In this document: piece by piece, positions 1 to 64,000 of the stretch | Numbering within the stretch: position 1 is the first letter of the stretch | How the letters are laid out: the number at the start of each line of letters is the position of its first letter | IMG/VR virus record: IMGVR_UViG_3300032315_001715 | Location: 372,001-436,000 of that record | Length of the DNA stretch: 64,000 nt | Reading direction: 5' to 3' (one strand) | The notes under the pieces: model-generated | What the model saw: the letters and a program-made list of their open reading frames with translations, nothing else | What the model was told of the DNA's origin: nothing | The model's database searches: none | Translations under genes and position numbers: made by a program

Positions 1-376
1 ACATGTTACCGGATCTCGCCATTGGGACATTCCCAAGGGCAAGGTGGATCCTGGCGAATCCGAAATTGATGGTGCGGTGCGCGAGCTATACGAGGAAACC
101 AGCATGGTGGTTGACCCCGCCGTGCTGGTAGGGCTCGGTACCTTTCCTTACAAGCGAACCAAGGATCTCAGCCTTTGGCTGTATCGCACTGACATCATGC
201 CTGATCCCAAAACATTGGACTGTCTCAGCACCTTTGACTCTGGCAAGGGCGCAATGAAAAAGGAAATGGATGCGTTTGCGGTGGTGTCATGGGATAATGC
301 CCGAAATTACGTGATCCCGGACATGTGGGCGGTGCTGGAAAAGGTCAAGGCACTGATCGATGGCAAGAAAGCCTAA
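1..376 (+). CDS. Nudix hydrolase (5' truncated by window edge)
   Basis: Frame reads WDIPKGKVDPGESEIDGAVRELYEET = Nudix box. Confidence 0.9.
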   Translation, partial: HVTGSRHWDIPKGKVDPGESEIDGAVRELYEETSMVVDPAVLVGLGTFPYKRTKDLSLWLYRTDIMPDPKTLDCLSTFDSGKGAMKKEMDAFAVVSWDNARNYVIPDMWAVLEKVKALIDGKKA

Positions 377-887
377 AACTTCCCCGTCGACGCACGCATT
401 TATTGTGTTAATGGGATGCGTGATACTGCATTTTCAGGTGGCTATGTTTGCACCAGATACTGTGTTTTGGTCGATTGTTTACGTAAGCCTAGCAGTTATT
501 ACCATGATCCTAGCGATAGCTCCTTTTGTTGTCTCACGACGATGGGCAGTTTTGATCCTATCATGCTTTTATAGAAACTCCGTTCCGGTAGAGCTCATTG
601 ACCATGAAGGTGATCGGTATTATAGCCTTGCTGGTACCGATTCTGATGGACGGCTCGCGGCCCCGGTTCATTGGTCAACAAACATTGGGCATTGCATGCT
701 CAATGACGATGGCCGTGTTGATCCACGAAGCGACTCCTCATATGTGTATCTTTGGGCTCCGTTGCGGCGGAAAGAGCGTGTCTTCCATATGCTGCGGAAT
801 GATTTTCCCGACCTTGCCCAGCTGGACGAGCTTGACGTGCAGGAATGCCGTGTTATTATGAGGAACGCTTACAAAAACGGAGATTAA
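360..887 (+). CDS. hypothetical membrane protein
   Basis: 175 aa, two N-terminal hydrophobic segments. Confidence 0.65.
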   Translation: MARKPKTSPSTHAFIVLMGCVILHFQVAMFAPDTVFWSIVYVSLAVITMILAIAPFVVSRRWAVLILSCFYRNSVPVELIDHEGDRYYSLAGTDSDGRLAAPVHWSTNIGHCMLNDDGRVDPRSDSSYVYLWAPLRRKERVFHMLRNDFPDLAQLDELDVQECRVIMRNAYKNGD

Positions 888-889
888 CG

Positions 890-1702
890 ATGATCGGTGA
901 TGCACTTGGCGACCGCATGAAAACCTACGAAGCACAGGAAACCGCCCGTCGGTTCCTTCCTGGTTTGCCCATTTATGCCCGCATTGACGGGCGTGGATTC
1001 AGCAAGTTCACCAAGGGCATGCAACGTCCGTATGATCCTCGCATGAGCGCTGCCATGGTCGACGCTACCAAGACGCTGGTTGAGCAAACCCATGCAACCA
1101 TTGGATATGTGCAAAGCGACGAGATCAGCCTCGTCTGGATCCCCACGGAGAACGGACACGGGTGGTTTGATGGCAAGACCATGAAGATGGCCAGCGTTCT
1201 AGCCGGCCTCACCACGGCGTCGTTCATCGGGGCAATGGCGGATCATTTTGATGACTGGGAAATGCTGTTGTTCAAGCTGCCGCACTTTGACGCCCGCGTG
1301 ATCAGCATGCCTAGTGAAACGGAAGCGGCTAACATGCTGCTGTGGCGAAACCTCGATGCTACCAAGAATGCCGTTAGCATGGCCGCAAGCCACTACTACA
1401 GCCACAAGGAGCTACACGGCAAGAACGGCAGCGAAAAGCAGGAGATGCTATTCCAAAAGGAGGTGAATTTCAACGATTATCCCTTTTTCTTCAAACGTGG
1501 AACGTTTGTTCGTCGGATGGCCACGGAGCGCACGCTCACTACCGACGAACTTGCTCGCATCCCGGAGAATCATCGGCCGTCAGCCGATCAACTCCTGGTG
1601 AGGACCGAGGTTGTTGATTTTGATCTTCCTCCTCTCAATCGGATCTCAAACCGTACCGATGTTTTGTTCCGTGCTGCCGATGTGGTGGTAAATATCGGGT
1701 AA
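890..1702 (+). CDS. thg1: tRNA(His) guanylyltransferase / Thg1-like protein
   Basis: RMKTYE, ARIDGRGFSKFT, YVQSDEISL, FDARV, WRNLDATKNAVSM, FKRGTF motifs. Confidence 0.95.
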   Translation: MIGDALGDRMKTYEAQETARRFLPGLPIYARIDGRGFSKFTKGMQRPYDPRMSAAMVDATKTLVEQTHATIGYVQSDEISLVWIPTENGHGWFDGKTMKMASVLAGLTTASFIGAMADHFDDWEMLLFKLPHFDARVISMPSETEAANMLLWRNLDATKNAVSMAASHYYSHKELHGKNGSEKQEMLFQKEVNFNDYPFFFKRGTFVRRMATERTLTTDELARIPENHRPSADQLLVRTEVVDFDLPPLNRISNRTDVLFRAADVVVNIG

Positions 1703-1854
1703 CACAACCAGAGGACAACGCCGTGCATGCAACATCACCTAGCGTAAACCCGTTGACATGGTCATAACGCTAGGTCGATCTCTATGGAAAATCGCGTTTA
1801 TCCAACATATATTTTCAATGAGATCAACAAGTTAATCTCAGCACCATCTAGCTC

Positions 1855-3033
1855 ATGCAGCATGGTAGCAATGTGACTAATCATACATCCTCAACCTGGT
1901 GCGGTCGCTTGTTTGGTGACTACCTGATGAATTGGTCACAGGGACAGTGGAGGTCCTGCTGCAAGATGCCCTGGGATGTTGTTCAATCTCACGGCACTTC
2001 TCCGTGGCAGCAGGATCGCATCGATCAACGCAGATCTGCCGCATTGAACGGCATTCGTCATCAAGATTGCATATCTTGCTGGCAAGAGGAAGATCGAGGA
2101 TTGCCCAGCTTTCGACAAACCGCCGCAAGCTCAAAGATCATGAATCGATTCATATTGAATCTAGGAAATACCTGCAATCTAGCCTGCACATATTGCTACA
2201 GCGGTAACAGTTCAATATGGGCAAACAAAAACGGAAACCATCCACGGATACCGACCGATATATTGTTACAGCAGGAAACATTTTGGAAATGGTGGGATGC
2301 TGAAAAGAACCGCATAGAACGATTGGTGATTTCAGGTGGAGAACCCAGCCTAATGTCCGAAATGTATTCCTGGGTTGACAGGGCCGGCATTTCTGGAAAG
2401 GAAATATTGTTCAATACCAACGCAGCATCAAACCACCATTGGTGGTCAAGATTCCTGTCAAAGATGGATGAATTATCAGATGATAATCGCATCATAATAC
2501 GTGTTAGCATGGATGCGGTTGGTGATCGATTTGAATGGATACGCACCGGTCTTGATTGGGCGGTGTTTGAACGCAACATGCGAGAACTTGGGTCGTTAGC
2601 ATCGACCAAGAACATACTGGTTCGTATCAGCCCGACCCTGTCGTGCCTAACGCTTGAAGGCGTGCTGGAAACCGCGACATGGACCAACCGATTCTCACGA
2701 TCGATTGATAACGGATCAAAGATCGTGCAATATGACGCATTTAGCATGGTCAGTGATCCCATGCAGCAACGTCCAGATCCGTGGCTTGGTTACTTTAAAA
2801 GTGATATGGAAGAGATCATGGAGATGATGTCCGATGCTAACATTAATCAAGATGCCGTGATGCAGATACGGGGATTAATGAGGCTGGCTGACAAGGTTAT
2901 CCCAACGGTTGAAAATGCCAGCGGGGTTGTTAGCACCATGGATTCACTGGAGAAACAATGGAATAAGTCTCCTTGGTCGGCAGCATTTCCCAGGCTGCAT
3001 CGGGCCGTGTCAGCAACCCTGTCATTGGGTTAA
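1855..3033 (+). CDS. radical SAM protein with N-terminal twitch/SPASM-like Cys cluster
   Basis: CNLACTYC, ISGGEP, CC...CISCWQEE. Confidence 0.9.
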   Translation: MQHGSNVTNHTSSTWCGRLFGDYLMNWSQGQWRSCCKMPWDVVQSHGTSPWQQDRIDQRRSAALNGIRHQDCISCWQEEDRGLPSFRQTAASSKIMNRFILNLGNTCNLACTYCYSGNSSIWANKNGNHPRIPTDILLQQETFWKWWDAEKNRIERLVISGGEPSLMSEMYSWVDRAGISGKEILFNTNAASNHHWWSRFLSKMDELSDDNRIIIRVSMDAVGDRFEWIRTGLDWAVFERNMRELGSLASTKNILVRISPTLSCLTLEGVLETATWTNRFSRSIDNGSKIVQYDAFSMVSDPMQQRPDPWLGYFKSDMEEIMEMMSDANINQDAVMQIRGLMRLADKVIPTVENASGVVSTMDSLEKQWNKSPWSAAFPRLHRAVSATLSLG

Positions 3034-3034
3034 A

Positions 3035-3694
3035 TCAACCCATGCCGGGATCGTCCCGGCCAACGCATGCAAATCCCCATGCACGTTCCCGGCAATGGAA
3101 ACACTTACCACATCGTGGGCCGGATATGTGTTGTGTGCAGGATCTTGCCAAGCGGAACATTTCCTCTTGGTTGTTTTCAAACACCAGGTCAACCGTGTGA
3201 AACTTGTAAAGATGCAGGAATGGTAGCCATACCATTCCGCCTTCGCCCTTGCTTCGTTCCGGCCGCCCAATGGGATTGCCCTGGGCATCCTTTGGCCATC
3301 GGCTGTAATCCCAGGTAGGCGTGGCGTTTGACGCATAGAATACATAGTTGATTTCCGGATATTTTCTAGAGATTTCTCTCCACGCGGCTTCTCCCTGATC
3401 CCTGTGATGTATGTCTGGATTACCAACCTCGATCGGCTGCGGTAGATCATACGGGAACTGGGTGTTGATGTAGTTGACCATCGCTGCTGAGCTTTGTACC
3501 ATTTCATTCTTCTTAAGCATGACGAATGGTTGTATGTTTGGCTTCCAGCCGAGCTCACCGTGTGCCTTGAGCAAGAGATACAGCAATATACCGCTGTCTA
3601 TTCCGCCGCTGAGCATCATCCCGTATCTGCGATTTTCCTCGATGTTGAGCCGTATCTCGGTCCCATCGATCCTTGACTTGATGATCCTAATCAT
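3035..3694 (-). CDS. QueC-like PP-loop ATPase
   Basis: LSGGIDS PP-loop and C-terminal SC...CGKCFHCRER. Confidence 0.75.
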   Translation of the reverse strand: MIRIIKSRIDGTEIRLNIEENRRYGMMLSGGIDSGILLYLLLKAHGELGWKPNIQPFVMLKKNEMVQSSAAMVNYINTQFPYDLPQPIEVGNPDIHHRDQGEAAWREISRKYPEINYVFYASNATPTWDYSRWPKDAQGNPIGRPERSKGEGGMVWLPFLHLYKFHTVDLVFENNQEEMFRLARSCTQHISGPRCGKCFHCRERAWGFACVGRDDPGMG

Positions 3695-3734
3695 GCTGAT
3701 ATTTACCGTGTGACCGATTGCCGCCAGAAAACAA

Positions 3735-3762
3735 GAAAGGCGGGATTTCTCCCGCCTTTCTT
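3735..3762 (-). terminator. intrinsic terminator
   Basis: GAAAGGCGGGA-ttt-C-TCCCGCCTTTC hairpin with U-rich tail after the beta-barrel gene. Confidence 0.75.
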
Positions 3763-3787
3763 GCCGTGTTAACCTTGATTGTATGGA

Positions 3788-4429
3788 TCAGAAGCGGATG
3801 TTTAGGCCGCCGGTAACCATGTGTTGGTTGTAGGTTTCGCCGGCATTGAACGCACCAACATAGCGATAGCGAGCATCGAGATCAACGTTGCTTACGATAT
3901 TGAGCCGCACACCGCCGCCTACGTTATACAGGGCAAGATTGGAGCCGCTGTCACGCATGCCGAACGCATTACAGCACATTCCGCCGCCTGCTAGAACATA
4001 CGGAGTTACGGCAGTTTCACCCAACCTCTGGCTGGCAACAAGATTGCCCATTACCATCTGGCCATCGCCGCCGTTGTTCTGACGGTTGTAATCGTAAGTC
4101 AGCTCACCGGCTAGATTCCGATGGAACTGATAGCCAACCAACCCGCCGACCTGGTAGTCGGTAGAATCACGGAAATTGCTGCCGGCATTCATTCCGAGAT
4201 AAATTCTAGAGAGATTCATTCCGGTGCTAGCAGGGGCAGCAACGGTTGGCGTAACGGCAGCAGCGGTTGTTACCGGATCGGCTGCCGACGGACGAAGAAC
4301 TTCCAGCACCTGTGCGTTCAGTTGATCGGCAACATTGTCGTTGCTACGGCGTCGGGTTTGTGCATCAGCTGAGGTAGCGCTGACCGTGAGTATCAGGGCA
4401 AGTGTTGCCCCGATGACGTTCTTAATCAT
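3788..4429 (-). CDS. outer-membrane beta-barrel protein (OmpA/OmpW-like membrane domain)
   Basis: Signal peptide, alternating beta strands (VGYQF, PYVLAGGG, YNVGGGVR, DARYRY), terminal Phe. Confidence 0.85.
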   Translation of the reverse strand: MIKNVIGATLALILTVSATSADAQTRRRSNDNVADQLNAQVLEVLRPSAADPVTTAAAVTPTVAAPASTGMNLSRIYLGMNAGSNFRDSTDYQVGGLVGYQFHRNLAGELTYDYNRQNNGGDGQMVMGNLVASQRLGETAVTPYVLAGGGMCCNAFGMRDSGSNLALYNVGGGVRLNIVSNVDLDARYRYVGAFNAGETYNQHMVTGGLNIRF

Positions 4430-4667
4430 TTGATGTTCCTTTCATGAATGGATACAAATTGGCTGCCTTAACGTTGATATTCCTAGGCAGCACTGAACAA
4501 CTATGCATGATATGCGATCGGTGAGCAATATATGCCGCTGAATCTTGTTTGATTGAGGTCAACGACCGACAGGATAACACGCTTTGAGTTATATGTGGGT
4601 ATAAATAACTCTGTCCCTGTATGGGTCGGTGAGAATTTCCTCATCGACAAGGTAGGAGGTAAAAACT

Positions 4668-5939
4668 GTGGACAAGAACCTAAAAGCCGAGCTCGTGGCT
4701 CTGCGCAACGAAGTGCTGACAAATCTCAAGAATATCGAGAACGTGGTTGGCAAGATAGACCATAAGCTGCAAGATGAGGACGAGATAGCCTGTTTGCTAC
4801 GCTGTCCAACGCTTGATGCCTTGCTGCAACAATGCAAGACCATCAAATGGCATCCTGATACAGTGTCATGGAAAATTGACACATTTTTAAGAACTGTCAA
4901 GGATGTCGAGGATCTCATGTCGGTGTCAACCGCTGATCGATACACCGATGCCATGGTGAAGATCATTGATTTTTCCAAGAGATTGGATAAAAGGATGGGA
5001 GGTATTCCAGGGCGTTCGCCCAGCGATGAATACTGGGATAGCATTGAACCTGGCACCAACGATCGTGCGGTTGAGCAGCTATATGAGACCAAGATCAAGG
5101 AAGGCGACATCGAGCCACCAGCGGTTGCTGTTGACGACGCTGACGTTAAACACGCATTGGATCGCTTGAATCGCCGGCTTGATCAGCGAGAACCAATATA
5201 CACTAGCGATCTGCCAACCGATGCTGATGTTAGTCAAGCACCGGAATGGGCCCGGCACGTCGATCATAAAAGCAGCATGCAGATCCTAAAGGAAGCTGCT
5301 GAATGGGACGATGATAGCCAAACCCTGTTTGGACGCATGTGGAATAGAACAGCCCAGCGTCGCGTTGACACCATGGAAGCGGTGATGAACGAGGCCATTA
5401 CGCATGTTCGATCATATAACTACTACAATGAACGGATAACCATCAAAAACCAAGATGATGCCAAGAACCTGGTAGCCAAGTACGAGGCCTTGGAGCTTGC
5501 CAAGCTTCGGGTCATTGAGACCCTACAGGGATTTGATCGAAAGACCATCCAAGAGATACTTGATTCGGCGTCGGGCACTAATAATGTGCTAGAAACCGAC
5601 GCTCGGGAAGAAAATCTTGAAAATTGGGTAAGATACTATGATTGGTATCTGCGCTTGGTTACCGAGCTTGAAACCATTGCCAAGACCATGCCCCAGGGTG
5701 CTGAGGTTGCATTGAGCTGCATGAGCACGCTCAAGATAATATCAGCTAACAAGGAACTGGAAATCTGGGATCCAATGGTAATAGATCCGCAAACCTTTGA
5801 GATGGTTCCCATGAAGATACCACCGGCAAAGCTGGATGCCTTTAGGCAAAAGGCTAGGTCAGATTATCTACGTGATCTCAAGAACGCATATGCGTGGTTA
5901 GAACGAAACAAGCAAGCTCCGGCTGCTGCGGTCGGCTAA
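4668..5939 (+). CDS. hypothetical protein
   Basis: 423 aa, strong SD (AGGAGG) before GTG. Confidence 0.8.
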   Translation: MDKNLKAELVALRNEVLTNLKNIENVVGKIDHKLQDEDEIACLLRCPTLDALLQQCKTIKWHPDTVSWKIDTFLRTVKDVEDLMSVSTADRYTDAMVKIIDFSKRLDKRMGGIPGRSPSDEYWDSIEPGTNDRAVEQLYETKIKEGDIEPPAVAVDDADVKHALDRLNRRLDQREPIYTSDLPTDADVSQAPEWARHVDHKSSMQILKEAAEWDDDSQTLFGRMWNRTAQRRVDTMEAVMNEAITHVRSYNYYNERITIKNQDDAKNLVAKYEALELAKLRVIETLQGFDRKTIQEILDSASGTNNVLETDAREENLENWVRYYDWYLRLVTELETIAKTMPQGAEVALSCMSTLKIISANKELEIWDPMVIDPQTFEMVPMKIPPAKLDAFRQKARSDYLRDLKNAYAWLERNKQAPAAAVG

Positions 5940-6382
5940 GCGTATTCGTAGTTAACGGTGCCGGTGTTTTCTCTCAGCAACACGGCACCGTTTTTCATAT
6001 GAAATCTACGAGCCATCGAGGTTTGTGGGCTCAGGGTGACAAATCGACTGACGCTGGGCCTGGTTTTTTCGATGTAGCGCCTAGCATCAAATATCAATTT
6101 ACCACCAGCACCGGGTCGATAGCTCCATATGGTATAGAACACCGCAACAACACTGTTGCCGGCATCATCTAGCATTTCGTCGACGGTTTTAGGTACACCC
6201 GTGCAATACTTCACGCACACCGCTGCCGTGGGCGCATCCTGTTCGTCGACCAGCACGATGATTTCTGAATGCTGCCCGATGCGTTGCTCGATCGGTATCT
6301 CCGGTCTAACCGGATCATCATTGATCAACGAACACCATGTATCGTTGGTCGAATTAATCACTCGAAGATATGACATGGGCAA
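5936..6382 (-). CDS. GNAT-fold-like phage protein
   Basis: FYTIWSYRPGAGGKLI...VTLSP..MARRFHMKNGA. Confidence 0.6.
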   Translation of the reverse strand: MPMSYLRVINSTNDTWCSLINDDPVRPEIPIEQRIGQHSEIIVLVDEQDAPTAAVCVKYCTGVPKTVDEMLDDAGNSVVAVFYTIWSYRPGAGGKLIFDARRYIEKTRPSVSRFVTLSPQTSMARRFHMKNGAVLLRENTGTVNYEYA

Positions 6383-6406
6383 CCCTTCCCTTTAACGGGG
6401 TATTTA

Positions 6407-6787
6407 TTAACTGATGGCCCACCAAACTAAAACGATATACGTCAGTTGATGCAGGAATTGATCCAAGCCGGTTAATGCCCAAAACTGTGGATGCGTTGTG
6501 GCTCCCCAGCCCTTGATGCGATTGATGTTCATCTTTGCCCAGTCAATGTGATAGTGGACCAAGAAGTTCGCTGCCAATACCGCAAAGGCGGTGGTCATCG
6601 GAAAGAACGGCATAAAGCATGCGGCAGTACCGACGGAATTTTTAAGGGCATGCCTGATTCCACCGAAGTGGAGATATGTGCCCTTGTTCTGCCATTCATA
6701 CGGGGGTTGCCAGCACCAATCAACGATGAGATGCTTGACCTGCAACATTGCCAGTAGAATGAGGAGTGTTGTGGCTGCATGTTCCAT
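6407..6787 (-). CDS. DUF3307-like membrane protein
   Basis: KHLIVDW, HYHIDWAK, GLDQFLHQLTY. Confidence 0.8.
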   Translation of the reverse strand: MEHAATTLLILLAMLQVKHLIVDWCWQPPYEWQNKGTYLHFGGIRHALKNSVGTAACFMPFFPMTTAFAVLAANFLVHYHIDWAKMNINRIKGWGATTHPQFWALTGLDQFLHQLTYIVLVWWAIS

Positions 6788-6821
6788 TGGAAACCAATGA
6801 TTTTATCTCTGGTCGAAAGTA

Positions 6822-6897
6822 TGGAGGATGCGGCCCGGAATCTCACCGTCGTTCTCCGGTTTTGCAGACCGGCGCAATAATACTCTGCCACGCATCC
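6822..6897 (-). tRNA. tRNA-Cys(GCA), outside main array
   Basis: Cloverleaf, loop CT-GCA-AA, U73, CCA. Confidence 0.85.
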
Positions 6898-6977
6898 ATA
6901 AGCTCTTTGCTGTGTAACTATATCACTGTTGCACGGCATTGGTCAATGTTAATTTTGATTAGATCGCTGTGTTTTGT

Positions 6978-7463
6978 TCAACTGATCGGCATCTTGTATG
7001 GGATTCTCGACGCGACTTCCTCGTATGTTTGATCAAAGATGGAGATCTTAAACAAAATCCGTGGATTTGGTCCATTTTGCACCGCATGAGGTACGGTGGT
7101 GTTTAGCAGTGCTTGGCGATAAAAGACCTCACCGGATCGAAATGATATCGGTGCCGGATCGTCGCTGAGCACCATGTTGATCGAACACAAGGTGTTGATG
7201 TCCGTGTGCCAGTCCAGGAAAGACCCTGGATCTTGGAAGTAGAATCTCGGTTTACCATTGATTTTTAGATCTTCAACGATCTGCTGTATGTAAGGGCTGT
7301 CCCAGTATCCGATCTTAAAATATTCCTGGGATTTTCTCGCGGATTGTCCAGCCCTGAGCTCGTTAAATCCCTTGGCGATCTTCATGGCTCCCAGCGCATC
7401 GTCCATTAGACGTGCCATATCGAGCGGATAGTTTAGATGTGTTAACGGGGGCAAGTTGCTCAT
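6978..7463 (-). CDS. cupin/2OG-Fe(II) oxygenase-like protein
   Basis: WHTD...LNTTVPHAVQN...R. Confidence 0.65.
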   Translation of the reverse strand: MSNLPPLTHLNYPLDMARLMDDALGAMKIAKGFNELRAGQSARKSQEYFKIGYWDSPYIQQIVEDLKINGKPRFYFQDPGSFLDWHTDINTLCSINMVLSDDPAPISFRSGEVFYRQALLNTTVPHAVQNGPNPRILFKISIFDQTYEEVASRIPYKMPIS

Positions 7464-7522
7464 GATTAAGCCAATGTTGCTAGATTTGGTCCAATCGTGT
7501 CAAGATTTACGGATTATATGCA

Positions 7523-7625
7523 AACTGGACCTGCGGGAGTGAACCCCGCAGCACCACGCATCTTCGCGATCTTTTCGGTCTGTTCTCATGGAGAACGCCG
7601 GATCCTAACACTGATGCATCCAGTT
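7523..7625 (-). ncRNA. candidate structured RNA with T-arm-like hairpin
   Basis: AACTGGA/TCCAGTT closing stem, nested hairpin, GCGGG-GTTCACT-CCCGC. Confidence 0.4.
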
Positions 7626-7626
7626 A

Positions 7627-7656
7627 AGAAAGGGCGGTATTGCTACCGCCCTTTCT
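7627..7656. terminator. intrinsic terminator
   Basis: AGAAAGGGCGGTA-TTGC-TACCGCCCTTTCT perfect hairpin. Confidence 0.85.
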
Positions 7657-7682
7657 GTCACGATGGTAAGCGCAAGCGTTGC

Positions 7683-8408
7683 TTACTTCTTGCCCTTGAG
7701 GGCAGCCAGCTTGTCCTGCAAGCTCGACGGCTTTGGACCATGATCAACCTCAGCCAGGGCAGCATTGATCGCCGCGTCGGCTTCAACCGCCTTGCCTAAC
7801 ACACCACTGCGGATGTTATCCGCTGCGGCCTTTTGGCGCGCTGCCGCAGCATTGGCACCCATGGCGTTGATGGCCACGTCTGCACCGCTCAGACCCTTGC
7901 TAAGGCCTGCCATGCGCTCGCGGTCTGCACGGCGCTGGTCGGCGATCTTGGCCTCCTGGAGCGCACGGGCCTGATCGCGCTTGGCCTGCTCGATCTTGGT
8001 GCGGCCTTCCATGACCAAGCGCTGGGCGTTTTCAGCCGCGGCGCGGGTCTCTGCGGCCCACAGCTCGGCATCCTGTGCTTCGGCCTCGGCACCTTCCACC
8101 TTGCTAGCCCATTCCAGCGCTTGGTCAGCGGCCTTGTTAGCCGCGGCGTCGTTCCCGGCACTGGCCAGCTTTTCGGCAGCAGCCGTGTAGCGATCGAGAT
8201 TATTGCGGATGTTAGCAACCGCATCGCGCGCGGTCTTGGCATCCTGTCCGGCCTTGGCAGCGTTGGTGGCCATCTCGCGGGCAGTGGCATCCCATTCGGC
8301 CAGCTGGGCTTCGCCCACGCTTTCTGGGTCCCACTTGGCAACCAGCTTGACGGCGCCGTCCTGCAGATCACGTACCTTGGTGGAAATGTAGTTGGTGATA
8401 AAGCTCAT
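7683..8408 (-). CDS. PspA/IM30-like coiled-coil protein
   Basis: Ala-rich helical, C-terminal QDKLAALKGKK, adjacent DUF2491. Confidence 0.75.
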   Translation of the reverse strand: MSFITNYISTKVRDLQDGAVKLVAKWDPESVGEAQLAEWDATAREMATNAAKAGQDAKTARDAVANIRNNLDRYTAAAEKLASAGNDAAANKAADQALEWASKVEGAEAEAQDAELWAAETRAAAENAQRLVMEGRTKIEQAKRDQARALQEAKIADQRRADRERMAGLSKGLSGADVAINAMGANAAAARQKAAADNIRSGVLGKAVEADAAINAALAEVDHGPKPSSLQDKLAALKGKK

Positions 8409-8444
8409 GTTTCTATCCTTTTAGAATGATTGGTTGAATTCGAA

Positions 8445-9191
8445 CTAACTTTGCAAGACCTTGAGGTTCTGATGGTCCAGAGGAATACCGATGAACAAGT
8501 TCACCGAAGCACCCTCCGAGTCCTGCACCATCGTTGCTAGCAGCGATTCCGTCACGGCGTCAGCCGCATCTGTCAAACTCCTGTGGTATTCCATTGCCTC
8601 GTGTTTCACCGTCGTGGTGTTTCCCTGTGCATCCAGGATGGTCTCGGTATATGCTACCGGTGCCACGCCGTCGGTACCTGGGCTCCACGCACGATTGTAC
8701 ATGATGGCCGGAGGTCCGTCAACCCGAAATTGTGGCCATCCAATCAATCCCCATTCCTTGCGCAGCGCTTGGCCAAGCTTGTCGCGCAGGAAATCTCCCT
8801 GTGCATCACGCTGCCAGCTGCCAAGCCAGAATTCCCAGTCCTCGGAAGACTGCGGAAGGATTTCGTCCCGGCTGCACCACAGCCGAGCCTCGGTGAGCTT
8901 CCCGCCCTTGGAAACCAACTGGATGTAGCTGCGTCCATCCCCGAGATAGCAGTTGAATATATCCAGGCCCCACTTGTGATAGGTGCCTACCGCGGTGATG
9001 ATCTGCTGTCCCGTGGGTGGATTGATCACTGACCCGTCGGCCTGTGCCAGCGCGATATCAATGTCCGGAAGATCCACCAACGATGCTTGGTGCAGACCCA
9101 GAGGTACCTTGTTGCGTGGCAGCGGCACAGGGTTGGGAACCTGTTCGGTTTTCTTGCGGGCCATGTGGCCCAGTATGGATAGAAGTCCCAT
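8445..9191 (-). CDS. DUF2491 (YjfK-like) protein
   Basis: PLGL..., DWEFWLG, GLIGWPQF, HEAMEYHR, FIGIPL. Confidence 0.75.
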   Translation of the reverse strand: MGLLSILGHMARKKTEQVPNPVPLPRNKVPLGLHQASLVDLPDIDIALAQADGSVINPPTGQQIITAVGTYHKWGLDIFNCYLGDGRSYIQLVSKGGKLTEARLWCSRDEILPQSSEDWEFWLGSWQRDAQGDFLRDKLGQALRKEWGLIGWPQFRVDGPPAIMYNRAWSPGTDGVAPVAYTETILDAQGNTTTVKHEAMEYHRSLTDAADAVTESLLATMVQDSEGASVNLFIGIPLDHQNLKVLQS

Positions 9192-9210
9192 GATTTTATC
9201 TCCTGATGGA

Positions 9211-10320
9211 TCAACGCTTACGGATGATGAAGAACCAAGCGGCACCTGCCGCCGATAGTGCAACTACCAACCAGATGACCCAACCGAATCCACCAGAGGC
9301 AGGTGGCTTGGCACGGGCGGAGTCAACGGCCGCGGCATCCGCTTCAACGGCCTCGGGTGCGATGGCCAACGCTGCTGGCACGCCCGCGGGCAACGCTGAT
9401 ACTGCCTGGGCGGGCTGGTTGCCCTCGGAACGGATGCGAGCCATTTCTCGATCCATCTCGTCCACCCGGCGGCGTAGATCGGCGTTTTCCCGTGCCTGTT
9501 TTTCGAGATCCGCACGATATTGCGGATACCATGCTTGGTTGGTTTGACCGTTCATCCAGGTGGCCCGATCGTAAAGCCCGGTGCCAAGTGCTCCTAGGAA
9601 CATGCCGGTGAGGAAGTTGGTATCAAAGATGCCGTAGTTGGATCGCATGTTCTGCGTGGTTTGGAACACCTCGGGATTGCGGTCACGATAGTTGTAGTAG
9701 TGTTCACGTCGCTGCTCAACATATCGGGCAGGATCGCCACCATATGCCTGCCTGCTGGAGGTAAACACCGGGTCCTGTCGAACCTGCTGCGCAGCCACCG
9801 GCTGCGGTGGACTGGTAGCACGGCCTCGTTCAGCTTGGTAAGCACGGAGTGAATCCAGGCTTTGGCTACGCTGTTGGGCCTGTGCCACGGCGTTTGCTGG
9901 CGGTTGTTGCTGTGCTTGGGATTGACCGGCCGCTGCCGCACCAACCACCGCCGCACTGCCGGCACCGGCAGCCACCATCCCCGGGCGGTTGTATCCGTTG
10001 CTATTGGCAGCAACCGGGGGTGGTGCTGAGGTTGGACCGGATGGAGGTTGAACGGTGGCGGCCATGGGAGGCGGTGCCGCCGGCGGTCTAGAATAACCAC
10101 TGTTGCTTGCCGGAGCCGCTTGCGCAGGTGCAGGCGTGTTTGGTCGGGCATAGCTCGGTGCCGGAGCAGGTGTGCTCGGACGGGCATAGCTGGGACTTGG
10201 GGTTGACGGAGCAGGAGAGGAACTGCTGCCACGGCTATATTGCGCGTCCGCGGAAAATGAGCCAATTGATATGATCGTGGCTGCGGCTAGCGCCAAGATC
10301 CGACGATTAAACTGCAACAC
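9211..10320 (-). CDS. exported Pro/Ala-rich protein with C-terminal TM helix
   Basis: Signal peptide, YARP repeats, C-terminal TM plus RKR. Confidence 0.8.
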   Translation of the reverse strand: MLQFNRRILALAAATIISIGSFSADAQYSRGSSSSPAPSTPSPSYARPSTPAPAPSYARPNTPAPAQAAPASNSGYSRPPAAPPPMAATVQPPSGPTSAPPPVAANSNGYNRPGMVAAGAGSAAVVGAAAAGQSQAQQQPPANAVAQAQQRSQSLDSLRAYQAERGRATSPPQPVAAQQVRQDPVFTSSRQAYGGDPARYVEQRREHYYNYRDRNPEVFQTTQNMRSNYGIFDTNFLTGMFLGALGTGLYDRATWMNGQTNQAWYPQYRADLEKQARENADLRRRVDEMDREMARIRSEGNQPAQAVSALPAGVPAALAIAPEAVEADAAAVDSARAKPPASGGFGWVIWLVVALSAAGAAWFFIIRKR

Positions 10321-10380
10321 GATTCTCCTAGTGGGTTACAGGCGGATTACACGCTGATTTTAGCACATAACGACACAAGG

Positions 10381-10980
10381 TCAACCTTGATCAGGTGTGC
10401 TTTCGTGGTAGATCGTGCTGATGGTCCACCCGGTGCCGGAATCGGTGGGAGGCCTGCATGCCATCGGAACGCCGTGTGCGGTTCGGATGTTTGGTTCTAG
10501 ATGCATCGCTAGCCTAATTGCTCGAAACCAAGCACCGTGCCCGACTATCAAGGGCATGCCGTTGTGATCATCCCTGCTTGTTGCACGATTGACCGCGGCT
10601 ACGGCCCTAGCCAGCAGGGATGCAAATGGTTCGGCATTTAATGGAATATGTTCCCCGGCAATCCATTGGTTATACCAACCGCCGGCAGGCTTGCCTTCCT
10701 CGACGCCAAAGTCAACCTCTTGCAGGTCCAAATCAATGCTAACCGGAAGATTGAGGTTTTTACCAACCACTTCGGCCGTCGCCAATGCTCGGCCGATCGG
10801 GCTCGCAAAGATGCATGACACCCTGGCGGTCTTGAGAACCATGGCAGCATGCAAGGCCTGCATCTCACCTCGATCGGACATTGGAACCTCGGTTCGACCC
10901 TGGGCAAGACCCAGGACGTTCCATGAGGTTTCACCGTGCCTGAGAAAAATGAATGGTCTAGGATTTAGCTGCTGATGCAT
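10381..10980 (-). CDS. histidine phosphatase family protein
   Basis: LRHGET, ASPIGRALATA, VGHG. Confidence 0.92.
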   Translation of the reverse strand: MHQQLNPRPFIFLRHGETSWNVLGLAQGRTEVPMSDRGEMQALHAAMVLKTARVSCIFASPIGRALATAEVVGKNLNLPVSIDLDLQEVDFGVEEGKPAGGWYNQWIAGEHIPLNAEPFASLLARAVAAVNRATSRDDHNGMPLIVGHGAWFRAIRLAMHLEPNIRTAHGVPMACRPPTDSGTGWTISTIYHESTPDQG

Positions 10981-10999
10981 TTGATGTACCGATTAAAGG

Positions 11000-11047
11000 T
11001 GGTGCCCACGGCCGGACTCGAACCGGCACTCCATGGGAGTTTTAAAT
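11000..11047 (-). pseudogene. 3' fragment of a tRNA-Leu
   Basis: GCCGG-TTCGAGT-CCGGC T-arm plus CGTGGGCACCA; no 5' half. Confidence 0.7.
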
Positions 11048-11048
11048 T

Positions 11049-11125
11049 TGGTAGGGGCGGCGGGATTCGAACCCGCACTGTAGAGATTTTAAGTCTCCTG
11101 TCTCCTGCCTTTGGACTACGCCCCC
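11049..11125 (-). tRNA. tRNA-Leu(TAA), short variable loop
   Basis: loop CT-TAA-AA, CCA. Confidence 0.9.
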
Positions 11126-11252
11126 GAATGCTATATCATAGCATAGTGCAATTACCGATTGTTGTCAACGGTTGTTGAATAGCCTCCGATAGCGTTTACT
11201 ATGACTATTTGATTTTAAGACAAGTTATTTACCATTTGACATAAATAATCAT

Positions 11253-12043
11253 ATGAACTCAATTCCTAAAACCAAACACGCAGTTATACGAATATGCAAG
11301 TTAGTACTCAACACTGATGCTGACATAACAGAAACTGATGTGTTACATGTTAAACAGATATTTCGAGATTATCTCGAATCTGGCATGTCTCCCAGTGATA
11401 TTAAAAATCAGTACCTCATCGAACATTCAAATTTTGGTATGTTTCTAAAAACATGTTTAAATCTAAAATTGTTAAGCGTCAAGGACGCTATAAACAATTA
11501 CTATAAAAAGAAGGCCGGTCAACGACTGACGCTAAGACCATTTACTATAAACAGTGTTCGTTCTCATTCAATCCGTACTCGATCACGATTATACCCGGAT
11601 ATGAAAAGTTATTAAAACTGGGAATTTATCATGCTACTGATAATCCTGGAGGAGTATGTAGAGATCATATGATCTCAATTGCATATGGATGGAGAAATCA
11701 TATCGCACCGGAGATTATTTCTCATCCATGTAACTGTCAGTTTCTTACTAACTTAGAAAACATAGCGAAAAATGATCGATCGGTCTTAACAGTAGGTGAA
11801 CTCATATATCGTATAAAAAACAATATAATGTCTGCGTCTAGCACAGTTGCTAATCATTTGCCTAAGACACACGAACATAAAGCAAAGATTAGCTCTACTA
11901 ACAGTAGATACATGAGAATAACAAACGGTACACGAAACCTACGGATTCTTAAATCAGATCTCATACCCAACGGATACCGTCGAGGATTTACACGTTCTAA
12001 TAAACTGGTAGGGGTAGAGGGACTCGAACCCCCAATCCGTTAG
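11253..12043 (+). pseudogene. HNH-like endonuclease with NUMOD3-like tail, split by a -1 frameshift near 11510
   Basis: -1 frame is open from GRSTTDAK through RDHMISIAYGW...HPCNCQ...EN. Confidence 0.7.
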
Positions 12044-12090
12044 GAAGAGCATTTTGAGTGCTCCGCGTAGACCAGTTCCGCCATACCCCC
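12006..12090 (-). tRNA. tRNA-Leu(CAA)
   Basis: loop CT-CAA-AA, long variable arm, CCA. Confidence 0.92.
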
Positions 12091-12124
12091 ACATAATCAA
12101 TTCCACCACTGGGGCATTATATCT

Positions 12125-12209
12125 TGGTGCGGGCGAAAGGACTCGAACCTTCACACCTTGCGGTGCCAGAACCTAAATCTGGTGCGTCTACCGATTTCGC
12201 CACGCCCGC
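12125..12209 (-). tRNA. tRNA-Leu(TAG)
   Basis: loop TT-TAG-GT, long variable arm, CCA. Confidence 0.95.
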
Positions 12210-12235
12210 ACAACTCAGTATATTTATAAGGCCTT

Positions 12236-12595
12236 TTAAGTGTCTGTCAAGGCCTTTAACATGTTAACTCGGGTTGGATCCACCACGCTGGCAGCCCATA
12301 CCTTCATGGCCTTCATTTGGACATGATCCTCTGGATTGGGCCAGTTAGCAATGGTCGCCAGCATGTCCTCCATGCTGGCGACCTGATCACGCAGAACAGC
12401 AGCTTCTTTGGTGACGGCAGAGAGCATGTCACCTCGGCGATTGTACATCGCCACAAAGTTGTCAAACTGATCATCCGTGAAGGTTGTTCGTGGAACACCA
12501 AAGTTTTCCAGCGCCTGCTGGATATAGTCCAGCAGGCATTCGGCCATGTCCCGGTTGGTACCTTCAATCCATTCGTTAGACGGTTTGGTCATCAT
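12236..12595 (-). CDS. hypothetical protein
   Basis: 119 aa with SD AGGA. Confidence 0.7.
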   Translation of the reverse strand: MMTKPSNEWIEGTNRDMAECLLDYIQQALENFGVPRTTFTDDQFDNFVAMYNRRGDMLSAVTKEAAVLRDQVASMEDMLATIANWPNPEDHVQMKAMKVWAASVVDPTRVNMLKALTDT

Positions 12596-12695
12596 CGTTT
12601 CCTGTTTTGATGCACGGCCCCCTCTCCGCCTGCATCATGGATCTCCCGCTGAACCTACCCAGGTTAGGGCCATATGGAGATCTTCCTATGTTAAA

Positions 12696-12770
12696 TGGTG
12701 CACCGGGGGAATCCCGACATCCCAACCTTCCCGTTATGAGCGGGACGCTCCTCCTTTGAGCTACCAGTGC
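12696..12770 (-). tRNA. tRNA(CAT) Met/Ile2, atypical T-loop
   Basis: loop CT-CAT-AA, CCA. Confidence 0.8.
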
Positions 12771-12837
12771 ATTTAACTTAATTCGTCTTCCGTGTAAGCA
12801 ACGTACTGTATTAATAGAAGCATGTCAACGTTTACTT

Positions 12838-12914
12838 TGGTAGGGGATACCGGACTTGAACCGATAACCAACGCTTTATGAGAGCGCTGCTCTAACCAAT
12901 TGAGCTAATCCCCC
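12838..12914 (-). tRNA. tRNA(CAT), probably Ile2
   Basis: loop CT-CAT-AA, CCA. Confidence 0.88.
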
Positions 12915-13154
12915 TAACTAAGCATAGTTTAAACACCGTTCAACTTGGTGTCAATGACAATGTTTGGCTCTAAATTATTTAGTTGGAAGGGTTCTCACCA
13001 TCCGCGGGCCTCGCGCCCTCTGCTGGGACCCTCACCCAGTCCCCTCCGGAAACGGATCATCACCAAGGTCTTTCTGTTCCATGCAGAGCCTTGATTCCCC
13101 TCTGGCAAGGCACCAAGTCCTCACCAGCCGGTTTCGTTCGAAATCAAATCCGTG

Positions 13155-13544
13155 CTAGGCGTCGGGATATTTTTCCCGCAGCTTTTCCAACAGCTTGCGC
13201 TCGCTCTCAGCGGTCTTCATCAGCTTCTTTCGCAGGCGTTCCTCGGCCTGCACGCGGCGGGCGGCTTCTTCGCGATCTTCGCGATCCTTCTCTTCCTTGA
13301 GCCACTGCCGGATGCTGCCGATGCGCTTCTGCGCGGGTACCGCATCCTTTTCCAACAGGACAAGGCGAGTGTTGTCACCTCGAGCGGCTTCTTGGCTAAA
13401 TCTCCACCAGTTTTGCCTGAGAAGCTTGAGCTCCTCATCGGAGACCTGTTCCCAGTCGGTGACGCCTTCGCGCATGATGGAATTCGACACCTCGTCGTAA
13501 TCGGTATAACTGTCGTGAACAACAACGACACGCACTTCTTTCAT
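13155..13544 (-). CDS. hypothetical coiled-coil protein
   Basis: SD GGAGG; ERKLLEKLREKY C-terminus. Confidence 0.8.
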   Translation of the reverse strand: MKEVRVVVVHDSYTDYDEVSNSIMREGVTDWEQVSDEELKLLRQNWWRFSQEAARGDNTRLVLLEKDAVPAQKRIGSIRQWLKEEKDREDREEAARRVQAEERLRKKLMKTAESERKLLEKLREKYPDA

Positions 13545-13599
13545 GGAAAACCTCCTTGGATATAACACCGGTTTGATAAACCGGTTAAATTCTTTGAAA

Positions 13600-13808
13600 G
13601 GTTCCTGGTAGCAACCACGTGCGCCGTAGCTGACGTGTTAAGCCAAATTGCTTTGACTGATGTTACCTTGACCTGGCGTCCAGGCACGCCGCCCCGCGAC
13701 TATTGCGTCCTCACATCAGGAATGCCATCCTGTATGTGCGGCGCGGGCCCAGTGGTGGATCACACACCTGGCATGGTGTAGACTGATCCAGCAGAACTGG
13801 GGCACATA
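13600..13808 (-). ncRNA. candidate multi-stem structured RNA
   Basis: Nested pairings TGGATCA/TGATCCA, CACATACAGGA/TCCTGATGTG, CGCGCCGC/GCGGCGTG; no ORF. Confidence 0.5.
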
Positions 13809-13814
13809 CTCTAT

Positions 13815-13931
13815 TTACATGCAGAGGTCTTCGTAACGGGTGGTATAACGTCGGTGTTGGCTGACGTCGTATCCAGCGTTCTTGCGATTGGCTAGGATAC
13901 GATCCACCAAGATTTTAATGTAGTTGCTCAT
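13815..13931 (-). CDS. 38-aa small protein MSNYIKILVDRILANRKNAGYDVSQHRRYTTRYEDLCM
   Basis: ATG with AGGA upstream, TAA stop. Confidence 0.55.
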   Translation of the reverse strand: MSNYIKILVDRILANRKNAGYDVSQHRRYTTRYEDLCM

Positions 13932-13955
13932 GTTTGATCCTATCCAAAAAGAAAA

Positions 13956-14033
13956 TGGTCTCGGTGGCAAGATTCGAACTTGCGGTCTTCTGGTCCCAAA
14001 CCAGACGCGATAACCAGGCTTCGCTACACCGAG
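13956..14033 (-). tRNA. tRNA-Pro(TGG)
   Basis: loop TT-TGG-GA, CCA; 5' end overlaps HNH stop codon. Confidence 0.92.
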
Positions 14034-14602
14034 TTTTTGAACTTCTTCAAATATAATTCTATAGCCGATTGAACCATATGTCTATATCGACTATGGACAT
14101 ATTGATGATGTGTTGGGCACATCGGAATCAAGTTAGCTGGGTCATTGTTGTTATGATTGTGGTCATAGTGATGAACTGATACTATCTTGTCCTCACCGCA
14201 GATGATGCATGCCTTTTTGTGGTACTCAAAGCAGGTACTGCGATATTGGTCGTCACTCCAGTTGCCATTATTTTCGCCACGTCGAAAGTGTTTGTTTGCA
14301 CATGATCGACTACAAGTACCTTTTGATTTCTTGTAGTTTTTGACCGGATTATCGCATACCAAACACTTTACTGTATTAACCGGATTCAAATAGCATTCAA
14401 CTTCATGACTGCGTAAATTTGGAACACTAACTAATTTAGTGCAATACTGACAATTTTTCTTAGTTGCGTTGATACTCGCCCATCCTCCGGATCCTTTGTT
14501 GGACAGATGAGATCTTAACGCCTTTGCACTACAATAAATTTTACCATTATTTGGACTCGTAAATGTTCCATCAAGATTTTGATATTGTATAAGGTCTATC
14601 AT
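14024..14602 (-). CDS. HNH endonuclease
   Basis: CIICG...VHHYDHNHNNNDPANLIPMCPTHH, Zn fingers. Confidence 0.92.
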   Translation of the reverse strand: MIDLIQYQNLDGTFTSPNNGKIYCSAKALRSHLSNKGSGGWASINATKKNCQYCTKLVSVPNLRSHEVECYLNPVNTVKCLVCDNPVKNYKKSKGTCSRSCANKHFRRGENNGNWSDDQYRSTCFEYHKKACIICGEDKIVSVHHYDHNHNNNDPANLIPMCPTHHQYVHSRYRHMVQSAIELYLKKFKNSV

Positions 14603-14625
14603 AATGCTATTTATGCTCGGAGCGA

Positions 14626-14661
14626 CAAAGCAGGCGCACTACCAAGCTGTGCTACACCCCG
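14626..14661 (-). pseudogene. 5' half of tRNA-Pro broken in the anticodon
   Basis: CGGGGTGTAGCACAGCTTGGTAGTGCGCCTGCTTTG then unrelated sequence. Confidence 0.85.
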
Positions 14662-14712
14662 TTATTTAATACTACGGCCAGTTGATCGTTTTTGCAAGCA
14701 TATTTACTAACG

Positions 14713-15483
14713 TCAAGCCAATCTTTCCCACCAATCGTCGGAAAAGCCAGCAATTCTTCCGTGCCAGGACGGTCCCCAATGCATGAGATCCCTGGCCAGA
14801 AAGTTTCGCTTTTCACTGCGTCGCAGTGTTTCCATGGAATCGGCCATAGGTGCATACAGTTCAATTCCGTTATCCGTGCAAACGGCTCGCATGGCATCAA
14901 CCGTTCGGATGAATGAGATCCTAATTTCGTCGTCTTCGCTTAGGTGTCGATACAGTCCCAACTCCTCCCCGGTGGTCCACGGACCGAGCCGCCGTATCTT
15001 ACCAGCATCACCAAGCAATTCTCGCCGTCCGGAAAATGCTCCAATGGTATATGCTCGCCGGGGCCGTAGCAGTCCTGCCCAGGATTTCAACATGCGATAT
15101 TGGGTTTCAATGCCGGTGCCAGGCCATGCTAGATTGATGAACGCCCCGCCGATGCGTTGGTTTAGCTTCCATGCCCATGTATCCTCAACATTCAGGCCGA
15201 TTCCAAAGGTAATGCTGCAACCGAGATAGAAGTTCCCGGCACCAGGGGTTAGATCACTGAAATCCAGGGGAGTTCTAAATCCTCGATCATTTGATCGATA
15301 CCTGATGTTGGTCTTGGTCCACCCGCCGGCTATTAACCGTTCGCGGGTCGCCGTGTCGTTCCAGTGCCGATCAAACAGTTCTTCCGTGTCGGTAGCCGTC
15401 CACGGTTGTTCGTGATTAGCTGGCAATGGTCCATGGCCAAACCGATCCGGGTCGCGAGTTGGATCAAACCTAAGGAGATCCAT
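14713..15483 (-). CDS. SGNH-hydrolase-like phage protein
   Basis: GCSITFGIGL, NLAWPGTG, ARDLMHWG. Confidence 0.7.
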   Translation of the reverse strand: MDLLRFDPTRDPDRFGHGPLPANHEQPWTATDTEELFDRHWNDTATRERLIAGGWTKTNIRYRSNDRGFRTPLDFSDLTPGAGNFYLGCSITFGIGLNVEDTWAWKLNQRIGGAFINLAWPGTGIETQYRMLKSWAGLLRPRRAYTIGAFSGRRELLGDAGKIRRLGPWTTGEELGLYRHLSEDDEIRISFIRTVDAMRAVCTDNGIELYAPMADSMETLRRSEKRNFLARDLMHWGPSWHGRIAGFSDDWWERLA

Positions 15484-15486
15484 TCT

Positions 15487-16248
15487 TCATCCGTTGGCCA
15501 AGCCATTGCGGCGAAGCTCCTCGCGGCTGATCTGCCGCTGGCCGCTGCGATAACGCTCGCCTTCCTTGTCGTGACGCCGACCGGTAAACACATCGGTCCT
15601 CGATACCACCATGGATTTTTGGGTGACTTCGCCGGTGACCTTGTCGGTGTACCTTACCATCAGTGGAGGAGGGACATGATCCCATTTCACTTCGTACCAG
15701 ATGCCATCGACCTTACGGTACTCGGTACTGTCGCCGGCAACATGGATCTTAGCAGCCTCCTCGGCCTTCCTAGCGTCGGCTTCCCTGCGCTGGCGATGCT
15801 GCCAGGTTTCTCGATCCGCATTGAGGCAGAGGATACCGGTGCAGGGATCCACGTAAAACTCCATCCAAGAATCGCGCACCGGCTTCACCTGGCCCCAGCG
15901 ACCGGAGATCCATACTTCGCCATTGACCATGCTGGTTCGCACGCAGACGAAATCCTCAAGGTGATCTCGAACATGCTGTTGAACGGCGTTGGTCACGCTG
16001 AGGTGCTGGGAGATCTCGCTGTAGACATCGTCCCACAGCTGACCAACACGGCTGCGGATGAAGCGGCGCAGAGGCGCAAGATTTTCATTGAGCTCCTTGC
16101 CGCCGTAGTTGCGAACGTGTGGTGCTCGCATGCCTTCCTTGCTGACCATCAGGTCAGGATCAACCGTGCGACCCCGACGCTTGGTGGAATTGTCATATCC
16201 CGGGCGACGAGGTCGCTCGACGATCACCTTGCTCATGTCATGTCTCAT
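15487..16248 (-). CDS. conserved hypothetical basic protein (MSKVIVERPRR family)
   Basis: KELNENLAPLRRFIRSRVGQLWDDVYSEI. Confidence 0.8.
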   Translation of the reverse strand: MRHDMSKVIVERPRRPGYDNSTKRRGRTVDPDLMVSKEGMRAPHVRNYGGKELNENLAPLRRFIRSRVGQLWDDVYSEISQHLSVTNAVQQHVRDHLEDFVCVRTSMVNGEVWISGRWGQVKPVRDSWMEFYVDPCTGILCLNADRETWQHRQRREADARKAEEAAKIHVAGDSTEYRKVDGIWYEVKWDHVPPPLMVRYTDKVTGEVTQKSMVVSRTDVFTGRRHDKEGERYRSGQRQISREELRRNGLANG

Positions 16249-16279
16249 GCCATGTATGTAGCATTGATCGGCAAAACGG

Positions 16280-18355
16280 TCAACGATTTTTAACGTAGAT
16301 GGCATCAACCTCGTATTCGTGCCCGGTCTTTCGTGCTGATTCCATCTCAACAAATCCATATTGGGCAAGATATCGATCCATGTCCACCTTGAGGGTATGT
16401 CCGTGGTAATACGGTTTTAAAGCGGCCTCGGTTAGTATGACCTTGGCGGAATCCAGTATGTCGCTTGCGCCACGCAATATGTCCAGCTCAGCGCCCTGGG
16501 CGTCCATCCAGATCATGTCTGGTATGACGTTATGACGTGCGCACCAGGTGTTGAGGCTCACGGCGCCCACGGTAACCTCCCGCTGTATGCTTAGTTCGTG
16601 TCGAAACACGTTGGGATCAATCAAACGGAACTTGCTGGCCATTCCCGTGTTGTTACCAATTGATTTGGCGGTATCCACCGGGTAGAACTTGATGGCACCG
16701 TCAATGTCATTGAGGGCAAGGTTCTCGATGCTGATGCGTGAGCGCAGATCCTCATCCAGTGATGCAAAGTGCTCGAGGCAGTGCTGATAGTGCTCATCGG
16801 TTGGTTCAAACGCCCAAACCCGTGCGTTGGTAAAAACACGGGCTAGGTTCTTGCTTTCATATCCGTGTGCAGCACCAACGTCGATTATGTTTTTTACCTC
16901 GTTGAAATCAATGATATTTTCTAGGTGAGAAAGCCGTTCTGCCATCATATCCATGCTGAGACCGGTTGGGTTTCGCAGCAGTGCCGGGCCTCGATCGGGT
17001 GGTGAATGGCCCTGTGATATTTCCGGAATCCTAACCACCAGCATGATGTCGTCGTATCTGTTCTTGATGCCGCGTAGATCGACGATTTCGGCATATGGCT
17101 TGAGATGGAACGGTACCGCTGCTAGCAGCTGATCGGCCCAGTCTCGCCGGGCGATGTCCTCGATGACAAACAATCCACCGGGTCGCACCCTGGTTAGGAA
17201 ATGCTGCACGGCAAAAAGCTGGCTTTCCAGGGTGTGCGGACCGTCGTCGATGATGATGTCAGCTTGTGGAAAATGTGCCAGGCTTTCGAACATGTATGCA
17301 TTGCCGAGGCTGAGCTGTATCCGTCCCTGGTATTTGGCGCAGTTACGCTCACAGTCACCCCTAAGCTGTAGATCAACCCCGATGATGTGGGCCTGTGGCA
17401 AGGCCTCGGCCCACATCATGAGGCTACCGCCCTGATCAATGCCAATCTCGACAAGGGTCACCGGCTTGTCCCGGTAACGCCGGATCTCTCGTTCATAGAA
17501 ATGATCACAATAGGAGTGCAGGCTGTTCTTGTCGGTAACGAGCAAATGCCGTTCGATGATGTCGGCCAATCGGGTTTCAGAGGTCTCGCTTGCTAGAGCA
17601 GGAATGAATCTATTGGCGGTGTTTTCCATGTGGTTCCAGAACTTGCTTTGGTCGATGCGATGGTAGGGGTCATAACACCAATCCCGATGCGAGCTTGTTG
17701 GATTTCCGTACGGGGTTGGAAGATCGTGATCCTTTCCCCATTTTGCAGCAACGTAGCGCTCGTTCCTGGCCTGTGTTTCGCCATTGGCAGCACGGTAAGT
17801 GTCTGAACTGCGTATGGCCCAGCTACCATTATTAGCCTCACCGATGTCGCTGTTCAACGGCAATAGCTTAACGTTGCTCCTGCGCATGCGTATGATGTAA
17901 TCCAAATCCTCGCTGTAGATCGGCCAGATGTTCTCATCAAACAATCCAACCGTTGCGACCACCGCCGGTCCCATGGCAAAGCAGCTAAACGCACCGTTGG
18001 GTGCCGTGATGACCGAATCTTGGTTGGCTTGCCAGGATGCGTGTATCTTCATGAGATCTCCAGGAAGAAACAGGGTATCGTTGTTGGATATCAACCAATA
18101 CTGGCATTCAGGAAAGCTCTTGATGATGGAGTTCCATGCCGGTGCCACACCTGTGTTGCGAAACGGTCGCTCGACATATACCGAGTTGATCCATTGGTTC
18201 TTAACGGTGGTAATCTGTTCAACCGCTGCGACCACATCTGGATCGCCGCTGTTTTGAACTATGCATAGCTTGTCAACTGGATGGTCAATCGAGCTGACCA
18301 ATCTCAGCAAGAGGTCAGCTCGATTGAGCACCAGCACACCGAGGCATGGTATCAT
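16280..18355 (-). CDS. GT2 glycosyltransferase / class I methyltransferase / FkbM methyltransferase fusion
   Basis: SNND, GLFDENIWPIYSEDLDY; VEIGI, IIDDGPH; DVGAAHG, WMDAQGAE. Confidence 0.88.
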   Translation of the reverse strand: MIPCLGVLVLNRADLLLRLVSSIDHPVDKLCIVQNSGDPDVVAAVEQITTVKNQWINSVYVERPFRNTGVAPAWNSIIKSFPECQYWLISNNDTLFLPGDLMKIHASWQANQDSVITAPNGAFSCFAMGPAVVATVGLFDENIWPIYSEDLDYIIRMRRSNVKLLPLNSDIGEANNGSWAIRSSDTYRAANGETQARNERYVAAKWGKDHDLPTPYGNPTSSHRDWCYDPYHRIDQSKFWNHMENTANRFIPALASETSETRLADIIERHLLVTDKNSLHSYCDHFYEREIRRYRDKPVTLVEIGIDQGGSLMMWAEALPQAHIIGVDLQLRGDCERNCAKYQGRIQLSLGNAYMFESLAHFPQADIIIDDGPHTLESQLFAVQHFLTRVRPGGLFVIEDIARRDWADQLLAAVPFHLKPYAEIVDLRGIKNRYDDIMLVVRIPEISQGHSPPDRGPALLRNPTGLSMDMMAERLSHLENIIDFNEVKNIIDVGAAHGYESKNLARVFTNARVWAFEPTDEHYQHCLEHFASLDEDLRSRISIENLALNDIDGAIKFYPVDTAKSIGNNTGMASKFRLIDPNVFRHELSIQREVTVGAVSLNTWCARHNVIPDMIWMDAQGAELDILRGASDILDSAKVILTEAALKPYYHGHTLKVDMDRYLAQYGFVEMESARKTGHEYEVDAIYVKNR

Positions 18356-18891
18356 GATTGCGTCCTTTCTAACACAGTGAGGCCGTTGTCGTGGTAAAAT
18401 CTGTTTCGTATGGACCAGTTGGGATGCTTGGCAACAAACTCCTCAACCGCGGGCCAAAGGCCGGATCCACCATCCTCGCCGCGCTGTCTAAATGTTTCGG
18501 TATCATGCAGAACGATGTATCGCCTGACCCGATGATGATGCAGCATCATCTCAGCGGATAGCTGCGCATAGGTATGCAGACTATCAATGAAGAGCAGATC
18601 GGTTTCTTCCATGTCGTGTGCATCAAGACTGTTGGCTATGATGTATCGCACATCCCTGCCTTCGGATTCGGCGGCATAAAACAGTGATCGAGCTTGGTAT
18701 GTTGGTTCGATATCGTAGCCTCGAAAAACCGCACCGCTGTCTATGAATGCCGACGTGGATGAACCCCAGCGCACTCCGAACTCGGTGATGTGTGAGCAGG
18801 TTGCTGCCAGCTCTCGGAGAAACCCCAAATGGCCGCGTATGTCAGGCGACGTTTCAAGATGATGCAGATATATCTCTCTTACGGTTGCCAT
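18352..18891 (-). CDS. class I SAM methyltransferase (Methyltransf_24-like)
   Basis: TEFGVRWGSST, LFIDSLHTY, VLHDT. Confidence 0.85.
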   Translation of the reverse strand: MATVREIYLHHLETSPDIRGHLGFLRELAATCSHITEFGVRWGSSTSAFIDSGAVFRGYDIEPTYQARSLFYAAESEGRDVRYIIANSLDAHDMEETDLLFIDSLHTYAQLSAEMMLHHHRVRRYIVLHDTETFRQRGEDGGSGLWPAVEEFVAKHPNWSIRNRFYHDNGLTVLERTQS

Positions 18892-19892
18892 CAGAATAGC
18901 CTTTCGGTCCAGGTTCGTGGTATGAGATGATTCCGTATCTCAACATCAAAATGGTATTCAAAAGGTTTTGGCCCGCGAGAGCGTATGTTGTCGATCAACA
19001 GCTTTAGCCCGTCATCGAGGAACACTCGTGTTTCGTAGCCTAGAAGCCTGCGTGCTTTGTCAGCTGAGCAGGTTGCTAGCTTGACCTCAGCCGGTCTTCC
19101 AGGCATGTAAATGGGATCAAGATTCATGCCGGTGATGTTGGCCAAGCGTTGTGCAAGGTCATTGATGGTGACGAATTCCTCATCGGGTCCGATGTTAATG
19201 GTCTCGCCAACGACGTTGTCCTGCAGGGCCATGGCCTCGAGGCTGCCGATGCAATCGGTGATGTAGGAAAAGCAACGCTTTTGTTCTCCATCACCATAGA
19301 TGATGGGCTGCCGACCCTGCAACATGAGATTGGCCATGATGCTGACCACGTTGCGATATGGATCATCATATTTCTGCCTGGGACCGTATATGGAATGGGG
19401 AACGGCGATGACGTATTCAACTCCATGTGTATTACACAGGACCTTGAGAACCCGTTCGGCAGCCTCCTTGGCTATACCATAGGGATCCTGCGGAACGGGA
19501 CCGTAGCTTTCCAAAAACGGGGTCTGATTGGTACCATATCTTGCCATGCTTGAGCAGTAAACTATCCTCTTGGCACCTGCTTGTATCGCGGCGGTAAAAG
19601 TGTTGACTGACCCGGTGAAGATGTTCTCACAGATAAACGCAGGGGCAAACATGCTCACACCTTCATATGCGCATGCAGCAGCGTGTATGACCACGTCGCT
19701 ACCTTCCATGATATCCTTGTAACCATCAATAACGGTAACATCATGCTTGTAAAATTTAACACGTGGATCGACATTATCCAGGGTACCTCCAAATAGATTA
19801 TCGCATCCTGCTACATTAAACCCTCGAGCCAGGAATCTATCAGCAAGATGGCTCCCGAGAAATCCGGCTACGCCGGTTATAAAAATTTGCAT
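18891..19892 (-). CDS. NAD-dependent nucleotide-sugar epimerase/dehydratase
   Basis: ITGVAGFLGSHL, YGIAK, GDGEQKRCF. Confidence 0.95.
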   Translation of the reverse strand: MQIFITGVAGFLGSHLADRFLARGFNVAGCDNLFGGTLDNVDPRVKFYKHDVTVIDGYKDIMEGSDVVIHAAACAYEGVSMFAPAFICENIFTGSVNTFTAAIQAGAKRIVYCSSMARYGTNQTPFLESYGPVPQDPYGIAKEAAERVLKVLCNTHGVEYVIAVPHSIYGPRQKYDDPYRNVVSIMANLMLQGRQPIIYGDGEQKRCFSYITDCIGSLEAMALQDNVVGETINIGPDEEFVTINDLAQRLANITGMNLDPIYMPGRPAEVKLATCSADKARRLLGYETRVFLDDGLKLLIDNIRSRGPKPFEYHFDVEIRNHLIPRTWTERLF

Positions 19893-19895
19893 AAT

Positions 19896-20657
19896 TTACA
19901 CCTTACCGTTTAATTTGCATCGATCAAAATGATGCCGTTTCATGACAGGTCCTTTACCGGTTTTTAGGCAATAGGGACATTGGTATATTTTACCATTAAC
20001 ATGCCTTCCCGACTCAATCAAATTTTTGGTAAATTCTTTACCAAAATGATGAATACCTTTTGCTGTTCTTTGACAAGACGGGTTTCTTTCTCCTAGGAAG
20101 TTATGGGTACCTGCATCAATTCTACGCCTGTTGGATTCGGGCCCTAGGAAGTTATGGGTACCTGCATCAATTCTACGCCTGTTGGATTCAGGCCCTAGGA
20201 GATTATGGGTGCCTGCATCAATTCTGCGCCTGTTGGATTCAGGACCGAGAAAGTTATGGGTTCCGTCTTCTATACGTTTCATATTTGCAGATGGCCCATT
20301 CCAGTGATGGTTACCGATTTTTGATTTTTTTCTTGATGGATTCTGTTCACCAAGAAAATTATGGGTTCCGTCAGCAACCCGTTTGTTTGCAGCAGATCTT
20401 GCAAGCTCTTTGATCTCGTCACCAGTTATATCCAGATACTGAGAAAGATATAGTGCCGCTGCCCAATCTCCTTGATTTAGATGAATTTGATAATGCTCTT
20501 CGGGACTAACGGCTAATAGGTTCGACGGATCATTTTTTGAATGATTACCGTCTATGTGATGTATATGATATGATCTACCTTTTTCATCAATTGGTCTTGG
20601 GCCAAAATTGTTTTCGTAGATCCGTATATGATCGTTATTAGATTTTTTGTCAGACAT
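19896..20657 (-). CDS. HNH endonuclease with GTHNFLG repeats
   Basis: YHIHHIDGNHSKNDPSNL; C-terminal CPYC...HFDRC. Confidence 0.9.
   Translation of the reverse strand: MSDKKSNNDHIRIYENNFGPRPIDEKGRSYHIHHIDGNHSKNDPSNLLAVSPEEHYQIHLNQGDWAAALYLSQYLDITGDEIKELARSAANKRVADGTHNFLGEQNPSRKKSKIGNHHWNGPSANMKRIEDGTHNFLGPESNRRRIDAGTHNLLGPESNRRRIDAGTHNFLGPESNRRRIDAGTHNFLGERNPSCQRTAKGIHHFGKEFTKNLIESGRHVNGKIYQCPYCLKTGKGPVMKRHHFDRCKLNGKV
20092..20263. repeat. 51-bp tandem repeat, about 3.3 copies (NRRRIDAGTHNFLGPES)
   Basis: Direct repeats visible in sequence. Confidence 0.9.
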
Positions 20658-20819
20658 GCTAGTAATCCTTTCATATCTAATATGTATTATCGCAATGCAG
20701 CAGCCGCATTATGCATCCTGACATGTGAGAGTATCCAAGATTATATACAATCATCACCGATGCTGCAATATGCCACGACGAAATGGAAGGATCAGGAAAC
20801 GATGCTGGCTAACAGGAAA

Positions 20820-21191
20820 TCAGCGATTTTCAAGCTCGCGGATTCTATCCCGATTCTTGGCAATGGTGTCTTGCAATCCTTGCCGATAATCCTGCAACCC
20901 ATCAGGAACTGCAACGCTTCGGTGCAGGAGATCAGCTATCTCCTGCTCGACCTCGCGCAAGCTCCTGAGATCATTGCGAAGGCTGCGCTGACGATATTCA
21001 ATCTCAAGATCAAAGACGTGATTCTTCAGTTCCTGATACTCGGAAATGAACACCGGTCTCGGAAGTCCCAGCCCATCATATACCGTGCGGAATCCCCAGA
21101 TGGTGCTAACGGCGCCGAGGATTGACGCTACCGTTAGAATTGTGGCTTTGATCTTGTTGGCCTTGGTCCGGGCTACCATTGTTGTCAGCAT
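20820..21191 (-). CDS. TM plus coiled-coil hypothetical protein
   Basis: N-terminal hydrophobic helix. Confidence 0.65.
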   Translation of the reverse strand: MLTTMVARTKANKIKATILTVASILGAVSTIWGFRTVYDGLGLPRPVFISEYQELKNHVFDLEIEYRQRSLRNDLRSLREVEQEIADLLHRSVAVPDGLQDYRQGLQDTIAKNRDRIRELENR

Positions 21192-21231
21192 GCATTATTT
21201 ACATGTTGATCATCAGCAATATCTAGTGGGT

Positions 21232-21963
21232 TTAATAACCTTTGGTGATTTGAGTGTGTAGATCGAATGCTGTAACCGGATCAAATGGTATCTGGCATTC
21301 TATGCTAGCAGCAACGACAGCACCGACAGCGGCTAGCATTGGACCTTTGGTCGGTAATATCAATGCCATCTTGGTACCAGTTGGCATGATCACCGTTCGA
21401 CGATGATTTCTTTTGGCTGCGATCGTTGCATTAACGACATCGGGCCACCATGGGACGCAGTCGTCGATGACGATCAATGTTTCCGGATCGTCGATGAACA
21501 TGTCTATGTCTTGTGTGGGTATGCCGTTGGTATGGTCACCATCAACCAATACCATGTTAACTGGATTGATTTTTTTGAATTCTCGACTGTTAGCAACCAA
21601 CACTTCAAAATCATCGTGATGTTCAATGGTCTTTAAAAATCCAGGCAACCAAGATTTGTGCGTGTCGGCCATCGATATGAGAGAATCGATCATCGATGGC
21701 TCGCCTTCGATATTACCAACGTTTAGATACTCTTTCGTATAAGGTGTTACATAGGAAAATGTGTCAACGACCGTGATCAATGTATCGGTCGTTCTATTAT
21801 GCAACAACGGGTAGGTCGATCTACCACACCATGCTCCGATTTCCACTATGTGGCCTCCGGAAGGAACTTGGCTTGATAGCATGGCCAACCAATATAGTTC
21901 CTTGGGATACATCCATCCGGGTGTGGACTTGTTGATTTTGTATGCGGACTTGTCCAAGATCAT
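21232..21963 (-). CDS. class I SAM methyltransferase
   Basis: IVEIGAWCGRST, VLVDGDH. Confidence 0.88.
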   Translation of the reverse strand: MILDKSAYKINKSTPGWMYPKELYWLAMLSSQVPSGGHIVEIGAWCGRSTYPLLHNRTTDTLITVVDTFSYVTPYTKEYLNVGNIEGEPSMIDSLISMADTHKSWLPGFLKTIEHHDDFEVLVANSREFKKINPVNMVLVDGDHTNGIPTQDIDMFIDDPETLIVIDDCVPWWPDVVNATIAAKRNHRRTVIMPTGTKMALILPTKGPMLAAVGAVVAASIECQIPFDPVTAFDLHTQITKGY

Positions 21964-21982
21964 TAATGATATTTATTGCATG

Positions 21983-22016
21983 TTATAATCGTGCCGACGT
22001 GTCGGCACGATTATAA
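21983..22016. other. perfect 16-bp hairpin after the Ser tRNAs
   Basis: TTATAATCGTGCCGAC-GT-GTCGGCACGATTATAA. Confidence 0.7.
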
Positions 22017-22102
22017 TGGCGGATCCTAATCGCATCGAACGATTGACCTTGCGGTCACCACTGCTTTCGAAACAGTTTAGGGAGCCAACCCTGGTAGGAT
22101 CC
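22017..22102 (-). tRNA. tRNA-Ser(CGA), 8/4-compatible
   Basis: loop TT-CGA-AA, long variable arm, G73. Confidence 0.85.
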
Positions 22103-22108
22103 AAACAA

Positions 22109-22202
22109 TGGCGGAGAGCTGTGGTCTTGATCCACATACCAAATATTATTCGGTACCAACTGTTTTCCAAACAGTGCCATCCACCTGGATGGTTAACTCT
22201 CC
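22109..22202 (-). tRNA. tRNA-Ser(GGA), 6-bp D stem
   Basis: loop TT-GGA-AA; CCATCC-AGGT-GGATGG D arm. Confidence 0.85.
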
Positions 22203-22325
22203 AATTTTTACCCCAGCCGGTCGTTACACCGGCAGCTATGCTTGATGGACCAAATCCTCCCGGAGCGCCAGGAAACGATCTTGTCAGCTTTGATCCAGGC
22301 TTCACTTGGCGAACCATGGGGAACT

Positions 22326-22411
22326 TGGAGGAGGGTGATGGCATCGAACCATTGACCTTTCGGTCACCACAGTTTTCAAGACTGCGCAAGGAGCCAACCT
22401 TGGCACCCTCC
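22326..22411 (-). tRNA. tRNA-Ser(TGA), 8/4 fold
   Basis: GGAGGGTG/CACCCTCC 8-bp acceptor, 4-bp T stem, loop CT-TGA-AA. Confidence 0.85.
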
Positions 22412-22498
22412 ATGCGGCTATTTAAGCATATTTTATCGTGATTGTCAAGGAGTGTTCATAGAGACTTCGTTTCGGGGGTATCATCTAGACCGGTATGA

Positions 22499-23989
22499 TC
22501 ATATGCTATCAAGAAGTTGATTGTATTGCGTAACAAAAACCGCATGTCTATTTTTAATTTCCTCGGCGACGAACACATACTGTCCTGGTCTCTGTTGCGT
22601 TTTGTCAAAATCGGTTAATTTATAGCCTAGGCTCATTAGTGCTAATATATCCCAGCTTTTCAACCATGCGTTGTGTTTGTTCAACATTGGAGTTAGGATA
22701 TTGATGTTGAATTCACTAGCTTCTTGTTGTGTCCAATAATCAGTTTCCCACATATCAATGTTGTCGTTAGGGAACCGAAATCCATACTTGGCATGGTTAC
22801 GTTCAAATTCGCTATGATTGCCTATCTTTCTATTGATGTTAAGGGTTTGCATGACCGCACTATACAGATCATTTTGTGCAAACCAGTACACGGTATCCAC
22901 GAGACTTTCTTTTGTATCTCCAGGGAGACCAACAATGAAACTGAGATGCTGGAGCACCTTCTTGCCCCAGATATCATGATAAAGCGTTGGGATCCACTCC
23001 CTGGCATGTTTTCCTGACCAGCCTTTTCCGACTATTTGGCTGGCTTCCACGCCGAGGCTTTCTATACCATGGTATGCAGTAGCTAGCCCGGTCTCTTTTA
23101 AAAGGTACGGAACATCCTGGAATCGATGTAGAAGATCAGCCCTTAGGTATGCGGTGTATTGTATCTTGAACGGCAATCGACTGACCATGCTGTGCCAGGC
23201 TTTCATCTTGGTTTCGGTATCATTAAATGTGTCGCAGATTACAAAATAGTTGGTGATACCCCACTTGGCGTGATTATGGCACATTTCGGCCTCCACGCAC
23301 TCGAAACTTCTCAGATAATCCAGTTTGCCTCTGCCCAACAGCAAATGATTGCAGAATTTGCAGCTGAATATGCAACCTCTGCTAATTTCGATCGGGAGGG
23401 TCTCTCCTGGAATGATGCAATCCTGATCAGTAAACAGATGATTGTCGGATTGTATGTTGTGCTTGATCGATAACGGTCTGAGATATGTTTTTCTTTTGTA
23501 TGTTGGATCATATCCTGTGGGCCGCATTTCGAACGGAGGCTCAGGAGTACCTTTCTTTAGATGGTTGATCACATCTACAAATATGTCTTCTCCGTACTGA
23601 TTCACGCTGGCATCAGCTACGGCTGATCTAGCAACAGCATCGCTCTGATATCCGCCTAAAATGATCATTATCGTTGGATGCTCTGCCTTGATCCTATTTA
23701 GAACCCTGTAAAGATGATAAGGTATCCTAGCTCGAGTTCCGTCGGGCCAGTACCACCACCGTTGGCAAAGAAATGTGGTGCTGATTGCCAGCACCACGGT
23801 GTCGTTGTTTATAAACTTGCAGGTTATCTGGTATAGTCGGTCCTCGTCCATGCTTGTAATAAAATCTATCACCTGGACCTGATAACCAGCGGTTCGGCAT
23901 GAATGTGCGATCTTATAAGGACCTAGATATCGATAAGGCACATAGTGATCGTCAACGGTCTGACCGCTGGTCCAGATGATAACATCCAT
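22499..23989 (-). CDS. B12-binding-type radical SAM protein
   Basis: EISRGCIFSCKFC, DTFND, GIES, FIVGLPGDT. Confidence 0.9.
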   Translation of the reverse strand: MDVIIWTSGQTVDDHYVPYRYLGPYKIAHSCRTAGYQVQVIDFITSMDEDRLYQITCKFINNDTVVLAISTTFLCQRWWYWPDGTRARIPYHLYRVLNRIKAEHPTIMIILGGYQSDAVARSAVADASVNQYGEDIFVDVINHLKKGTPEPPFEMRPTGYDPTYKRKTYLRPLSIKHNIQSDNHLFTDQDCIIPGETLPIEISRGCIFSCKFCNHLLLGRGKLDYLRSFECVEAEMCHNHAKWGITNYFVICDTFNDTETKMKAWHSMVSRLPFKIQYTAYLRADLLHRFQDVPYLLKETGLATAYHGIESLGVEASQIVGKGWSGKHAREWIPTLYHDIWGKKVLQHLSFIVGLPGDTKESLVDTVYWFAQNDLYSAVMQTLNINRKIGNHSEFERNHAKYGFRFPNDNIDMWETDYWTQQEASEFNINILTPMLNKHNAWLKSWDILALMSLGYKLTDFDKTQQRPGQYVFVAEEIKNRHAVFVTQYNQLLDSI

Positions 23990-24148
23990 TTAAAATCGCT
24001 TCCGATGAAAACTCATATGTGTTGTTGATAACGCGGTTGCTACAGATATTTTGTAAGAAATTTCTATCTCACCGAGGTACAAACTCGTGTTCTTGTAATC
24101 CAGCATATTAATATTTATCTAGAGAAACGACGCTCATCATATGAAGCT

Positions 24149-24338
24149 AACCCAGGTGTTGTCAGTGCCTGTTAATGTTGTGCCTGGAGAGCCACCCCTC
24201 ACGGGATCTCCTTTAGCCCGGCATGGGCTGCTGCGTGGAATATATCCGCAGCGCTCACCGTCCATGCTATGGTGCAGACGGCCCCCCTGGACATTGGTCC
24301 AGTGCCTCTGAGCATGCGCTCGGGCATTCCTAGTGGGA
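24149..24338 (-). ncRNA. candidate structured RNA (six consecutive hairpins)
   Basis: CTGGAC/GTCCAG, GCTGCG/CGCAGC, AGCCC/GGGCT, GGAGA/TCTCC; no ORF. Confidence 0.55.
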
Positions 24339-24355
24339 TAAAATCATTTGATTGC
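24301..24355. repeat. 55-bp direct repeat, second copy at 26169-26223
   Basis: AGTGCCTCTGAGCATGCGCTCGGGCATTCCTAGTGGGATAAAATCATTTGATTGC in both places. Confidence 0.9.
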
Positions 24356-24392
24356 GGTGTTAACACTCGTAATCCGTTGTCGGTCTAACCGC

Positions 24393-24472
24393 TATACTTC
24401 TTTCATGCGCTTTCGTAGATTTTCTACATGCCGGTTGTTGCAGGTGATGCGAATCAATACGGTAGCTGGTTC
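24393..24472 (-). pseudogene. C-terminal remnant of a paralog of methyltransferase 26234-26950
   Basis: Encodes IRITCNNRHVENLRKRMKEV* versus MRITSNNRHIEHLRKRMKEV*. Confidence 0.8.
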
Positions 24473-24576
24473 TACTCTAATCTCTGACCTTGCTGTCACC
24501 ACGCCTTTCCGGGTCGGTTAGGGTGCTAACCCAGTCACACCCTCTATTATGTAAAATTATACGACATTCTGCGTTC

Positions 24577-26061
24577 TCATGCGACCGAATTCAGCAGGGT
24601 TGTGTAGGTTTTCATGTACGAGCTCGCAATGTTATTGGTCATCTTGGAATATTCGGTCCTGCCGATGGATCGCAGATTGTTCTTGTCAAAAAATTCATGA
24701 TTGTGTCCACGTCCCATTAGGTTTGCGACATCCCACGGGCTACATGTTAGATCCTTCCCGAGCTGTTCCAGCCGAGGTTTAAACTCATCGGCAACAAACT
24801 TGATGGCATCCTTGCGATGCCAATTAGGCAAATGCCAAACGGTCCTGTCATCGTCTGGAAATGTGTATCCATGTTTTTCAAGCTCGAAGCTTAGCCTGCT
24901 AGGAGAAAGCATGTCCTTGGCCAACCACAACGGTGCTATACCGATGTGATACAGATCATTTTCCATGAACCAGTCGGCCCACGTTAGTATGTCTTCCTTG
25001 GTATCTCCAGGCAAGCCTGCTATGAATCCGACCTGTTGTCGGATCTGTCCTTTCCATATATCATGATATAAGTGTGGGATGTAAGTTCGAGCGTGCTTAC
25101 CACTCCAGCCCTTACCGACTGCCATCGATGCTTCAAGCCCCAGGCTTTCGATGCCATGATATGTGGATACCAGCCCGGATTCTTGCAGCATTATCGGAAC
25201 GTCGGGCATGCTTTGTAATAGATCGGCCCTGAGGAATGCTGCATATCGTATCTTGAACGGCAAAGACATTACCATTTCGTGCCAGGCTTGCATTTTTATC
25301 ATGGTGTCATTAAAGGTATCGCATATTATGACGTAGCTTGTTGTTTGCCATTTTTCATGATTATATAGGAGTTCTTGCTTGATCATTTCCATGCTGCGAA
25401 GGTAATCAAGTTTCTTTCTCCCGAGTAATGGATGGTTGCAAAACTTGCAGCTGAATATGCACCCCCGGCTGACCTCCAAGGGCAAGGTTTCTTTTGGTAA
25501 TATAGCATCATGCTCAGTAAATCGAAAATCATCGCATTCTATGTTGTACCTTACCTGATTTGGTTTTTTCCAAGAGATTCTCGACGATACGGTTTCTCTG
25601 ATACCGACTGGGGCCGGCGTACCGAGCTTGAGATGCTCAAGGAGGTCTAGGAATATGTCCTCAGCGTATTCCTTGATGCTGCTATCAACGATACCCCAAT
25701 CCGGAAGCCAATTTGAGTTGAATCCTCCGATGATCACGTGTATCAATGGGTAATGAGACTTTATCACACGCATCGCTAAGTAAACATGATATGGAAGTAG
25801 GTGTTTTTGGCCGTCAGGCCATTGGTGCATTCTTTGCGATATGAATGTTGCACTTAGACCGAGTATCTTGGTGCTCGGGGTGATGAATCGATTAATGGAT
25901 GCTATTAGTTGGTTAGGTTCCATTCGAGCAACATGATCGATGATCTGAATGGTATGTCCGTGTTTTCTAACGAAATGGGCCAGCTTGTATGGCCCTATGT
26001 ATCGATGTATTATTCCCGGTACATCGCCTTCAGCACCATTCGATAGTATGATTGCATCCAT
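24577..26061 (-). CDS. B12-binding-type radical SAM protein (paralog of 22499-23989)
   Basis: EVSRGCIFSCKFC. Confidence 0.9.
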   Translation of the reverse strand: MDAIILSNGAEGDVPGIIHRYIGPYKLAHFVRKHGHTIQIIDHVARMEPNQLIASINRFITPSTKILGLSATFISQRMHQWPDGQKHLLPYHVYLAMRVIKSHYPLIHVIIGGFNSNWLPDWGIVDSSIKEYAEDIFLDLLEHLKLGTPAPVGIRETVSSRISWKKPNQVRYNIECDDFRFTEHDAILPKETLPLEVSRGCIFSCKFCNHPLLGRKKLDYLRSMEMIKQELLYNHEKWQTTSYVIICDTFNDTMIKMQAWHEMVMSLPFKIRYAAFLRADLLQSMPDVPIMLQESGLVSTYHGIESLGLEASMAVGKGWSGKHARTYIPHLYHDIWKGQIRQQVGFIAGLPGDTKEDILTWADWFMENDLYHIGIAPLWLAKDMLSPSRLSFELEKHGYTFPDDDRTVWHLPNWHRKDAIKFVADEFKPRLEQLGKDLTCSPWDVANLMGRGHNHEFFDKNNLRSIGRTEYSKMTNNIASSYMKTYTTLLNSVA

Positions 26062-26075
26062 TATGTACTATTTAA

Positions 26076-26166
26076 TGGCGGAAGGTAACAGAATCGAACT
26101 GTCAACTGTATTAAAGTTAAGACGGTTTTCAAGACCGCATCGTCACCTCGGTGATCTGATGATCCT
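26076..26166 (-). pseudogene. degenerate tRNA-Ser(TGA)
   Basis: Anticodon arm, T arm and GCCA intact; 5' acceptor strand does not pair. Confidence 0.6.
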
Positions 26167-26233
26167 CAAGTGCCTCTGAGCATGCGCTCGGGCATTCCTA
26201 GTGGGATAAAATCATTTGATTGCAATTTTAACG

Positions 26234-26950
26234 CTATACTTCTTTCATGCGCTTTCGTAGATGTTCTATGTGTCGATTGTTAGAGGTGATGCGCATCAAT
26301 GTTGTGGACGGTTCCATCATCGGACCGCGTTTTGGCACCACGATGGCAAATCTGCCCCAAGGAGGGCAATAAATCGCCCGATTGCTACCCATCCTGGCTA
26401 ATACCGATGCATTAATAACATCAGGCCAACTACTATTCCAGTCGTCTAACACGATCAAGCATTCGTCGTCGCCGAGGAATTTTTCTAAATCTCGCTGAGG
26501 AACTCCACCGTCATGTTGACCGTCGATAAACACCATGTTGATCGGTTCGGTTGGTAGATAATCGCCGCTGTCCATTTCTAAGATCTCGAGATTGGGTCGT
26601 TTGACCGCGCTGATCATTTTTTCCAAACACGGCCTCCATGACCCATGTGTCTTGGCCAATAATAGCATGTCTTCTAGAACGGTTCGGCTACCTTCCATGT
26701 TTTTATAAAGTCTAGGATTTTCGACAATATACGGGGATTGGTATGTAAATCTGTCAATCAGGGTTACCTTGACATTGTTGTTGCGGTTTGCAACGATCGA
26801 AAACGAGGATCGACCACACCAAGACCCAATCTCAACTATGTGACCGTTTGCTGGTACCTTTGACGTCAACCAACCGAGAAGCGACAGATCATAATCAGTT
26901 GGCCATCCGGGAATGTCTGGATCAATGAAAGGAAATGTTCTGAGATCCAT
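26234..26950 (-). CDS. class I SAM methyltransferase (paralog of 21232-21963)
   Basis: IVEIGSWCGRSS, VFIDGQH. Confidence 0.88.
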   Translation of the reverse strand: MDLRTFPFIDPDIPGWPTDYDLSLLGWLTSKVPANGHIVEIGSWCGRSSFSIVANRNNNVKVTLIDRFTYQSPYIVENPRLYKNMEGSRTVLEDMLLLAKTHGSWRPCLEKMISAVKRPNLEILEMDSGDYLPTEPINMVFIDGQHDGGVPQRDLEKFLGDDECLIVLDDWNSSWPDVINASVLARMGSNRAIYCPPWGRFAIVVPKRGPMMEPSTTLMRITSNNRHIEHLRKRMKEV

Positions 26951-27003
26951 TGTGATCGTGGTCCTTCTAATAAAAGCAGTTGTTAATTATTTATCCGGTA
27001 TGA

Positions 27004-27783
27004 TCACACCTGGACGATCTTTGCTCGCTCCATTATCTCTGGCCAATGTTTGGAATGGGGTCGGTGATCGCGGCACGGCCATGATAGGGCATATTTTCTG
27101 ATCGCCGACTTCCAAACATCGACGATCATTATCGTTCTTGGTTTTAACCCAACATGGGCAGTGCCATGGAGAACATTAGCGTCATCAAATCCAAAAATAT
27201 CGCCGTCTTTCCACTGGTGCTTCCACCCCTCTATGTCAAACACGCAGCCGTTTGCTTCATCGAGGCACAGATGTAGCCTGATGTAGTTGTGATTCAGCCC
27301 CCAATGGTGATTTAATATTGATCCTGGATGTGAGATATTGAAGGTTACTGAACCGATAAAATCCTTGACCATACCGATGTACGATGTCATGAACGGCATG
27401 CTCTCCGTCCAATATGTTGGGTTCCATCTAAGAGTTTCTTCTTCTTTCCAAGAGCTTGATTGTTTTTCGTTATCGTCCAACAGTGAATTCCGGATAAACA
27501 TGCTGATACCGTCAAATCTTCCGTGATAAAGAGGTTTTTGAAATCGATGGGTGATGCCATTTGGCTTTGATATCGTCTGATCCGTCCAGGTATTTTTGGT
27601 TCGAACACCTTTTTTAATCAAATAACTCCAAAGCTCATCGCGTATCCGCGTCCAATTTTCAGTCAAAGGATTGATAATGGGATTGTTGGTAAATCTAATA
27701 TACGGCGATTCTGTCAAATGCATTGCCATCAGAACTGATCCTCTGTTATCATGATATTTATCTGACGGCTGCCCTAACTTCAT
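27004..27783 (-). CDS. Asp/Asn beta-hydroxylase-like 2OG-Fe(II) oxygenase
   Basis: PGSILNHHWG, RLHLCL, WKDG..FGFDD...H, RTIMIVDVW. Confidence 0.85.
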   Translation of the reverse strand: MKLGQPSDKYHDNRGSVLMAMHLTESPYIRFTNNPIINPLTENWTRIRDELWSYLIKKGVRTKNTWTDQTISKPNGITHRFQKPLYHGRFDGISMFIRNSLLDDNEKQSSSWKEEETLRWNPTYWTESMPFMTSYIGMVKDFIGSVTFNISHPGSILNHHWGLNHNYIRLHLCLDEANGCVFDIEGWKHQWKDGDIFGFDDANVLHGTAHVGLKPRTIMIVDVWKSAIRKYALSWPCRDHRPHSKHWPEIMERAKIVQV

Positions 27784-27859
27784 TGGTGCTCCCGCCCGGA
27801 CTCAAACTGGGTTCTGAGGTTTACGCAAACCCCTGCATCACCATATATGCTTTGAGAGC
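27784..27859 (-). tRNA. tRNA-Thr(CGT) with 8-nt anticodon loop
   Basis: GGGGT-TTGCGTAA-ACCTC, CCA. Confidence 0.7.
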
Positions 27860-27874
27860 TTGATCTGATTTTTC

Positions 27875-28642
27875 TTATAGGAGGCTTATCAGTGTATTAA
27901 TACCCTCAACGGCCGTGTGCGACATGCTAACATCATGTCTACGATTGACCTTGCTCTCATATGGATTGATCCGTATCAACGTTGACGTCCGTTCTTCGGC
28001 GATGTAACGTATGGATGGTATCACCGTGCCGGCACCTATCTCAATACCCAGCACGCTCATCCTGGGTTCCATCCATCTGCGGAAACGATCCTCTCCGAGA
28101 TCTATGTTGGTCCAAACCATGCTTGGATCGCTAAACATCAGAACGTTGGGCCTCAAGGACTGCTGGCACCGAGCGCACCTAGGGATCTCATCGATCGATG
28201 ACAGGGTTGCAGTAAATCTTGGCATCGGTTGCAGTTGTCTCGTGCATGGCTGCTTGCATTGTGCATGCCGTAGATCGCCGTGTATCTCGTAAATGCGAGC
28301 AGGATCATATCCGGCCATGTGGAAATGCCCGTCAACATTGCTGGTCACCACGAAATAATCCTTGCCATGCTGGTTCACGGCATCGAGCAACCTGGTGTAA
28401 CCAGCATGGGGTTTGGTGTGACCATAGGCCAGCATGCGGCTTATGTAAAAATTCCAGGAGGCCAATGGATCGTCGTCAAATCCCCTAGCGGTTGCCAGGG
28501 ATATGAAATCCTCCTTGGCCTTGGTCCACATGCCATTGCTTCCACGGAAATCAGGCAATCCGCTATCAACGCTCATTCCGGCTCCGGCAAGTATGAGGAT
28601 ACCATCTGCTGAATGGAACAAGCTTGAAATGTAATCTTGCAT
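27875..28642 (-). CDS. Sir2/CobB-family NAD-dependent deacylase
   Basis: GAGMSVDSGLPDFRG, TSNVDGHF, EIHG, RPNVLMF. Confidence 0.95.
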   Translation of the reverse strand: MQDYISSLFHSADGILILAGAGMSVDSGLPDFRGSNGMWTKAKEDFISLATARGFDDDPLASWNFYISRMLAYGHTKPHAGYTRLLDAVNQHGKDYFVVTSNVDGHFHMAGYDPARIYEIHGDLRHAQCKQPCTRQLQPMPRFTATLSSIDEIPRCARCQQSLRPNVLMFSDPSMVWTNIDLGEDRFRRWMEPRMSVLGIEIGAGTVIPSIRYIAEERTSTLIRINPYESKVNRRHDVSMSHTAVEGINTLISLL

Positions 28643-28664
28643 TATCTCGACCTTTGCTTATCTA

Positions 28665-28739
28665 TGGTGCTCCCACCCGGACTTGCGCCGAGCTCAATCC
28701 CATACCAAGGGATCACATCGCTGTCTATGCTTTGGGAGC
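28665..28739 (-). tRNA. tRNA-Thr(GGT)
   Basis: loop TT-GGT-AT, CCA. Confidence 0.85.
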
Positions 28740-28743
28740 AAAC

Positions 28744-28913
28744 TGGTGCCGGATGAGGGATTTGAACCCCCGACCTTCGGTTTTTCTTGGACTTGCGGGC
28801 TTTAGGCCTTCTGTCCTTCATGGACGTACACAGAAGTAAATTCTCTGCACGGCTCCTGAGATGTTACCCATCACGGAAACAAAACCGCTGCACTACCACT
28901 GTGCTAACCCGGC
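28744..28913 (-). tRNA. tRNA-Thr(TGT) with ~95-nt anticodon-loop insert (28784-28878)
   Basis: Both halves canonical; removing the insert gives GCGGT-TT-TGT-AA-ACCGA. Confidence 0.85.
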
Positions 28914-28919
28914 ATATCC

Positions 28920-28995
28920 TGGTGGAGCATGTCGGATCTGCCCCGACGGCCTCTGCCATGCCATGACAGCGCTCTCCTAACTGAGCCAATGCCCC
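28920..28995 (-). tRNA. tRNA-Ala(GGC)
   Basis: G3-U70, loop AT-GGC-AT. Confidence 0.88.
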
Positions 28996-29018
28996 AAGAA
29001 ACAATTATTGCAGGCTAC

Positions 29019-29603
29019 TTATCTCCTGTCAACCACAAATGGGTTGAATATGTCGATTGCTTGGTCCCACTGGACCAATTCGTTGGTGCTGCGGTGCTTG
29101 AGGACCAAGCTCATGCACCATCGTCCCTCGTCTGTATCATTAACGATGTTGTGTGGACCTCCAACGTTGACCAAGCTTGGCTGGCCGATGTTGGCCGACC
29201 ATGCCATGTCGCAATCAGCCGGATCCCAGCGGTAGTATTCCGTTCCTATCCGTGTCTTGGCCGTGGTGTATCCTAGACCACCTTTGTTATCATTGTACCA
29301 ACACATGCGACTGCTGGCAGCACCGTAGGCCCAGTTCAGCTTGACATGCTCGTCAAGCCTGGAACCATCGGCATGTATGGCGGTTGACCATCTAGGCGCT
29401 GTGTAAAAGATCTCTGCATGATGAACCATGATACCACGCAGTGCAAGCCATCCGTGTATGCGAGGATCAATCTTCTCGACCGGTAGATTCCATATCGTGG
29501 ATTTTTGTGGTAGTCCGAACGATTTGATGCCATCCATGGCGTACGTCGTTGCGGTAAATCCGATGCCGATGATCCGTTCATATCTGTTTTTTATCATCGG
29601 CAT
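29019..29603 (-). CDS. cupin-like phage protein
   Basis: IHADG, KLNWAYG, PSLVNVGGPHNIVN...RWC. Confidence 0.75.
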   Translation of the reverse strand: MPMIKNRYERIIGIGFTATTYAMDGIKSFGLPQKSTIWNLPVEKIDPRIHGWLALRGIMVHHAEIFYTAPRWSTAIHADGSRLDEHVKLNWAYGAASSRMCWYNDNKGGLGYTTAKTRIGTEYYRWDPADCDMAWSANIGQPSLVNVGGPHNIVNDTDEGRWCMSLVLKHRSTNELVQWDQAIDIFNPFVVDRR

Positions 29604-29617
29604 CGGACATTTAAATT

Positions 29618-29693
29618 TGGTGGAGCCTATCGGGATCGAACCGATGACCTGAAGCTTGCAAAGCTACTGCTCTCCCATCTGAGCTAAGACCCC
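29618..29693 (-). tRNA. tRNA-Ala(TGC)
   Basis: G3-U70, loop TT-TGC-AA. Confidence 0.92.
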
Positions 29694-29785
29694 ATTTGCT
29701 TTTATTTAACTTCGCTAGAAGTGTCTGTCAACCCCCTCCTGCGTGATTTCGTCCGGTAATCTGGCAATATTATTGAATCGACAGA

Positions 29786-30415
29786 TTATCTAGAGTCGGT
29801 AACCGTGTAGTTATTAATCAACAAATGCATTCTGGGTTTATCGCCGTCGTTTTTAAACGTATGGGCTATGCGATTAGCTTCAACCTTCCAAACGCGCCCG
29901 TCGGCAGGCATGTGCAGCTTGGTTTTGTTGCCATTGTGATCAAATACCCAATGGCAATCCGGATTGGTAAAAACAGCCACATGGTATCGTTCGGCCACAT
30001 GCAGATCCTTGTGCATGGGATATTGACGACGCGAACCTAACCAGGTTAGCTGGCATCTTCCAACAAACGGCTGCCGTAATCCGAACGTGGAAACATCAGT
30101 TAACACCTGTCCTAGATAGAGATCCTTGATCTCGTCGAGCATTTCGGTAAAATCAATCTCCTTGATACCGTGTTCACGTAATTCCGAGTGGCTTTTTTGC
30201 CATAGATGCCATCTATCTGACCCCTGCAATCCTGGTATATGGGTAAGATTGATGGAGTATCCAAACCATCGTTCAACACTGCAAACATGATTGATCCAAT
30301 CAAGGGATATGTCCAATCGATCAAGCAGGGTCATCACGCTATCGCACAATCTCTGATGGTCGACGACGTAATCAATCGGATAACAAAAGTTTGGTATTGA
30401 GGTGACGGTTTGCAT
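29786..30415 (-). CDS. 2OG-Fe(II) oxygenase-like protein
   Basis: HKD, RYHVAVFTNP, HMPADGRV, HTFKN...RMHL. Confidence 0.75.
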   Translation of the reverse strand: MQTVTSIPNFCYPIDYVVDHQRLCDSVMTLLDRLDISLDWINHVCSVERWFGYSINLTHIPGLQGSDRWHLWQKSHSELREHGIKEIDFTEMLDEIKDLYLGQVLTDVSTFGLRQPFVGRCQLTWLGSRRQYPMHKDLHVAERYHVAVFTNPDCHWVFDHNGNKTKLHMPADGRVWKVEANRIAHTFKNDGDKPRMHLLINNYTVTDSR

Positions 30416-30432
30416 GCATGATTCTCCTAAAA

Positions 30433-30523
30433 ATGGCGGAACGGGTGGGATTCGAACCCACGGTACCTGTTAGGGTACGCACAGTTAGCAACCGTGTGCC
30501 TTCAGCCTCTCGGCCACCGTTCC
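30433..30523 (-). tRNA. tRNA-Ser(GCT)
   Basis: Canonical class II cloverleaf. Confidence 0.95.
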
Positions 30524-30534
30524 GTATCACTTAT

Positions 30535-31086
30535 TTAATAAAGATCCTTGATCTTTTCAAGAATCGATTTCATCTCAACAACGTCGCTGTGCTTGGTGAT
30601 GCTCACGGCATTGTCCATGTGTCGGTGCATCTTGGCTCGACGCTCGTCCATGATCAAATCAAACAGCGCATTGTTGAGGTTAAATCGGTCATCAAGCATG
30701 CGGATGATCCGTCCGTTTGGCAATAGTATGTCCCGCACGCTTTCAACGTAGCGATAAGCTGATTCAGCGTCCATGCCATGTTGTACCATGATGCCGATGG
30801 CAGCAGCGGTGCTGCGGCTGAGACCTTGATGGCAATGCACCAACAACCGATCGCCAGCTTGCAGGTTCTTGGAAAAATCAAGAATGGCATCAAGGTGTTG
30901 TTCATTTGGCAGCACCCACTCGTCCCTCAATTGGCTTTCAACATCATGGAGATGAATGACTAGATGGTTCTCGCAGGTAAACGGCAAGTTTACACCCGGA
31001 TCCACCATGCTGATGGTGTGCGTGGGCCAGCCATTGTGGGCCCACCTGCCCGCTTCGAATATACCGCCAATCTTTAATTCAAACAT
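30535..31086 (-). CDS. dual-specificity/tyrosine phosphatase family
   Basis: VHCHQGLSRS (CX5R). Confidence 0.9.
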   Translation of the reverse strand: MFELKIGGIFEAGRWAHNGWPTHTISMVDPGVNLPFTCENHLVIHLHDVESQLRDEWVLPNEQHLDAILDFSKNLQAGDRLLVHCHQGLSRSTAAAIGIMVQHGMDAESAYRYVESVRDILLPNGRIIRMLDDRFNLNNALFDLIMDERRAKMHRHMDNAVSITKHSDVVEMKSILEKIKDLY

Positions 31087-31176
31087 GCACGCCCCCGGTG
31101 AAATGATGCAGGGTATTACCAGCGTTAAGTCTGCGAGCTGGAGGAGTTTGACCAATGCACCTCCAAAGGTTCCTCG

Positions 31177-31362
31177 TTAGGCCTGGACGACCTTGAGCTG
31201 GTATCCACATGCAACCAGCCAGATGTTGAGATTTTCCATGACCTCTTCCGGGCTGCGGTTTTCCCAGTTCATGCTCACGCATCTAATATCCTCGCTGGAA
31301 CTGCGTTCCCGTGCGTTGTAGCTTACGTTCCAGCTTTCGTTTACTTGCTTGTTCTTGGCCAT
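31177..31362 (-). CDS. small hypothetical protein
   Basis: SD AAGGA, 61 aa. Confidence 0.6.
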   Translation of the reverse strand: MAKNKQVNESWNVSYNARERSSSEDIRCVSMNWENRSPEEVMENLNIWLVACGYQLKVVQA

Positions 31363-31388
31363 GTGTTTTCCTTGTTTTTTTTGAAAAT

Positions 31389-31506
31389 TGGCTCCTTCTG
31401 CTGGACTCGAACCAGCAACCACCTGATTAATCTTGGACCTGATGGAGTTGCACCATCCAATCTATTGATCCCACAGTCAGGGGCTCTACCATTGAGCTAA
31501 GAAGGA
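31389..31506 (-). tRNA. tRNA-Asn(GTT) with ~43-nt anticodon-loop insert (31430-31472)
   Basis: U1-A72, G73; removing the insert gives CCTGA-CT-GTT-AA-TCAGG. Confidence 0.85.
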
Positions 31507-31513
31507 ATAAAAC

Positions 31514-31590
31514 TGGAGTTGTGGGAGGCGCTCGCATCCTCGAATACCTGTTTTGCAGACAGGGCCATTACTATCTCTGGTCACCACAAC
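31514..31590 (-). tRNA. tRNA-Cys(GCA)
   Basis: loop CT-GCA-AA, U73, atypical T-loop. Confidence 0.8.
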
Positions 31591-31596
31591 ATAACT

Positions 31597-31670
31597 TGGA
31601 GTTCGGAGAGGGAATTGAACCCCCGTGGCGGGTTTTGCAGACCCGTGCCTAACCACTCGGCCACCCGAAC
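31597..31670 (-). tRNA. tRNA-Cys(GCA)
   Basis: loop CT-GCA-AA, U73. Confidence 0.92.
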
Positions 31671-31693
31671 ATTTAACTGATTCTAACATGACA

Positions 31694-31722
31694 TTTATAG
31701 TGGTCTTTTTCCCATAAAGCAA
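31694..31722 (-). promoter_or_regulatory. sigma70-like promoter upstream of the Cys tRNAs
   Basis: TTGCTT-N17-TATAAA. Confidence 0.55.
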
Positions 31723-31728
31723 CCAACA

Positions 31729-32301
31729 TCATGATTCCTTAATCCACGGACCGAGTCGATCAATGGCATCGGCCCATTGCAGGATCTTACCTGTGCGTAG
31801 ATTTCGTATGGTATAGCTGAAACACCACCTTCTATGTGGTGTATGGTTGATCACGGTGTGAGGTCGTCCGACGTTTAGCAAGCTTGGGCTTGCTGGTTCC
31901 ATATCAAGCACCTTGCGTATCTTGTGCGGCTCAAAAACTCGGCTAACCGTGCCGGCCGAGGTCACATGATCCACTCCGGTATAGCCTTCCTCAACTGGTT
32001 CGAACCACACCATTCGGCTGCCCGGCGCACCATATATCCAGTTTATCTTGCATCTGGTTGCGTTTGGACCATCTCGACCATCGGTATGGATACCAAGCGT
32101 CATGCCCGGAGGGGTATAAAACGCTTCGCTGTAGGCAACGTCAAGTTCTATGGTTCTCAACCAAGAAGAAACGATGTTGTCCCCGGAAAACGGTATTATA
32201 CCACGTTTGGTACAATCCGTCCATTTTGACATGCACTGCGCGATTATCTCCGGATCGGGCGATATTGGTATCGCTAACGGTTGGTGATATATGTTTTCCA
32301 T
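31729..32301 (-). CDS. cupin-like phage protein (paralog of 29019-29603)
   Basis: IHTDG, KINWIYG, PSLLNVGRPHTVIN. Confidence 0.75.
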   Translation of the reverse strand: MENIYHQPLAIPISPDPEIIAQCMSKWTDCTKRGIIPFSGDNIVSSWLRTIELDVAYSEAFYTPPGMTLGIHTDGRDGPNATRCKINWIYGAPGSRMVWFEPVEEGYTGVDHVTSAGTVSRVFEPHKIRKVLDMEPASPSLLNVGRPHTVINHTPHRRWCFSYTIRNLRTGKILQWADAIDRLGPWIKES

Positions 32302-32336
32302 GCCGTTTCATTACCATTGATGTGATTTAATGTGTT

Positions 32337-32413
32337 TGGCGGACCCGGAGGGATTCGAACCCCCATCGAAGAGCTTAGAAGGCTCTTGCCTTATCCTGTT
32401 AGACCACGGATCC
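32337..32413 (-). tRNA. tRNA-Arg(TCT)
   Basis: loop CT-TCT-AA. Confidence 0.93.
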
Positions 32414-32419
32414 AAATTT

Positions 32420-32495
32420 TGGAGCGGCGTGCGGGATTCGAACCCGCGTCATCAGCTTGGAAGGCTGGGGTAATTGGCCTTTATACGAACGCCGC
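32420..32495 (-). tRNA. tRNA-Gly(TCC)
   Basis: loop CT-TCC-AA, U73. Confidence 0.92.
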
Positions 32496-32505
32496 CTATG
32501 AAGTA

Positions 32506-32534
32506 TTTATACGCTATCTTACAGCGTCTGTCAA
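32506..32534 (-). promoter_or_regulatory. sigma70-like internal promoter
   Basis: TTGACA-N17-TATAAA. Confidence 0.7.
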
Positions 32535-32625
32535 GCACTTCCATGATCCTTCGTGCCAGTTCCACCCACCTTCGAGCATTGCTACCCGGGACGTGCATCC
32601 CATGGGATAAACACCTTGGATTCCA

Positions 32626-32701
32626 TGGCCGTCCCGGAGGGACTCGAACCCCCAACCTTCGCGTTCGAAGCGCGCTGCTCTATCCATTGAGCTACGGAAC
32701 G
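32626..32701 (-). tRNA. tRNA-Arg(TCG)
   Basis: loop CT-TCG-AA. Confidence 0.92.
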
Positions 32702-33196
32702 TTATCTGAAATACTGATACCTGTCCTCGAGGTTTGACCGGTCCTTGATCAATCCATCGAACTGGCCCTGACCATTTGGATAAAAACCGCTTGGATCAAG
32801 TATCTTGCCTCGGTTCTCTACCCAAGCATGTGGTATCCACCTCAGCTGATCCTCCATGTTTTCAGATCTAGCATACTTTGCACGATCCGTTTCCTTTCTT
32901 GGATTGAAGCCGTGCTGCTTCATCGCTGCCAGCTCCTCCTTAGTAAAGGCATCCAAGTCCAGATCCGGCACATCGGTCCGAAACCACCCCTTGGCCTTCT
33001 TGCCACCTCGCATGTGTCCAGCTGGTATGACCTCGGCGGTGACGATACCCCGGCTTTCTAAAAATTCTAGGAAATCAGACGCGGCACCGCCGCATCCGCC
33101 CCTGGTGGCATAGATGCTTAATCTCTTGTCTCCAGCGGTCTCCCAAAATTCCAGCAGCAACGGGTCAAAGCCTTGGGCTATTTCAATGAGTCTCAT
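32702..33196 (-). CDS. hypothetical protein
   Basis: ATG just after ATAAATA; GGCG...HAWVE...ILDP (papain/transglutaminase-like triad possible). Confidence 0.7.
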   Translation of the reverse strand: MRLIEIAQGFDPLLLEFWETAGDKRLSIYATRGGCGGAASDFLEFLESRGIVTAEVIPAGHMRGGKKAKGWFRTDVPDLDLDAFTKEELAAMKQHGFNPRKETDRAKYARSENMEDQLRWIPHAWVENRGKILDPSGFYPNGQGQFDGLIKDRSNLEDRYQYFR

Positions 33197-33221
33197 GCCG
33201 ATATTTATCGGCAATGGAGCA

Positions 33222-33315
33222 TGGCGGAGAGCAGTGGTCTTGATCCACATGCCGGTTTCTAGCCGGCACCCACTCCTTAGCAGGGAGGGACGAACACTCG
33301 TTCGCTTTACTCTCC
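33222..33315 (-). tRNA. tRNA-Ser(GCT), 6-bp D stem
   Basis: loop CT-GCT-AA, long variable arm. Confidence 0.82.
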
Positions 33316-33320
33316 AAAAT

Positions 33321-33396
33321 TGGCTGCCCACCCTCGGTTCGAACGAGGAACCTCCTGTTTCAGAGACAGGCGATCTGCCAGTTGATCTAGTGGGCA
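33321..33396 (-). tRNA. tRNA-Gln(CTG)
   Basis: U1-A72, loop CT-CTG-AA. Confidence 0.9.
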
Positions 33397-33405
33397 ATAA
33401 ATTAT

Positions 33406-33978
33406 TTATTTTTCGATAAAATACAGAGCTGTTTGAATGAATTGCTCTTTATCTTTGACACATTCTTTCCATTCTATTCGAAGTGTTTGCCATCCTTGCT
33501 CTAAAAGCCATGCATCTCGTTTTGCATCACTCTCTCTGGTGTTTTCGTGAGTGCCGCCGTCGATTTCAATGCATTTCTTTATTTCTGGCCAAGCAAAATC
33601 AAGTGAATAAATTCCAAATGGGTATTCCGCAATGTAGTTTTTATTCTCAAATCTTTTATCAATCACAGATTCGAACCACTGCTCTGGATAACTTTTTGGA
33701 CGCCCTTTGAAATTTTTTCCCAAAGTAGGGTATGTCCCCTCCTTCAAACGTCTCAGCATGTGATGTCTGAGCTTGATTTTGGTTTCATCTGAGTGCTTCT
33801 GAGGAGGTCGATGTTTCCTGCTCATCTTTTGAGCTTCGCTTTTAGAACGAGGTGTGAACAATCCATTTTTGATTGCCTTGTTGATCGTGTTCAAGGTTGG
33901 TCCTAATTCTCGCATTGGGACCCCACTATCATATAGGCTCTGTAATTCTTTCCAATTAAACGGAGTTTTGTTTCTCAT
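33406..33978 (-). CDS. DUF559/Vsr-like endonuclease with NUMOD3
   Basis: KHSDETKIKL; YSLDFAW, IEIDGGTH, DAKRDAWLLEQGWQTLRI. Confidence 0.88.
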   Translation of the reverse strand: MRNKTPFNWKELQSLYDSGVPMRELGPTLNTINKAIKNGLFTPRSKSEAQKMSRKHRPPQKHSDETKIKLRHHMLRRLKEGTYPTLGKNFKGRPKSYPEQWFESVIDKRFENKNYIAEYPFGIYSLDFAWPEIKKCIEIDGGTHENTRESDAKRDAWLLEQGWQTLRIEWKECVKDKEQFIQTALYFIEK

Positions 33979-33992
33979 GACTTATTTATGAT

Positions 33993-34025
33993 AAGTCGGT
34001 TGTTCTACCATTAAACTAATCCCCA
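33993..34025 (-). pseudogene. 5' half of tRNA-Gln broken in the anticodon
   Basis: TGGGGATTAGTTTAATGGTAGAACAACCGACTT then ATCATAAATA. Confidence 0.8.
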
Positions 34026-34032
34026 AAATTAT

Positions 34033-34108
34033 TGGCTGCCCGTGATGGTTTCGAACCACCAACATCGAGATTCAAAGTCTCGCGTTCTGCCAATTGAACT
34101 AACGGGCA
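34033..34108 (-). tRNA. tRNA-Gln(TTG)
   Basis: loop CT-TTG-AA. Confidence 0.92.
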
Positions 34109-34118
34109 ATAAACTCTT

Positions 34119-34195
34119 TGGTGTTCTCGACGGGATTCGAACCCATGACCTTCGGCTTAGGAGGCAGACGCTCTATCCAGCTGAGCTACGAGAAC
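34119..34195 (-). tRNA. tRNA-Arg(CCT)
   Basis: loop CT-CCT-AA. Confidence 0.9.
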
Positions 34196-34200
34196 AAGAT

Positions 34201-34275
34201 TGGTTGGACCGGTCAGGATCGAACTGACACTCTATCGGTTATCAACCGATTGCTTTACCATTAAGCTACGGTCCA
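34201..34275 (-). tRNA. tRNA-Ile(GAT)
   Basis: loop TT-GAT-AA. Confidence 0.92.
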
Positions 34276-34328
34276 ACAGCTAGTGATATTTATAGTCTAT
34301 CGCCGGCAAAAAAGCAAGCGATGATTTT

Positions 34329-34413
34329 TGGTGCCCAGGGCGAGATTTGAACCCGCATGACCTTGCGGCCGCCACCTTCTGAGGATGGAGTGTATGCATT
34401 CCACCACCTGGGC
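34329..34413 (-). tRNA. tRNA-Leu(CAG)
   Basis: loop CT-CAG-AA, long variable arm. Confidence 0.9.
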
Positions 34414-34543
34414 AATATCATGGGTCTTACGGTGCCAGGACACCCGCCCTTGTTATGGTTGCCGGATTCTGTTCCCGGGGCCGGCACCCCGGATCGTTCC
34501 CATGGCTTCTACTAAGCAGTCACTCCATGGGAACATCAATATT

Positions 34544-34620
34544 TGGTGCATCCGGTGGGATTCGAACCCACACTGTATGATCTCTCAAACCATTGACTCT
34601 ACCAGTTGGCCTACGGATGC
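34544..34620 (-). tRNA. tRNA-Leu(GAG), short variable loop
   Basis: loop TT-GAG-AG. Confidence 0.85.
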
Positions 34621-34625
34621 AAAAT

Positions 34626-34700
34626 TGGTAGGTGAGGAGAATTTTGAAATCCCGTCCCTCGGTATGTAACACCGATGCTCTGCCTCTGAGCTACTCACCC
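34626..34700 (-). tRNA. tRNA-Val(TAC)
   Basis: loop GT-TAC-AT. Confidence 0.85.
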
Positions 34701-34705
34701 ATGTT

Positions 34706-34781
34706 TGGTACCAACCGTGGGGATTGAACCCACCTAGATCTGCTTGTAAAGCAGACGCCCTCCCCAGATGGCTCGGTTGGC
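34706..34781 (-). tRNA. tRNA-Val(TAC)
   Basis: loop TT-TAC-AA; near-identical to 35234-35309. Confidence 0.85.
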
Positions 34782-34810
34782 ATACAACTGATATCATGAT
34801 AGACGGGCTA

Positions 34811-35101
34811 TTAAGCCTCGCTTACTGCATCCGGGAATGGTGGATTTCCGCCGCTGCCAACTCCCGTGACTGACACGAAGCCGGTATATCCCGATAGTCC
34901 TGGTAGCTCCAGCACGCCGGTTGGTGCAGGCACTGCTGCATCGCCAACGCGCACGATGACGGTCATTTCAGAGTCATCCTTGCTGATAATCGCACGCGGA
35001 ACGACGATCCATGATGATCCGTCAAATCCTAGGACGGTGTCACCGTCTAGTCTGTAATCTCCTGTATTTGCCATTTTCTTGGCTCCTTTCTCTTGATCCA
35101 T
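34811..35101 (-). CDS. hypothetical protein
   Basis: 96 aa (or start at internal MANTG after SD AGGAG). Confidence 0.65.
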   Translation of the reverse strand: MDQEKGAKKMANTGDYRLDGDTVLGFDGSSWIVVPRAIISKDDSEMTVIVRVGDAAVPAPTGVLELPGLSGYTGFVSVTGVGSGGNPPFPDAVSEA

Positions 35102-35153
35102 GTTGGATTCAATGCATATTTATGTTCTAACATGGACAAAAAGCAATAAATGA

Positions 35154-35229
35154 TGGTACCTACTGTGGGGATCGAACCCACCTCTAACAGCGTGTCGAGC
35201 TGTCGCCATCCCCAGATGACAAAGCAGGC
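35154..35229 (-). tRNA. tRNA-Val(GAC)
   Basis: loop TC-GAC-AC. Confidence 0.82.
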
Positions 35230-35233
35230 ATAT

Positions 35234-35309
35234 TGGTACCAACCGTGGGGATTGAACCCACCTAGATCTGCTTGTAAAACAGACGCCCTCCCCAGATGGC
35301 TCGGTTGGC
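35234..35309 (-). tRNA. tRNA-Val(TAC), duplicate
   Basis: One substitution versus 34706-34781. Confidence 0.85.
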
Positions 35310-35318
35310 ATGTAAAAC

Positions 35319-35395
35319 TGGTGCCCGTGGAGGGATTCGAACCCCCAACATCCTGGTTCTAAACCAGGCGCCTCTTCCAGTTGCGCTACACGGGC
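35319..35395 (-). tRNA. tRNA-Leu(TAG), short variable loop
   Basis: loop TT-TAG-AA. Confidence 0.87.
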
Positions 35396-35401
35396 AAAAC
35401 T

Positions 35402-35475
35402 TGGCGACCATACGGGGAATCGAACTCCGGCGACCTGCTAGACAGGCAAGCGTTCTACCATTAAACTATATGGCC
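35402..35475 (-). tRNA. tRNA-Asp(GTC)
   Basis: loop CT-GTC-TA, G73. Confidence 0.9.
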
Positions 35476-35482
35476 ATAAAAT

Positions 35483-35983
35483 TCAAGGATTGTTGAGTTT
35501 CCACCAACGATTAATGGAATCAGCACCAATCTCATCACACACCTCAACAAGCTTGCCGCCGAGGCCAAGGATATCATCAAAGTGTTGGGCTAACAGCATG
35601 TTCGGGCATGCTCGCGGACGATCCGCTTTTAGCCATTCCACACCTTCCTCAAGCCTATCAACACCGTTGGCCTGCAACCACAGCGCCAGCGCCGACGCCG
35701 TTGAGCGGCATGCACCAGCAAAGCAATGCACCACCACCCGGGCATCTCCGGGCAAACGCTGGCCAAACTCTAGGATCGATTCTGCGTGCTCTCTCGTCGG
35801 TGCATACAGCTTGGCAGGATCCTCTTCGTCATCAAAGTTGATGGCAAAGTGATTCTTGGCATCGATGCGTGGCGGACGGAATACCCGATCACCAACATCC
35901 AGCATGGTGATGAGATGCGTGGCAGCAAACCGCTTGGCGGTCTTTTTGACCTCGCTCTTTCCACAAACGGTAAACTCGGGCAC
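35483..35983 (-). CDS. dual-specificity/tyrosine phosphatase family
   Basis: VHCFAGACRS (CX5R); GTG start with GGAGG. Confidence 0.9.
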   Translation of the reverse strand: MPEFTVCGKSEVKKTAKRFAATHLITMLDVGDRVFRPPRIDAKNHFAINFDDEEDPAKLYAPTREHAESILEFGQRLPGDARVVVHCFAGACRSTASALALWLQANGVDRLEEGVEWLKADRPRACPNMLLAQHFDDILGLGGKLVEVCDEIGADSINRWWKLNNP

Positions 35984-36005
35984 GTTACACCTCCTTGTTA
36001 GAAAA

Positions 36006-36080
36006 TGGTCTCGCGTGCGGGTGCCGGCCCCGCTACTCCGGGATGAAAGCCCGGTGTTTTAGCTGGTAAACTAACGCGAG
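36006..36080 (-). tRNA. tRNA-Glu(TTC), atypical T-loop
   Basis: loop CT-TTC-AT. Confidence 0.8.
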
Positions 36081-36224
36081 TTACGATTCCGCATGCGCTG
36101 GCCCCCCAATCCCGCCGCGCTGCACGACACCACCTGCCTTGCTTCTTTCGTCGCGTAACATGGCATCTTACCGGTCCATGACATGCTAACCTGTCCGCAG
36201 ACAGGGAACCATGCACGGATGATT

Positions 36225-36309
36225 TGGCTCAACCGGCAGGCTTCGAACCTGCACGCCTTGCGGCGCCTGATTAACAGTCAGGTGGGTCTACCAGTTCCCC
36301 CACAGTTGA
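36225..36309 (-). tRNA. tRNA-Asn(GTT) with long variable arm
   Basis: loop CT-GTT-AA; GCC-GCAA-GGC extra arm. Confidence 0.85.
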
Positions 36310-36368
36310 ATAAAACCCAGTAGTTGTTGTTCTTGTTGCATGCTTTATAGCACGCACCGTATTTGGTG

Positions 36369-37043
36369 TCAACGCCTATTTTTTATCGTTCTTCCTTTGA
36401 TCCATCCGACTGGTATAGGATCAGATTTTTTAATTTTTACAGATTTTTGACCATCTGTTATCCACATTGTGTCAAACTGACTATTGGATTTGCCAAATCC
36501 TCGCCCTTTTGATGATTCGGACATTTTAGATCTAGTTTCAGCCGAATGTGTCTTTCCTTTGAAAGATGCAAATATGTCAGGCGTATATTTTGATTTAATG
36601 GTTTCTTGCCATTTTTTTGAACGATTTGCAACTCTTTCTGTATCTAATAGAAAAAGTCTTAGACCCTCCTTGGCTTTTTCTTCTATCCCTCTAGATTTTG
36701 CTACTTTCATAGCCTTTTGATTTTTTTCTTTTCTTAACGATTCATTTGAATTGATATAACCAAATCCGCCATGTCCTCCTGGACATAAATTATATGTATC
36801 TGGTCTTGCACACATTTCTTCTGTCACAAGTTCTTTTTCTTTGTCGTTCATTTCTTTTTCACAAGAAAAGACGTGTAAGATTTCTTTGGAAAAATTTTCA
36901 ATACCATATTTGTCAATTGCAAGTTTTATGAGCTTGCCAGATCCAAAATATTCATCATTAAGGTCAGCAGTTTTATGCTTTCCTATATAAATCTTGCTGT
37001 TAAGGAGATTAGTAATTTTGTATATTATGAAGAACATAAACAC
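36369..37043 (-). CDS. GIY-YIG homing endonuclease (Seg-like) with NUMOD3
   Basis: IIYKITN...IYIGKH...YFGSG, YNLCPGG, GKTHSAETRSKMS. Confidence 0.95.
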   Translation of the reverse strand: MFMFFIIYKITNLLNSKIYIGKHKTADLNDEYFGSGKLIKLAIDKYGIENFSKEILHVFSCEKEMNDKEKELVTEEMCARPDTYNLCPGGHGGFGYINSNESLRKEKNQKAMKVAKSRGIEEKAKEGLRLFLLDTERVANRSKKWQETIKSKYTPDIFASFKGKTHSAETRSKMSESSKGRGFGKSNSQFDTMWITDGQKSVKIKKSDPIPVGWIKGRTIKNRR

Positions 37044-37069
37044 CCCCGTTTGGAGTATTTATGAAAAAA

Positions 37070-37142
37070 TGAGCGGGTAGCGAGAATCGAACTCGCGCGT
37101 CCACCATGGCAAGGTGGCAGGCTACCTCTACATCATACCCGC
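37070..37142 (-). tRNA. tRNA-Gly(GCC), CCA incomplete
   Basis: loop TT-GCC-AT; 3' end abuts the GIY-YIG leader. Confidence 0.88.
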
Positions 37143-37380
37143 ATTATATGGTTAGTTATCCATGCAAGGCGCGTCTAATCCAGTTCTGTCCAAGAGGACG
37201 ACCTTCATGTGGGGTCGCGTCGTTCAATGCACCTTGCCTTGGTGCACCTTGCAAGATTGAAATCCCGTGTTCTACGATACTCGGCTGTAGGTGACTAGCC
37301 CACTATATCCTGGACGGTTGAGTCCAGGCCACCGAATGCTACCATGTCACGGGGTCTTTGGTGGGGGTAAGTCCCAGATT

Positions 37381-37968
37381 CTATATCAACCCTAAACTTT
37401 TGAGCTTGGTTTTATCCCATACCTCGCAGACGACATCTGGATATAACTGGCGCCAAAGCTCGAACTTTTCTTTGTTTGCTTTTCGCCAATAACCCTTGAC
37501 CTCTATGATTTTTCCGCAGGATAAAACAAAGTCAGGTCTGTATGACCTATTTTTTGATAACAGGAAAACCTTCTTGCTGTAATCCCATTTGATACCTTGG
37601 CTATCGAGGTAAGACGCAACTTTCACCTCCCAGGATGAATCCATCCTGATGCCATTATAATAACTTTGTCTATCTCCTCTATGTTTGGCGTTATTGTTAC
37701 CTCTCATAGATTCGGATATTTTAGCTTTGGTGTCATCGGTATGTTTCACCAACGAATTGAGCTTTCTGCCTTTTATCTTTAAGGCATGCCCTAGAATCCT
37801 TGAATCTGTTTCCTTGCTAAGTCCTTTGTTCCAGCTAACATGCGCTGTCTTGAGACGTGCTCGATAACCGGGACATTTGTAATAAACTGGTTGGCAGCAC
37901 CACCCGCTCCATTTAGAGCGAGGTGGATACGAAGCGGTGTCTCCGCAATACTTGCATGTGTTGTTCAT
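37381..37968 (-). CDS. PD-(D/E)xK endonuclease with NUMOD3
   Basis: KHTDDTKAKIS; DSSWE, YRPDFVL...IEVKGY. Confidence 0.88.
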   Translation of the reverse strand: MNNTCKYCGDTASYPPRSKWSGWCCQPVYYKCPGYRARLKTAHVSWNKGLSKETDSRILGHALKIKGRKLNSLVKHTDDTKAKISESMRGNNNAKHRGDRQSYYNGIRMDSSWEVKVASYLDSQGIKWDYSKKVFLLSKNRSYRPDFVLSCGKIIEVKGYWRKANKEKFELWRQLYPDVVCEVWDKTKLKSLGLI

Positions 37969-37984
37969 GAAAGTATTTATGCAA

Positions 37985-38021
37985 ACAGTCTGCTCCAACC
38001 CTCCAACGTTGGCGCTTCCCC
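37985..38021 (-). pseudogene. 5' half of tRNA-Tyr broken in the anticodon (3' remnant at 37359-37380)
   Basis: GGGGAAGCGCCAACGTTGGAGGGTTGGAGCAGACTGT; after the ORF stop AATCTG...CCCCACCA. Confidence 0.75.
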
Positions 38022-38026
38022 AAATT

Positions 38027-38105
38027 TGGTAGACCAGGTGGGACTCGAACCCACGGTTTTTACTGATTAAGAATCAGCTGCCTTGGCCGCTCGGCGCACT
38101 GGTCT
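38027..38105 (-). tRNA. tRNA-Lys(CTT)
   Basis: loop TT-CTT-AA. Confidence 0.9.
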
Positions 38106-38226
38106 GTGGTATAATGGCCTTAGAACACTCCGCCGGTGCTGCCCTAACCCTTGTTTGCGCTCAAGTCCCCGGTCTACGGCTGCATCTCAACCAGGGAGGG
38201 CTATCTGCTCTCGTCGTGCTCTAACT

Positions 38227-38301
38227 TGGTCTCGCGTGCGGGTGCCGGCCCCGCTACTCCGGGATGAAAGCCCAGTATTTTAGCTGGTAAACTAACGCGA
38301 G
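38227..38301 (-). tRNA. tRNA-Glu(TTC), near-duplicate of 36006-36080
   Basis: Two substitutions. Confidence 0.8.
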
Positions 38302-38317
38302 AAATCTCATTCTAACT

Positions 38318-38397
38318 TGGAGGACCACCAGGGAATCGAACCCTGCTTGTTGCTGCTTCCGCGGTGGGTTTTAGCGCAACAAGAGCCATCGTGGCCC
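38318..38397 (-). ncRNA. D-armless tRNA-like RNA
   Basis: Acceptor, T arm and CCA; CTTGTTGC/GCAACAAG stem with 22-nt loop. Confidence 0.7.
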
Positions 38398-38451
38398 GTA
38401 AATTTGGTATAAATAGATTAAATAGTTTTTTAAGCAACAGGAGAATGTCGC

Positions 38452-39081
38452 ATGTCTTATGAAATTTTCATTAAAAGTCAGTCATACACTCGACAATCAC
38501 CTAATCTTTCTAAGCTTGGGTTTGATTTTGTAAACCATGATAGCAAAGCTGAATATCAAAAAATTCAGAACCTTCTTAGCACTGAATATTTAATTCTTGG
38601 CGAAAGTATGATAACCTTGCAAGAAAAATACAGCATCCCAAGTTCACGGACCTTACATGATTTGTTCAAACTATTTGATATTGAAGCACGATCATTTAGT
38701 AATGCTAATAGGTTAGCATTGACAACGGAGCGATCCACAATGCCGTGTTGTTACAAATACAAGACAGGATGGCATACAACTTGGGATCAAAAACAAGTCT
38801 TCTTGCGAAGTTCGTATGAATTTGATTATGCGAAAATTCTCGATGAGTCAAAAATACCGTATGAGGTGGAAGCACTTCGAATCAAATACTATTCCTCAAC
38901 CGAGGAGAAATATCGTATAGCTATACCCGATTTTTTACTACCTTGCAGTCATACCATAGTTGAGATCAAATCTCAATTTACCTACGATAGTCAACAAATG
39001 AAAGACAAGTTCTGTGCATATCAAGCACTCGGATATAAAGCGATTTTGATTCTAGAGGGCAAAGAAACCTCTCTAGAATGA
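38452..39081 (+). CDS. PD-(D/E)xK endonuclease (TnsA-N-like)
   Basis: LRSSYE, YEVE, IPDF...IVEIKS. Confidence 0.85.
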   Translation: MSYEIFIKSQSYTRQSPNLSKLGFDFVNHDSKAEYQKIQNLLSTEYLILGESMITLQEKYSIPSSRTLHDLFKLFDIEARSFSNANRLALTTERSTMPCCYKYKTGWHTTWDQKQVFLRSSYEFDYAKILDESKIPYEVEALRIKYYSSTEEKYRIAIPDFLLPCSHTIVEIKSQFTYDSQQMKDKFCAYQALGYKAILILEGKETSLE

Positions 39082-39084
39082 AGT

Positions 39085-39218
39085 TGGAGGACCCCGGTGG
39101 TAACGATCCACTTGCGGGCGGGTTAATCTTGGCATAGAGGACTTGCACCTCATGTGACCTGGTTGTCATCTGCCTAAAGTCCGCTGCCGGCACCTGCCTG
39201 GCTATACGCTCGGGGTCC
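39085..39218 (-). tRNA. tRNA-Lys(TTT)-like with ~50-nt anticodon-loop insert (39126-39175)
   Basis: GGACCCCG/CGGGGTCC acceptor; removing the insert gives GCGGA-CT-TTT-AA-CCCGC. Confidence 0.72.
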
Positions 39219-39267
39219 TTGTTATCTATTGTTTAATGGGATTTCCTTGGTAATGCAAGGAAAAACT

Positions 39268-39340
39268 TGGAGGACCGTGTGGGAATCAAACCTTCCCGGC
39301 CGGATTAAGAGCCCAGCTGAGCCTCAGGCTGCAATGGTCC
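39268..39340 (-). tRNA. tRNA-Lys(CTT), minimal D arm
   Basis: loop CT-CTT-AA. Confidence 0.65.
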
Positions 39341-39437
39341 ATCTAACTCTCGGAAGAGCCGCACGCTCTCCATTCCCGTGTCGCCCAGGGACCCTTATCG
39401 GACCCTTCTGGTGCGGTTAGGCAACGCGGGGTATTCT

Positions 39438-39514
39438 TGGTAGCCCCACCGGGATTTGAACCCGGATTTCCCGCTTGAGAGGCGAGTGTTCTAGACCGCT
39501 TAAACTATGGGGCC
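39438..39514 (-). tRNA. tRNA-Glu(CTC)
   Basis: loop CT-CTC-AA. Confidence 0.9.
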
Positions 39515-39562
39515 GTATGGTTGGTTCACAAACTACCGTGCTTGTGAATGTGTTTGATCTGT

Positions 39563-40150
39563 TTAACGAGGAGCAAACGGATCTATTATCACCGGGCAAT
39601 CGCCTCGTTGCATGATGTTTTCATCATGTAGATCAAAATCAATTGCTGAATTGGTACTAACAACATTAGCCAGTAGCTCGATTGCATGTAAGAAATCCGG
39701 CCATTTTTTAATGAAATGCTCGATGTGAGATTTGAGTTTCTCGTCAGTCATGTTGCTGAGATAGTCTCGCCATTTAGGCTCGTCGATGTATCTCAAAAAC
39801 CAATCAGTTGCTATATGATCAGGGTCGGTTCGAACATATTCCCAGGGTGACAGCATTTCTAATCTCAATGCACGGATACCTGGGACCAAAGTAACCGGTA
39901 ATCCTCTAAACTTTGGAAAATGTGGATTATCCTGATGTTTTCGGGCTAGTTCGACAAATTTAGCGTAACCTATATCTGCCTCGTCGTACAGCTTTAGAAC
40001 ATAATTCAAGTTCGGATGTTGCCAAACACTGCCAAATGTGCCGTCTCCCAGCATTTCGAATCCATGCTTGAGAAGCTTTTTCTTCGCGCTGTCTGTGTTT
40101 GTGATGTCTTGTCGCAGGCTATCTGCGCCCACAAGTTCATTGAGTTTCAT
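39563..40150 (-). CDS. protein-kinase-like protein
   Basis: LGDGTFGSVW, VLK, DLHDENIM, IIDP. Confidence 0.85.
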   Translation of the reverse strand: MKLNELVGADSLRQDITNTDSAKKKLLKHGFEMLGDGTFGSVWQHPNLNYVLKLYDEADIGYAKFVELARKHQDNPHFPKFRGLPVTLVPGIRALRLEMLSPWEYVRTDPDHIATDWFLRYIDEPKWRDYLSNMTDEKLKSHIEHFIKKWPDFLHAIELLANVVSTNSAIDFDLHDENIMQRGDCPVIIDPFAPR

Positions 40151-40162
40151 GATGCTATTTAT

Positions 40163-40237
40163 TGGTCAGCGTGGGGAATTTTGCGATCCCGGCCTCCAGG
40201 CTCCCGACCTGGCACTCTTCTCCTGAGCTACACGCTG
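40163..40237 (-). tRNA. tRNA-Pro(GGG)
   Basis: C1-G72, loop TC-GGG-AG. Confidence 0.8.
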
Positions 40238-40244
40238 TTGTAAA

Positions 40245-40319
40245 TGGTCAGGGAGGGGAATTTCGAAATCCCGGCTTCCAGGTTCCAGGCCTGGCACTCT
40301 GCCTCTGAGCTACTCCCTG
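40245..40319 (-). tRNA. tRNA-Pro(TGG)
   Basis: C1-G72, loop CC-TGG-AA. Confidence 0.82.
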
Positions 40320-40326
40320 ATGTTGT

Positions 40327-40403
40327 TAGATGCGGAGGATGGATTCGCACCATCGACCTCTTGGTTATGAGCCAAGCGAGCTACTAGACTGCTCCACTCC
40401 GCA
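40327..40403 (-). tRNA. tRNA-Met(CAT), initiator-like body, no encoded CCA
   Basis: GTGGAGCAG...GTAGCTCG D arm, loop CT-CAT-AA. Confidence 0.8.
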
Positions 40404-40410
40404 ATAAACT

Positions 40411-40487
40411 TGGCGATCCTAGAGGGATTCGAACCCCCATTCTCCGGTTTCGTAGACCAGCGCTCTATCCAGTTGAGCCATAGGATC
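40411..40487 (-). tRNA. tRNA-Arg(ACG)
   Basis: loop CT-ACG-AA. Confidence 0.93.
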
Positions 40488-40494
40488 AAATAAT

Positions 40495-40571
40495 TGGTGG
40501 ACGCGTCTGGATTCGAACCAGATGGGGTAGCGAACCCCGTCGCCATAGCTTGATACCTACCAAGGAAGCCC
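40495..40571 (-). ncRNA. Ala/tmRNA-like element
   Basis: T arm plus TCCACCA, 5' GGG, no canonical D or anticodon arm. Confidence 0.5.
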
Positions 40572-40575
40572 ATAT

Positions 40576-40721
40576 TGGTGGACCCGACGGGAATCGAACC
40601 CGCCTGCATCACGCCCGTGATTGGCTTAGCGTTTTACCCCATGTCCACACCATGTTGTGCGTGGTACTCGATCTCCCAACAGCTTTGAACTGAGAGATTG
40701 GAAGCATGGGCAACGCTAACC
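40576..40721 (-). ncRNA. structured RNA ending in an Ala/tmRNA-like T arm and CCA
   Basis: GCGGG-TTCGATT-CCCGT, GGGTCCACCA; upstream TTAGCGTT/AACGCTAA stem. Confidence 0.55.
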
Positions 40722-40798
40722 TGGCGATCCTGGAGAGATTCGAACTCCCAACCTGCGGCTTCGAAGGCCGACACTCTGTCCAGTTGAGCTACAGGACC
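40722..40798 (-). tRNA. tRNA-Arg(TCG)
   Basis: loop CT-TCG-AA. Confidence 0.9.
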
Positions 40799-40803
40799 AA
40801 TAT

Positions 40804-40879
40804 TGGCGCACATGACGGGAATTGAACCCGCCTAAACCTGTTAGACAGACAGGTGTTCTCACCAGAGAACTACATGTGC
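40804..40879 (-). tRNA. tRNA-Asp(GTC)
   Basis: loop CT-GTC-TA, G73. Confidence 0.88.
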
Positions 40880-40886
40880 ATATCAG

Positions 40887-40962
40887 TGGTGCCGGCGGTT
40901 GGTTCCGCCCCAACTCCTCCTGCTCTTCAGGCAGGCGCTTCTACTAAGTTAGCTTCACCGGC
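40887..40962 (-). tRNA. tRNA-Phe(GAA)
   Basis: loop CT-GAA-GA, atypical T-loop. Confidence 0.85.
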
Positions 40963-40967
40963 AAAAA

Positions 40968-41039
40968 TGGAAGCGGGAGAATGAGTCGAACATTCGTAGG
41001 AAAGTTTATGAGACTTTCTGGACACCGTGTCTTCCCGCT
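40968..41039 (-). tRNA. tRNA(CAT), minimal D arm
   Basis: AAAGT-CT-CAT-AA-ACTTT. Confidence 0.7.
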
Positions 41040-41046
41040 GTAAACT

Positions 41047-41137
41047 TGGTGTGTAAGGTGGGATTCGAACCCTTCGCCCAGCGCGCGTTTTACAGCATCA
41101 GGGTTACTGCCATCCAGCTGCTGCTGGAGCCTCACAC
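41047..41137 (-). ncRNA. tRNA-like RNA (Tyr-like, unpaired anticodon arm)
   Basis: Acceptor, TTCGAAT loop and ACCA; contains CTGTAAA. Confidence 0.55.
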
Positions 41138-41149
41138 ATAAAACTAAAT

Positions 41150-41248
41150 TGGCTCTTTGTGATGGGTGCTGCCCCCACGTTGTCTGGGCCCTTGCATGGG
41201 ACCTCTCCATACCTACCGGGTCGCGAACGCCAGCGATACACACAAAGA
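41150..41248 (-). ncRNA. tRNA-like RNA with branched central domain
   Basis: TCTTTGTG/CACAAAGA acceptor plus GCCA. Confidence 0.6.
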
Positions 41249-41255
41249 TCAAAAC

Positions 41256-41329
41256 TGGTACCGGCTGCAGGTAACGCTCCTGCCTCGAACATCGTTATGA
41301 GCAATGTCGGGTCGCTTGACCAAACCGGC
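41256..41329 (-). tRNA. tRNA(CAT), minimal D arm
   Basis: loop CT-CAT-AA. Confidence 0.72.
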
Positions 41330-41470
41330 TTAGCAACAACGTGGCCCAACAGAACTACACCGTCTGGGGGTGCCTCTTGGAGGACTCTATGTCCTTGCAT
41401 TTTTTGCCATGTCATGCCAGCGTTCTGCGCCTTATCGTTGCCGCTGCGTATGCATGCTCTATGGCTTATT

Positions 41471-41546
41471 TGGGGTGACCGACGGGTACTGCCCCCGCTT
41501 GGATGGTTTCACAGACCACCGTCCATACTTACTGACTCCGGCCACC
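41471..41546 (-). tRNA. tRNA-His(GTG) with encoded G-1:C73
   Basis: loop CT-GTG-AA. Confidence 0.88.
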
Positions 41547-41688
41547 ATGTTAATGTACCCTGCCCGGGCTGTACCCAACAATAGGTGGGGCCTTGGCTTC
41601 TCGGTGCTAGGGTTATTTGTTTTCCTTGACCACGCTGGCCATTGGCCTTTCCCTACTTTTGTCATATCGGTAGTGGTTCTAAGGAACT

Positions 41689-41762
41689 TGGTTGGCCTGG
41701 ATGGGATTGAACCATCATCGGTCGATTATCGGTCGACTGCTCTACCATTGAGCTACAAGCCA
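41689..41762 (-). tRNA. tRNA-Ile(GAT)
   Basis: loop CC-GAT-AA. Confidence 0.88.
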
Positions 41763-41766
41763 GCAT

Positions 41767-41838
41767 TGGTTACGATTGGCGCTCACCGACCTAACCCGGG
41801 TTCACAGCCCAGCGAAGCGATGCGGCACTCTAATCGCA
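41767..41838 (-). tRNA. atypical tRNA-His(GTG)-like, A73, no G-1
   Basis: CTGGG-CT-GTG-AA-CCCGG; weak D and T arms. Confidence 0.45.
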
Positions 41839-41841
41839 TAT

Positions 41842-41929
41842 TGGCAGAAGTGACAGGGTTCGAACCTGCTCAGGCGTTAGCTCACTGGTTTTGGAGACCA
41901 GCCCGTCTCTCCATCTACGGCGCACTTCC
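41842..41929 (-). tRNA. tRNA-Trp(CCA) with long variable region
   Basis: loop CT-CCA-AA, G73. Confidence 0.85.
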
Positions 41930-41937
41930 ATAAAACT

Positions 41938-42009
41938 TGGTGGGATGCGGTGGAGTTTAACCACCCTCGACACTGCTACCAGTGCTCAGCCACCCGGCTG
42001 TTCCATCCC
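41938..42009 (-). ncRNA. tRNA-like RNA with GTAG tetraloop in place of an anticodon loop
   Basis: GCACTG-GTAG-CAGTGT; acceptor plus ACCA. Confidence 0.6.
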
Positions 42010-42015
42010 ATAAAC

Positions 42016-42106
42016 TGGTGGAGGGCTTTGGAGTCGAACCAAACAATGTGTTTTGCCGTAAACATTCATGGCTGGATGATGCCCGCACCACGCGAGCAAG
42101 CCCTCC
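42016..42106 (-). ncRNA. Tyr-like tRNA body with non-canonical anticodon arm
   Basis: GGAGGGC/GCCCTCC, perfect T arm, TCAT-CCAGCC-ATGA. Confidence 0.65.
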
Positions 42107-42112
42107 GTAAAT

Positions 42113-42188
42113 TGGTGGAGCATGTCGGTTCTGCCCCGACTACCTCCGCATTGCAAATGCGGCGCTCTCCTGATTGAGCTAATGCCCC
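42113..42188 (-). tRNA. tRNA-Ala(TGC)
   Basis: G3-U70, loop TT-TGC-AA. Confidence 0.88.
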
Positions 42189-42196
42189 AGTTAACC

Positions 42197-42294
42197 TGGC
42201 ACCGGATCATGGATTCGAACCATGCAAGCGACTGTCCGTACTTCATCTGAGTCGCGCGCTTTTTGGATTGGGTTCACCAGCTCCCTCATCCGGT
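42197..42294 (-). ncRNA. tRNA-like RNA with enlarged anticodon domain
   Basis: ACCGGAT/ATCCGGT, CATGG-TTCGAAT-CCATG, GCGACT/AGTCGC with 16-nt loop. Confidence 0.65.
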
Positions 42295-42303
42295 ATGTTA
42301 TTT

Positions 42304-42399
42304 TGGTGCATCGCCCGATGTCCGACTCGGCTCTTCCAACAACACCTTGCCTAGGCAACGTCGTTGGACGTTTTATCCGCTACTAAACTAGCCCGATGC
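42304..42399 (-). ncRNA. tRNA-like RNA with extended (~14 bp) anticodon stem
   Basis: TCCAACGACGTTGC-CTAG-GCAAGGTGTTGTTGGA. Confidence 0.65.
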
Positions 42400-42412
42400 A
42401 TATACAATATAT

Positions 42413-42497
42413 TGGTGGGAGTGGTAGGATTCGAACCTACTCACCCAAAGGAACGGATTTACAGTCCGCCGCCGCTCTCCAACTCAGCCGCACTCCC
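42413..42497 (-). tRNA. tRNA-Tyr(GTA), first tRNA of the array
   Basis: loop CT-GTA-AA, A73. Confidence 0.93.
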
Positions 42498-42734
42498 ATG
42501 AAACCATCTGCGAAACAGCGCAACACGCTGCTTGGCGGATGGTTCCTAACTCGGGGGTGTTGCGCTTACATAACGCAACACCCCGTCATTTCTTCTTACA
42601 TGCCGGGACCTAAGTGGATGCTTGGCCCAGTTGCGCCGTGGTTCCTGTGCCGCGATGCGGACAGTCAGCACGAAACTCCTGGAGTTCCAAACGATCCGCA
42701 TGGTTTCCCAGCAACTTATCGTTTCCTGATTCGA

Positions 42735-42747
42735 TTTTTAAACAGCA
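42735..42747 (-). promoter_or_regulatory. boxA-like antitermination site
   Basis: TGCTGTTTAAAAA versus rrn boxA TGCTCTTTAACAA. Confidence 0.55.
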
Positions 42748-42763
42748 CAACTTTGAAAACAAT

Positions 42764-42794
42764 AAAAAACCCCGGTAAGCTGTTGCTTCCGGGG
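42764..42794 (-). terminator. attenuator terminator
   Basis: CCCCGGAAGC-AACA-GCTTACCGGGG-TTTTTT. Confidence 0.9.
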
Positions 42795-42840
42795 CCTGTC
42801 CACTTGTTTTGATCCAATGATCAATCTAGGTGGCAGACCC
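42792..42840 (-). promoter_or_regulatory. antiterminator hairpin
   Basis: GGGTCTGCCAC (last leader codons) pairs with GTGGACAGGCCC, which overlaps the terminator 5' arm; inner TTGATC/GATCAA hairpin. Confidence 0.8.
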
Positions 42841-42903
42841 TCGTGTATCAGGCTTTTGGGCCCAATGGCTAAACAGTTCGACGCGATAATTCATTGTAAT
42901 CAT
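42826..42903 (-). CDS. attenuator leader peptide MITMNYRVELFSHWAQKPDTRGSAT
   Basis: 25 codons, 19 different amino acids, stop at the edge of the antiterminator 5' strand. Confidence 0.85.
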   Translation of the reverse strand: MITMNYRVELFSHWAQKPDTRGSAT

Positions 42904-42939
42904 TGTTGAAGAGAAAATCCTTTTTGTCTCGTGCAGTTA

Positions 42940-42967
42940 TTTATACACGCTTTATTTAGCGTGTCAA
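42940..42967 (-). promoter_or_regulatory. promoter of the leader/tRNA array
   Basis: TTGACA-N16-TATAAA, overlapping a TATAAATA late-type box. Confidence 0.75.
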
Positions 42968-43092
42968 CCACTTTCTGCCGTTGAATTGGTATTATTTCAA
43001 CCTTTTCCGTGCAAAGCGTGATCAACTCCGCCGTGCCATGTGTTTACAACGGTATGGCAAAGCTGTCAACCGTGTTTTTTGGCGTTTGATCG

Positions 43093-43296
43093 TTAGCAAC
43101 GATAGTAGCAGCGTCCACCGTAATATGGACGTGGTGCATAATAGGACCGAGGTGCGTAATAGGGCCGAGGTGCCACATAAACTGGCGGCCTATGGACGAT
43201 CACCGGTGCAGGCGCCACATAGTACGGATCGGCCGGATAAACCGCACATCCGGGGAGGGCAACGATCAAGCATGCTGCTAACAGGAACTTTTTCAT
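43093..43296 (-). CDS. small Pro/Tyr-rich lipoprotein
   Basis: Lipobox LPGC, YYAPR repeats. Confidence 0.7.
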   Translation of the reverse strand: MKKFLLAACLIVALPGCAVYPADPYYVAPAPVIVHRPPVYVAPRPYYAPRSYYAPRPYYGGRCYYRC

Positions 43297-43304
43297 GCAA
43301 TTAT

Positions 43305-43574
43305 TTACCGACACACGCGATACGATACATATTGTTTCAGATAGTGGTCGTATCTGTTTTCCCAATAGCACGTTGGACGATACCGATGTGGTTCATAATG
43401 GTATCTCGGCGGGGCATAATATCGCGGAGGCTCGTGATATCTATGTTGATAGTGGTGATGATGGGGACGATCGTATCGCCGACGGTGATCATGATATTGG
43501 GCAGCGGCATCCGCCGTTCCCAATCCTAGAGTGATCACCGTTGCTGTGATCAGCAGCTTGCCCAAACGGTTCAT
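43305..43574 (-). CDS. small secreted His/Tyr/Arg-rich protein
   Basis: Signal peptide, C-terminal CYW...RVCR. Confidence 0.7.
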   Translation of the reverse strand: MNRLGKLLITATVITLGLGTADAAAQYHDHRRRYDRPHHHHYQHRYHEPPRYYAPPRYHYEPHRYRPTCYWENRYDHYLKQYVSYRVCR

Positions 43575-43616
43575 GCCGTGCCCTTTCCGTGCGATCCTCA
43601 GACCGCAATACTTATA

Positions 43617-44156
43617 TTATAGCATCGTCGACGGATTGGTCAAGCCGATTTCTTGCAATATTCGTGTCACGGCCCATTCACCGCCGACGACGGTCTTGAA
43701 CGGTATGTCACGTGCGTCCAACAGGGCTGCGACCTTTTGATCATAGATCTCGGCTGCTTCTAGATCCTTTTGATTTCGCCCAATGGGATTGTACTCAAAA
43801 TTCCGCTGCAAGAGGAAGTTATGATTTTCAAAGGAGTCAAACACCTCCATGACGAGATCACGAAAGTTGTTGCTCAGGGAGCCTTCCCTGAGATATACCA
43901 ATCCAAGTGCAATTGGGCTATCGGTAATGACCCAGTCTATGCGGTGATCGCGAAGCCTGGAAATCCGGCGTTGCTGCTTGGCAAAGATATAGATCTGATC
44001 CTCGAGGATGTTGTGCCGACCTTCCCATACCATGTCCTTGGCGTATTCGGTAACCAGCTCAACTTCCAGCCGCATTTTTTTCATTTCATAGAACAAACCA
44101 GCCGCCGTGGTGCTCTTACCAGCGCCGGGACCGCCGAACAAATTGATTACCTGCAT
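43617..44156 (-). CDS. AAA_28/NadR-like P-loop kinase
   Basis: INLFGGPGAGKST, EYAKD, ITDSP. Confidence 0.88.
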   Translation of the reverse strand: MQVINLFGGPGAGKSTTAAGLFYEMKKMRLEVELVTEYAKDMVWEGRHNILEDQIYIFAKQQRRISRLRDHRIDWVITDSPIALGLVYLREGSLSNNFRDLVMEVFDSFENHNFLLQRNFEYNPIGRNQKDLEAAEIYDQKVAALLDARDIPFKTVVGGEWAVTRILQEIGLTNPSTML

Positions 44157-44181
44157 GGTATTCTCCCCTGAGAATTGTGTT

Positions 44182-44982
44182 TTACAAGCGGCGTTCAAGC
44201 TCTGCCGCAACACTAGCGGCTAGATCAGCGTCATACCCATCCTTGTCCTCGTTGAGGGCATCCATGTTCTCCATGGCCCACATGTAGTAATCCGTTTCAA
44301 TTTCGGACAACAGCTTGCCACGATTCTTGCCAAATGGCCATGTTACCACGATCAACGGTTTCCAACACAAGGCATGTATCTGCTCACCTAGATCCGGGCC
44401 CTCGGTAACCTGGTTGGTAGCAAGGGCGTAGTCAACCAGGAACTCAAAAAGCAAGGCACATGTTATGGTATCGGCTCCCGCCCTGTGGGCACCTAGCTCG
44501 TCGGGAACCGGCAGATCAAGCTTGTAGCGAAGATAGCTGAGATTATATTGTAAATCAGGGAAATCAACGTTGAGAAGCTGCTTGCTTAGCCGGTGCGTGC
44601 AAATCCACTTGGATCTGTCAGCGGCAATCTCAGCATCCTCGATTGAACCTGCGTTGGCCCATGCATACATCAGCACGTCTTGATCGTACTTGCAGTTGTG
44701 GGCTACCAAATATGGTTGCGTCCACCCGAGGATATGCTTGGCCTGATCTGGTGCATCGAGCATGGTTGGCAAACCCTCGATCATTCGATTGCTGATGTGA
44801 TTCTTGGCGGATGCTTCCGGAGGTATGCCGTTTTCGGCGCCGAACAACATGTCAGAAACCTGCCATCTCTGCCCGTCGTAGCGAGCCCCGGCGATTTCAA
44901 CTATTTCTGCTTGTGCTGGGTGTAGATTTGTGGTTTCGGTATCAAGCACCGATACGGTGCTGAGAAATGTGTCTCTGTTCAT
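44182..44982 (-). CDS. DEDDh 3'-5' exonuclease (ExoX-like)
   Basis: VLDTETT, VAHNCKYD, AHRAGAD, PFGKNRG. Confidence 0.92.
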   Translation of the reverse strand: MNRDTFLSTVSVLDTETTNLHPAQAEIVEIAGARYDGQRWQVSDMLFGAENGIPPEASAKNHISNRMIEGLPTMLDAPDQAKHILGWTQPYLVAHNCKYDQDVLMYAWANAGSIEDAEIAADRSKWICTHRLSKQLLNVDFPDLQYNLSYLRYKLDLPVPDELGAHRAGADTITCALLFEFLVDYALATNQVTEGPDLGEQIHALCWKPLIVVTWPFGKNRGKLLSEIETDYYMWAMENMDALNEDKDGYDADLAASVAAELERRL

Positions 44983-45443
44983 TCCACATGTGTAATACCG
45001 TTACCGTGGAATGTAAATCTCAGAAAGAAAAAGGCCTGCTTGTTTTGCAGGTTTTGGACCATGAACCAGTAGGTGTCATTTTGATAGATCCATTGATAGA
45101 GATCAGCTTCTTGCAGGTTGTTTTCGTCGGCTTGATCCAACACCCAAAAGTTCCATTTGCATCCATTTGGTCCAAGATTTATGGTACCCTGGGATGACAC
45201 CGGTGCGGCCGTCATGCTGATACCAACCGGTTCTCGTGACGGCCAACAGCGTATCACCGGAACGAAACAGCTTTCAAATGGTGTGGTGTCAGCCGCGTCA
45301 ACAACCACCTGGTTGTAGTACCTGCGCATCTTGAACGGGAAACACAGCGTGGTTGACGGTGGAAGAACGTAATAGTGTTCTTTTTCCAGGGTAGTAACGA
45401 TCTTTGACCCTTGTGGAAGGCCGCCGGAATAGTAGGTGCTCAT
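44979..45443 (-). CDS. hypothetical protein
   Basis: 154 aa, ATGA-coupled to the exonuclease. Confidence 0.75.
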   Translation of the reverse strand: MSTYYSGGLPQGSKIVTTLEKEHYYVLPPSTTLCFPFKMRRYYNQVVVDAADTTPFESCFVPVIRCWPSREPVGISMTAAPVSSQGTINLGPNGCKWNFWVLDQADENNLQEADLYQWIYQNDTYWFMVQNLQNKQAFFFLRFTFHGNGITHVE

Positions 45444-45490
45444 GATATATTTATCGCTAAATAACCCAAAGCAATTGGTGGTCTTGAGAA

Positions 45491-46846
45491 ATGAGCATTT
45501 ACAACTATCCTGTCACTGGATTACCTGGTCCAACTGGTATCACGGGTGCGATCGGTCCAACCGGAAATACCGGACCAACCGGAAATACTGGACCAAGTGG
45601 CATCAGCTTCACCGGGCCTACCGGTGCAACTGGCGCCGATTCCACGATAACCGGGCCTACCGGTGCAACCGGTGATTCTTTCACCGGACCAACCGGCGCG
45701 ACCGGATCTGATTCAATGGTAACCGGTCCTACCGGCGCGACGGTTACTGGTCCCACGGGAGAACGCGGTCCAACCGGTGCGACCGGCCGAGCTAGCACGG
45801 TTGCTGGTCCCAGCGGTCCGACCGGACAGCGAGGTTTCACCGGCCCGATCGGGCTGCGTGGTGCAACAGGTCCGTCGGGCGTAACGGGTTCGACCGGACC
45901 ATTTGGTGAGGGCAGCACGGGTCCGCAGGGTGAGGTTGGTCCAGAAGGACCGACGGGTCCCAGCGGTGCAGGCAGCACGGGACCTTCGGGTGCCACCGGA
46001 CCAGCTGGGGGTCCTACTGGATCCCCAGGATCGACCGGTACTACCGGACCGACAGGTCGAGCAGGTACCAGTTTCACCGGTCCAACAGGTTCACAGGGCA
46101 CCATTGGAGCACAGGGACCAACCGGTGCGACCGGTGCCCAGGGAGTGCAGGGCCTGACCGGGTCACCATCGACCACACCAGGACCAACCGGTCCGCAAGG
46201 ATCGCAGGGCAATGCCGGTGCAACAGGACCAACTGGGGCAAGTGGTGCTACTGGTCCGCAGGGATTGATCGGAAATACCGGTCCACAGGGTGTGCAAGGC
46301 CCACAGGGCAATGTTGGTGCCACGGGCGCTATCGGTACAACAGGTGCCACGGGCGCTACCGGTACAACCGGACCGCAGGGTGTGCAGGGGTCACAAGGCA
46401 ATCTAGGATCAACCGGGACCACGGGTGCTACCGGTGCTACCGGTGCTACCGGCCCAACAGGGCTGCTAGGATCAACAGGTCCACGGGGGTCACAGGGTAA
46501 TCTAGGTGCCACTGGATCAACCGGATCGACCGGGCCAACCGGCGTGTCAAGCTATCCAACATCTAGATCCCAGGTAACCACATCGACATGGAATGCGGTG
46601 ATCACCGATCAATACCTCGGCGTGACCTACTCTGGTAACGTAACCATTAATCTTCCCACGGGAGTTGATCAAAAGGGATTGATAATCAAGGATGAAAACG
46701 GGTCTGCTAACAGCAATCCCATCACCTTGGTGCCGAACGGTTCCCAGACCATTGACGGTCAATCGTCGGTCAGCATTAACAACAGCCACGGTGCCGCAAC
46801 GTTATGGTTCCACAGCGGTGTTTGGCATGTGATAAGCAAGGCATGA
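45491..46846 (+). CDS. collagen-like fibre protein
   Basis: About 350 aa of G-X-T/Q repeats plus C-terminal globular domain. Confidence 0.9.
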
Positions 46847-46883
46847 TGCACCACATAAATATCATGAGATTGGATGACAAGAA

Positions 46884-47837
46884 ATGACCGTAGGTAGCCG
46901 AGTAAATCCCAACTTTCCGATACCTGGCATCGACCAAAGCAGCCGCGGTTTCCGCGATAACTTTGCCACGATCAAACAGGAAATCGAAAACATACAAAGC
47001 AAGCACATACAGCTGACTGGGGCGTTCATCAGCGATCCGATTGAAATTGGCAATGGCGAGAGCGACGTAATAATACCTGTCAACGTTAGCCTTACCAACA
47101 TACAAGCGGCTGGGGCTAATCTCAGCGTTCAATACAATCTAAACAACACCATCACCGGTTCAGAGATGTATTATAATTCCGGCCGTGTTGGTATCAACAC
47201 CAGCCTACCAACCGAAGCGCTGGATGTGGTGGGTAACATCAAGATCGTCAACGGTGAATCCACCACCATGCAGCTTGGTAGCAATCTACGCATCAAGGCT
47301 GGTCAGGCATCAACCGTATTTTCGATCAACAATTCAAATATCATCGTCATTGACAACGCCAACAGTTATGTAGGCATTGGTACCAATCCAATGACCACCC
47401 TTGACATGGTGTCGGCCAACTCTGATGCCATGATGATACGATACACCAAAAACAACAGTGATAGCGGTGTTCGTTTGACGACAACCCAGACCAACACCAC
47501 CCTGGCCACGGTATTTGAGCAGAGAAACACCAACAAGGTCGGCGGCATGCGATTGGATCAGCAAGGCAATCTAAGCCTGCATGTCAACGAAAGCATGGAT
47601 GCTAATCTCAGTGATGCCAGCCGTGTCGTGGTGATATTGCCAAACAACAACGTTGGTATCGGTTCAATGGTACCAAAAAATCAGCTGGATGTGCAAGGCA
47701 ATGCGCATGTCAGCGGTATGCTGTCGGTCGGATCAGTGCCAAGCATAACCGGATCAAGGGGTGGTAACGCTGCCTTGGCCAGCTTGCTGACCGCCCTGGT
47801 TGGCATGGGACTCATAGTAGACAACACAACAGCATGA
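46884..47837 (+). CDS. virion structural (tail/baseplate-like) protein
   Basis: FPIPGIDQSSRGFRDNF; VGIGT...LDV repeats. Confidence 0.8.
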   Translation: MTVGSRVNPNFPIPGIDQSSRGFRDNFATIKQEIENIQSKHIQLTGAFISDPIEIGNGESDVIIPVNVSLTNIQAAGANLSVQYNLNNTITGSEMYYNSGRVGINTSLPTEALDVVGNIKIVNGESTTMQLGSNLRIKAGQASTVFSINNSNIIVIDNANSYVGIGTNPMTTLDMVSANSDAMMIRYTKNNSDSGVRLTTTQTNTTLATVFEQRNTNKVGGMRLDQQGNLSLHVNESMDANLSDASRVVVILPNNNVGIGSMVPKNQLDVQGNAHVSGMLSVGSVPSITGSRGGNAALASLLTALVGMGLIVDNTTA

Positions 47838-47851
47838 TCTGGAGCAGATAG

Positions 47852-48181
47852 ATGGTCACCCAAACACCAAAAATATTCGGACAAAACAAACCCGACGCTG
47901 GTATCAACACCAATCTGTTCACGGTGTCGACCGGTAACAACGCACAGATCAGCATCTTTGTTGCCAACCAGCTGGAAGATTACGATCGGTTTAACATCGC
48001 GTTGGTCCCAGCATCGACCAGCCAACAACCGGAAAACTATCTTGCATATTCAACCCCGTTAAGCGCCAACGGAGTGCTGGCATTTAGCGGTATCTATCTA
48101 AATTCAGGGGACAAGGTATTCGTGTCGTCTGAGCTAGGCAACTGTTCGTTTACCGCAACTGGTATTGATTTTAGCGCATGA
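47852..48181 (+). CDS. small structural protein
   Basis: 109 aa beta-rich, GIYLNSGDKVFV. Confidence 0.75.
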   Translation: MVTQTPKIFGQNKPDAGINTNLFTVSTGNNAQISIFVANQLEDYDRFNIALVPASTSQQPENYLAYSTPLSANGVLAFSGIYLNSGDKVFVSSELGNCSFTATGIDFSA

Positions 48182-48212
48182 TCAGCTCAGTTTGGCCTGT
48201 TGTTACGTAAAT

Positions 48213-48488
48213 ATGCCGGCAATGGGCAAACTGATAAGATTCCCTGGCAAGAAAACACCATCCAAGATCCGCTTGGAGGATTTCTTCCTCCAACGGCTTC
48301 CAGACCATCAACAATATTGCGATCTTGGTAACGTGCAGTTTACCTGTGCATCATGCGGAAACGTTTCCAAGTTCTCATTCACCGGCGTGGTGTTTAGGGA
48401 ATGCCATTTTTATTGCAGCCAGTGTGGCGTCGGATATAAGCTTAACAATCCACTATTTGGTCGCAAACGCGGCTCTGGGAGCCAGTAA
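48213..48488 (+). CDS. Zn-ribbon protein
   Basis: CASCG...CSQCG. Confidence 0.7.
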   Translation: MPAMGKLIRFPGKKTPSKIRLEDFFLQRLPDHQQYCDLGNVQFTCASCGNVSKFSFTGVVFRECHFYCSQCGVGYKLNNPLFGRKRGSGSQ

Positions 48489-48754
48489 TGTTTGGCGGAG
48501 ATCATCCATTTTCAATACCACTGGGAGAGCTAACATCAGAAGAGCTCGACCAACGCTACTCCACGCTGATGAATCGCTGGCACATTGCCCGACGCATGAA
48601 CATGGATCAGGGAGTCATGCATCAGCTTGATCTGCTGCTGTCATCGATCGACATGGAAAAAGAAAAGCGTGCTGCCGTTGACGATCGCATCAACGGTGTA
48701 GTATTAGATACAGACCCGATCCAAATGAACGGATCCAAAGAAAAGAGAACTTAA
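48488..48754 (+). CDS. hypothetical protein
   Basis: TAATG-coupled, 88 aa. Confidence 0.75.
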   Translation: MFGGDHPFSIPLGELTSEELDQRYSTLMNRWHIARRMNMDQGVMHQLDLLLSSIDMEKEKRAAVDDRINGVVLDTDPIQMNGSKEKRT

Positions 48755-48755
48755 A

Positions 48756-49415
48756 TTGCCTTTGATCCTGGAAACCAAGATGCATGCGGCATTTCGCATC
48801 ATCAGGTTATTGGATAATCAATTGATCGCTAGCAACTGCATCATTGATTGTTCCATTGATATCTTGCCAACATCTAACCCGTCAAATGCCAAGGATCGCA
48901 TAAAAGCCATGCGTTTATGGATCGAGGAATACCTCGACGGTGCGTTAGCATTTGGCATCAATACCAATGCTAATACTGAAACCTTTGAATCCATCGGAAA
49001 TCAGATCATGATGTGCCCTGATGATCCGCACGATTATCTGTTGCTGTTGTTGATACACAGCAAGCTGGATGCCATCGGCGGCAGTGGGATCGTGGTATCA
49101 AAAACCAATCTAATCTCGGATACCGGAGAAGGATTTTCCAATTCCGTTGAAGGAACTGCGGAGGATTGGTTACCAGTGAATTCCCAATGGATCGGAGAGC
49201 CTGCATATCACGATCGCCCTTGGTGGCACCGAGACGACAGCAGCACGGTTGATATGAAATATGAGGAAGGTGAGGACATCACCGATGTTCCAGAGCTTGG
49301 TATCAATCTCATTGAGCTCGTTGGCCAAAAGCAGCCATCTCCCGATAATGAACAACCGTTGGCCGAAATCGTCAAGCCGGCATTTAAACCTCGAGTGCTA
49401 ACACTGGATGATTGA
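48756..49415 (+). CDS. hypothetical protein
   Basis: 219 aa, PWWHRDDSST motif. Confidence 0.75.
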   Translation: MPLILETKMHAAFRIIRLLDNQLIASNCIIDCSIDILPTSNPSNAKDRIKAMRLWIEEYLDGALAFGINTNANTETFESIGNQIMMCPDDPHDYLLLLLIHSKLDAIGGSGIVVSKTNLISDTGEGFSNSVEGTAEDWLPVNSQWIGEPAYHDRPWWHRDDSSTVDMKYEEGEDITDVPELGINLIELVGQKQPSPDNEQPLAEIVKPAFKPRVLTLDD

Positions 49416-49929
49416 TCTAGGTAATCGCCGTATATTGGACGACGGCACCGTGATTTGTACCAGCGACGCCGTGATGGAAATGCTGTACTCCGGAAAAAGC
49501 ATTGCCGGAGTTTTGTGTGAGGATTGGAGAGATGCCGACGAATGGGCCACGGCTTCCAAGGTTTGCGACAACGAATGGCCTGGACCGGTACATGCAACAG
49601 GGAAATACTACCAAGACATTGATTGGTTCCAGCACTGGTTGACCCCAGAGCCATATACCCTCATTGATCTAGGCAGCTGGTGCAGGGAAAGATGCCGCAC
49701 GCCCGACGAACTCAGTCGGGTAGATTTGGAAATCCGTGAGTTTGAAACTCGCGGCATGATTCCCATAATGAAACACCTAATATATTGCGTCGATGTTTGG
49801 CGGCAACACGGCGTCGTATGGGGTGTTGGCCGCGGTAGCTCGGTGTGCTCGTTTGTTTTGCATTTAATTGGCATAAATCGCATAAATCCCATCGAACACG
49901 GTCTTGATATCGGCGAATGGTTGAAATAA
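49408..49929 (+). CDS. DNA polymerase III alpha-like fragment (split DnaE)
   Basis: WGVGRGSSVCSFVLHLIGINRINPIEHGL. Confidence 0.88.
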   Translation: MIDLGNRRILDDGTVICTSDAVMEMLYSGKSIAGVLCEDWRDADEWATASKVCDNEWPGPVHATGKYYQDIDWFQHWLTPEPYTLIDLGSWCRERCRTPDELSRVDLEIREFETRGMIPIMKHLIYCVDVWRQHGVVWGVGRGSSVCSFVLHLIGINRINPIEHGLDIGEWLK

Positions 49930-49956
49930 ATACCCACATATAACAAGGAGCCCAAC

Positions 49957-50394
49957 ATGGCAAAAAAGCACTACACGTCATTGGGAGAGCAGATCGACAT
50001 GTCGGCACTCGCCATCAAGCATTCACAAACGGTTGCACTTGGTAACGCTAGGATGAACGCCAGGGGAGACATTCTCGGCAACGGCGGGGTCGTTCTTCGC
50101 ACGCAGGAACAGATCGAATCAGAATGGAAGCGCACACAGACCGAGAATCGGGACCTTTCAGGTATTTCCGCAAACATCAAGGATCCGCTGCCAGCGTCGA
50201 TGACCAAGGGTAAAAGGCTCACCGAAGATCGGGATTTTGATCCGGCGGTTGCTGATTCGTCGGTGCCAGCGGCAGCCACACATACCGCTGTTGAAGACCA
50301 AGCAACCAATGGTGCAATCCTCAAGGAATTGGTGGAAAAGCAAGCAACCGGCAACGTTCCCCCACGTCGTCGCAAGATAGTGGATTCAGACTAA
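49957..50394 (+). CDS. hypothetical protein
   Basis: ALGNARMNARGDILGNGG; SD AAGGAG. Confidence 0.8.
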   Translation: MAKKHYTSLGEQIDMSALAIKHSQTVALGNARMNARGDILGNGGVVLRTQEQIESEWKRTQTENRDLSGISANIKDPLPASMTKGKRLTEDRDFDPAVADSSVPAAATHTAVEDQATNGAILKELVEKQATGNVPPRRRKIVDSD

Positions 50395-50708
50395 TGGGAA
50401 AAACCATCAAGGCCTTGCATGACAAGGTGCTGGTCGTCAACATCGAAAACGGCGGTAAGATCACCTCCGGAGGCATCATCATCCCCGATGACAATGGCAA
50501 GGAGCGAGGCATCCGCCCTAGATGGGCTGAGATCTATGCCGTCGGATCTGACATCACGGATCTAACCCCGGGGCAGTGGATACTGATCAGCCACGGTCGA
50601 TGGAGCCGAGGAGTTGACTTTGTTACGGATGCCGGAAAGATCACCCTTCGCCAGGTCGATTATCCCGAGGCCGTGCTGCTGGTTTCCGACACTGATCCTC
50701 TAGCCTAA
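50394..50708 (+). CDS. groES: GroES-like co-chaperonin
   Basis: IKALHDKVLV, TSGGIIIPD, YAVG. Confidence 0.9.
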   Translation: MGKTIKALHDKVLVVNIENGGKITSGGIIIPDDNGKERGIRPRWAEIYAVGSDITDLTPGQWILISHGRWSRGVDFVTDAGKITLRQVDYPEAVLLVSDTDPLA

Positions 50709-50752
50709 ACAAACACCTTGACACAACCGAGAGGTTGTTACATAGTTGATGT

Positions 50753-51208
50753 ATGATCACCTATGTTCAAGGCGACCTTCTAGGAGCCACCCAAAAGGTA
50801 ATAGTCCATGGTACCAATAACCGTGGCGTAATGGGATCTGGCGTGGCCCGCCAGATCCGAGCTAGATGGCCAAACGTCTATGAGGTATATGCACTCAAGC
50901 ACAAGGTCTTTGGCCTTGATCTGGGAGACGTGATACCGGTAGCAACGCTGGATGGCAAGGTCATCGTCAATGCCGTGACGCAGGACGGATTTGGTCGGGA
51001 TGGTCAACGATATGTTGACTATGCTGCCATCGAGCGATGCTTTGAGATCATCAACGATAAGGTACATGCCTGGGAGGTCACCGAGGTGGCATTTCCTTTT
51101 ATCGGTGCAGGCCTCGGAGGAGGAGACTGGAAGATCATAGAAGAGATTCTCACCCGAACTGCAACGTTTTATACACCGGTGGTCTATGATTTCCAGGTAG
51201 ATCCGTGA
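50753..51208 (+). CDS. macrodomain (ADP-ribose binding/hydrolase)
   Basis: GDLL, NNRGVMGSGVA, PFIGAGLGGGDW. Confidence 0.93.
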   Translation: MITYVQGDLLGATQKVIVHGTNNRGVMGSGVARQIRARWPNVYEVYALKHKVFGLDLGDVIPVATLDGKVIVNAVTQDGFGRDGQRYVDYAAIERCFEIINDKVHAWEVTEVAFPFIGAGLGGGDWKIIEEILTRTATFYTPVVYDFQVDP

Positions 51209-51236
51209 TATGCTTGCGTTCAAACAGGGGATTTAG

Positions 51237-52169
51237 ATGAGCATCAAAAATAATTTATGGACTGAGCGCTATCGCCCAATCAAGCTAGACGACTATGTAT
51301 GGATCGATGACGATCAGAAGCGAGAAGTTGAAGGCTGGGTTGCTGAAAAAGAAATCCCACATATCCTATTAAGTGGTGGTCCGGGCTGCGGTAAGACCAG
51401 CCTTGCTAAAATGGTCCTCAAGGAAATGGGAGTGGATGACAGCGACGTCAAGTATGTCAACGCATCGATGATGACCGGTATCGATGGCATGCGCGACCTC
51501 GTTGGATTCTGTGAAACCATGCCTAGCGGTGATTTTCGATATGTGTTGCTTGACGAAGCTGATCGTCTGAGCCCACAGGCACAGGACTCACTCAAGAACA
51601 TGATAGAGGAATACAGCTCAATATGCCGCTGGATCCTTACCACCAATCGACCACACAAGATATTTGGTCCGATACATTCTCGTGTGCAGGGCTTCCATGT
51701 CGAGGCATTGGACCGGGAACAGTTCGTTACACGGGTGGGAACAATTCTTCTCACCGAGGGCGTTGATCTCAATGAACAAAATCTCGAAATACTTGATGAA
51801 TATGTCACGGTCACATACCCTGATCTTCGCAAGTGTCTCAACATGCTACAGCAAAATTGCAAGGATGGCGAGCTGCGTCGACCCAAGAAATCCGGCGGCG
51901 GTGTGGCTGAATACATGATCGAGGCCGTTTCCCTGTTCAAGAACGGTAAGATCCATGAGGCTCGCAAATTGGTATGCGCTAATGCAAGCGATGCTGATTA
52001 CGAGGAGATTTATCGGCTGCTGTATCGCAATCTCGAATGGTGGGGTCGTGATGACGATACACAAAATCGTGCGGTGGTGATCATTGCCAACCGGCTAAAG
52101 GATCATGCACTGGTAGCAGATCCTGAAATTGCCATGGCAGCATGCTTGATTGAATTATCGATGCTGTGA
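51237..52169 (+). CDS. clamp loader ATPase subunit (RFC/gp44-like)
   Basis: LWTERYRP, GPGCGKTS, LDEADRLS, IHSRV. Confidence 0.95.
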   Translation: MSIKNNLWTERYRPIKLDDYVWIDDDQKREVEGWVAEKEIPHILLSGGPGCGKTSLAKMVLKEMGVDDSDVKYVNASMMTGIDGMRDLVGFCETMPSGDFRYVLLDEADRLSPQAQDSLKNMIEEYSSICRWILTTNRPHKIFGPIHSRVQGFHVEALDREQFVTRVGTILLTEGVDLNEQNLEILDEYVTVTYPDLRKCLNMLQQNCKDGELRRPKKSGGGVAEYMIEAVSLFKNGKIHEARKLVCANASDADYEEIYRLLYRNLEWWGRDDDTQNRAVVIIANRLKDHALVADPEIAMAACLIELSML

Positions 52170-52328
52170 TGATTTATTAAAAATCCATGTGCTGTATGTG
52201 GATATCACATACAGCACAATATGAAATGATTATTGTGGTATCTCTAGCCAAATGACTTCCCAGGGAAAACCAGATTAGGCGGTGATATCACGCAATGCTT
52301 GGCGATAAACGGTTCGAAGGCTGACCAG

Positions 52329-52805
52329 TTATAAACTACTGTCACTGTGGGGAGCCTCCGGCCACATAATGTTTAGGGGGAATTCGGGCTGGTCAGGAAG
52401 GTCTCTAAGGGCTTGACGATAAGCTGCCCAAGCAGCTTTGTCCACTGGTGCATCCGCTACTTGTGTCCAATCACAAGCGGTGAGCCTAGCGTTGCGTTGG
52501 TTGCGGATCAATGTTGCAATGTTTATATCTACCGTGCTTTTCTCTTGGTCAGTCATAGGCACAACTGCAAAAGTCTGCCTCCAGATTCCGTATTCATTTC
52601 GAACAGGAGCAACCTCTACCGTTTTTTCGTAGCGTCCTGTATCGGGCGTATTGGAAAAATCGTAAATGCCATAACCCAACGATTCTACTGTATCTGCTGT
52701 GAAATAGTTTGGAAACGATGTGTATGGAAAGAGTTGCCGGAAATTTTCCTCTGCAATTGGATAACCCACAGGTTGCCCGTCTAGTAACTGAATGAATAAT
52801 GTCAT
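52329..52805 (-). CDS. tail fibre assembly chaperone
   Basis: RNQRNARLTACDWTQ, YRQALRDLPDQPEFP...WP. Confidence 0.88.
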   Translation of the reverse strand: MTLFIQLLDGQPVGYPIAEENFRQLFPYTSFPNYFTADTVESLGYGIYDFSNTPDTGRYEKTVEVAPVRNEYGIWRQTFAVVPMTDQEKSTVDINIATLIRNQRNARLTACDWTQVADAPVDKAAWAAYRQALRDLPDQPEFPLNIMWPEAPHSDSSL

Positions 52806-53776
52806 CACACATTCCCCGTGTTGGTTGATGGAAATTGCCGTGTGGTTCCTGGCCAAATTATGCGTACTGCGCCCACACCGCCATTTCCACCTACAGATGT
52901 ACCCGAACTAGCGTTTCCAGATCCGCCGCCTCCACCATATGATCCACCGTCGCCACCAAACTGACTTCCCAAGTTTACAGGTACAAATCCGTTGGTGCCG
53001 CCTGAACCTGCTTGTCCCACCATTGTGGCATCAGGAGATGCTGATGTAAGATCCGTAGTGCCTGCCGCCCCGTTTGAGCCTGATCCTAATATACCCACAC
53101 CTCCTCCACCGGCGCCACCATAGTTGATGGTACCGGTTGAAGTTGCCATACCAGCACCGCCACCACCGCCACCTCCGGAGCCTGCAGTGGGTTGAACATA
53201 TGTACCGTTACTTGCTAGACTTCCGGCTCCTGCACCGCCGGTGCCGCTATACCCTCCGGCACCTCCACCCCCCGATGACATATAACTTGAATCACCACCA
53301 GCATTGGCAGAATAATTACCTGCACTGATTCCACCTGTGCCACCACCATCAAAAGTCCCAGAAGCTACCCCACCTGAGGGGGCTGTGGCAGATGAGTTTC
53401 CCGAACCGTGCTGCCCACCTGTTGCGCTCACCGTGATAACACCATTAGAGAATGAACTAGTTCCACCAGTATAGGGTGTGCCCAAACTACCTGCTGCTGT
53501 AGCCTGTGATGTGCCGGCAGGCAGTCCTGTGCCGCGTGCACCTACAATTACCGTATAAGATTGGTTGGGAACCACCGCGATATTATTTTTATATGCCAGG
53601 CCTCCCCCTGCTCCACCAGAACCAAAGTAGTTTCCCCCACCCCCGCCGCCCCCAACAACCACCACAGAAACGGAAGTTACTCCTGCGGGTGCAGTCCAGC
53701 TAAATGTGCCTGCAGTTGTGTATGCCTGCTGTCCACTTACAATACTGGTGACTCCAGATGTACTAGCGCCAAACAT
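52805..53776 (-). CDS. glycine-rich virion protein
   Basis: WTAPAGVTSVSVVVVGGGGGG, GAVRIIW. Confidence 0.85.
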   Translation of the reverse strand: MFGASTSGVTSIVSGQQAYTTAGTFSWTAPAGVTSVSVVVVGGGGGGGNYFGSGGAGGGLAYKNNIAVVPNQSYTVIVGARGTGLPAGTSQATAAGSLGTPYTGGTSSFSNGVITVSATGGQHGSGNSSATAPSGGVASGTFDGGGTGGISAGNYSANAGGDSSYMSSGGGGAGGYSGTGGAGAGSLASNGTYVQPTAGSGGGGGGGAGMATSTGTINYGGAGGGGVGILGSGSNGAAGTTDLTSASPDATMVGQAGSGGTNGFVPVNLGSQFGGDGGSYGGGGGSGNASSGTSVGGNGGVGAVRIIWPGTTRQFPSTNTGNV

Positions 53777-54300
53777 TATAGATAATTCTGCCCTGCGTTT
53801 GATCCCCACCAATATAGACCATCAGCAGTGAACACAAACTTGTCTCCTTTGCTGGCAGTAGCAGTGATTGTGGGTGCTGAGGAACTGGGCCACTTGACTG
53901 ATGCTGGCCAAGTAGCGCTGCGGCTACCAGTGGCGTCTTGTTGCAAGAACAAGGTAAACGACTTTCCCACCGTGGGTGTGGGGAAAGTGAATGTGCAGTT
54001 GCCTGTCAATGTCAAAATTTGTAGTGTGCCAGTGGTCAAATCAATGGTATAAGCAGTGCCAGTGTTGGCAGCCAAGGTTTTTTCCGTGTATCCACCGTTC
54101 ACATCTAGATTACCTGATATGGTCAATCCGCCTGTGGAGGTGAAAACTGGTATCTCCTGGTATGACAGACTAGTGCCAGATGACACCAACCTTTTATACA
54201 ACTTGTTGGTGGTGGTGTTAAAATATTCATCTCCCACATCGCCAGTGACTGGAGCAGAAGTGGATGGCAAATGTTTCACATAATCCTTGGATGACATCAA
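53776..54300 (-). CDS. tail-fibre-associated protein
   Basis: LQQDATGSRSATWPASVKW. Confidence 0.8.
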   Translation of the reverse strand: MMSSKDYVKHLPSTSAPVTGDVGDEYFNTTTNKLYKRLVSSGTSLSYQEIPVFTSTGGLTISGNLDVNGGYTEKTLAANTGTAYTIDLTTGTLQILTLTGNCTFTFPTPTVGKSFTLFLQQDATGSRSATWPASVKWPSSSAPTITATASKGDKFVFTADGLYWWGSNAGQNYL

Positions 54301-54319
54301 TCGTTCCTATGGGTTAGCA

Positions 54320-57202
54320 TTAAGCCTGTGCTTCTTTCCAGGCCAAGCGGGCTGCAACTGATGCGTTAGTCGCCAACGGAGTCACGCATACTGTGATGAT
54401 ATCCGGGCCGTCTGGAAAGATGTTTGCAGGAGTGGTGGGAGCAGTCAGGGTGTTTCCTCCGCCCAAAATACTGTTACCAATATCACGAATCTCACTTAAA
54501 CTCGATGTAGTAACAGAATTAATTGGCACAATAGATGTGTAGATTGATTCACCACCTGAGATTGTGGCAGTATTTCCGTGTGTTGCAAATTGTGCCAGAC
54601 TGGAGCCACCCACGGCAGCAAATGTGCCTGTGCTCACCCTACCATTTAAAAGCAATTCCACACGCACAGCAGCAGTGGTTGTATAAACACCAATACTGGC
54701 GGGTGCCAATTGCATGCGATTGATGATTTCTCTTGCACCCAGCAAACCGGTACTACCATTGTCCACAGTGGGTGCTAGTCGGATACTGAACACGGGATAA
54801 CGGGTGCCTGCTGTGGCATAGATAGACTGTGTGTTTTGACCATAGTTGAACAAGAATGATTTATCATCGTCATAGCGTCCGTCCATGATCACCGAACTAC
54901 CCCAGTGACTGATTGTGCTGGCAACCTGTGGACTGTACAATTCCACCATCACAGGTGCTGTGCCACCCGGGTTGCCCGCAGTGGCACCAGTCACAGTGAA
55001 TGTGGTGGCTGTGGTACCGCCTGTTTGTGCTCTAGCCGCAATGGTCAAAGTGGTGGCAGTTTTGGCACTATATGTTATGTATTCAATTGCACCAGCTGTG
55101 GCGGCGGGTGTGTACAATACTGCTGTGCCACTGGGAGGCCAGCCTGTGGTGTCTGCCACACTGATGGTTCCACCCGTGCTGGTGGCACTGGACAAGGTGG
55201 CTGTCAGGTATGTGTAATAGGACAAGTGATTTACTTCGTATCGTGCGGGCAGGTTACCTGACCGCATGTATGCTTCTGTGTTCACGTTGTTGTTGGGAAT
55301 TCTGTGGCAATATATGACCTCGCCACGATTATTTTTAAATCCAAATCGCACCGCGCCCGCACCATACCAGGTATAGTCTGCATAGAACATCTGCATCTTG
55401 GTCAGGTCCAAATTGAATTGACTTGCACCAGTTCCGTCGCATTTATCAATATTCCATGCACTTTGTGGATATCTGGTGTTAATAGTTTTGCTTAAAATAC
55501 CAGCGGCTAGGGTGGTTCCGCGGTATTCGGGATAGATATACATCTGTGTGTCGCTGGTGATTCCAGTAACCAAATAACTCATTCCACGGATAACAACAAA
55601 ATCTCCTTGTTTTAGCTGCTGGCTAAATTTTGTAGCAGTGCCAACCACAGATTGTACACCGTTGCTGACTGCGATTTTTCCAGCCAGCTGGGTGGTGCTG
55701 GATCGTTCAACTGCAAACAGTGTCTGCCCATCGTATTCAAAATAGAATCCATTTTGACTGTCAAACATACCCAAGCGGTTGGATGCACCATACCATGTGA
55801 AGGGGCCCACAATGATGTTGGTGCCAGTGGCAGGTGAAGCACTGGGCGTGGATCCAGCAGTGTAGGTGAATGTCAATTGAGTGGCTGCAGATACAACTGT
55901 AAAGGTTCCATTATAGGCTGTTTCGTTACAGCCAGACACTCTGACCACTGCGCCAGCGAATAAACCATGGGGGTATTTTGTGGTCACGGTGACAGTTGCG
56001 CCTGAGCTGGTTACGTTATCCAGTGCCAGTGTGGGCTTGACAATGCTGCCAGTGGAGAATTGAATGCCTTTGCCACTCTGATAACGGAATTGGCGACGGG
56101 TTTGACGCATGACCTGATAACCATGGTAGGGGATCACGTTGGTGAATTGCACACCACCATCGAACGGTCTGTGTTCCACATAACCCAGTGCTCGGGGGTA
56201 CAAGCTGGCATTTGCACCTGCTGCTAGTGTTACTGTGCCTGTGGCAGTTGTGGCAAATGTGAACACGCTGTTGGACGGGGTTGTGGCCACAATCCAGCTG
56301 GAGTTGATGGTGCCTGCTGCGGTGCCTGATCCACTGGTGCCCGTGGTGCCGTTGATGTAAACTGAATCACCCACCCTCAAGCCGTGCGCATATGTGGTGG
56401 TCACAGTGCCCACTGAGCCGCTGAGTGAGATGCTGGTACAGGGAATACCTGCACCGGTGTAGAAAAATGCAGGATAAAAGTATGTTTTTGTTGCATCATA
56501 TAATGCTGCGGCTGGGGCGGTGGTGCATGTAAACTGAATGTTGGTGTTGGAGTTCACCACCTCAATTATCCACCATCCATCTGCGTTGGCCACATCCAAA
56601 GTACCAAAAATGAAAAATGGAGTGCCCACTGTGAGGCCAGTGGTGTTGGGCATGGCCACGGTGACGGTTCTACCGCTTGCGGTCACGTTGGTGATGCTGT
56701 AGTTGCTGGCATTTGAGCCATTGAATACTACTGGCTGTGCTGTGCTGGTTATTGGTTGGGTGGGATCATAAAATGCACTGGGACGATTGTTTAGCAGGTT
56801 TAGGCTTTCCCATTTAGTGCTTTGTAAACCATATTCAAAGTCCGTGTCAATCAATGACTGTGGTGTGGACACACGCAATTTATCCACCGGGTCACGCAAC
56901 ACCTCTGAGGGCGTGATTTCCTGATAAGTTTCTTCCACCAATATAGAAATCTTGTCAGTTGAGTTCATTGAACCAGTGGCATAACTTAGAACAATTGTGG
57001 CAGTTTCCTGCCCTGTGGTTGCGTCCACAGTGTTGGTGACAGTTCCCATCAGACTGGGATCACTGAAGTTATAGATGACTGTGCCTGTGGTCACGTTGGT
57101 GATCAACAACAACTGTTCCTTGCGGATGTTTTTACCTGTGACCACCACGGTTTTTGTGCTGGGGGTAAATGTATAGCTTTCCAGTATTACGTGCTTTGCC
57201 AT
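54320..57202 (-). CDS. large virion structural protein
   Basis: 960 aa Thr-rich; LRVSTPQSLIDTDFEYG, WYGAGAVRFG. Confidence 0.85.
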   Translation of the reverse strand: MAKHVILESYTFTPSTKTVVVTGKNIRKEQLLLITNVTTGTVIYNFSDPSLMGTVTNTVDATTGQETATIVLSYATGSMNSTDKISILVEETYQEITPSEVLRDPVDKLRVSTPQSLIDTDFEYGLQSTKWESLNLLNNRPSAFYDPTQPITSTAQPVVFNGSNASNYSITNVTASGRTVTVAMPNTTGLTVGTPFFIFGTLDVANADGWWIIEVVNSNTNIQFTCTTAPAAALYDATKTYFYPAFFYTGAGIPCTSISLSGSVGTVTTTYAHGLRVGDSVYINGTTGTSGSGTAAGTINSSWIVATTPSNSVFTFATTATGTVTLAAGANASLYPRALGYVEHRPFDGGVQFTNVIPYHGYQVMRQTRRQFRYQSGKGIQFSTGSIVKPTLALDNVTSSGATVTVTTKYPHGLFAGAVVRVSGCNETAYNGTFTVVSAATQLTFTYTAGSTPSASPATGTNIIVGPFTWYGASNRLGMFDSQNGFYFEYDGQTLFAVERSSTTQLAGKIAVSNGVQSVVGTATKFSQQLKQGDFVVIRGMSYLVTGITSDTQMYIYPEYRGTTLAAGILSKTINTRYPQSAWNIDKCDGTGASQFNLDLTKMQMFYADYTWYGAGAVRFGFKNNRGEVIYCHRIPNNNVNTEAYMRSGNLPARYEVNHLSYYTYLTATLSSATSTGGTISVADTTGWPPSGTAVLYTPAATAGAIEYITYSAKTATTLTIAARAQTGGTTATTFTVTGATAGNPGGTAPVMVELYSPQVASTISHWGSSVIMDGRYDDDKSFLFNYGQNTQSIYATAGTRYPVFSIRLAPTVDNGSTGLLGAREIINRMQLAPASIGVYTTTAAVRVELLLNGRVSTGTFAAVGGSSLAQFATHGNTATISGGESIYTSIVPINSVTTSSLSEIRDIGNSILGGGNTLTAPTTPANIFPDGPDIITVCVTPLATNASVAARLAWKEAQA

Positions 57203-57208
57203 TTTAAA

Positions 57209-57817
57209 TTAATCTCCTAACGCGATCGTTGTTGCTGAATATGGATACGATCTTGTTTGTTTGCTTGCTGATATACTTAGCTGTGTTACTGATATCTGAG
57301 ATCCAACATCTGGCGCATTGTAAATAACCAACTGATTTGCCGTTGTCCCCGTGGTAACCACGGCAAATCCTTTGTTATTAATGAACGTGTTAATCCAAGG
57401 ATACGTTCTTTCCGTCACATATGGAGGGATCATTCTTCCGTTTACAACAACCTGTAAATCCTTGTTATCAACTATTCCGGTTACGGCGGTTTGATCGATC
57501 AATAACGGGAACACCGCTTTTAGGCCGTCTGCCTGATTGGAAATATCGTTGAGTACCAGCGGTAATCCTGTTCGTAGGATTATTGTACCGCCAACATACA
57601 GGTTTCCGCTGATGCTAGCGTCGCCAAATGCTGATAGCGTGTTACCAGTGGTGATGGTGGTGGCGGTTCCAATGCCTACGTTGCCGGTAGAACTGATGAT
57701 GATTGACCCAACAGCACGAACGTTACTGCCGTCACCAACCGACAACACTGATCCCTGCGCATACGTGACGTTGCCGTCCGATGCATATAGGCTCGATAGT
57801 GGTACGTTATATGCCAT
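57209..57817 (-). CDS. virion structural protein
   Basis: GNVGIGT motif, operonic position. Confidence 0.75.
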   Translation of the reverse strand: MAYNVPLSSLYASDGNVTYAQGSVLSVGDGSNVRAVGSIIISSTGNVGIGTATTITTGNTLSAFGDASISGNLYVGGTIILRTGLPLVLNDISNQADGLKAVFPLLIDQTAVTGIVDNKDLQVVVNGRMIPPYVTERTYPWINTFINNKGFAVVTTGTTANQLVIYNAPDVGSQISVTQLSISASKQTRSYPYSATTIALGD

Positions 57818-57872
57818 GGCTGTTTTCCAGATGTATTGATATATTTACCAGCATAAACTCCCGATGATCATT

Positions 57873-64000
<6,128 letters not shown>

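What the first reader, a model, noticed from the sequence alone, without database searches (positions are those of the whole stretch)
13956..14661. HNH endonuclease at the anticodon of a tRNA-Pro half, followed by an intact replacement tRNA-Pro
Transcript order: tRNA-Pro 5' half ending ...CCTGC-TT-TG, then ATAAATA late-promoter box, HNH ORF, and a complete but divergent tRNA-Pro(TGG) whose 5' end contains the HNH stop codon. Inference: a selfish cassette that destroys its target tRNA gene and complements it with an immune copy.
Basis: partly seen in the sequence, partly recalled or inferred. Interest (0 to 1): 0.72.

Follow-up and report, generated by a model that had tools for sequence, protein, structure and literature searches.

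The report
Homing nuclease cassette carrying replacement tRNA-Pro
A selfish nuclease gene has landed in the anticodon loop of this giant phage's proline tRNA gene, leaving an orphan front half and bringing its own complete proline tRNA as a spare; the same portable nuclease-plus-tRNA unit turns up in dozens of unrelated phage tRNA clusters.

Summary
On the minus strand lie a 36-nt tRNA-Pro(UGG) 5' half (14661-14626), a 23-nt spacer with an ATAAATA box, a 192-aa HNH ORF (14602-14024) and a complete tRNA-Pro(UGG) (14033-13956). The ORF's TAG stop is tRNA positions 8-10.

A close relative (L210, flanks about 82% identical) has one intact tRNA-Pro at this locus and no HNH. Its first 36 nt are identical to the window's half. 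In the window its 3' half is replaced by a 670-bp AT-rich cassette of spacer, HNH and a foreign tRNA-Pro.

The HNH belongs to a large, uncharacterised family:
- More than 170 homologues were found.
- Of 69 non-redundant loci, 41 carry a complete tRNA-Pro(UGG) at the ORF's 3' end, and 38 of these overlap the ORF.
- 12 of the 41 also keep an orphan 5' half upstream, mostly ending in the anticodon loop.
- Five contigs with otherwise unrelated flanks share only this cassette, with edges at the anticodon loop and the tRNA 3' end.

Not shown: the cleavage site, and that the carried tRNA resists cutting.

This is a new variant of free-standing homing endonucleases in phage tRNA clusters. It works like a natural "home-and-rescue" drive.

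The parts
14626..14661 (-). Orphan 5' half (positions 1-35) of the resident tRNA-Pro(UGG), ending inside the anticodon (TT-TG)
   Evidence: It is 100% identical to the first 36 nt of the intact tRNA-Pro of relative L210. 120 of 120 bacterial pattern matches are tRNA-Pro(UGG). Rfam truncated match 16.4 bits. nhmmer tRNA-Pro profile positions 1-36, E 1e-3.
14603..14625 (-). Left end of the cassette: spacer TCG-CTCCGAG-C-ATAAATA-GCATT. CTCCGAG (14622-14616) looks like a fossil tRNA-Pro 3' acceptor strand. ATAAATA (14614-14608) is a T4-late-type promoter-like box 5 nt before the ATG.
   Evidence: The motif CTCCGAGCATAAATA(G/A) N4-5 ATG is shared with cassettes on unrelated contigs L121, L125, L130, L132 and L152. 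ATAAATA-N4-5-ATG precedes more than 20 other ORFs of over 100 aa in this genome. The genome has T4-type Gp23.
14024..14602 (-). Free-standing homing-endonuclease gene of 192 aa: an N-terminal zinc-finger-like region plus a C-terminal HNH nuclease. Its last 3 sense codons and its TAG stop lie inside the tRNA.
   Evidence: 31 invariant residues, including C132, C135, H144, H145, N157, C162, H165, H166, H170. (IscB HNH, TRAF-type zinc finger). (pLDDT 86.9; HNH domains of Cap5, McrA, SciA). GC 38% against 53% in the flanks.
13956..14033 (-). Complete tRNA-Pro(UGG) carried by the cassette (C1-G72, A73, encoded CCA). It replaces the resident gene's function.
   Evidence: ARAGORN; Rfam 67.1 bits. It differs from the resident L210 tRNA at 23 aligned positions plus one extra D-loop base. 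Its nearest relatives are the ORF-overlapped tRNAs of other cassettes: L196, L214, L216, L145, 13-15% different.
13956..14625 (-). The whole inserted cassette (670 bp). It replaces positions 36-76 of the resident tRNA-Pro.
   Evidence: Homology to L210 stops at 14626 and resumes at or just after 13956. A GC trough of 36-44% sits between flanks of about 53%.

Best explanation
This is a mobile 'nuclease plus spare tRNA' cassette that has homed into the phage's own tRNA-Pro(UGG) gene.

What is shown:
- The ancestral locus held one tRNA-Pro. In the window its 3' half, from the anticodon onward, is replaced by a 670-bp AT-rich unit.
- The unit consists of a short spacer with a promoter-like ATAAATA box, an intact zinc-finger/HNH nuclease gene, and a complete, foreign-type tRNA-Pro(UGG). 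The 5' end of that tRNA encodes the nuclease's last codons and its stop.
- The same unit, with the same edges, occurs in many unrelated phage tRNA arrays.

What is inferred:
- In a mixed infection the nuclease recognises a cassette-free tRNA-Pro(UGG) gene and nicks or cuts it in or next to the anticodon loop (positions about 35-39).
- The break is repaired from the cassette-bearing genome. Only tRNA-Pro sequence itself is needed as homology: the 5' half on the left and the tRNA 3' part on the right. The element can therefore enter any tRNA array regardless of neighbouring genes.
- The recipient keeps its own 5' half as an orphan and gains the nuclease plus a working tRNA-Pro, so the insertion costs little.
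- The carried tRNA escapes re-cutting because it differs from ordinary tRNA-Pro, for example acceptor CTC... instead of CGG..., and in the D-arm.
- The ORF-tRNA overlap welds nuclease and rescue gene together.
- Later the orphan half decays. The nuclease may be lost, leaving a cassette-type tRNA behind, as in L211 and L212.
For: Empty site versus filled site:
- L210 matches window 16342-14712 at 82.8% and 14030-13601 at 82.1%.
- It has one intact tRNA-Pro whose first 38 aligned nt are 100% identical to window 14663-14626, and no HNH.
- At the flank divergence, zero changes in 36 nt has p of about 1e-3. The insertion is therefore recent, or the half is constrained.

Foreign origin: spacer plus HNH are 37.8% GC against 53% in both flanks.

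Family level:
- More than 170 full-length homologues exist at 50-67% identity.
- In 69 dereplicated loci, 41 have a complete tRNA-Pro(UGG) at the ORF's 3' end. 38 of these overlap the ORF, and the stop ends at tRNA position 10 in 13 loci and position 15 in 17.
- 12 of the 41 also have an orphan 5' fragment upstream, ending at profile positions 27-47, most at 35-39. 2 have a full upstream copy. 12 more have tRNA-Pro only upstream.

Mobility:
- L135, L136, L138, L139/L141 and L142 share only a 530-660-bp segment at 87-95% identity. It runs from the end of the orphan half's anticodon loop to the tRNA-Pro 3' end.
- Their orphan halves differ from one another, and their flanks are unrelated.

Linkage: distances between HNH proteins and between their attached tRNAs correlate (Mantel r = 0.26; 2 of 2000 permutations reach it).

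Candidate immunity: orphan halves start CGG in 13 of 16 cases, carried tRNAs in 8 of 45 (Fisher p = 1e-5).

Nuclease intact: all family-invariant catalytic and zinc residues are present, and the fold is consistent with HNH.

Expression signal: ATAAATA-N5-ATG is a native recurring signal in a T4-type genome.

Precedent: T4 SegB is a free-standing nuclease in a tRNA cluster that cuts tRNA genes (PMC2330249).
Against: - No biochemical data exist. Neither the cut site nor resistance of the carried tRNA is shown.
- Carried tRNAs of some cassettes (L145, L148, L121) have the same anticodon stem, CCTGC/GCAGG, as the window's resident target. The anticodon stem therefore cannot be a general immunity determinant.
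- The CTC/CGG difference could simply reflect dual coding with the ORF's C-terminus.
- The window's left junction (after position 35, then TCGCT...) is shorter than the commonest junction (after position 38, then AAATCTCG...). A secondary deletion or an imprecise event must be assumed.
- Pfam HNH models match only below their thresholds, and Foldseek E-values are weak (at least 7.5e-3).
- About a fifth of homologue loci show no adjacent tRNA-Pro.
- A sub-family sits about 60 nt downstream of an intact tRNA-Pro (L181, L201-L208; Serratia phage BF and Xanthomonas phage XbC2). Not all members disrupt their target.
- Assembled contigs of the source metagenome show no cassette-free variant, but contigs drop rare variants.
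Confidence: 0.8

Rival explanations
1. Tandem duplication and decay. The phage once had two adjacent tRNA-Pro genes. An unrelated nuclease gene landed between them by chance, and the upstream copy later lost its 3' half. No tRNA-specific targeting is involved.
For: Tandem or multiple tRNA-Pro copies do occur near homologues (L137, L161, L164, L188, XbC2). HNH genes are generally common in tRNA arrays (PMC5966550).
Against: The close relative L210 has a single tRNA-Pro, and its 5' half is the window's orphan. The downstream tRNA is of a foreign type shared with cassettes on unrelated contigs. Break points recur in the anticodon loop in independent lineages, and the cassette edges are sharp. 54 of 69 loci (78%) have tRNA-Pro immediately adjacent, although Pro makes up 14% of all tRNAs in those loci.
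Confidence: 0.07
2. RNA-level or host-directed toxin with an antidote. The HNH protein attacks host tRNA-Pro, or host tRNA-Pro genes, to shut the host down. The linked tRNA-Pro is a resistant substitute kept for the phage's benefit. Mobility would be secondary.
For: The nuclease and a divergent tRNA of the same isotype are tightly and widely linked. The orphan half resembles bacterial tRNA-Pro closely, so host genes could also be recognised. Phage tRNAs are known to replace cleaved host tRNAs (PMC11555353; PMC13096335).
Against: The DNA-level scars fit DNA cutting followed by repair: an orphan half ending in the anticodon loop, an empty site in a relative, and an identical cassette in unrelated flanks. 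HNH domains of this type (Cap5, McrA, IscB) are DNases. The two ideas are not exclusive.
Confidence: 0.08
3. Interrupted gene that is still expressed as one tRNA: a group I intron, or a split tRNA joined in trans, with the HNH as the intron ORF.
For: Bacterial tRNA introns sit in the anticodon loop and can carry homing endonucleases (general knowledge). The break here is in the anticodon.
Against: No intron or ribozyme family matches in 13700-14900, even at E <= 10. Only 23 nt of non-coding sequence lie upstream of the ORF and none downstream. The downstream element is a complete tRNA with its own 5' half. The orphan half's acceptor and anticodon-stem strands do not pair with the downstream 3' strands.
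Confidence: 0.02

Closest known systems
T4 SegB (GIY-YIG free-standing homing endonuclease in the T4 tRNA gene cluster; PMC2330249, PMC13096335)
   Same: It is a free-standing nuclease gene inside a phage tRNA array. It recognises tRNA gene sequence. It is absent from close relatives. It drives preferential inheritance of itself together with neighbouring tRNA genes, and it is widely co-located with tRNAs.
   Different: SegB has a GIY-YIG fold, not HNH. It recognises the universal T-psi-C motif and shows no isotype preference. It sits between tRNA genes and does not split one. No orphan half, no carried replacement copy and no ORF-tRNA overlap are described for it.
HNH genes in phage and mycobacterial tRNA arrays (T5 tRNA-region HNH nickases, from memory; cluster M mycobacteriophages and tRNA array units, PMC5966550)
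   Same: These are HNH nucleases scattered through tRNA arrays. They are thought to generate diversity in the tRNA repertoire.
   Different: Those reports note co-location only. Four features were not found in any paper searched: one-isotype specificity, insertion in the anticodon loop, the carried tRNA, and a stop codon supplied by tRNA positions 8-10 or 13-15.
Homing endonucleases in group I introns of tRNA anticodon loops (e.g. the cyanobacterial tRNA-fMet intron enzyme I-Ssp6803I; from memory)
   Same: The target is a tRNA gene at the anticodon loop, and the selfish element keeps the host gene functional.
   Different: There function is kept by RNA splicing. Here there is no ribozyme, and function is kept by bringing a second, complete gene copy.
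Synthetic 'cleave-and-rescue' and 'home-and-rescue' gene drives (from memory)
   Same: The logic is the same: a nuclease that disrupts a needed gene is physically linked to a recoded, cleavage-resistant copy of that gene.
   Different: Those drives are engineered Cas9 systems in insects. This is a natural protein-guided element in phages, and the resistance of the rescue copy is not yet shown.
Integrative elements that insert into tRNA genes and restore them with a duplicated tRNA segment in attP
   Same: The target is a tRNA gene, and the element carries tRNA sequence so that a functional gene remains.
   Different: Those use integrases and duplicate the tRNA's 3' part. Here no integrase-like ORF lies next to the cassette, the whole tRNA is carried, and the leftover is the 5' half.

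Membership tests
HNH (beta-beta-alpha-metal) nuclease superfamily | Catalytic H...N...H residues on a beta-hairpin plus helix | tested here: met
   H144/H145, N157, H166 and H170 are invariant in 37 homologues. The model has strands 142-145 and 158-161 and helix 163-169. Foldseek matches the HNH domains of Cap5, McrA and T5 SciA with probability about 1 but weak E-values (>= 0.018). A profile hit to the IscB HNH has E 0.004.
HNH (beta-beta-alpha-metal) nuclease superfamily | Zinc-binding CxxC ... CxxH pair flanking the core | tested here: met
   C132, C135, C162 and H165 are invariant.
HNH (beta-beta-alpha-metal) nuclease superfamily | Score above a curated Pfam HNH threshold | tested here: not met
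   HNH_2 scores 16.9 bits (cut-off 21) and HNH_3 14.8 bits (cut-off 24.8). The family is divergent, so membership rests on motif and fold.
Free-standing homing endonuclease gene | Present or absent at the same locus among close relatives (empty site exists) | tested here: met
   L210 has 82% identical flanks, an intact tRNA-Pro and no HNH. L211 and L212 also lack it.
Free-standing homing endonuclease gene | The same gene with sharp edges in unrelated genomic contexts; foreign composition | tested here: met
   A 530-660-bp segment at 87-95% identity is the only DNA shared among L135, L136, L138, L139 and L142. GC is 38% against 53% in the flanks.
Free-standing homing endonuclease gene | Not embedded in an intron or intein | tested here: met
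   No ribozyme family matches. It is a separate ORF with its own start.
Free-standing homing endonuclease gene | Site-specific cleavage of the nuclease-less allele and unidirectional gene conversion | not testable with these tools
   This needs purified protein and co-infection or plasmid-to-phage assays.
Seg (GIY-YIG) endonucleases such as SegB | GIY-YIG catalytic domain | tested here: not met
   No GIY-YIG match for this ORF. A separate SegE-like GIY-YIG ORF lies at 36369-37043.
Group I intron in a tRNA gene | Ribozyme core, and a 3' exon that completes the same tRNA | tested here: not met
   No Intron_gpI hit at E <= 10. The downstream element is a whole tRNA whose strands do not pair with the orphan half.
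T4-type late promoter | TATAAATA box at -10 in a phage with T4-type late transcription | tested here: inconclusive
   The box reads CATAAATA (7 of 8). The genome encodes T4-type Gp23 at 315 bits. ATAAATA-N4-5-ATG recurs before more than 20 ORFs. A gp55/gp33 search and transcript start mapping were not done.

The most novel reading that the evidence does not exclude
This would be a natural, isotype-specific 'home-and-rescue' drive. A zinc-finger/HNH nuclease family would target the anticodon-loop region of tRNA-Pro(UGG) genes. It would need only tRNA sequence as homology, so it can hop between unrelated phages. It would carry a cleavage-resistant tRNA-Pro whose invariant U8-A9-G10 (or D-loop) supplies the nuclease's stop codon. 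RNase P processing of the tRNA would then cut the stop codon off the nuclease mRNA, coupling tRNA maturation to nuclease down-regulation. Such cassettes would be a major route by which tRNA-Pro alleles are replaced and spread among phage tRNA arrays.
Probability: 0.45. Interest if true: 0.8.

Novelty: new variant of a known kind. Interest (0 to 1): 0.68.

Why it matters
Free-standing homing endonucleases normally depend on flanking homology between related genomes. They also avoid breaking essential genes, either by sitting between genes or by hiding in self-splicing introns. This family appears to use a third solution. It inserts into a conserved tRNA gene and brings a complete spare copy, with the nuclease ORF physically fused to that copy.

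Several things would follow:
- It would explain how one nuclease family spreads through tRNA arrays of unrelated phages.
- It would account for orphan tRNA halves and pseudo-tRNAs in phage genomes.
- It would give a mechanism for turnover and horizontal spread of phage tRNA alleles.
- It would provide a natural counterpart to engineered cleave-and-rescue gene drives.
- It would offer a compact zinc-finger/HNH enzyme with a predictable target of roughly 20-40 bp.

Cultured relatives exist for bench work: Serratia phage BF and Xanthomonas phage XbC2. These belong to the sub-family that sits downstream of an intact tRNA-Pro.

Tried and rejected
- Relatives of the flanking ORFs in the GenBank phage collection and IMG/VR: none. 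Exact search for the half in IMG/VR: none. The empty site was found only through the protein cluster database.
- Group I intron or split tRNA: rejected.
- The half as tRNA-Thr(UGU), because TTTGT could be read so: rejected. 120 of 120 natural matches, and L210, continue as Pro(UGG).
- Another genetic code. The genome has two tRNA(CUA) genes and the HNH ends in TAG. However, TAG ends 74 of 456 long ORFs, and freeing TAG opens no more frames than freeing TAA or TGA. The standard code is kept.
- A 3' half of the resident tRNA elsewhere in the genome: no match to the half or its partner beyond chance.
- A population variant lacking the cassette in the source metagenome: none among the assembled contigs of 4 runs. 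This is uninformative, because contigs drop rare variants. One 830-nt contig in run X3 shows a cassette-type tRNA preceded by other sequence, like L211.
- A second empty/filled pair for the L139 cassette, by exact search of its orphan half: only filled copies were returned.
- The anticodon stem as the immunity determinant: rejected as a general rule, because some carried tRNAs have the same stem as the window's target.
- ORF 39563-40150, which has a nearly identical ATAAATAGCAT box after a tRNA-Pro-like gene, as a second nuclease: its sequence looks kinase-like and has no Pfam hit. The box is therefore the phage's own signal.
- Complex prediction was not used, because it gives no verdict for protein with DNA.
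Full report
SETTING. The window is bases 372001-436000 of a single 452,799-bp virus record with 49% GC. Sequencing-run look-up places it in a freshwater metagenome. It encodes a T4-type major capsid protein (Pfam Gp23, 315 bits). The window holds 40 tRNA genes, all on the minus strand. Several homing-endonuclease-like ORFs lie among them: HNH_3 at 19896-20657, DUF559 at 33406-33978, SegE-like GIY-YIG plus NUMOD3 at 36369-37043, and NUMOD3 plus endonuclease I at 37381-37998. The standard genetic code applies.

OBSERVATION. The elements on the minus strand, read in the direction of transcription, are:
- 14661-14626: a 36-nt tRNA 5' half that ends after the second anticodon base.
- 14625-14603: a 23-nt spacer (TCG, CTCCGAG, C, ATAAATA, GCATT).
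- 14602-14024: a 192-aa ORF.
- 14033-13956: a complete tRNA-Pro(UGG) with encoded CCA (Rfam 67.1 bits). The ORF's TAG is tRNA positions 8-10.

The half scores only 16.4 bits against the tRNA model when scored as a truncated match. Its identity is nevertheless beyond doubt. A pattern derived from it matched 120 bacterial loci, and every one is a tRNA-Pro(UGG) beginning with C1. The half cannot pair with the downstream tRNA's 3' strands, so the two are parts of different genes.

THE EMPTY SITE. The ORF next to the half (14713-15483) has a 92%-identical homologue on a 2.8-kb metagenome contig, L210.
- L210 aligns with window 16342-14712 at 82.8% and with 14030-13601 at 82.1%.
- Between these blocks L210 has one uninterrupted tRNA-Pro(UGG) and no nuclease gene.
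- The first 36 nt of that tRNA, plus the 2 nt before it, are 100% identical to the window's half. Homology to the window resumes directly after the CCA.
- The window therefore differs from L210 by replacement of tRNA positions 36-76 with 670 bp: spacer, HNH ORF and a second, different tRNA-Pro. That tRNA differs from the resident at 23 aligned positions plus one extra D-loop base.
- Spacer plus ORF are 37.8% GC against 53% in both flanks.
- At the flank divergence, a neutral 36-nt stretch would stay unchanged with p of about 1e-3. The insertion is therefore recent, or the half is constrained.
- L210 also carries a NADAR gene between the flanking ORF and the tRNA. The window lacks it.

Two further relatives add to this picture. 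L211 and L212 are more distant. They have a single tRNA-Pro of the carried type at this locus, with no nuclease and no half. L214 carries the closest nuclease homologue (67% identity). It has a more decayed half, the nuclease, and a carried tRNA 95% identical to L211's. It aligns with window 14664-13817 at 72%. Together these look like stages of a homing-endonuclease life cycle: naive site, invaded site, and a nuclease-free site with a replaced tRNA. The order of events is not resolved.

THE FAMILY. The protein has more than 170 homologues in metagenomes, most of them full-length, at roughly 50-67% identity. It has 31 invariant residues. These include two CxxC/H-type clusters in the N-terminal part and the CxxC...HH...N...CPxHH...H HNH core. 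The AlphaFold model has mean pLDDT 86.9 but pTM 0.41, so domain packing is uncertain. It shows zinc-finger-like modules followed by a beta-beta-alpha core. That core matches the HNH domains of CBASS Cap5, EcoKMcrA and T5 SciA with high probability but weak E-values. Sequence profiles touch the IscB HNH and TRAF-type zinc fingers. Pfam HNH models match only below threshold.

I fetched 9 loci by exact protein look-up and 80 from IMG/VR. I then located ORFs, tRNAs (ARAGORN) and partial tRNA-Pro matches, using nhmmer with a profile of 56 tRNA-Pro genes. After removing near-duplicates, 69 loci remain:
- 41 have a complete tRNA-Pro(UGG) at the ORF's 3' end.
- In 38 of these the ORF runs into the tRNA. 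Its stop ends at tRNA position 10 in 13 loci (TAG = U8-A9-G10, as in the window) and at position 15 in 17 loci.
- 12 of the 41 also have an orphan 5' fragment of tRNA-Pro just upstream. These end at profile positions 27-47, most at 35-39, which is the anticodon loop.
- 2 of the 41 have a full upstream copy.
- 12 further loci have a complete tRNA-Pro only upstream, 35-95 nt before the ATG. This layout is also seen in the cultured jumbo phages Serratia phage BF and Xanthomonas phage XbC2.
- 13 loci show none.
- Pro makes up 14% of all tRNAs in these loci.

The window's layout is thus one instance of a recurring architecture.

MOBILITY AND EDGES. Contigs L135, L136, L138, L139/L141 and L142 share only one segment, 530-660 bp at 87-95% identity. 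It begins right after the anticodon loop of the orphan half (TTTGGGA, then AAATCTCG...) and ends at or just past the 3' end of the tRNA-Pro. Their flanks are unrelated, and their orphan halves differ from each other. The same cassette has therefore entered different resident tRNA-Pro genes at the same position. The recipients' own 5' halves were kept.

The carried tRNAs form a recognisable type, often with acceptor CTCGG.../...CCGAG. The window's carried tRNA is closest to those of L196, L214, L216 and L145 (13-15% different), not to the resident tRNA of its own lineage. Nuclease and attached-tRNA distances correlate (Mantel r = 0.26; 2 of 2000 permutations reach it). The left end of the window's cassette, CTCCGAG-C-ATAAATA-G, is shared with cassettes on L121, L125, L130, L132 and L152. 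CTCCGAG looks like a fossil 3' acceptor strand of a cassette-type tRNA-Pro. In L125 it still pairs with an upstream CTCGGAG.

EXPRESSION SIGNAL. ATAAATA occurs 100 times in the genome, and in 25 cases an ATG follows after 4-5 nt. More than 20 of these head ORFs of over 100 aa with ordinary GC, including three in the tRNA array. With a T4-type capsid gene present, a T4-late-type promoter is a reasonable reading. The spacing would put the transcript start at or next to the ATG, giving a leaderless mRNA. This is inference.

MECHANISM. Shown: insertion into the anticodon region of a resident tRNA-Pro; a cassette that includes a complete tRNA-Pro; the same cassette in unrelated contexts; and an intact nuclease.

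Inferred:
- The nuclease recognises cassette-free tRNA-Pro(UGG) genes and cuts or nicks near positions 35-39.
- Repair copies the cassette using tRNA sequence itself as homology.
- The carried tRNA keeps proline decoding intact and is resistant to cutting.

A candidate resistance feature is the acceptor stem. Orphan halves begin CGG in 13 of 16 cases, carried tRNAs in 8 of 45, with CTC in 24 of 45 (Fisher p = 1e-5). This could also be a side effect of the ORF overlap. The anticodon stem is not a general determinant, because some carried tRNAs have the target's stem.

The ORF-tRNA overlap means that recombination cannot separate nuclease and rescue gene without truncating the ORF. It also means that RNase P cleavage at the tRNA 5' end would remove the stop codon from the nuclease mRNA. 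That is a speculative regulatory coupling.

COMPARISON WITH WHAT IS KNOWN. The nearest characterised system is T4 SegB, a GIY-YIG free-standing homing endonuclease in the tRNA cluster. [quoted passage not shown] HNH genes are known to be common in tRNA arrays (PMC5966550).

Six full-text searches found no description of the following:
- an HNH family tied to one isotype;
- orphan halves beside a homing endonuclease;
- a carried replacement tRNA;
- a stop codon supplied by the tRNA.

Homologues in GenBank phages are annotated 'hypothetical protein' or 'HNH endonuclease'. I therefore class this as a new variant of a known kind. Functionally it resembles engineered cleave-and-rescue and home-and-rescue drives, and intron-encoded nucleases of tRNA anticodon loops, but it uses gene duplication in place of splicing.

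VERDICT. Confidence that this is a mobile nuclease-plus-tRNA cassette that homed into the resident tRNA-Pro is about 0.8. Confidence in the specific cut site and in immunity of the carried copy is about 0.5-0.6. Interest is 0.68.

Noticed in passing
window 40166-40237 (-): A tRNA-like gene missed by ARAGORN (Rfam tRNA 37.6 bits, above the gathering score). It is Pro(GGG)-like, with anticodon loop UCGGGAG (C33) and an aberrant T-loop. It lies directly after tRNA-Pro 40245-40319 and directly before an ATAAATAGCATC-ATG start.
   Followed up: partly
window 40245-40319 (-): The genome's other tRNA-Pro(UGG) has a non-canonical anticodon loop, CCUGGAA (C32, C33, A37), instead of UUUGGGA. If the HNH reads the loop, this copy would not be a target. 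A tRNA lacking U33 is unusual in itself.
   Followed up: partly
window 39563-40150 (-): A 195-aa ORF with no Pfam hit. Its sequence has kinase-like motifs (GxGxFGxV, DLHxxN, IIDPF). It uses almost the same ATAAATAGCAT start region as the HNH.
   Followed up: no
window 19896-20657, 33406-33978, 36369-37043, 37381-37998 (all -): Four more homing-endonuclease-like ORFs lie in or beside the tRNA array: HNH_3; DUF559 (Vsr-like); SegE-type GIY-YIG with NUMOD3; and NUMOD3 with phage endonuclease I. The array is heavily colonised.
   Followed up: partly
window 35154-35183 (-): A 30-nt fragment 90% identical to the 3' part (positions 47-76) of tRNA-Val(UAC). It lies between two tRNA-Val copies and may be another tRNA remnant.
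   Followed up: no
genome C1:321051-321206 (+), outside the window: Two tandem tRNA genes with anticodon CUA (amber suppressors). TAG still ends 74 of 456 long ORFs, so there is no sign of recoding. The HNH gene itself ends in TAG.
   Followed up: partly
genome C1:111695-112033 (-), outside the window: ARAGORN calls a permuted tmRNA-like gene with tag peptide AANDNAAFENELLAA.
   Followed up: no
genome-wide; e.g. window 11253, 21963, 33196, 33978, 37968, 40150, 45443: ATAAATA followed after 4-5 nt by ATG heads more than 20 ORFs of over 100 aa. This suggests T4-late-type promoters that would give leaderless or near-leaderless mRNAs in this phage.
   Followed up: partly
L210 1680-2195 versus window 14662-14712: The close relative has a NADAR-domain gene between the 256-aa ORF and tRNA-Pro. 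The window has only 51 nt there, so a second indel lies at the same junction.
   Followed up: no
L223 (Serratia phage BF 310225-311046); L224 (Xanthomonas phage XbC2 314620-315485): Cultured jumbo phages carry C-terminal homologues of this HNH about 63 nt downstream of tRNA-Pro(UGG). In BF an annotated pseudo-tRNA lies in between. These phages could serve as experimental systems for the sub-family.
   Followed up: partly

What the first reader, a model, noticed from the sequence alone, without database searches (positions are those of the whole stretch)
33321..34108. Same architecture with a DUF559-type endonuclease in tRNA-Gln
A tRNA-Gln 5' half (33993-34025) stops at CT-T, then ATAAATA, the endonuclease ORF and an intact tRNA-Gln(CTG); an intact Gln(TTG) is upstream. 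A different nuclease fold uses the same anticodon breakpoint as the Pro case, which suggests convergence.
Basis: partly seen in the sequence, partly recalled or inferred. Interest (0 to 1): 0.65.

Follow-up and report, generated by a model that had tools for sequence, protein, structure and literature searches.

The report
Homing endonuclease module splitting tRNA-Gln gene
In the tRNA array of a 453-kb phage, a selfish nuclease gene sits inside a glutamine tRNA gene broken at its anticodon loop and is followed by a whole replacement glutamine tRNA; the same compact module recurs in many other phages, so it looks like an undescribed way for homing endonucleases to colonise tRNA genes without an intron.

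Summary
On the minus strand lie an intact tRNA-Gln(UUG), 6 nt, a 33-nt tRNA 5' half ending in the anticodon loop (C32-U33-U34), an ATAAATA motif, a 190-aa ORF, 10 nt, and an intact tRNA-Gln(CUG).

The fragment is tRNA-Gln. Its first 24 nt match exactly only tRNA-Gln(CUG) genes of marine Hyphomicrobiales.

The ORF is a Vsr-like nuclease: Pfam DUF559, an EDxHD-type set of invariant residues, and a fold closest to the I-Bth0305I catalytic domain.

The layout recurs:
- Ten of eleven distinct relatives in one tRNA-Gln-linked clade (44-79% identity) carry an orphan tRNA-Gln 5' piece, nine of them broken at C32-G36.
- Between loci, DNA similarity starts at the orphan's first base and ends at the 3' end of the downstream tRNA. 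Flanks are unrelated.
- One locus keeps the displaced 3' remnant after the intact tRNA.
- Orphans are far better conserved than the ORF's third codon positions.
- Sister lineages show the same layout with tRNA-Asn and tRNA-Lys. An unrelated HNH family does so with Pro and Val.

Best reading: an intron-less homing module inserted in the anticodon loop. No cleavage assay was possible and no syntenic empty site was found. It is a new variant of a known kind.

The parts
34033..34108 (-). Intact tRNA-Gln(UUG), 6 nt upstream of the orphan; CCA encoded
   Evidence: ARAGORN; Rfam tRNA 64.3 bits
33993..34025 (-). Orphan 5' half of a tRNA-Gln gene (acceptor 5' strand, D arm, anticodon-stem 5' strand, C32-U33-U34), of the bacterial host-like type
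   Evidence: Read directly. Its first 24 nt are exact in tRNA-Gln(CUG) of marine Hyphomicrobiales. Not called as a tRNA by ARAGORN or Rfam. Homologous orphans lie at the same place in L030, L031, L032, L034, L036, L044 and L046.
33983..33989 (-). ATAAATA gene-start motif 4 nt before the ATG (promoter-like; function inferred)
   Evidence: 100 copies in the genome against 34-69 for six permuted heptamers. 25 copies have an ATG 4-5 nt downstream and 28 precede ORFs of 50 aa or more. The same motif at the same spacing lies before the homologous ORFs in other phages.
33406..33978 (-). 190-aa free-standing homing-endonuclease-like gene: N-terminal helical DNA-binding-like region, a NUMOD3-like motif, and a C-terminal Vsr-like (DUF559/EDxHD-type) nuclease domain
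   Evidence: Pfam DUF559 E=1.1e-12 over aa 103-186. Invariant E99, D127, E138, D140, H144 and D151 in 26 homologues. AlphaFold2 model, mean pLDDT 87. Best domain-level matches are 3r3p (I-Bth0305I), target TM-score 0.77, and 3hrl (DUF559), 0.72. Single copy in the genome.
33321..33396 (-). Intact tRNA-Gln(CUG), 10 nt after the stop codon; the module's own tRNA
   Evidence: ARAGORN; Rfam 47.5 bits. A tRNA-Gln(CUG) starts before the ORF's end or directly after its stop codon in the nine other readable loci that carry one: L030, L031, L032, L033, L034, L036, L044/45, L046, L047.

Best explanation
This is a compact mobile module made of an orphan tRNA-Gln 5' half, a gene-start motif, a Vsr-like homing endonuclease gene and an intact tRNA-Gln(CUG). 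In effect it is a tRNA-Gln gene invaded at its anticodon loop, without an intron.

Proposed mechanism:
1. The endonuclease is made from its own ATAAATA-type start signal.
2. In a co-infecting phage that lacks the module, it recognises the DNA coding the anticodon arm of a tRNA-Gln gene and cuts there.
3. The break is repaired by copying the donor. The donor's orphan 5' half serves as the left homology arm, and the 3' part of its intact tRNA-Gln as the right arm.
4. The recipient ends up with the same layout. The target is destroyed by the insertion, and the intact, sequence-diverged tRNA-Gln(CUG) supplies glutamine decoding.

Shown here: the anatomy, the Gln identity of the fragment, the nuclease family and fold, recurrence of the layout, the module's boundaries, and the lineage-specific link to tRNA identity.

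Inferred: DNA cleavage, the exact cut site, the arm usage, the promoter role of ATAAATA, and how the carrier genome avoids self-cutting.
For: 1. Anatomy of the locus.

2. The fragment is tRNA-Gln of a type that exists uninterrupted in bacteria and in other phages: L005-L029 and L037-L039.

3. Recurrence. Every relative examined at 44-79% identity lies beside a tRNA-Gln. Ten of the eleven distinct members of the clade carry an orphan Gln 5' piece. In nine it ends at C32-G36, followed by the start motif, 4-5 nt and the ATG; L053 breaks after the whole anticodon arm.

4. Insertion inside a gene. In L032 the T arm and acceptor 3' strand complementary to the orphan lie 10 nt after the intact tRNA. 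In L030 the second tRNA's 3' strand pairs 7/7 with the orphan but only 5/7 with its own 5' strand. In L044 the intact tRNA has one acceptor mismatch (6/7 pairs), and by eye its 3' end resembles the L032 remnant.

5. Discrete module. L031 2956-3641 matches L044 655-1342 at 80%. L034 2456-3171 matches L036 2231-2945 at 70%. These blocks run from orphan base 1 to the tRNA's 3' end, with no similarity in the flanks and different neighbouring genes.

6. Orphans are 0.70-0.88 identical among the host-like type (0.65-0.88 over all such pairs), while the ORFs' third codon positions are 0.32-0.62 identical (0.32-0.51 in all pairs but the closest one). The orphans are therefore young or maintained, not decaying relics.

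7. Specificity. All 10 Gln-linked proteins fall in one group of the tree, with 0 of 500 shuffles as clustered. The other 59 proteins include 27 linked to tRNA-Asn and none to Gln. Asn- and Lys-type orphans break in the anticodon loop too (L113, L123, L106). By my reading, orphan and adjacent tRNA share amino-acid identity in all 13 readable cases.

8. The nuclease is of a proven homing family: fold match to I-Bth0305I and an EDxHD-like invariant set.
Against: - No biochemical evidence for cleavage or its position.
- No syntenic relative lacking the module was found. Close relatives of this phage are absent from the collections apart from one near-identical 31-kb contig.
- In the window the orphan does not match the downstream tRNA: only 4 of 7 acceptor pairs. 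No 3' remnant is present either, so this copy has been rearranged since insertion.
- L047 has the ORF and tRNA-Gln(CUG) but no orphan.
- L036 keeps, 49 nt after the module, an intact tRNA-Gln(UUG) with the same anticodon-stem strand as the orphan. A simple 'immune because the target is diverged' account does not explain this.
- Some loci share a downstream gene (L030 and L031), so part of the recurrence may be vertical inheritance.
Confidence: 0.65

Rival explanations
1. Ancient relic. One old insertion into a tRNA-Gln gene in the ancestor of a clade of large phages has been inherited vertically. The ORF is now inactive or domesticated. The orphan persists only because gene conversion from intact tRNA-Gln genes keeps refreshing it.
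For: L030 and L031 share a downstream gene (BPL_N-like), so they are related genomes. There is only one copy per genome. No empty site was found.
Against: The flanks of the module differ between most loci, and similarity stops at the module's ends. Catalytic residues are invariant across 26 homologues down to 32% identity. Sister lineages show the same break in other tRNA species, which needs independent insertions.
Confidence: 0.15
2. By-product of recombination. The endonuclease cuts somewhere else in or near tRNA genes, as T4 SegB does at the T-loop region. The orphan half and chimeric tRNAs are debris of break-induced recombination or segmental duplication between paralogous tRNA-Gln genes, not the footprint of the homing site.
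For: SegB cleaves within tRNA genes and drives duplication of a tRNA-plus-segB unit through microhomology between the tRNA's 5' end and segB's 3' end (PMC2330249; PMC13096335). Chimeric tRNAs exist in L030 and L044. The window has tandem Gln genes.
Against: The break lies at C32-G36 in nine separate Gln loci with different sequences, and in the anticodon loop of Asn and Lys orphans. The start motif and ATG follow the break directly. Debris from random recombination should break at varied positions.
Confidence: 0.12
3. RNA-level pair. The protein acts on tRNA-Gln molecules (for example the host's) as an anticodon-directed nuclease or binder, and the linked, diverged tRNA-Gln is the resistant replacement.
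For: The orphan is host-like, while the window's intact Gln tRNAs are diverged. Vsr-like folds also occur in RNA-binding proteins: mitoribosomal hits rank near the top of the fold search, and FASTKD4 is described as Vsr-like in the title of PMC11879112. Phage tRNAs that evade tRNA-targeting nucleases are known (PMC10264068, listed).
Against: The break is in the DNA, so a DNA event happened at that place. The closest structural and sequence relatives are DNA endonucleases (I-Bth0305I, DUF559, Vsr). The modular architecture with a NUMOD3-like motif is typical of DNA homing enzymes.
Confidence: 0.04
4. Intron or split gene. The 5' half is the first exon of a tRNA-Gln that is completed by cis- or trans-splicing, either with a group I intron carrying the ORF or as a split tRNA.
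For: Group I introns with endonuclease genes do sit in bacterial tRNA anticodon loops (own knowledge: tRNA-fMet of Synechocystis with I-Ssp6803I).
Against: There was no group I intron match at E up to 10 in 33250-34150. Only 14 nt lie before the ORF and 10 nt after it, which leaves no room for a ribozyme core. No matching 3' half was seen in the window.
Confidence: 0.01

Closest known systems
I-Bth0305I and the EDxHD (Vsr-like) homing endonuclease family (PMC3239194)
   Same: The C-terminal nuclease domain has the same fold: 3r3p gives a target TM-score of 0.77 and rmsd 2.4 A over 96 columns. An equivalent set of invariant acidic and histidine residues is present. Both are modular, with an N-terminal DNA-binding region, and both are phage-borne.
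   Different: I-Bth0305I lies in a group I intron in recA, and the host gene is restored by splicing. This enzyme is free-standing, lies in a broken tRNA gene, and comes with a whole second tRNA. Sequence similarity to 3r3p was not detectable by phmmer. The N-terminal modules differ: a NUMOD3-like motif here, NUMOD2 there.
T4 SegB, a GIY-YIG free-standing homing endonuclease in the T4 tRNA gene cluster (PMC2330249; PMC13096335)
   Same: A selfish nuclease gene embedded in a phage tRNA array. It cuts within tRNA genes and carries neighbouring tRNA genes with it. Its 3' end and a tRNA's 5' end interact in rearrangements.
   Different: The fold is different. SegB recognises the T-stem-loop-coding motif shared by many tRNAs, not one tRNA's anticodon arm. 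It sits between genes and leaves no orphan half, and it has no lineage-specific tie to one amino-acid identity.
I-Ssp6803I, a PD-(D/E)XK homing endonuclease in the group I intron of tRNA-fMet (own knowledge; the PD-(D/E)-XK family is listed among homing families in PMC6083498)
   Same: A restriction-fold homing enzyme whose element is inserted in the anticodon loop of a tRNA gene.
   Different: It is intron-borne, so the tRNA is repaired at the RNA level. Here there is no intron, and function is supplied by a separate intact tRNA gene.
Integrase-mediated islands and prophages in tRNA genes (own knowledge; tRNA gene fragments in prokaryotes are discussed in PMC9897764)
   Same: An inserted element flanked by a partial tRNA copy on one side and an intact tRNA on the other.
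   Different: Those use tyrosine integrases and usually duplicate the 3' part of the tRNA. This element has no integrase, is 0.7 kb long, duplicates the 5' half, and breaks in the anticodon loop.

Membership tests
Pfam DUF559 (PF04480) | Profile match above the curated gathering score | tested here: met
   48.2 bits against a cut-off of 20.6, E=1.1e-12, aa 103-186. Weak phmmer match to the DUF559 structure 3hrl, E=0.01.
EDxHD / Vsr-like homing endonucleases | Vsr-like nuclease fold | tested here: met
   Foldseek probability 1.00. 3r3p gives target TM-score 0.76-0.77, 3hrl 0.72, and Vsr (1cw0, 1vsr) weaker matches. The model's mean pLDDT is 87.
EDxHD / Vsr-like homing endonucleases | Conserved composite catalytic motif: Glu, Asp, a variable residue, His, Asp | tested here: inconclusive
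   E99, D127, D140, H144 and D151 are invariant in 26 homologues and occur in the right order. The motif is defined in PMC3239194. I did not superpose residues on 3r3p or Vsr, so the one-to-one mapping is inferred.
EDxHD / Vsr-like homing endonucleases | Site-specific double-strand cleavage of the uninterrupted target next to the insertion point | not testable with these tools
   Needs purified protein and DNA substrates.
Free-standing homing endonuclease gene (mobile) | The same element in different genomic contexts, with sharp boundaries | tested here: met
   Similarity blocks run from orphan base 1 to the tRNA's 3' end, with unrelated flanks. Neighbouring genes differ.
Free-standing homing endonuclease gene (mobile) | Presence/absence polymorphism at one syntenic site (empty allele) | tested here: inconclusive
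   Only one near-identical contig exists in IMG/VR. The metagenome scan gave 0 hits. Uninterrupted genes of the same tRNA type exist in other phages, but these are not syntenic.
Group I intron-encoded endonuclease | Ribozyme core flanking the ORF, and a 3' exon | tested here: not met
   No intron family matched at E up to 10. Only 14 nt and 10 nt of non-coding DNA flank the ORF. No 3' half was seen in the window.
Functional tRNA (for the 33-nt fragment) | Complete cloverleaf | tested here: not met
   Not called by ARAGORN or Rfam. The sequence stops at position 34.

The most novel reading that the evidence does not exclude
A widespread, so far undescribed class of intron-less 'tRNA-splitting' homing modules. 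Lineages of Vsr-like endonucleases (and, convergently, of HNH endonucleases) would each be specialised on one tRNA identity: Gln, Asn, Lys, Pro or Val. Each invades that tRNA gene at the anticodon loop, uses the two halves of the tRNA gene itself as portable homology arms, and brings a diverged replacement tRNA whose first bases encode the end of the nuclease. Such modules would be a main force shuffling, duplicating and diversifying tRNA arrays of large phages. Because the orphan here is host-like, they might also cut host tRNA genes.
Probability: 0.4. Interest if true: 0.75.

Novelty: new variant of a known kind. Interest (0 to 1): 0.62.

Why it matters
Homing endonucleases normally spare their host gene in one of two ways. 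They ride in a self-splicing intron or intein, or they sit between genes. Here the element appears to break an essential-type gene outright and compensate by carrying a second, diverged copy of it.

If confirmed, this would do four things:
- Add a third strategy to that list.
- Explain orphan tRNA halves and near-duplicate isoacceptors in the tRNA arrays of large phages.
- Help explain how such arrays gain and exchange tRNAs.
- Provide a set of natural nucleases whose DNA specificity tracks the anticodon arm of individual tRNA genes, which would be useful for studying how specificity evolves in the little-studied Vsr-like homing family.

The host-like orphan also gives a host clue (marine Hyphomicrobiales) for an uncultured 453-kb phage.

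Tried and rejected
- Split tRNA or missing 3' half. I searched the genome for a T arm followed by the complementary acceptor strand. In the window, the only exact matches to that strand lie in T loops of other tRNAs or in the orphan's own reverse complement. The looser pattern was uninformative.
- Group I intron. No Rfam match at E up to 10.
- The fragment as a copy of a neighbouring Gln gene. Rejected: local alignment scores are only 26 and 16, and the acceptor strands differ.
- Close relatives or empty sites. Exact-pattern scans of viral contigs with the orphan, with the 3' end of Gln(UUG) and with the 5' part of Gln(CUG) found only the same phage's 31-kb contig. Megablast against isolated phages found only short matches under single tRNA genes (1% of the query). 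The metagenome scan with a 27-mer of the orphan gave 0 hits.
- A 5'-half profile (nhmmer) was too insensitive for a census. It put 14 of 81 upstream segments above all 162 controls, but it missed the window's own orphan and several obvious ones. Those were read by eye.
- ATAAATA as part of the nuclease target. Rejected in favour of a general gene-start motif.
- The careful maximum-likelihood tree did not finish. The quick tree was used.
- No other genetic code was applied.

Full report
**Setting.** The window is bases 372001-436000 of a single 452,799-bp virus record. It has 49% G+C and CheckV estimates it as complete. ARAGORN tRNA genes in the window, all on the minus strand. Rfam adds five more. 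Small ORFs lie between the tRNAs, and several look like nucleases: GIY-YIG/NUMOD3, NUMOD3 with an endonuclease I-like domain, and HNH. No isolated phage is close.

**The observation.** Read on the minus strand, the locus contains, in order:
- tRNA-Gln(UUG), 34108..34033
- 6 nt
- a 33-nt piece, 34025..33993
- ATC
- ATAAATA, 33989..33983
- AGTC
- an ORF, 33978..33406
- 10 nt
- tRNA-Gln(CUG), 33396..33321

The 33-nt piece has an acceptor 5' strand, a complete D arm and the 5' strand of an anticodon stem, then C-U-U. There it ends. Neither ARAGORN nor Rfam calls it a tRNA.

Its first 24 nt were scanned against one genome from each of 185,579 prokaryote species and matched 25 stretches exactly. Every intact match is a tRNA-Gln(CUG) gene of Pseudovibrio, Cohaesibacter, Polycladidibacter, Mesorhizobium or unnamed Hyphomicrobiales. 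The piece is therefore a real tRNA-Gln 5' half of bacterial, probably host-like, type.

It is not a duplicate of either neighbouring intact Gln gene, whose acceptor strands are different. No matching 3' half was seen in the window.

**The ORF.**
- It matches Pfam DUF559 well above threshold.
- In an alignment of 26 homologues down to 32% identity, E99, D127, E138, D140, H144 and D151 are invariant, as are a P-E motif and several aromatic residues.
- This is the pattern described for the Vsr-like 'EDxHD' homing endonucleases: Glu, Asp, a variable residue, His, Asp (PMC3239194).
- An AlphaFold2 model has mean pLDDT 87. Its C-terminal domain is closest to the I-Bth0305I catalytic domain (3r3p: probability 1.00, target TM-score 0.77, rmsd 2.4 A) and to a DUF559 structure (3hrl: 0.72).
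- The N-terminal half is helical. It carries a NUMOD3-like motif that Pfam recognises in some homologues.
- The genome holds one copy.

**Recurrence of the layout.** The word-index protein search found 135 relatives. I read the DNA around those of 44-71% identity. I then read 80 further loci from a metagenome scan.

All relatives of 44% identity or more lie next to a tRNA-Gln. The results for the Gln-linked clade:
- In L030, L031, L032/L033, L034, L035/L036, L044/L045 and L046, the ORF is preceded by a tRNA-Gln 5' half that ends within C32-G36. A (C/G/T)ATAAATA or CTAAATA motif follows directly, then 4-5 nt, then the ATG.
- In those loci a tRNA-Gln(CUG) follows the ORF. It usually starts 10 nt before the ORF's end, so that the tRNA's U8-A9-G10 serves as the stop codon TAG.
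- L048 has a degenerate version on both sides.
- L053 has a Gln(CUG)-type orphan that breaks after the whole anticodon arm, and a Gln(UUG) downstream.
- L047 has the ORF and the tRNA but no orphan.

**Evidence that the ORF lies inside a tRNA gene.**
- In L032, 10 nt after the intact tRNA-Gln(CUG), there is a variable-loop/T-arm/acceptor 3' piece. It is complementary to the orphan's acceptor strand and aligns with uninterrupted phage and bacterial tRNA-Gln genes. Only the 3' strand of the anticodon stem is missing.
- In L030 the second tRNA after the ORF pairs 7/7 with the orphan's acceptor strand but only 5/7 with its own 5' strand.
- In L044 the intact tRNA has one acceptor mismatch. By eye, its 3' end resembles the L032 remnant. 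Both this tRNA and the L030 one look like recombinant tRNAs.
- Uninterrupted genes of the same type occur in other phages: L037/L038 (UUG) and L039 (CUG).

**A discrete module.** Pairwise blastn shows that similarity between loci begins at the orphan's first base and ends at the intact tRNA's 3' end:

| Pair | Matched ranges | Identity |
|---|---|---|
| L031 / L044 | 2956-3641 / 655-1342 | 80% |
| L034 / L036 | 2456-3171 / 2231-2945 | 70% |

The window compared with L032 behaves likewise. Nothing matches in the flanks, and the neighbouring genes differ. The conserved unit therefore occupies exactly one tRNA-gene slot.

**The orphans are not decaying.** Among the ORFs, third-codon-position identity is 0.32-0.51 in all pairs except the closest one (0.62). 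That is close to saturation. The orphans of the host-like type remain 0.70-0.88 identical in most pairs, 0.65 at the lowest. Either they are maintained, or they are repeatedly made anew from functional tRNA-Gln genes. The second is what active homing predicts.

**Specificity by lineage.** In a quick maximum-likelihood tree of 70 proteins, all 10 Gln-linked proteins fall in one group of 11; the eleventh is L048. None of 500 label shuffles was as clustered. The other 59 proteins include 27 linked to tRNA-Asn(GUU) and none linked to Gln.

In that second group:
- L113 and L123 have tRNA-Asn 5' halves broken after G34-U35, followed by the ORF and an intact tRNA-Asn.
- L106 shows the same with tRNA-Lys(CUU).

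By my reading, orphan and adjacent tRNA share amino-acid identity wherever both can be read: 13 of 13 cases.

**The Pro case.** In the window, a tRNA-Pro 5' half (14665..14630) breaks after U34-G35. It is followed by CATAAATA, then an ORF (14602..14024) with an HNH motif, which overlaps an intact, different tRNA-Pro(UGG).
- The protein has more than 170 relatives.
- In L040/L041 the promoter-like stretch, the ORF and the overlapping tRNA-Pro are conserved up to the tRNA's 3' end, but without an orphan.
- Next to it, a second HNH gene follows a tRNA 5' piece and overlaps a tRNA-Val.
- L042 has an intact tRNA-Pro directly upstream instead.

**The ATAAATA motif.** The genome has 100 copies, against 34-69 for six permuted heptamers. 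Twenty-five copies have an ATG 4-5 nt downstream, and 28 precede ORFs of 50 aa or more. It is a general gene-start signal in this phage and its kin. It resembles the T4 late promoter TATAAATA (own knowledge), and the short spacing suggests leaderless or nearly leaderless messages (inference). In the module it marks the left end of the inserted DNA.

**Mechanism proposed.**
1. The enzyme cuts the anticodon-arm-coding DNA of a tRNA-Gln gene in a genome that lacks the module.
2. Repair copies the donor, pairing the broken gene's 5' half with the donor's orphan and its 3' half with the donor's intact tRNA-Gln.
3. The product repeats the donor layout.

This model accounts for the module's boundaries, the conserved orphans, the recombinant tRNAs, and the constant amino-acid identity of the downstream tRNA.

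In 8 of 8 loci the anticodon stem of the adjacent tRNA-Gln(CUG) differs from the orphan's. That would fit resistance of the carrier genome. L036, however, also keeps an intact tRNA-Gln(UUG) with the orphan's stem, so self-protection is unresolved.

In the window itself the downstream tRNA has an unrelated acceptor stem and is separated from the ORF by 10 nt. This copy has evidently been reshuffled after insertion.

**What is known.**
- Nuclease genes in phage tRNA clusters are known. T4 SegB cuts the T-loop-coding motif of tRNA genes and spreads neighbouring tRNA genes (PMC2330249). It can also amplify a tRNA-segB unit (PMC13096335).
- HNH genes accompany bacterial tRNA arrays (PMC8421152).
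- The Vsr-like homing family is known from introns and inteins and as free-standing genes (PMC3239194).
- Five full-text searches found no description of an intron-less insertion in the anticodon loop coupled to a linked replacement tRNA and an orphan 5' half. The library does not cover all journals.

I file the finding as a new variant of a known kind.

**Limits.**
- Nothing here shows cleavage.
- No syntenic empty allele was found.
- The tree is the quick version.
- Orphan calls outside the nhmmer test were made by eye.

Noticed in passing
window 31392-31506 (-): A tRNA-Asn(GUU) gene (Rfam 56.5 bits, 115 nt) carries an insertion of about 42 nt in its anticodon loop, right after C32-U33-G34-U35. 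This is the same position where Asn-type orphans of the nuclease family break (L113, L123). It could be a small intron, or a scar left by a lost module.
   Followed up: partly
window ~33222-33315 (-): Directly after tRNA-Gln(CUG) lies an uncalled tRNA-like cloverleaf. It has a long variable arm, a GCU anticodon-like loop and a GCCA end. Minimum free energy is -41.8 kcal/mol, z = -3.3. ARAGORN and Rfam do not report it.
   Followed up: partly
whole genome; e.g. window 33983-33989, 14610-14616, 40156-40162 (-): ATAAATA followed by 4-5 nt and an ATG is an enriched gene-start motif: 100 copies, 25 at that spacing. It resembles the T4 late promoter and suggests leaderless transcripts. The same motif precedes homologous ORFs in other phages.
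   Followed up: partly
window 40163-40237 (-): An uncalled tRNA-Pro-like gene with a degenerate T loop lies 7 nt after tRNA-Pro(UGG). It is followed at once by ATAAATA, GCATC and the ATG of a 195-aa ORF of unknown family (39563-40150).
   Followed up: no
G000:C1:321051-321206 and 111695-112033 (outside the window): Two adjacent tRNA genes with anticodon CUA (amber suppressor type) and a tmRNA gene. Whether TAG is reassigned in part of the genome was not examined.
   Followed up: no
window 36369-37043, 37381-37998, 30535-31155, 35483-35983 (-): Further ORFs are interleaved with the tRNAs: one GIY-YIG SegE-like with NUMOD3, one NUMOD3 with an endonuclease I-like domain, and two dual-specificity-phosphatase-like proteins.
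   Followed up: no
window 33993-34025 (-) versus L005-L029: The orphan's exact 24-nt match is confined to tRNA-Gln(CUG) of marine Hyphomicrobiales (Pseudovibrio, Cohaesibacter, Polycladidibacter and others). This is a clue to the host of this uncultured phage.
   Followed up: partly
L010 6852-6880 (+); L026 129-155 (+): In Polycladidibacter hongkongensis and Pseudovibrio flavus, the same tRNA-Gln 5' part is followed after about 27 nt by unrelated sequence. In L026 this runs into a masked stretch. These are truncated tRNA-Gln copies in bacterial chromosomes.
   Followed up: no
L043 ~1775-1880 (+); L040 1850-2510 (+): In L043 the tRNA-Pro that overlaps the HNH ORF's end has an insertion of about 28 nt in its anticodon loop. 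In L040 a second HNH gene follows a tRNA 5' piece and overlaps tRNA-Val(UAC).
   Followed up: no
L030, L031, L044-L047, L065-L069, L106, L115, L119, L121, L123: In many family members the ORF ends 10 nt inside the downstream tRNA. The tRNA's conserved U8-A9-G10 serves as the TAG stop, and the acceptor 5' strand encodes the last residues.
   Followed up: partly

What the first reader, a model, noticed from the sequence alone, without database searches (positions are those of the whole stretch)
37359..38021. PD-(D/E)xK endonuclease splitting tRNA-Tyr, with both halves still visible
The 5' half ends GCAGA-CT-GT, then ATAAATA and the ORF. Right after the stop comes AATCTG...CCCCACCA (anticodon 3' strand and acceptor end, T arm lost). 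The breakpoint (35/36) matches one register of the short Asn/Lys inserts, so those inserts and the endonuclease cassettes may be related. An intact tRNA-Tyr exists at 42413.
Basis: partly seen in the sequence, partly recalled or inferred. Interest (0 to 1): 0.65.

Follow-up and report, generated by a model that had tools for sequence, protein, structure and literature searches.

The report
Mobile nuclease gene inside tRNA-Tyr gene
A selfish-looking DNA-cutting enzyme gene sits where the anticodon loop of a phage tRNA-Tyr gene should be, leaving a dead gene copy; its relatives lie in or beside tRNA-Tyr genes of many other phages.

Summary
On the minus strand, 38021..37985 is a true tRNA-Tyr 5' half. 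It runs from the acceptor strand through the D arm and anticodon stem to CTGT. It is followed by CATAAATA, then an intact 195-aa ORF (37968..37381), then a 22-nt remnant (37380..37359): AATCTGG, six letters, CCCCCACCA. There is no T arm.

The ORF has an N-terminal Cys cluster, a NUMOD3 motif and a T7-endonuclease-I-like PD-(D/E)xK core with E..PD..ExK intact.

The window belongs to a 453-kb phage. Of 40 relatives of the ORF examined, 32 lie in phage tRNA arrays, always on the tRNA strand. A well-supported clade of 25 holds all 19 tRNA-Tyr-linked copies. The closest relatives show a Tyr 5' half ending CTGT, then an ATAAATA motif, the ORF, and a full Tyr-like tRNA. Four others sit inside a tRNA gene whose two halves are still intact.

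Best reading: a free-standing homing-type endonuclease cassette captured at a tRNA-Tyr anticodon loop. This copy is a pseudogene, and the intact tRNA-Tyr at 42413..42497 covers the function.

There is no ribozyme and no complete 3' exon, so it is not a spliceable intron. The short tRNA inserts show no sequence similarity to the cassette.

Novelty: a new variant of a known kind (the T4 SegB theme).

The parts
37985..38021 (-). 5' half of a tRNA-Tyr gene: acceptor strand, D arm, anticodon-stem 5' strand, and loop up to ..CTGT
   Evidence: Read directly. The best matches among 295 tRNAs are two tRNA-Tyr genes, scoring 27 and 24 against a shuffle maximum of 15.
37974..37981 (-). CATAAATA, one mismatch from TATAAATA (the T4 late-promoter consensus, from my own knowledge). 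Presumed own promoter of the cassette.
   Evidence: ATAAATA or TATAAAT lies within 70 nt upstream of the ORF in 18 of 33 family loci, against 5% of random windows. TATAAATA occurs 6 times in the window against 1.3 expected. Promoter function is inferred, not shown.
37381..37968 (-). Intact 195-aa endonuclease gene: Cys cluster (residues 5-33), NUMOD3 (residues 75-93), T7-endonuclease-I-like PD-(D/E)xK core (residues 109-182)
   Evidence: Pfam; PDB sequence matches; family alignment with invariant E114, P145, D146, E156, K158; AF2 model with pLDDT 87.8; Foldseek; PHROGs 'endonuclease / Holliday junction resolvase'.
37423..37644 (-). Nuclease core (residues 109-182) carrying the E..PD..ExK catalytic motif
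   Evidence: Aligned residue by residue to T7 endonuclease I chains 1m0d, 1fzr and 2pfj. The motif columns are invariant in 35 relatives.
37359..37380 (-). tRNA-Tyr 3' remnant: anticodon-loop/stem 3' strand (AATCTGG), six letters, then acceptor 3' end with CCA (CCCCCACCA). The variable arm and T arm are missing.
   Evidence: Read directly and compared with the intact Tyr of L032. Pairing with the 5' half is 4/5 and 5/7.
42413..42497 (-). Intact class II tRNA-Tyr(GTA), the likely working copy
   Evidence: ARAGORN; Rfam tRNA at 47.2 bits.
38027..38105 (-). tRNA-Lys(CTT), the upstream neighbour. Its CCA lies 5 nt before the Tyr 5' half.
   Evidence: ARAGORN; Rfam at 53.9 bits.

Best explanation
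This is a free-standing, intron-less, homing-type endonuclease gene cassette lodged at the anticodon-loop position of one tRNA-Tyr gene, in the tRNA array of a 453-kb phage. The cassette is a late-promoter-like CATAAATA followed by a 195-aa ORF.

Shown:
- The ORF is intact and keeps the catalytic E..PD..ExK of T7-endonuclease-I-like nucleases, plus a NUMOD3 DNA-binding motif.
- The flanks are tRNA-Tyr pieces.
- Relatives of the ORF are tied to tRNA arrays, and one clade is tied to tRNA-Tyr.

Inferred:
- The enzyme cuts tRNA-Tyr genes in or near the anticodon loop in phage genomes that lack the cassette, during co-infection.
- Break repair then copies the cassette in. Alternatively, the cassette was captured directly in its own cut site.
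- The occupied site can no longer be cut.

This tRNA-Tyr copy is dead. It has no T arm, nucleotide A36 is missing, and the stems are imperfect. The phage relies on the intact copy at 42413..42497 and on host tRNA.
For: (1) The protein is an intact nuclease. Pfam Phage_endo_I E 2e-9 and NUMOD3 E 1e-4. T7 endo I chains at E 7e-9 with catalytic residues aligned. The motif is invariant in 35 relatives. The AF2 model is confident and Foldseek puts T7 endo I first, with the homing endonuclease I-Bth0305I core also matched.

(2) The flanks are tRNA-Tyr.

(3) The position recurs. The break ...AGACT(G/A)T followed by T-rich ..ATAAATA is seen in the window, L003, L037, L048, L050, L052, L055, L131 and L133.

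(4) In L019, L051, L053 and L054 the ORF lies inside a tRNA whose halves show 7/7 acceptor pairing and a 5/5 T stem.

(5) 32 of 40 family loci have tRNAs within 1 kb, all on the ORF's strand. 11 have a CT[GA]TAAA loop just after the stop, against 5% background.

(6) In the ML tree all 19 Tyr-linked rows fall in one clade (98/97). The Tyr label needs 4 changes against 12.2 in shuffles (0 of 500 shuffles as low). The window lies in a 5-row all-Tyr clade (100/99).

(7) The cassette looks patchy among relatives. A freshwater-metagenome contig matches 37138..37363 and then runs on for 255 unlike letters exactly where the remnant and cassette begin. No contig from runs X2 or X3 covers the ORF.

(8) The genome holds several other NUMOD3 ORFs, and the array holds GIY-YIG, DUF559 and a second endo-I-like ORF.

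(9) There is no room for a ribozyme (16 nt and 0 nt of non-coding insert) and no Rfam hit.
Against: No cleavage, homing or expression data exist. No RNA run holds this DNA.

No near-identical genome with an empty site was found.

The intact tRNA-Tyr in the same genome keeps the loop GACTGTAAATC, so how it escapes cutting is unexplained. It differs only in stem positions.

The 3' remnant is short.

This is the only clear Phage_endo_I match in the genome, and no endonuclease VII or clear RuvC was found. A housekeeping resolvase role is therefore not excluded.

Well-kept halves in four split loci could mean those tRNAs still matter.

Isotype labels for the tree were partly set by eye.
Confidence: 0.7

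Rival explanations
1. Same mobile cassette, different history. The 3' remnant is not the other half of the split gene. It is what is left of a second, complete tRNA-Tyr that once followed the ORF, as in the closest relatives, after two internal deletions. The 5' half is then an orphan footprint of an earlier cut-and-repair event.
For: L131 (74% identity), L133 (73%) and L037 (65%) all show a Tyr 5' half ending CTGT, then ATAAATA, the ORF, and a full Tyr-like tRNA starting 0-2 nt after the stop.

The window remnant's stems (TCTGG, TACCCCC) pair with the 5' half at only 4/5 and 5/7 positions. They would fit a gene with CCAGA and GGGGGTA strands.

L048 and L055 share an almost identical orphan half although their ORFs are only 43% identical.
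Against: It needs more events than a single insertion plus one deletion. In the window the stop codon is followed at once by the loop/stem 3' strand, as in a simple split. Simple splits exist elsewhere in the family: L003, L019, L051, L053, L054.
Confidence: 0.3
2. The ORF is the phage's own Holliday-junction resolvase (a T7 gene 3 analogue) that happens to lie in the tRNA array, not a selfish element.
For: It is the only Phage_endo_I match in the genome. No endonuclease VII was found, and only a weak RuvC-like hit. PHROGs families carry the name 'Holliday junction resolvase'.
Against: The ORF has the NUMOD3 and Cys-cluster DNA-binding add-ons that I know from homing endonucleases. It lies inside a broken tRNA gene. 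Family members sit at the same tRNA position in unrelated phages, and tRNA isotype follows clade. Contigs of relatives carry the flanks but not the ORF. The profile match covers only positions 15-88 of 149.
Confidence: 0.1
3. It is a true tRNA intron. The insert is removed from the RNA, by proteins since no ribozyme is present, and a working tRNA-Tyr is rejoined, for example by the phage RNA ligase.
For: The phage encodes an RNA ligase (PF09414) just upstream of the array. Other members of the family lie in tRNAs with perfect halves. Lak megaphages were reported to have enigmatic tRNA introns, one itself holding a tRNA (PMC6784885).
Against: At this locus the variable arm and T arm are absent. 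No junction can give CTGTAAA because the letter before AATCTG is G. The stems mismatch. No group I or other ribozyme family matches. No EndA or RtcB is found in the genome.
Confidence: 0.03
4. The tRNA-like flanks are chance resemblances next to an ordinary intergenic nuclease gene.
For: Rfam's tRNA model gives no hit on either piece alone.
Against: The 5' piece matches two independent tRNA-Tyr genes far above the shuffle range. It has the usual 5-nt spacing after the preceding CCA. The same arrangement recurs in many relatives.
Confidence: 0.01

Closest known systems
Phage T4/T6 SegB, a free-standing GIY-YIG homing endonuclease in the tRNA gene cluster (PMC2330249; PMC13096335)
   Same: It is a free-standing endonuclease gene inside a phage tRNA array. 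It cuts within tRNA genes and drives preferential inheritance of the tRNA region. It lies next to tRNA-Tyr, and its homologues are enriched near tRNAs.
   Different: SegB has a different fold (GIY-YIG). It recognises the T-psi-C stem-loop motif and sits between genes. Here the nuclease is PD-(D/E)xK, and the gene physically replaces the anticodon loop of a tRNA-Tyr gene. Its activity here is untested.
I-Ssp6803I, a PD-(D/E)xK homing endonuclease of the group I intron in cyanobacterial tRNA-fMet (Zhao et al. 2007, cited in PMC3424549)
   Same: A restriction-fold homing endonuclease whose gene sits in the anticodon loop of a tRNA gene.
   Different: I-Ssp6803I lies within a self-splicing group I intron, so the tRNA survives. 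Here no ribozyme is present. It is also a different Pfam family: PF11645 is not matched.
T7 endonuclease I (gene 3), a junction-resolving enzyme
   Same: It is the closest match by both sequence and fold for residues 109-182, with the catalytic E, D, E and K conserved.
   Different: T7 endo I has no NUMOD3 or Cys-cluster N-terminal part, is a housekeeping resolvase, and is not tied to tRNA genes. The match covers only about half of the Pfam profile (positions 15-88 of 149).
'Fractured genes': free-standing endonuclease genes between the halves of split-intein genes (PMC2677866)
   Same: A host gene is broken in two by an inserted free-standing endonuclease gene.
   Different: There the product is restored by protein trans-splicing. 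Here no repair route is evident and the copy looks dead.
Enigmatic tRNA introns of Lak megaphages (PMC6784885)
   Same: Huge phages with tRNA genes that carry non-ribozyme inserts in the anticodon loop, including tRNA-Tyr(GTA) and an insert that itself holds a tRNA.
   Different: As far as I read, those inserts were not reported to encode an endonuclease. I made no sequence comparison with them.

Membership tests
T7-endonuclease-I-like PD-(D/E)xK nucleases (Pfam PF05367) | Profile match above the curated cut-off | tested here: met
   37.7 bits against a 29.1 cut-off, residues 109-179. The genome scan gives the same place.
T7-endonuclease-I-like PD-(D/E)xK nucleases (Pfam PF05367) | Catalytic Glu, Asp, Glu and Lys (E..PD..ExK) present | tested here: met
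   Aligned to 1m0d, 1fzr and 2pfj. E114, P145, D146, E156 and K158 are invariant in 35 relatives.
T7-endonuclease-I-like PD-(D/E)xK nucleases (Pfam PF05367) | Full-length endo I architecture and four-way-junction resolving activity | tested here: inconclusive
   Only profile positions 15-88 of 149 are matched. Foldseek TM-scores are low because T7 endo I is domain-swapped. Activity cannot be tested with these tools.
Free-standing homing endonuclease genes | Nuclease domain joined to a sequence-reading DNA-binding module | tested here: met
   NUMOD3 at 22.5 bits against a 20.4 cut-off, plus an N-terminal Cys cluster with invariant C5 and C8.
Free-standing homing endonuclease genes | Recurrent insertion at or beside one conserved target site in otherwise unrelated genomes | tested here: met
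   The tRNA-Tyr anticodon-loop junction recurs in at least 9 loci. Isotype association follows clades.
Free-standing homing endonuclease genes | Presence/absence polymorphism among close relatives | tested here: inconclusive
   A metagenome contig keeps the flank and diverges at the cassette boundary, and no contig from X2 or X3 covers the ORF. No full empty-site allele was recovered.
Free-standing homing endonuclease genes | Site-specific cleavage of the cassette-free allele, and gene conversion | not testable with these tools
   Needs purified protein and a recombination assay.
Group I intron in a tRNA anticodon loop, with intron-encoded endonuclease | Ribozyme core between the exons | tested here: not met
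   No Rfam family up to E 10 in 37100..38500 other than tRNAs. Only 16 nt before the ORF and 0 nt after it are non-coding.
Protein-spliced (archaeal/eukaryal type) tRNA intron | Two complete exons that rebuild a cloverleaf | tested here: not met
   The variable arm and T arm are absent. The loop cannot be rebuilt. Stems pair at 4/5 and 5/7. ARAGORN with introns allowed finds nothing here.
Protein-spliced (archaeal/eukaryal type) tRNA intron | Splicing endonuclease and ligase available | tested here: inconclusive
   No tRNA_int_endo and no RtcB in the phage genome. One PF09414 RNA ligase is present. The host is unknown.
I-Ssp6803I family (PF11645) | Profile match | tested here: not met
   Not among the Pfam matches up to E 0.1. 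Not among the top 50 Foldseek PDB matches.

The most novel reading that the evidence does not exclude
The T7-endo-I-like/NUMOD3 family would be an undescribed class of tRNA-gene-specific mobile cassettes that enter the anticodon loop without any intron. The phage would tolerate this in one of two ways:
- The cassette travels with, or regenerates, a replacement tRNA. These replacements are often a re-modelled tRNA-Tyr with atypical D and T arms that may also resist the enzyme.
- In the copies whose halves stay perfect, the halves are rejoined at the RNA level by phage RNA-repair enzymes.
Probability: 0.15. Interest if true: 0.8.

Novelty: new variant of a known kind. Interest (0 to 1): 0.55.

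Why it matters
Homing endonucleases in phage tRNA clusters are known from T4 SegB, where the gene lies between tRNA genes and the enzyme reads the T-loop motif. Here a different nuclease fold is found inside tRNA genes at the anticodon loop, with no intron to rescue the tRNA. Clades of the family follow tRNA isotype (Tyr, Cys, Phe).

If the enzymes cut where their genes sit, they would be a natural set of nucleases that read anticodon stem-loop DNA. They would also help explain why phage tRNA arrays are so variable and littered with tRNA fragments and duplicates.

The finding also warns annotators of two things. Orphan tRNA halves next to nuclease ORFs are footprints, not introns. And atypical Tyr-like tRNAs next to these genes are missed by ARAGORN, the one tRNA finder used here.

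Tried and rejected
- Rfam on the 5' half alone, as a stretch cut at the break, gave no truncated tRNA hit. I relied on homology to intact tRNA-Tyr genes instead.
- A search for a matching 3' half elsewhere in the genome (CTTCCCCNCCA, one mismatch allowed) found nothing tRNA-like.
- Megablast of 36000..40500 against GenBank phages matched only single tRNAs.
- Pattern scans for the conserved spacer found only the same IMG/VR contig and one distant relative, L036. No empty-site allele was obtained.
- No RNA run holds this DNA, so expression and splicing could not be tested. The laid runs were DNA contigs only.
- Cofolding the two tRNA pieces was no better than shuffles.
- Alignment of the short inserts to the cassette was no better than shuffles.
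- A covariance model of the neighbouring conserved RNA found only its two training copies in 232 kb of loci.
- Literature searches found no description of this arrangement.
- I did not build or search a joined two-exon model. Exons were handled by reference or by coordinates only.

Full report
**Setting.** The window is bases 372001-436000 of a 452,799-bp IMG/VR virus record, judged complete by CheckV. About 45 tRNA genes, all on the minus strand, lie between window positions 6.8 kb and 42.5 kb. Many small ORFs lie between them. They include:
- a GIY-YIG/NUMOD3 ORF (36369..37043);
- a DUF559 nuclease (33406..33978);
- a second endonuclease-I-like ORF on the plus strand (38452..39081);
- phosphatase-like ORFs and a Sir2-like ORF.

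This is a huge phage with a large, nuclease-ridden tRNA array.

**The observation.** The minus strand reads as follows.
- tRNA-Lys(CTT) ends with CCA at 38027.
- Five nt later, 38021..37985 gives GGGGAAG CG CCAA CGTTGGAGGG TTGG A GCAGA CTGT. This is an acceptor strand, a well-paired D arm, an anticodon-stem 5' strand, and the loop as far as the first two anticodon letters of Tyr (GT).
- Then come TTG, CATAAATA (37981..37974) and CTTTC, and then the ATG at 37968.
- The ORF ends with TAG at 37381.
- It is followed at once by AATCTGG GACTTA CCCCCACCA (37380..37359).

**Is the 5' piece real?** It was compared with 295 ARAGORN tRNAs from the genome and all fetched loci.
- The best hits are two tRNA-Tyr genes: L032 at score 27 and L019 231-317 at score 24.
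- The shuffle maximum is 15.
- The L019 gene was not selected by my pattern search, and it shares a near-identical D arm.

The 5' half is therefore real.

**Is the 3' piece real?** It is short, but it is in the right order and orientation.
- AATCTG is the expected loop/stem 3' strand.
- CCCCACCA is the expected end, as in the L032 gene.
- The conserved element that follows this CCA also follows a tRNA's CCA in a distant relative.

The variable arm and T arm are missing. No other 3' half exists in the genome. Pairing between the two pieces is only 4/5 and 5/7.

**The protein.**
- Pfam gives Phage_endo_I (above cut-off, residues 109-179) and NUMOD3 (residues 75-93).
- phmmer against PDB sequences finds only T7 endonuclease I, with the catalytic Glu, Asp, Glu and Lys aligned.
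- In an alignment of 35 relatives (43-76% identity), E114, P145, D146, E156, V157 and K158 are invariant. So are C5 and C8 of an N-terminal Cys cluster.
- An AlphaFold model is confident (pLDDT 87.8).
- Foldseek ranks T7 endo I first, then Bax1 and the I-Bth0305I homing endonuclease core.

The gene is intact and looks active. The word search found at least 150 relatives, all unnamed or 'hypothetical'.

**Family context.** I fetched relatives from IMG/VR and from public assemblies.
- Of 40 non-redundant loci, 32 have tRNAs within 1 kb, and all of those tRNAs are on the ORF's strand.
- 18 have an ARAGORN tRNA starting within -40 to +60 nt of the stop.
- 11 have a Tyr loop (CT[GA]TAAA) just downstream, against 5% of random windows.
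- ATAAATA or TATAAAT lies within 70 nt upstream of the start in 18 of 33 loci, against 5% background.
- TATAAATA is enriched in the window, including in front of the plus-strand nuclease ORF.

I read this motif as a T4-late-type promoter. That is an inference from my own knowledge of the T4 consensus.

**Two architectures recur.**

(i) Simple split: a tRNA 5' half, the ORF, then a 3' half.
- This form is seen in the window and in L003 (same break, ...CAGACTGT|TTTGTATAAAG, T arm kept).
- It is also seen in L019, where ARAGORN calls tRNA-Ile(TAT) with a 670-nt insert.
- It is seen in L051, L053 and L054 as well.
- In L019, L051, L053 and L054 the two halves show 7/7 acceptor pairing, a 5/5 T stem and a canonical T loop.

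(ii) Orphan 5' half ending ...AGACT(G/A)T, then ATAAATA, the ORF, then a complete tRNA that abuts or overlaps the stop codon.
- Loci L131, L133, L037, L048, L050, L052 and L055 are Tyr-linked.
- L004, L007 and L008 are Phe-linked, and L009 is Thr-linked.
- A 3' scrap of the broken gene sometimes follows the complete tRNA, in L007, L008, L009 and L131.
- L038 has the ORF free-standing, 5 nt upstream of a tRNA-Tyr whose loop reads CTATAAA.

**Tree.** A maximum-likelihood tree of 36 proteins splits with 98/97 support.
- One side is a 25-row clade that holds all 19 Tyr-linked rows.
- The other side is an 11-row clade linked to other isotypes.
- The Tyr label needs 4 changes, against 12.2 in shuffles (0 of 500 as low).
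- A Cys-linked subclade has 98/96 support.
- The window's protein sits in a five-row, all-Tyr clade (100/99).

Some labels were set by eye, and related rows share labels, so this shows clustering and not mechanism.

**Mechanism.** The simplest account is a homing-type endonuclease whose target is the anticodon stem-loop DNA of tRNA-Tyr genes.
- The shared junction after ACT(G/A)T would mark the cut.
- Orphan 5' halves would be footprints of one-sided repair.
- Simple splits would be capture of the cassette in its own cut site.
- Occupation of the site gives immunity.

These steps are inferred. Nothing here shows cleavage.

Patchiness among relatives is suggested by read laying. A 747-nt contig from a freshwater run matches 37138..37363. 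It then continues for 255 unlike letters where the remnant and ORF begin. No contig from runs X2 or X3 covers the ORF at 80% likeness.

**Which gene does the 3' remnant come from?** The closest relatives have architecture (ii), and the remnant's stems fit the 5' half imperfectly. The remnant may therefore come from a second tRNA-Tyr copy. I keep this as a variant history at about 0.3.

**Not an intron.**
- Only 16 non-coding nt precede the ORF and none follow it.
- No ribozyme family matches.
- The T arm is absent.
- No splice junction can restore CTGTAAA.
- The genome lacks EndA and RtcB, though it has one RNA ligase.
- No RNA run was available.

**Resolvase rival.** I cannot exclude that the protein doubles as the phage's junction resolvase, because no other resolvase was detected. 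Its add-on domains, its position and its family behaviour argue otherwise.

**Short inserts.** Two tRNA genes carry inserts of 43 nt (31392..31506) and 93 nt (28747..28913) in the anticodon loop.
- Depending on register, both can be read as tRNA-Asn(GTT).
- They share a small hairpin and the ending GTCCAAG(A).
- They show no similarity to the cassette or its ends beyond shuffles, and they lack ATAAATA.

**Known relatives of the idea.**
- T4/T6 SegB is a free-standing GIY-YIG enzyme in the tRNA cluster. It cuts within tRNA genes at the T-loop motif and lies next to tRNA-Tyr (PMC2330249, PMC13096335).
- I-Ssp6803I is a PD-(D/E)xK enzyme in a tRNA anticodon loop, but inside a group I intron (PMC3424549).
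- 'Fractured genes' are host genes split by free-standing endonuclease genes (PMC2677866).
- Lak megaphages have unexplained tRNA introns (PMC6784885).

I found no paper describing this family or arrangement. That is a limited search, not proof of novelty.

**Verdict.**
- Observation: confirmed.
- Interpretation: partly supported.
- Novelty: a new variant of a known kind.
- Interest: moderate.

Noticed in passing
window 31392-31506 (-) and 28747-28913 (-): Two tRNA genes (Rfam 56.5 and 49.6 bits) carry anticodon-loop inserts of 43 and 93 nt. Both can be read as tRNA-Asn(GTT) in one register. The inserts share a GATGG..CATC hairpin and end in GTCCAAG(A). No ribozyme family matches them. The 93-nt precursor folds better than shuffles (z = -3.2).
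   Followed up: partly
window 37255-37356 (-); L036 6386-6492: A conserved element of about 100 nt lies right after a tRNA's CCA in both phages. It has long identical core stretches, and one hairpin shows two compensatory pairs. It is not in Rfam. A covariance model found no further copy in 232 kb of loci. It may be a small stable RNA of the tRNA cluster, like the T4 species 1 and 2 RNAs (that comparison is from my own knowledge).
   Followed up: partly
L131 761-844, L132 1672-1754, L045 1803-1892, L047 1687-1778; also L050, L057, L058 and L037 just after the ORF stop: These are Tyr-like tRNAs with a CTGTAAA loop, CCA ends and co-varying acceptor and anticodon stems, but with odd D and T arms. 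In one type a strand after the acceptor pairs with the variable region. ARAGORN misses all of them. They always follow a relative of the nuclease gene.
   Followed up: partly
L131 852-874; L007 about 3544-3565; window 37359-37376: After the cassette there is a tiny hairpin made of acceptor-stem letters followed by NCCA. In L131 it is GGGAGAG-GTTAC-CTCTCCC-ACCA. The form recurs in three loci, so it may be more than random decay.
   Followed up: no
window 38452-39081 (+), with TATAAATA at 38408-38415: A second endonuclease-I-like ORF (Pfam weak; PHROGs 'Holliday junction resolvase/endonuclease') lies on the strand opposite to the tRNAs, with a perfect late-promoter-like motif in front.
   Followed up: partly
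window 38230-38301 (-); also 42116-42188, 40890-40962, 36009-36080, 35157-35229, 12699-12770 (-): Rfam finds tRNA genes here that ARAGORN does not list. The one at 38230-38301 (39.1 bits, loop CUUUCAU, probably Glu-UUC) appeared only in the small-region search.
   Followed up: no
genome G000 321051-321206 (outside the window): Two adjacent tRNAs with anticodon CTA (amber suppressors by anticodon). The phage may read TAG as a residue in some genes. I did not test this, and I used table 11 throughout.
   Followed up: no
genome G000 370773-371294 (just before the window): An RNA ligase (PF09414, 65 bits, 424-aa frame) lies next to the tRNA array. No RtcB and no EndA are present in the genome.
   Followed up: partly
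window 30535-31155, 35483-35983, 27875-28642, 33406-33978 (all -): The array also holds two dual-specificity-phosphatase-like ORFs, a Sir2-family ORF and a DUF559 (Vsr-like) nuclease ORF between tRNA genes.
   Followed up: no
L048 about 918-952 and L055 about 901-935: Nearly identical orphan tRNA 5' halves (GG.TGT.TAGGAAAATTGGTAACCCCAGAAGACTAT) precede nuclease ORFs that are only 43% identical. Either the half is kept by selection, or different cassettes entered the same site.
   Followed up: no
L017 1660-2397: ARAGORN calls a tRNA-Leu(GAG) with a 642-nt insert. The insert holds TATAAATA and another ORF with a Cys cluster and an ExK-like motif. This is a further nuclease-in-tRNA case in the same contig as a family member.
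   Followed up: no
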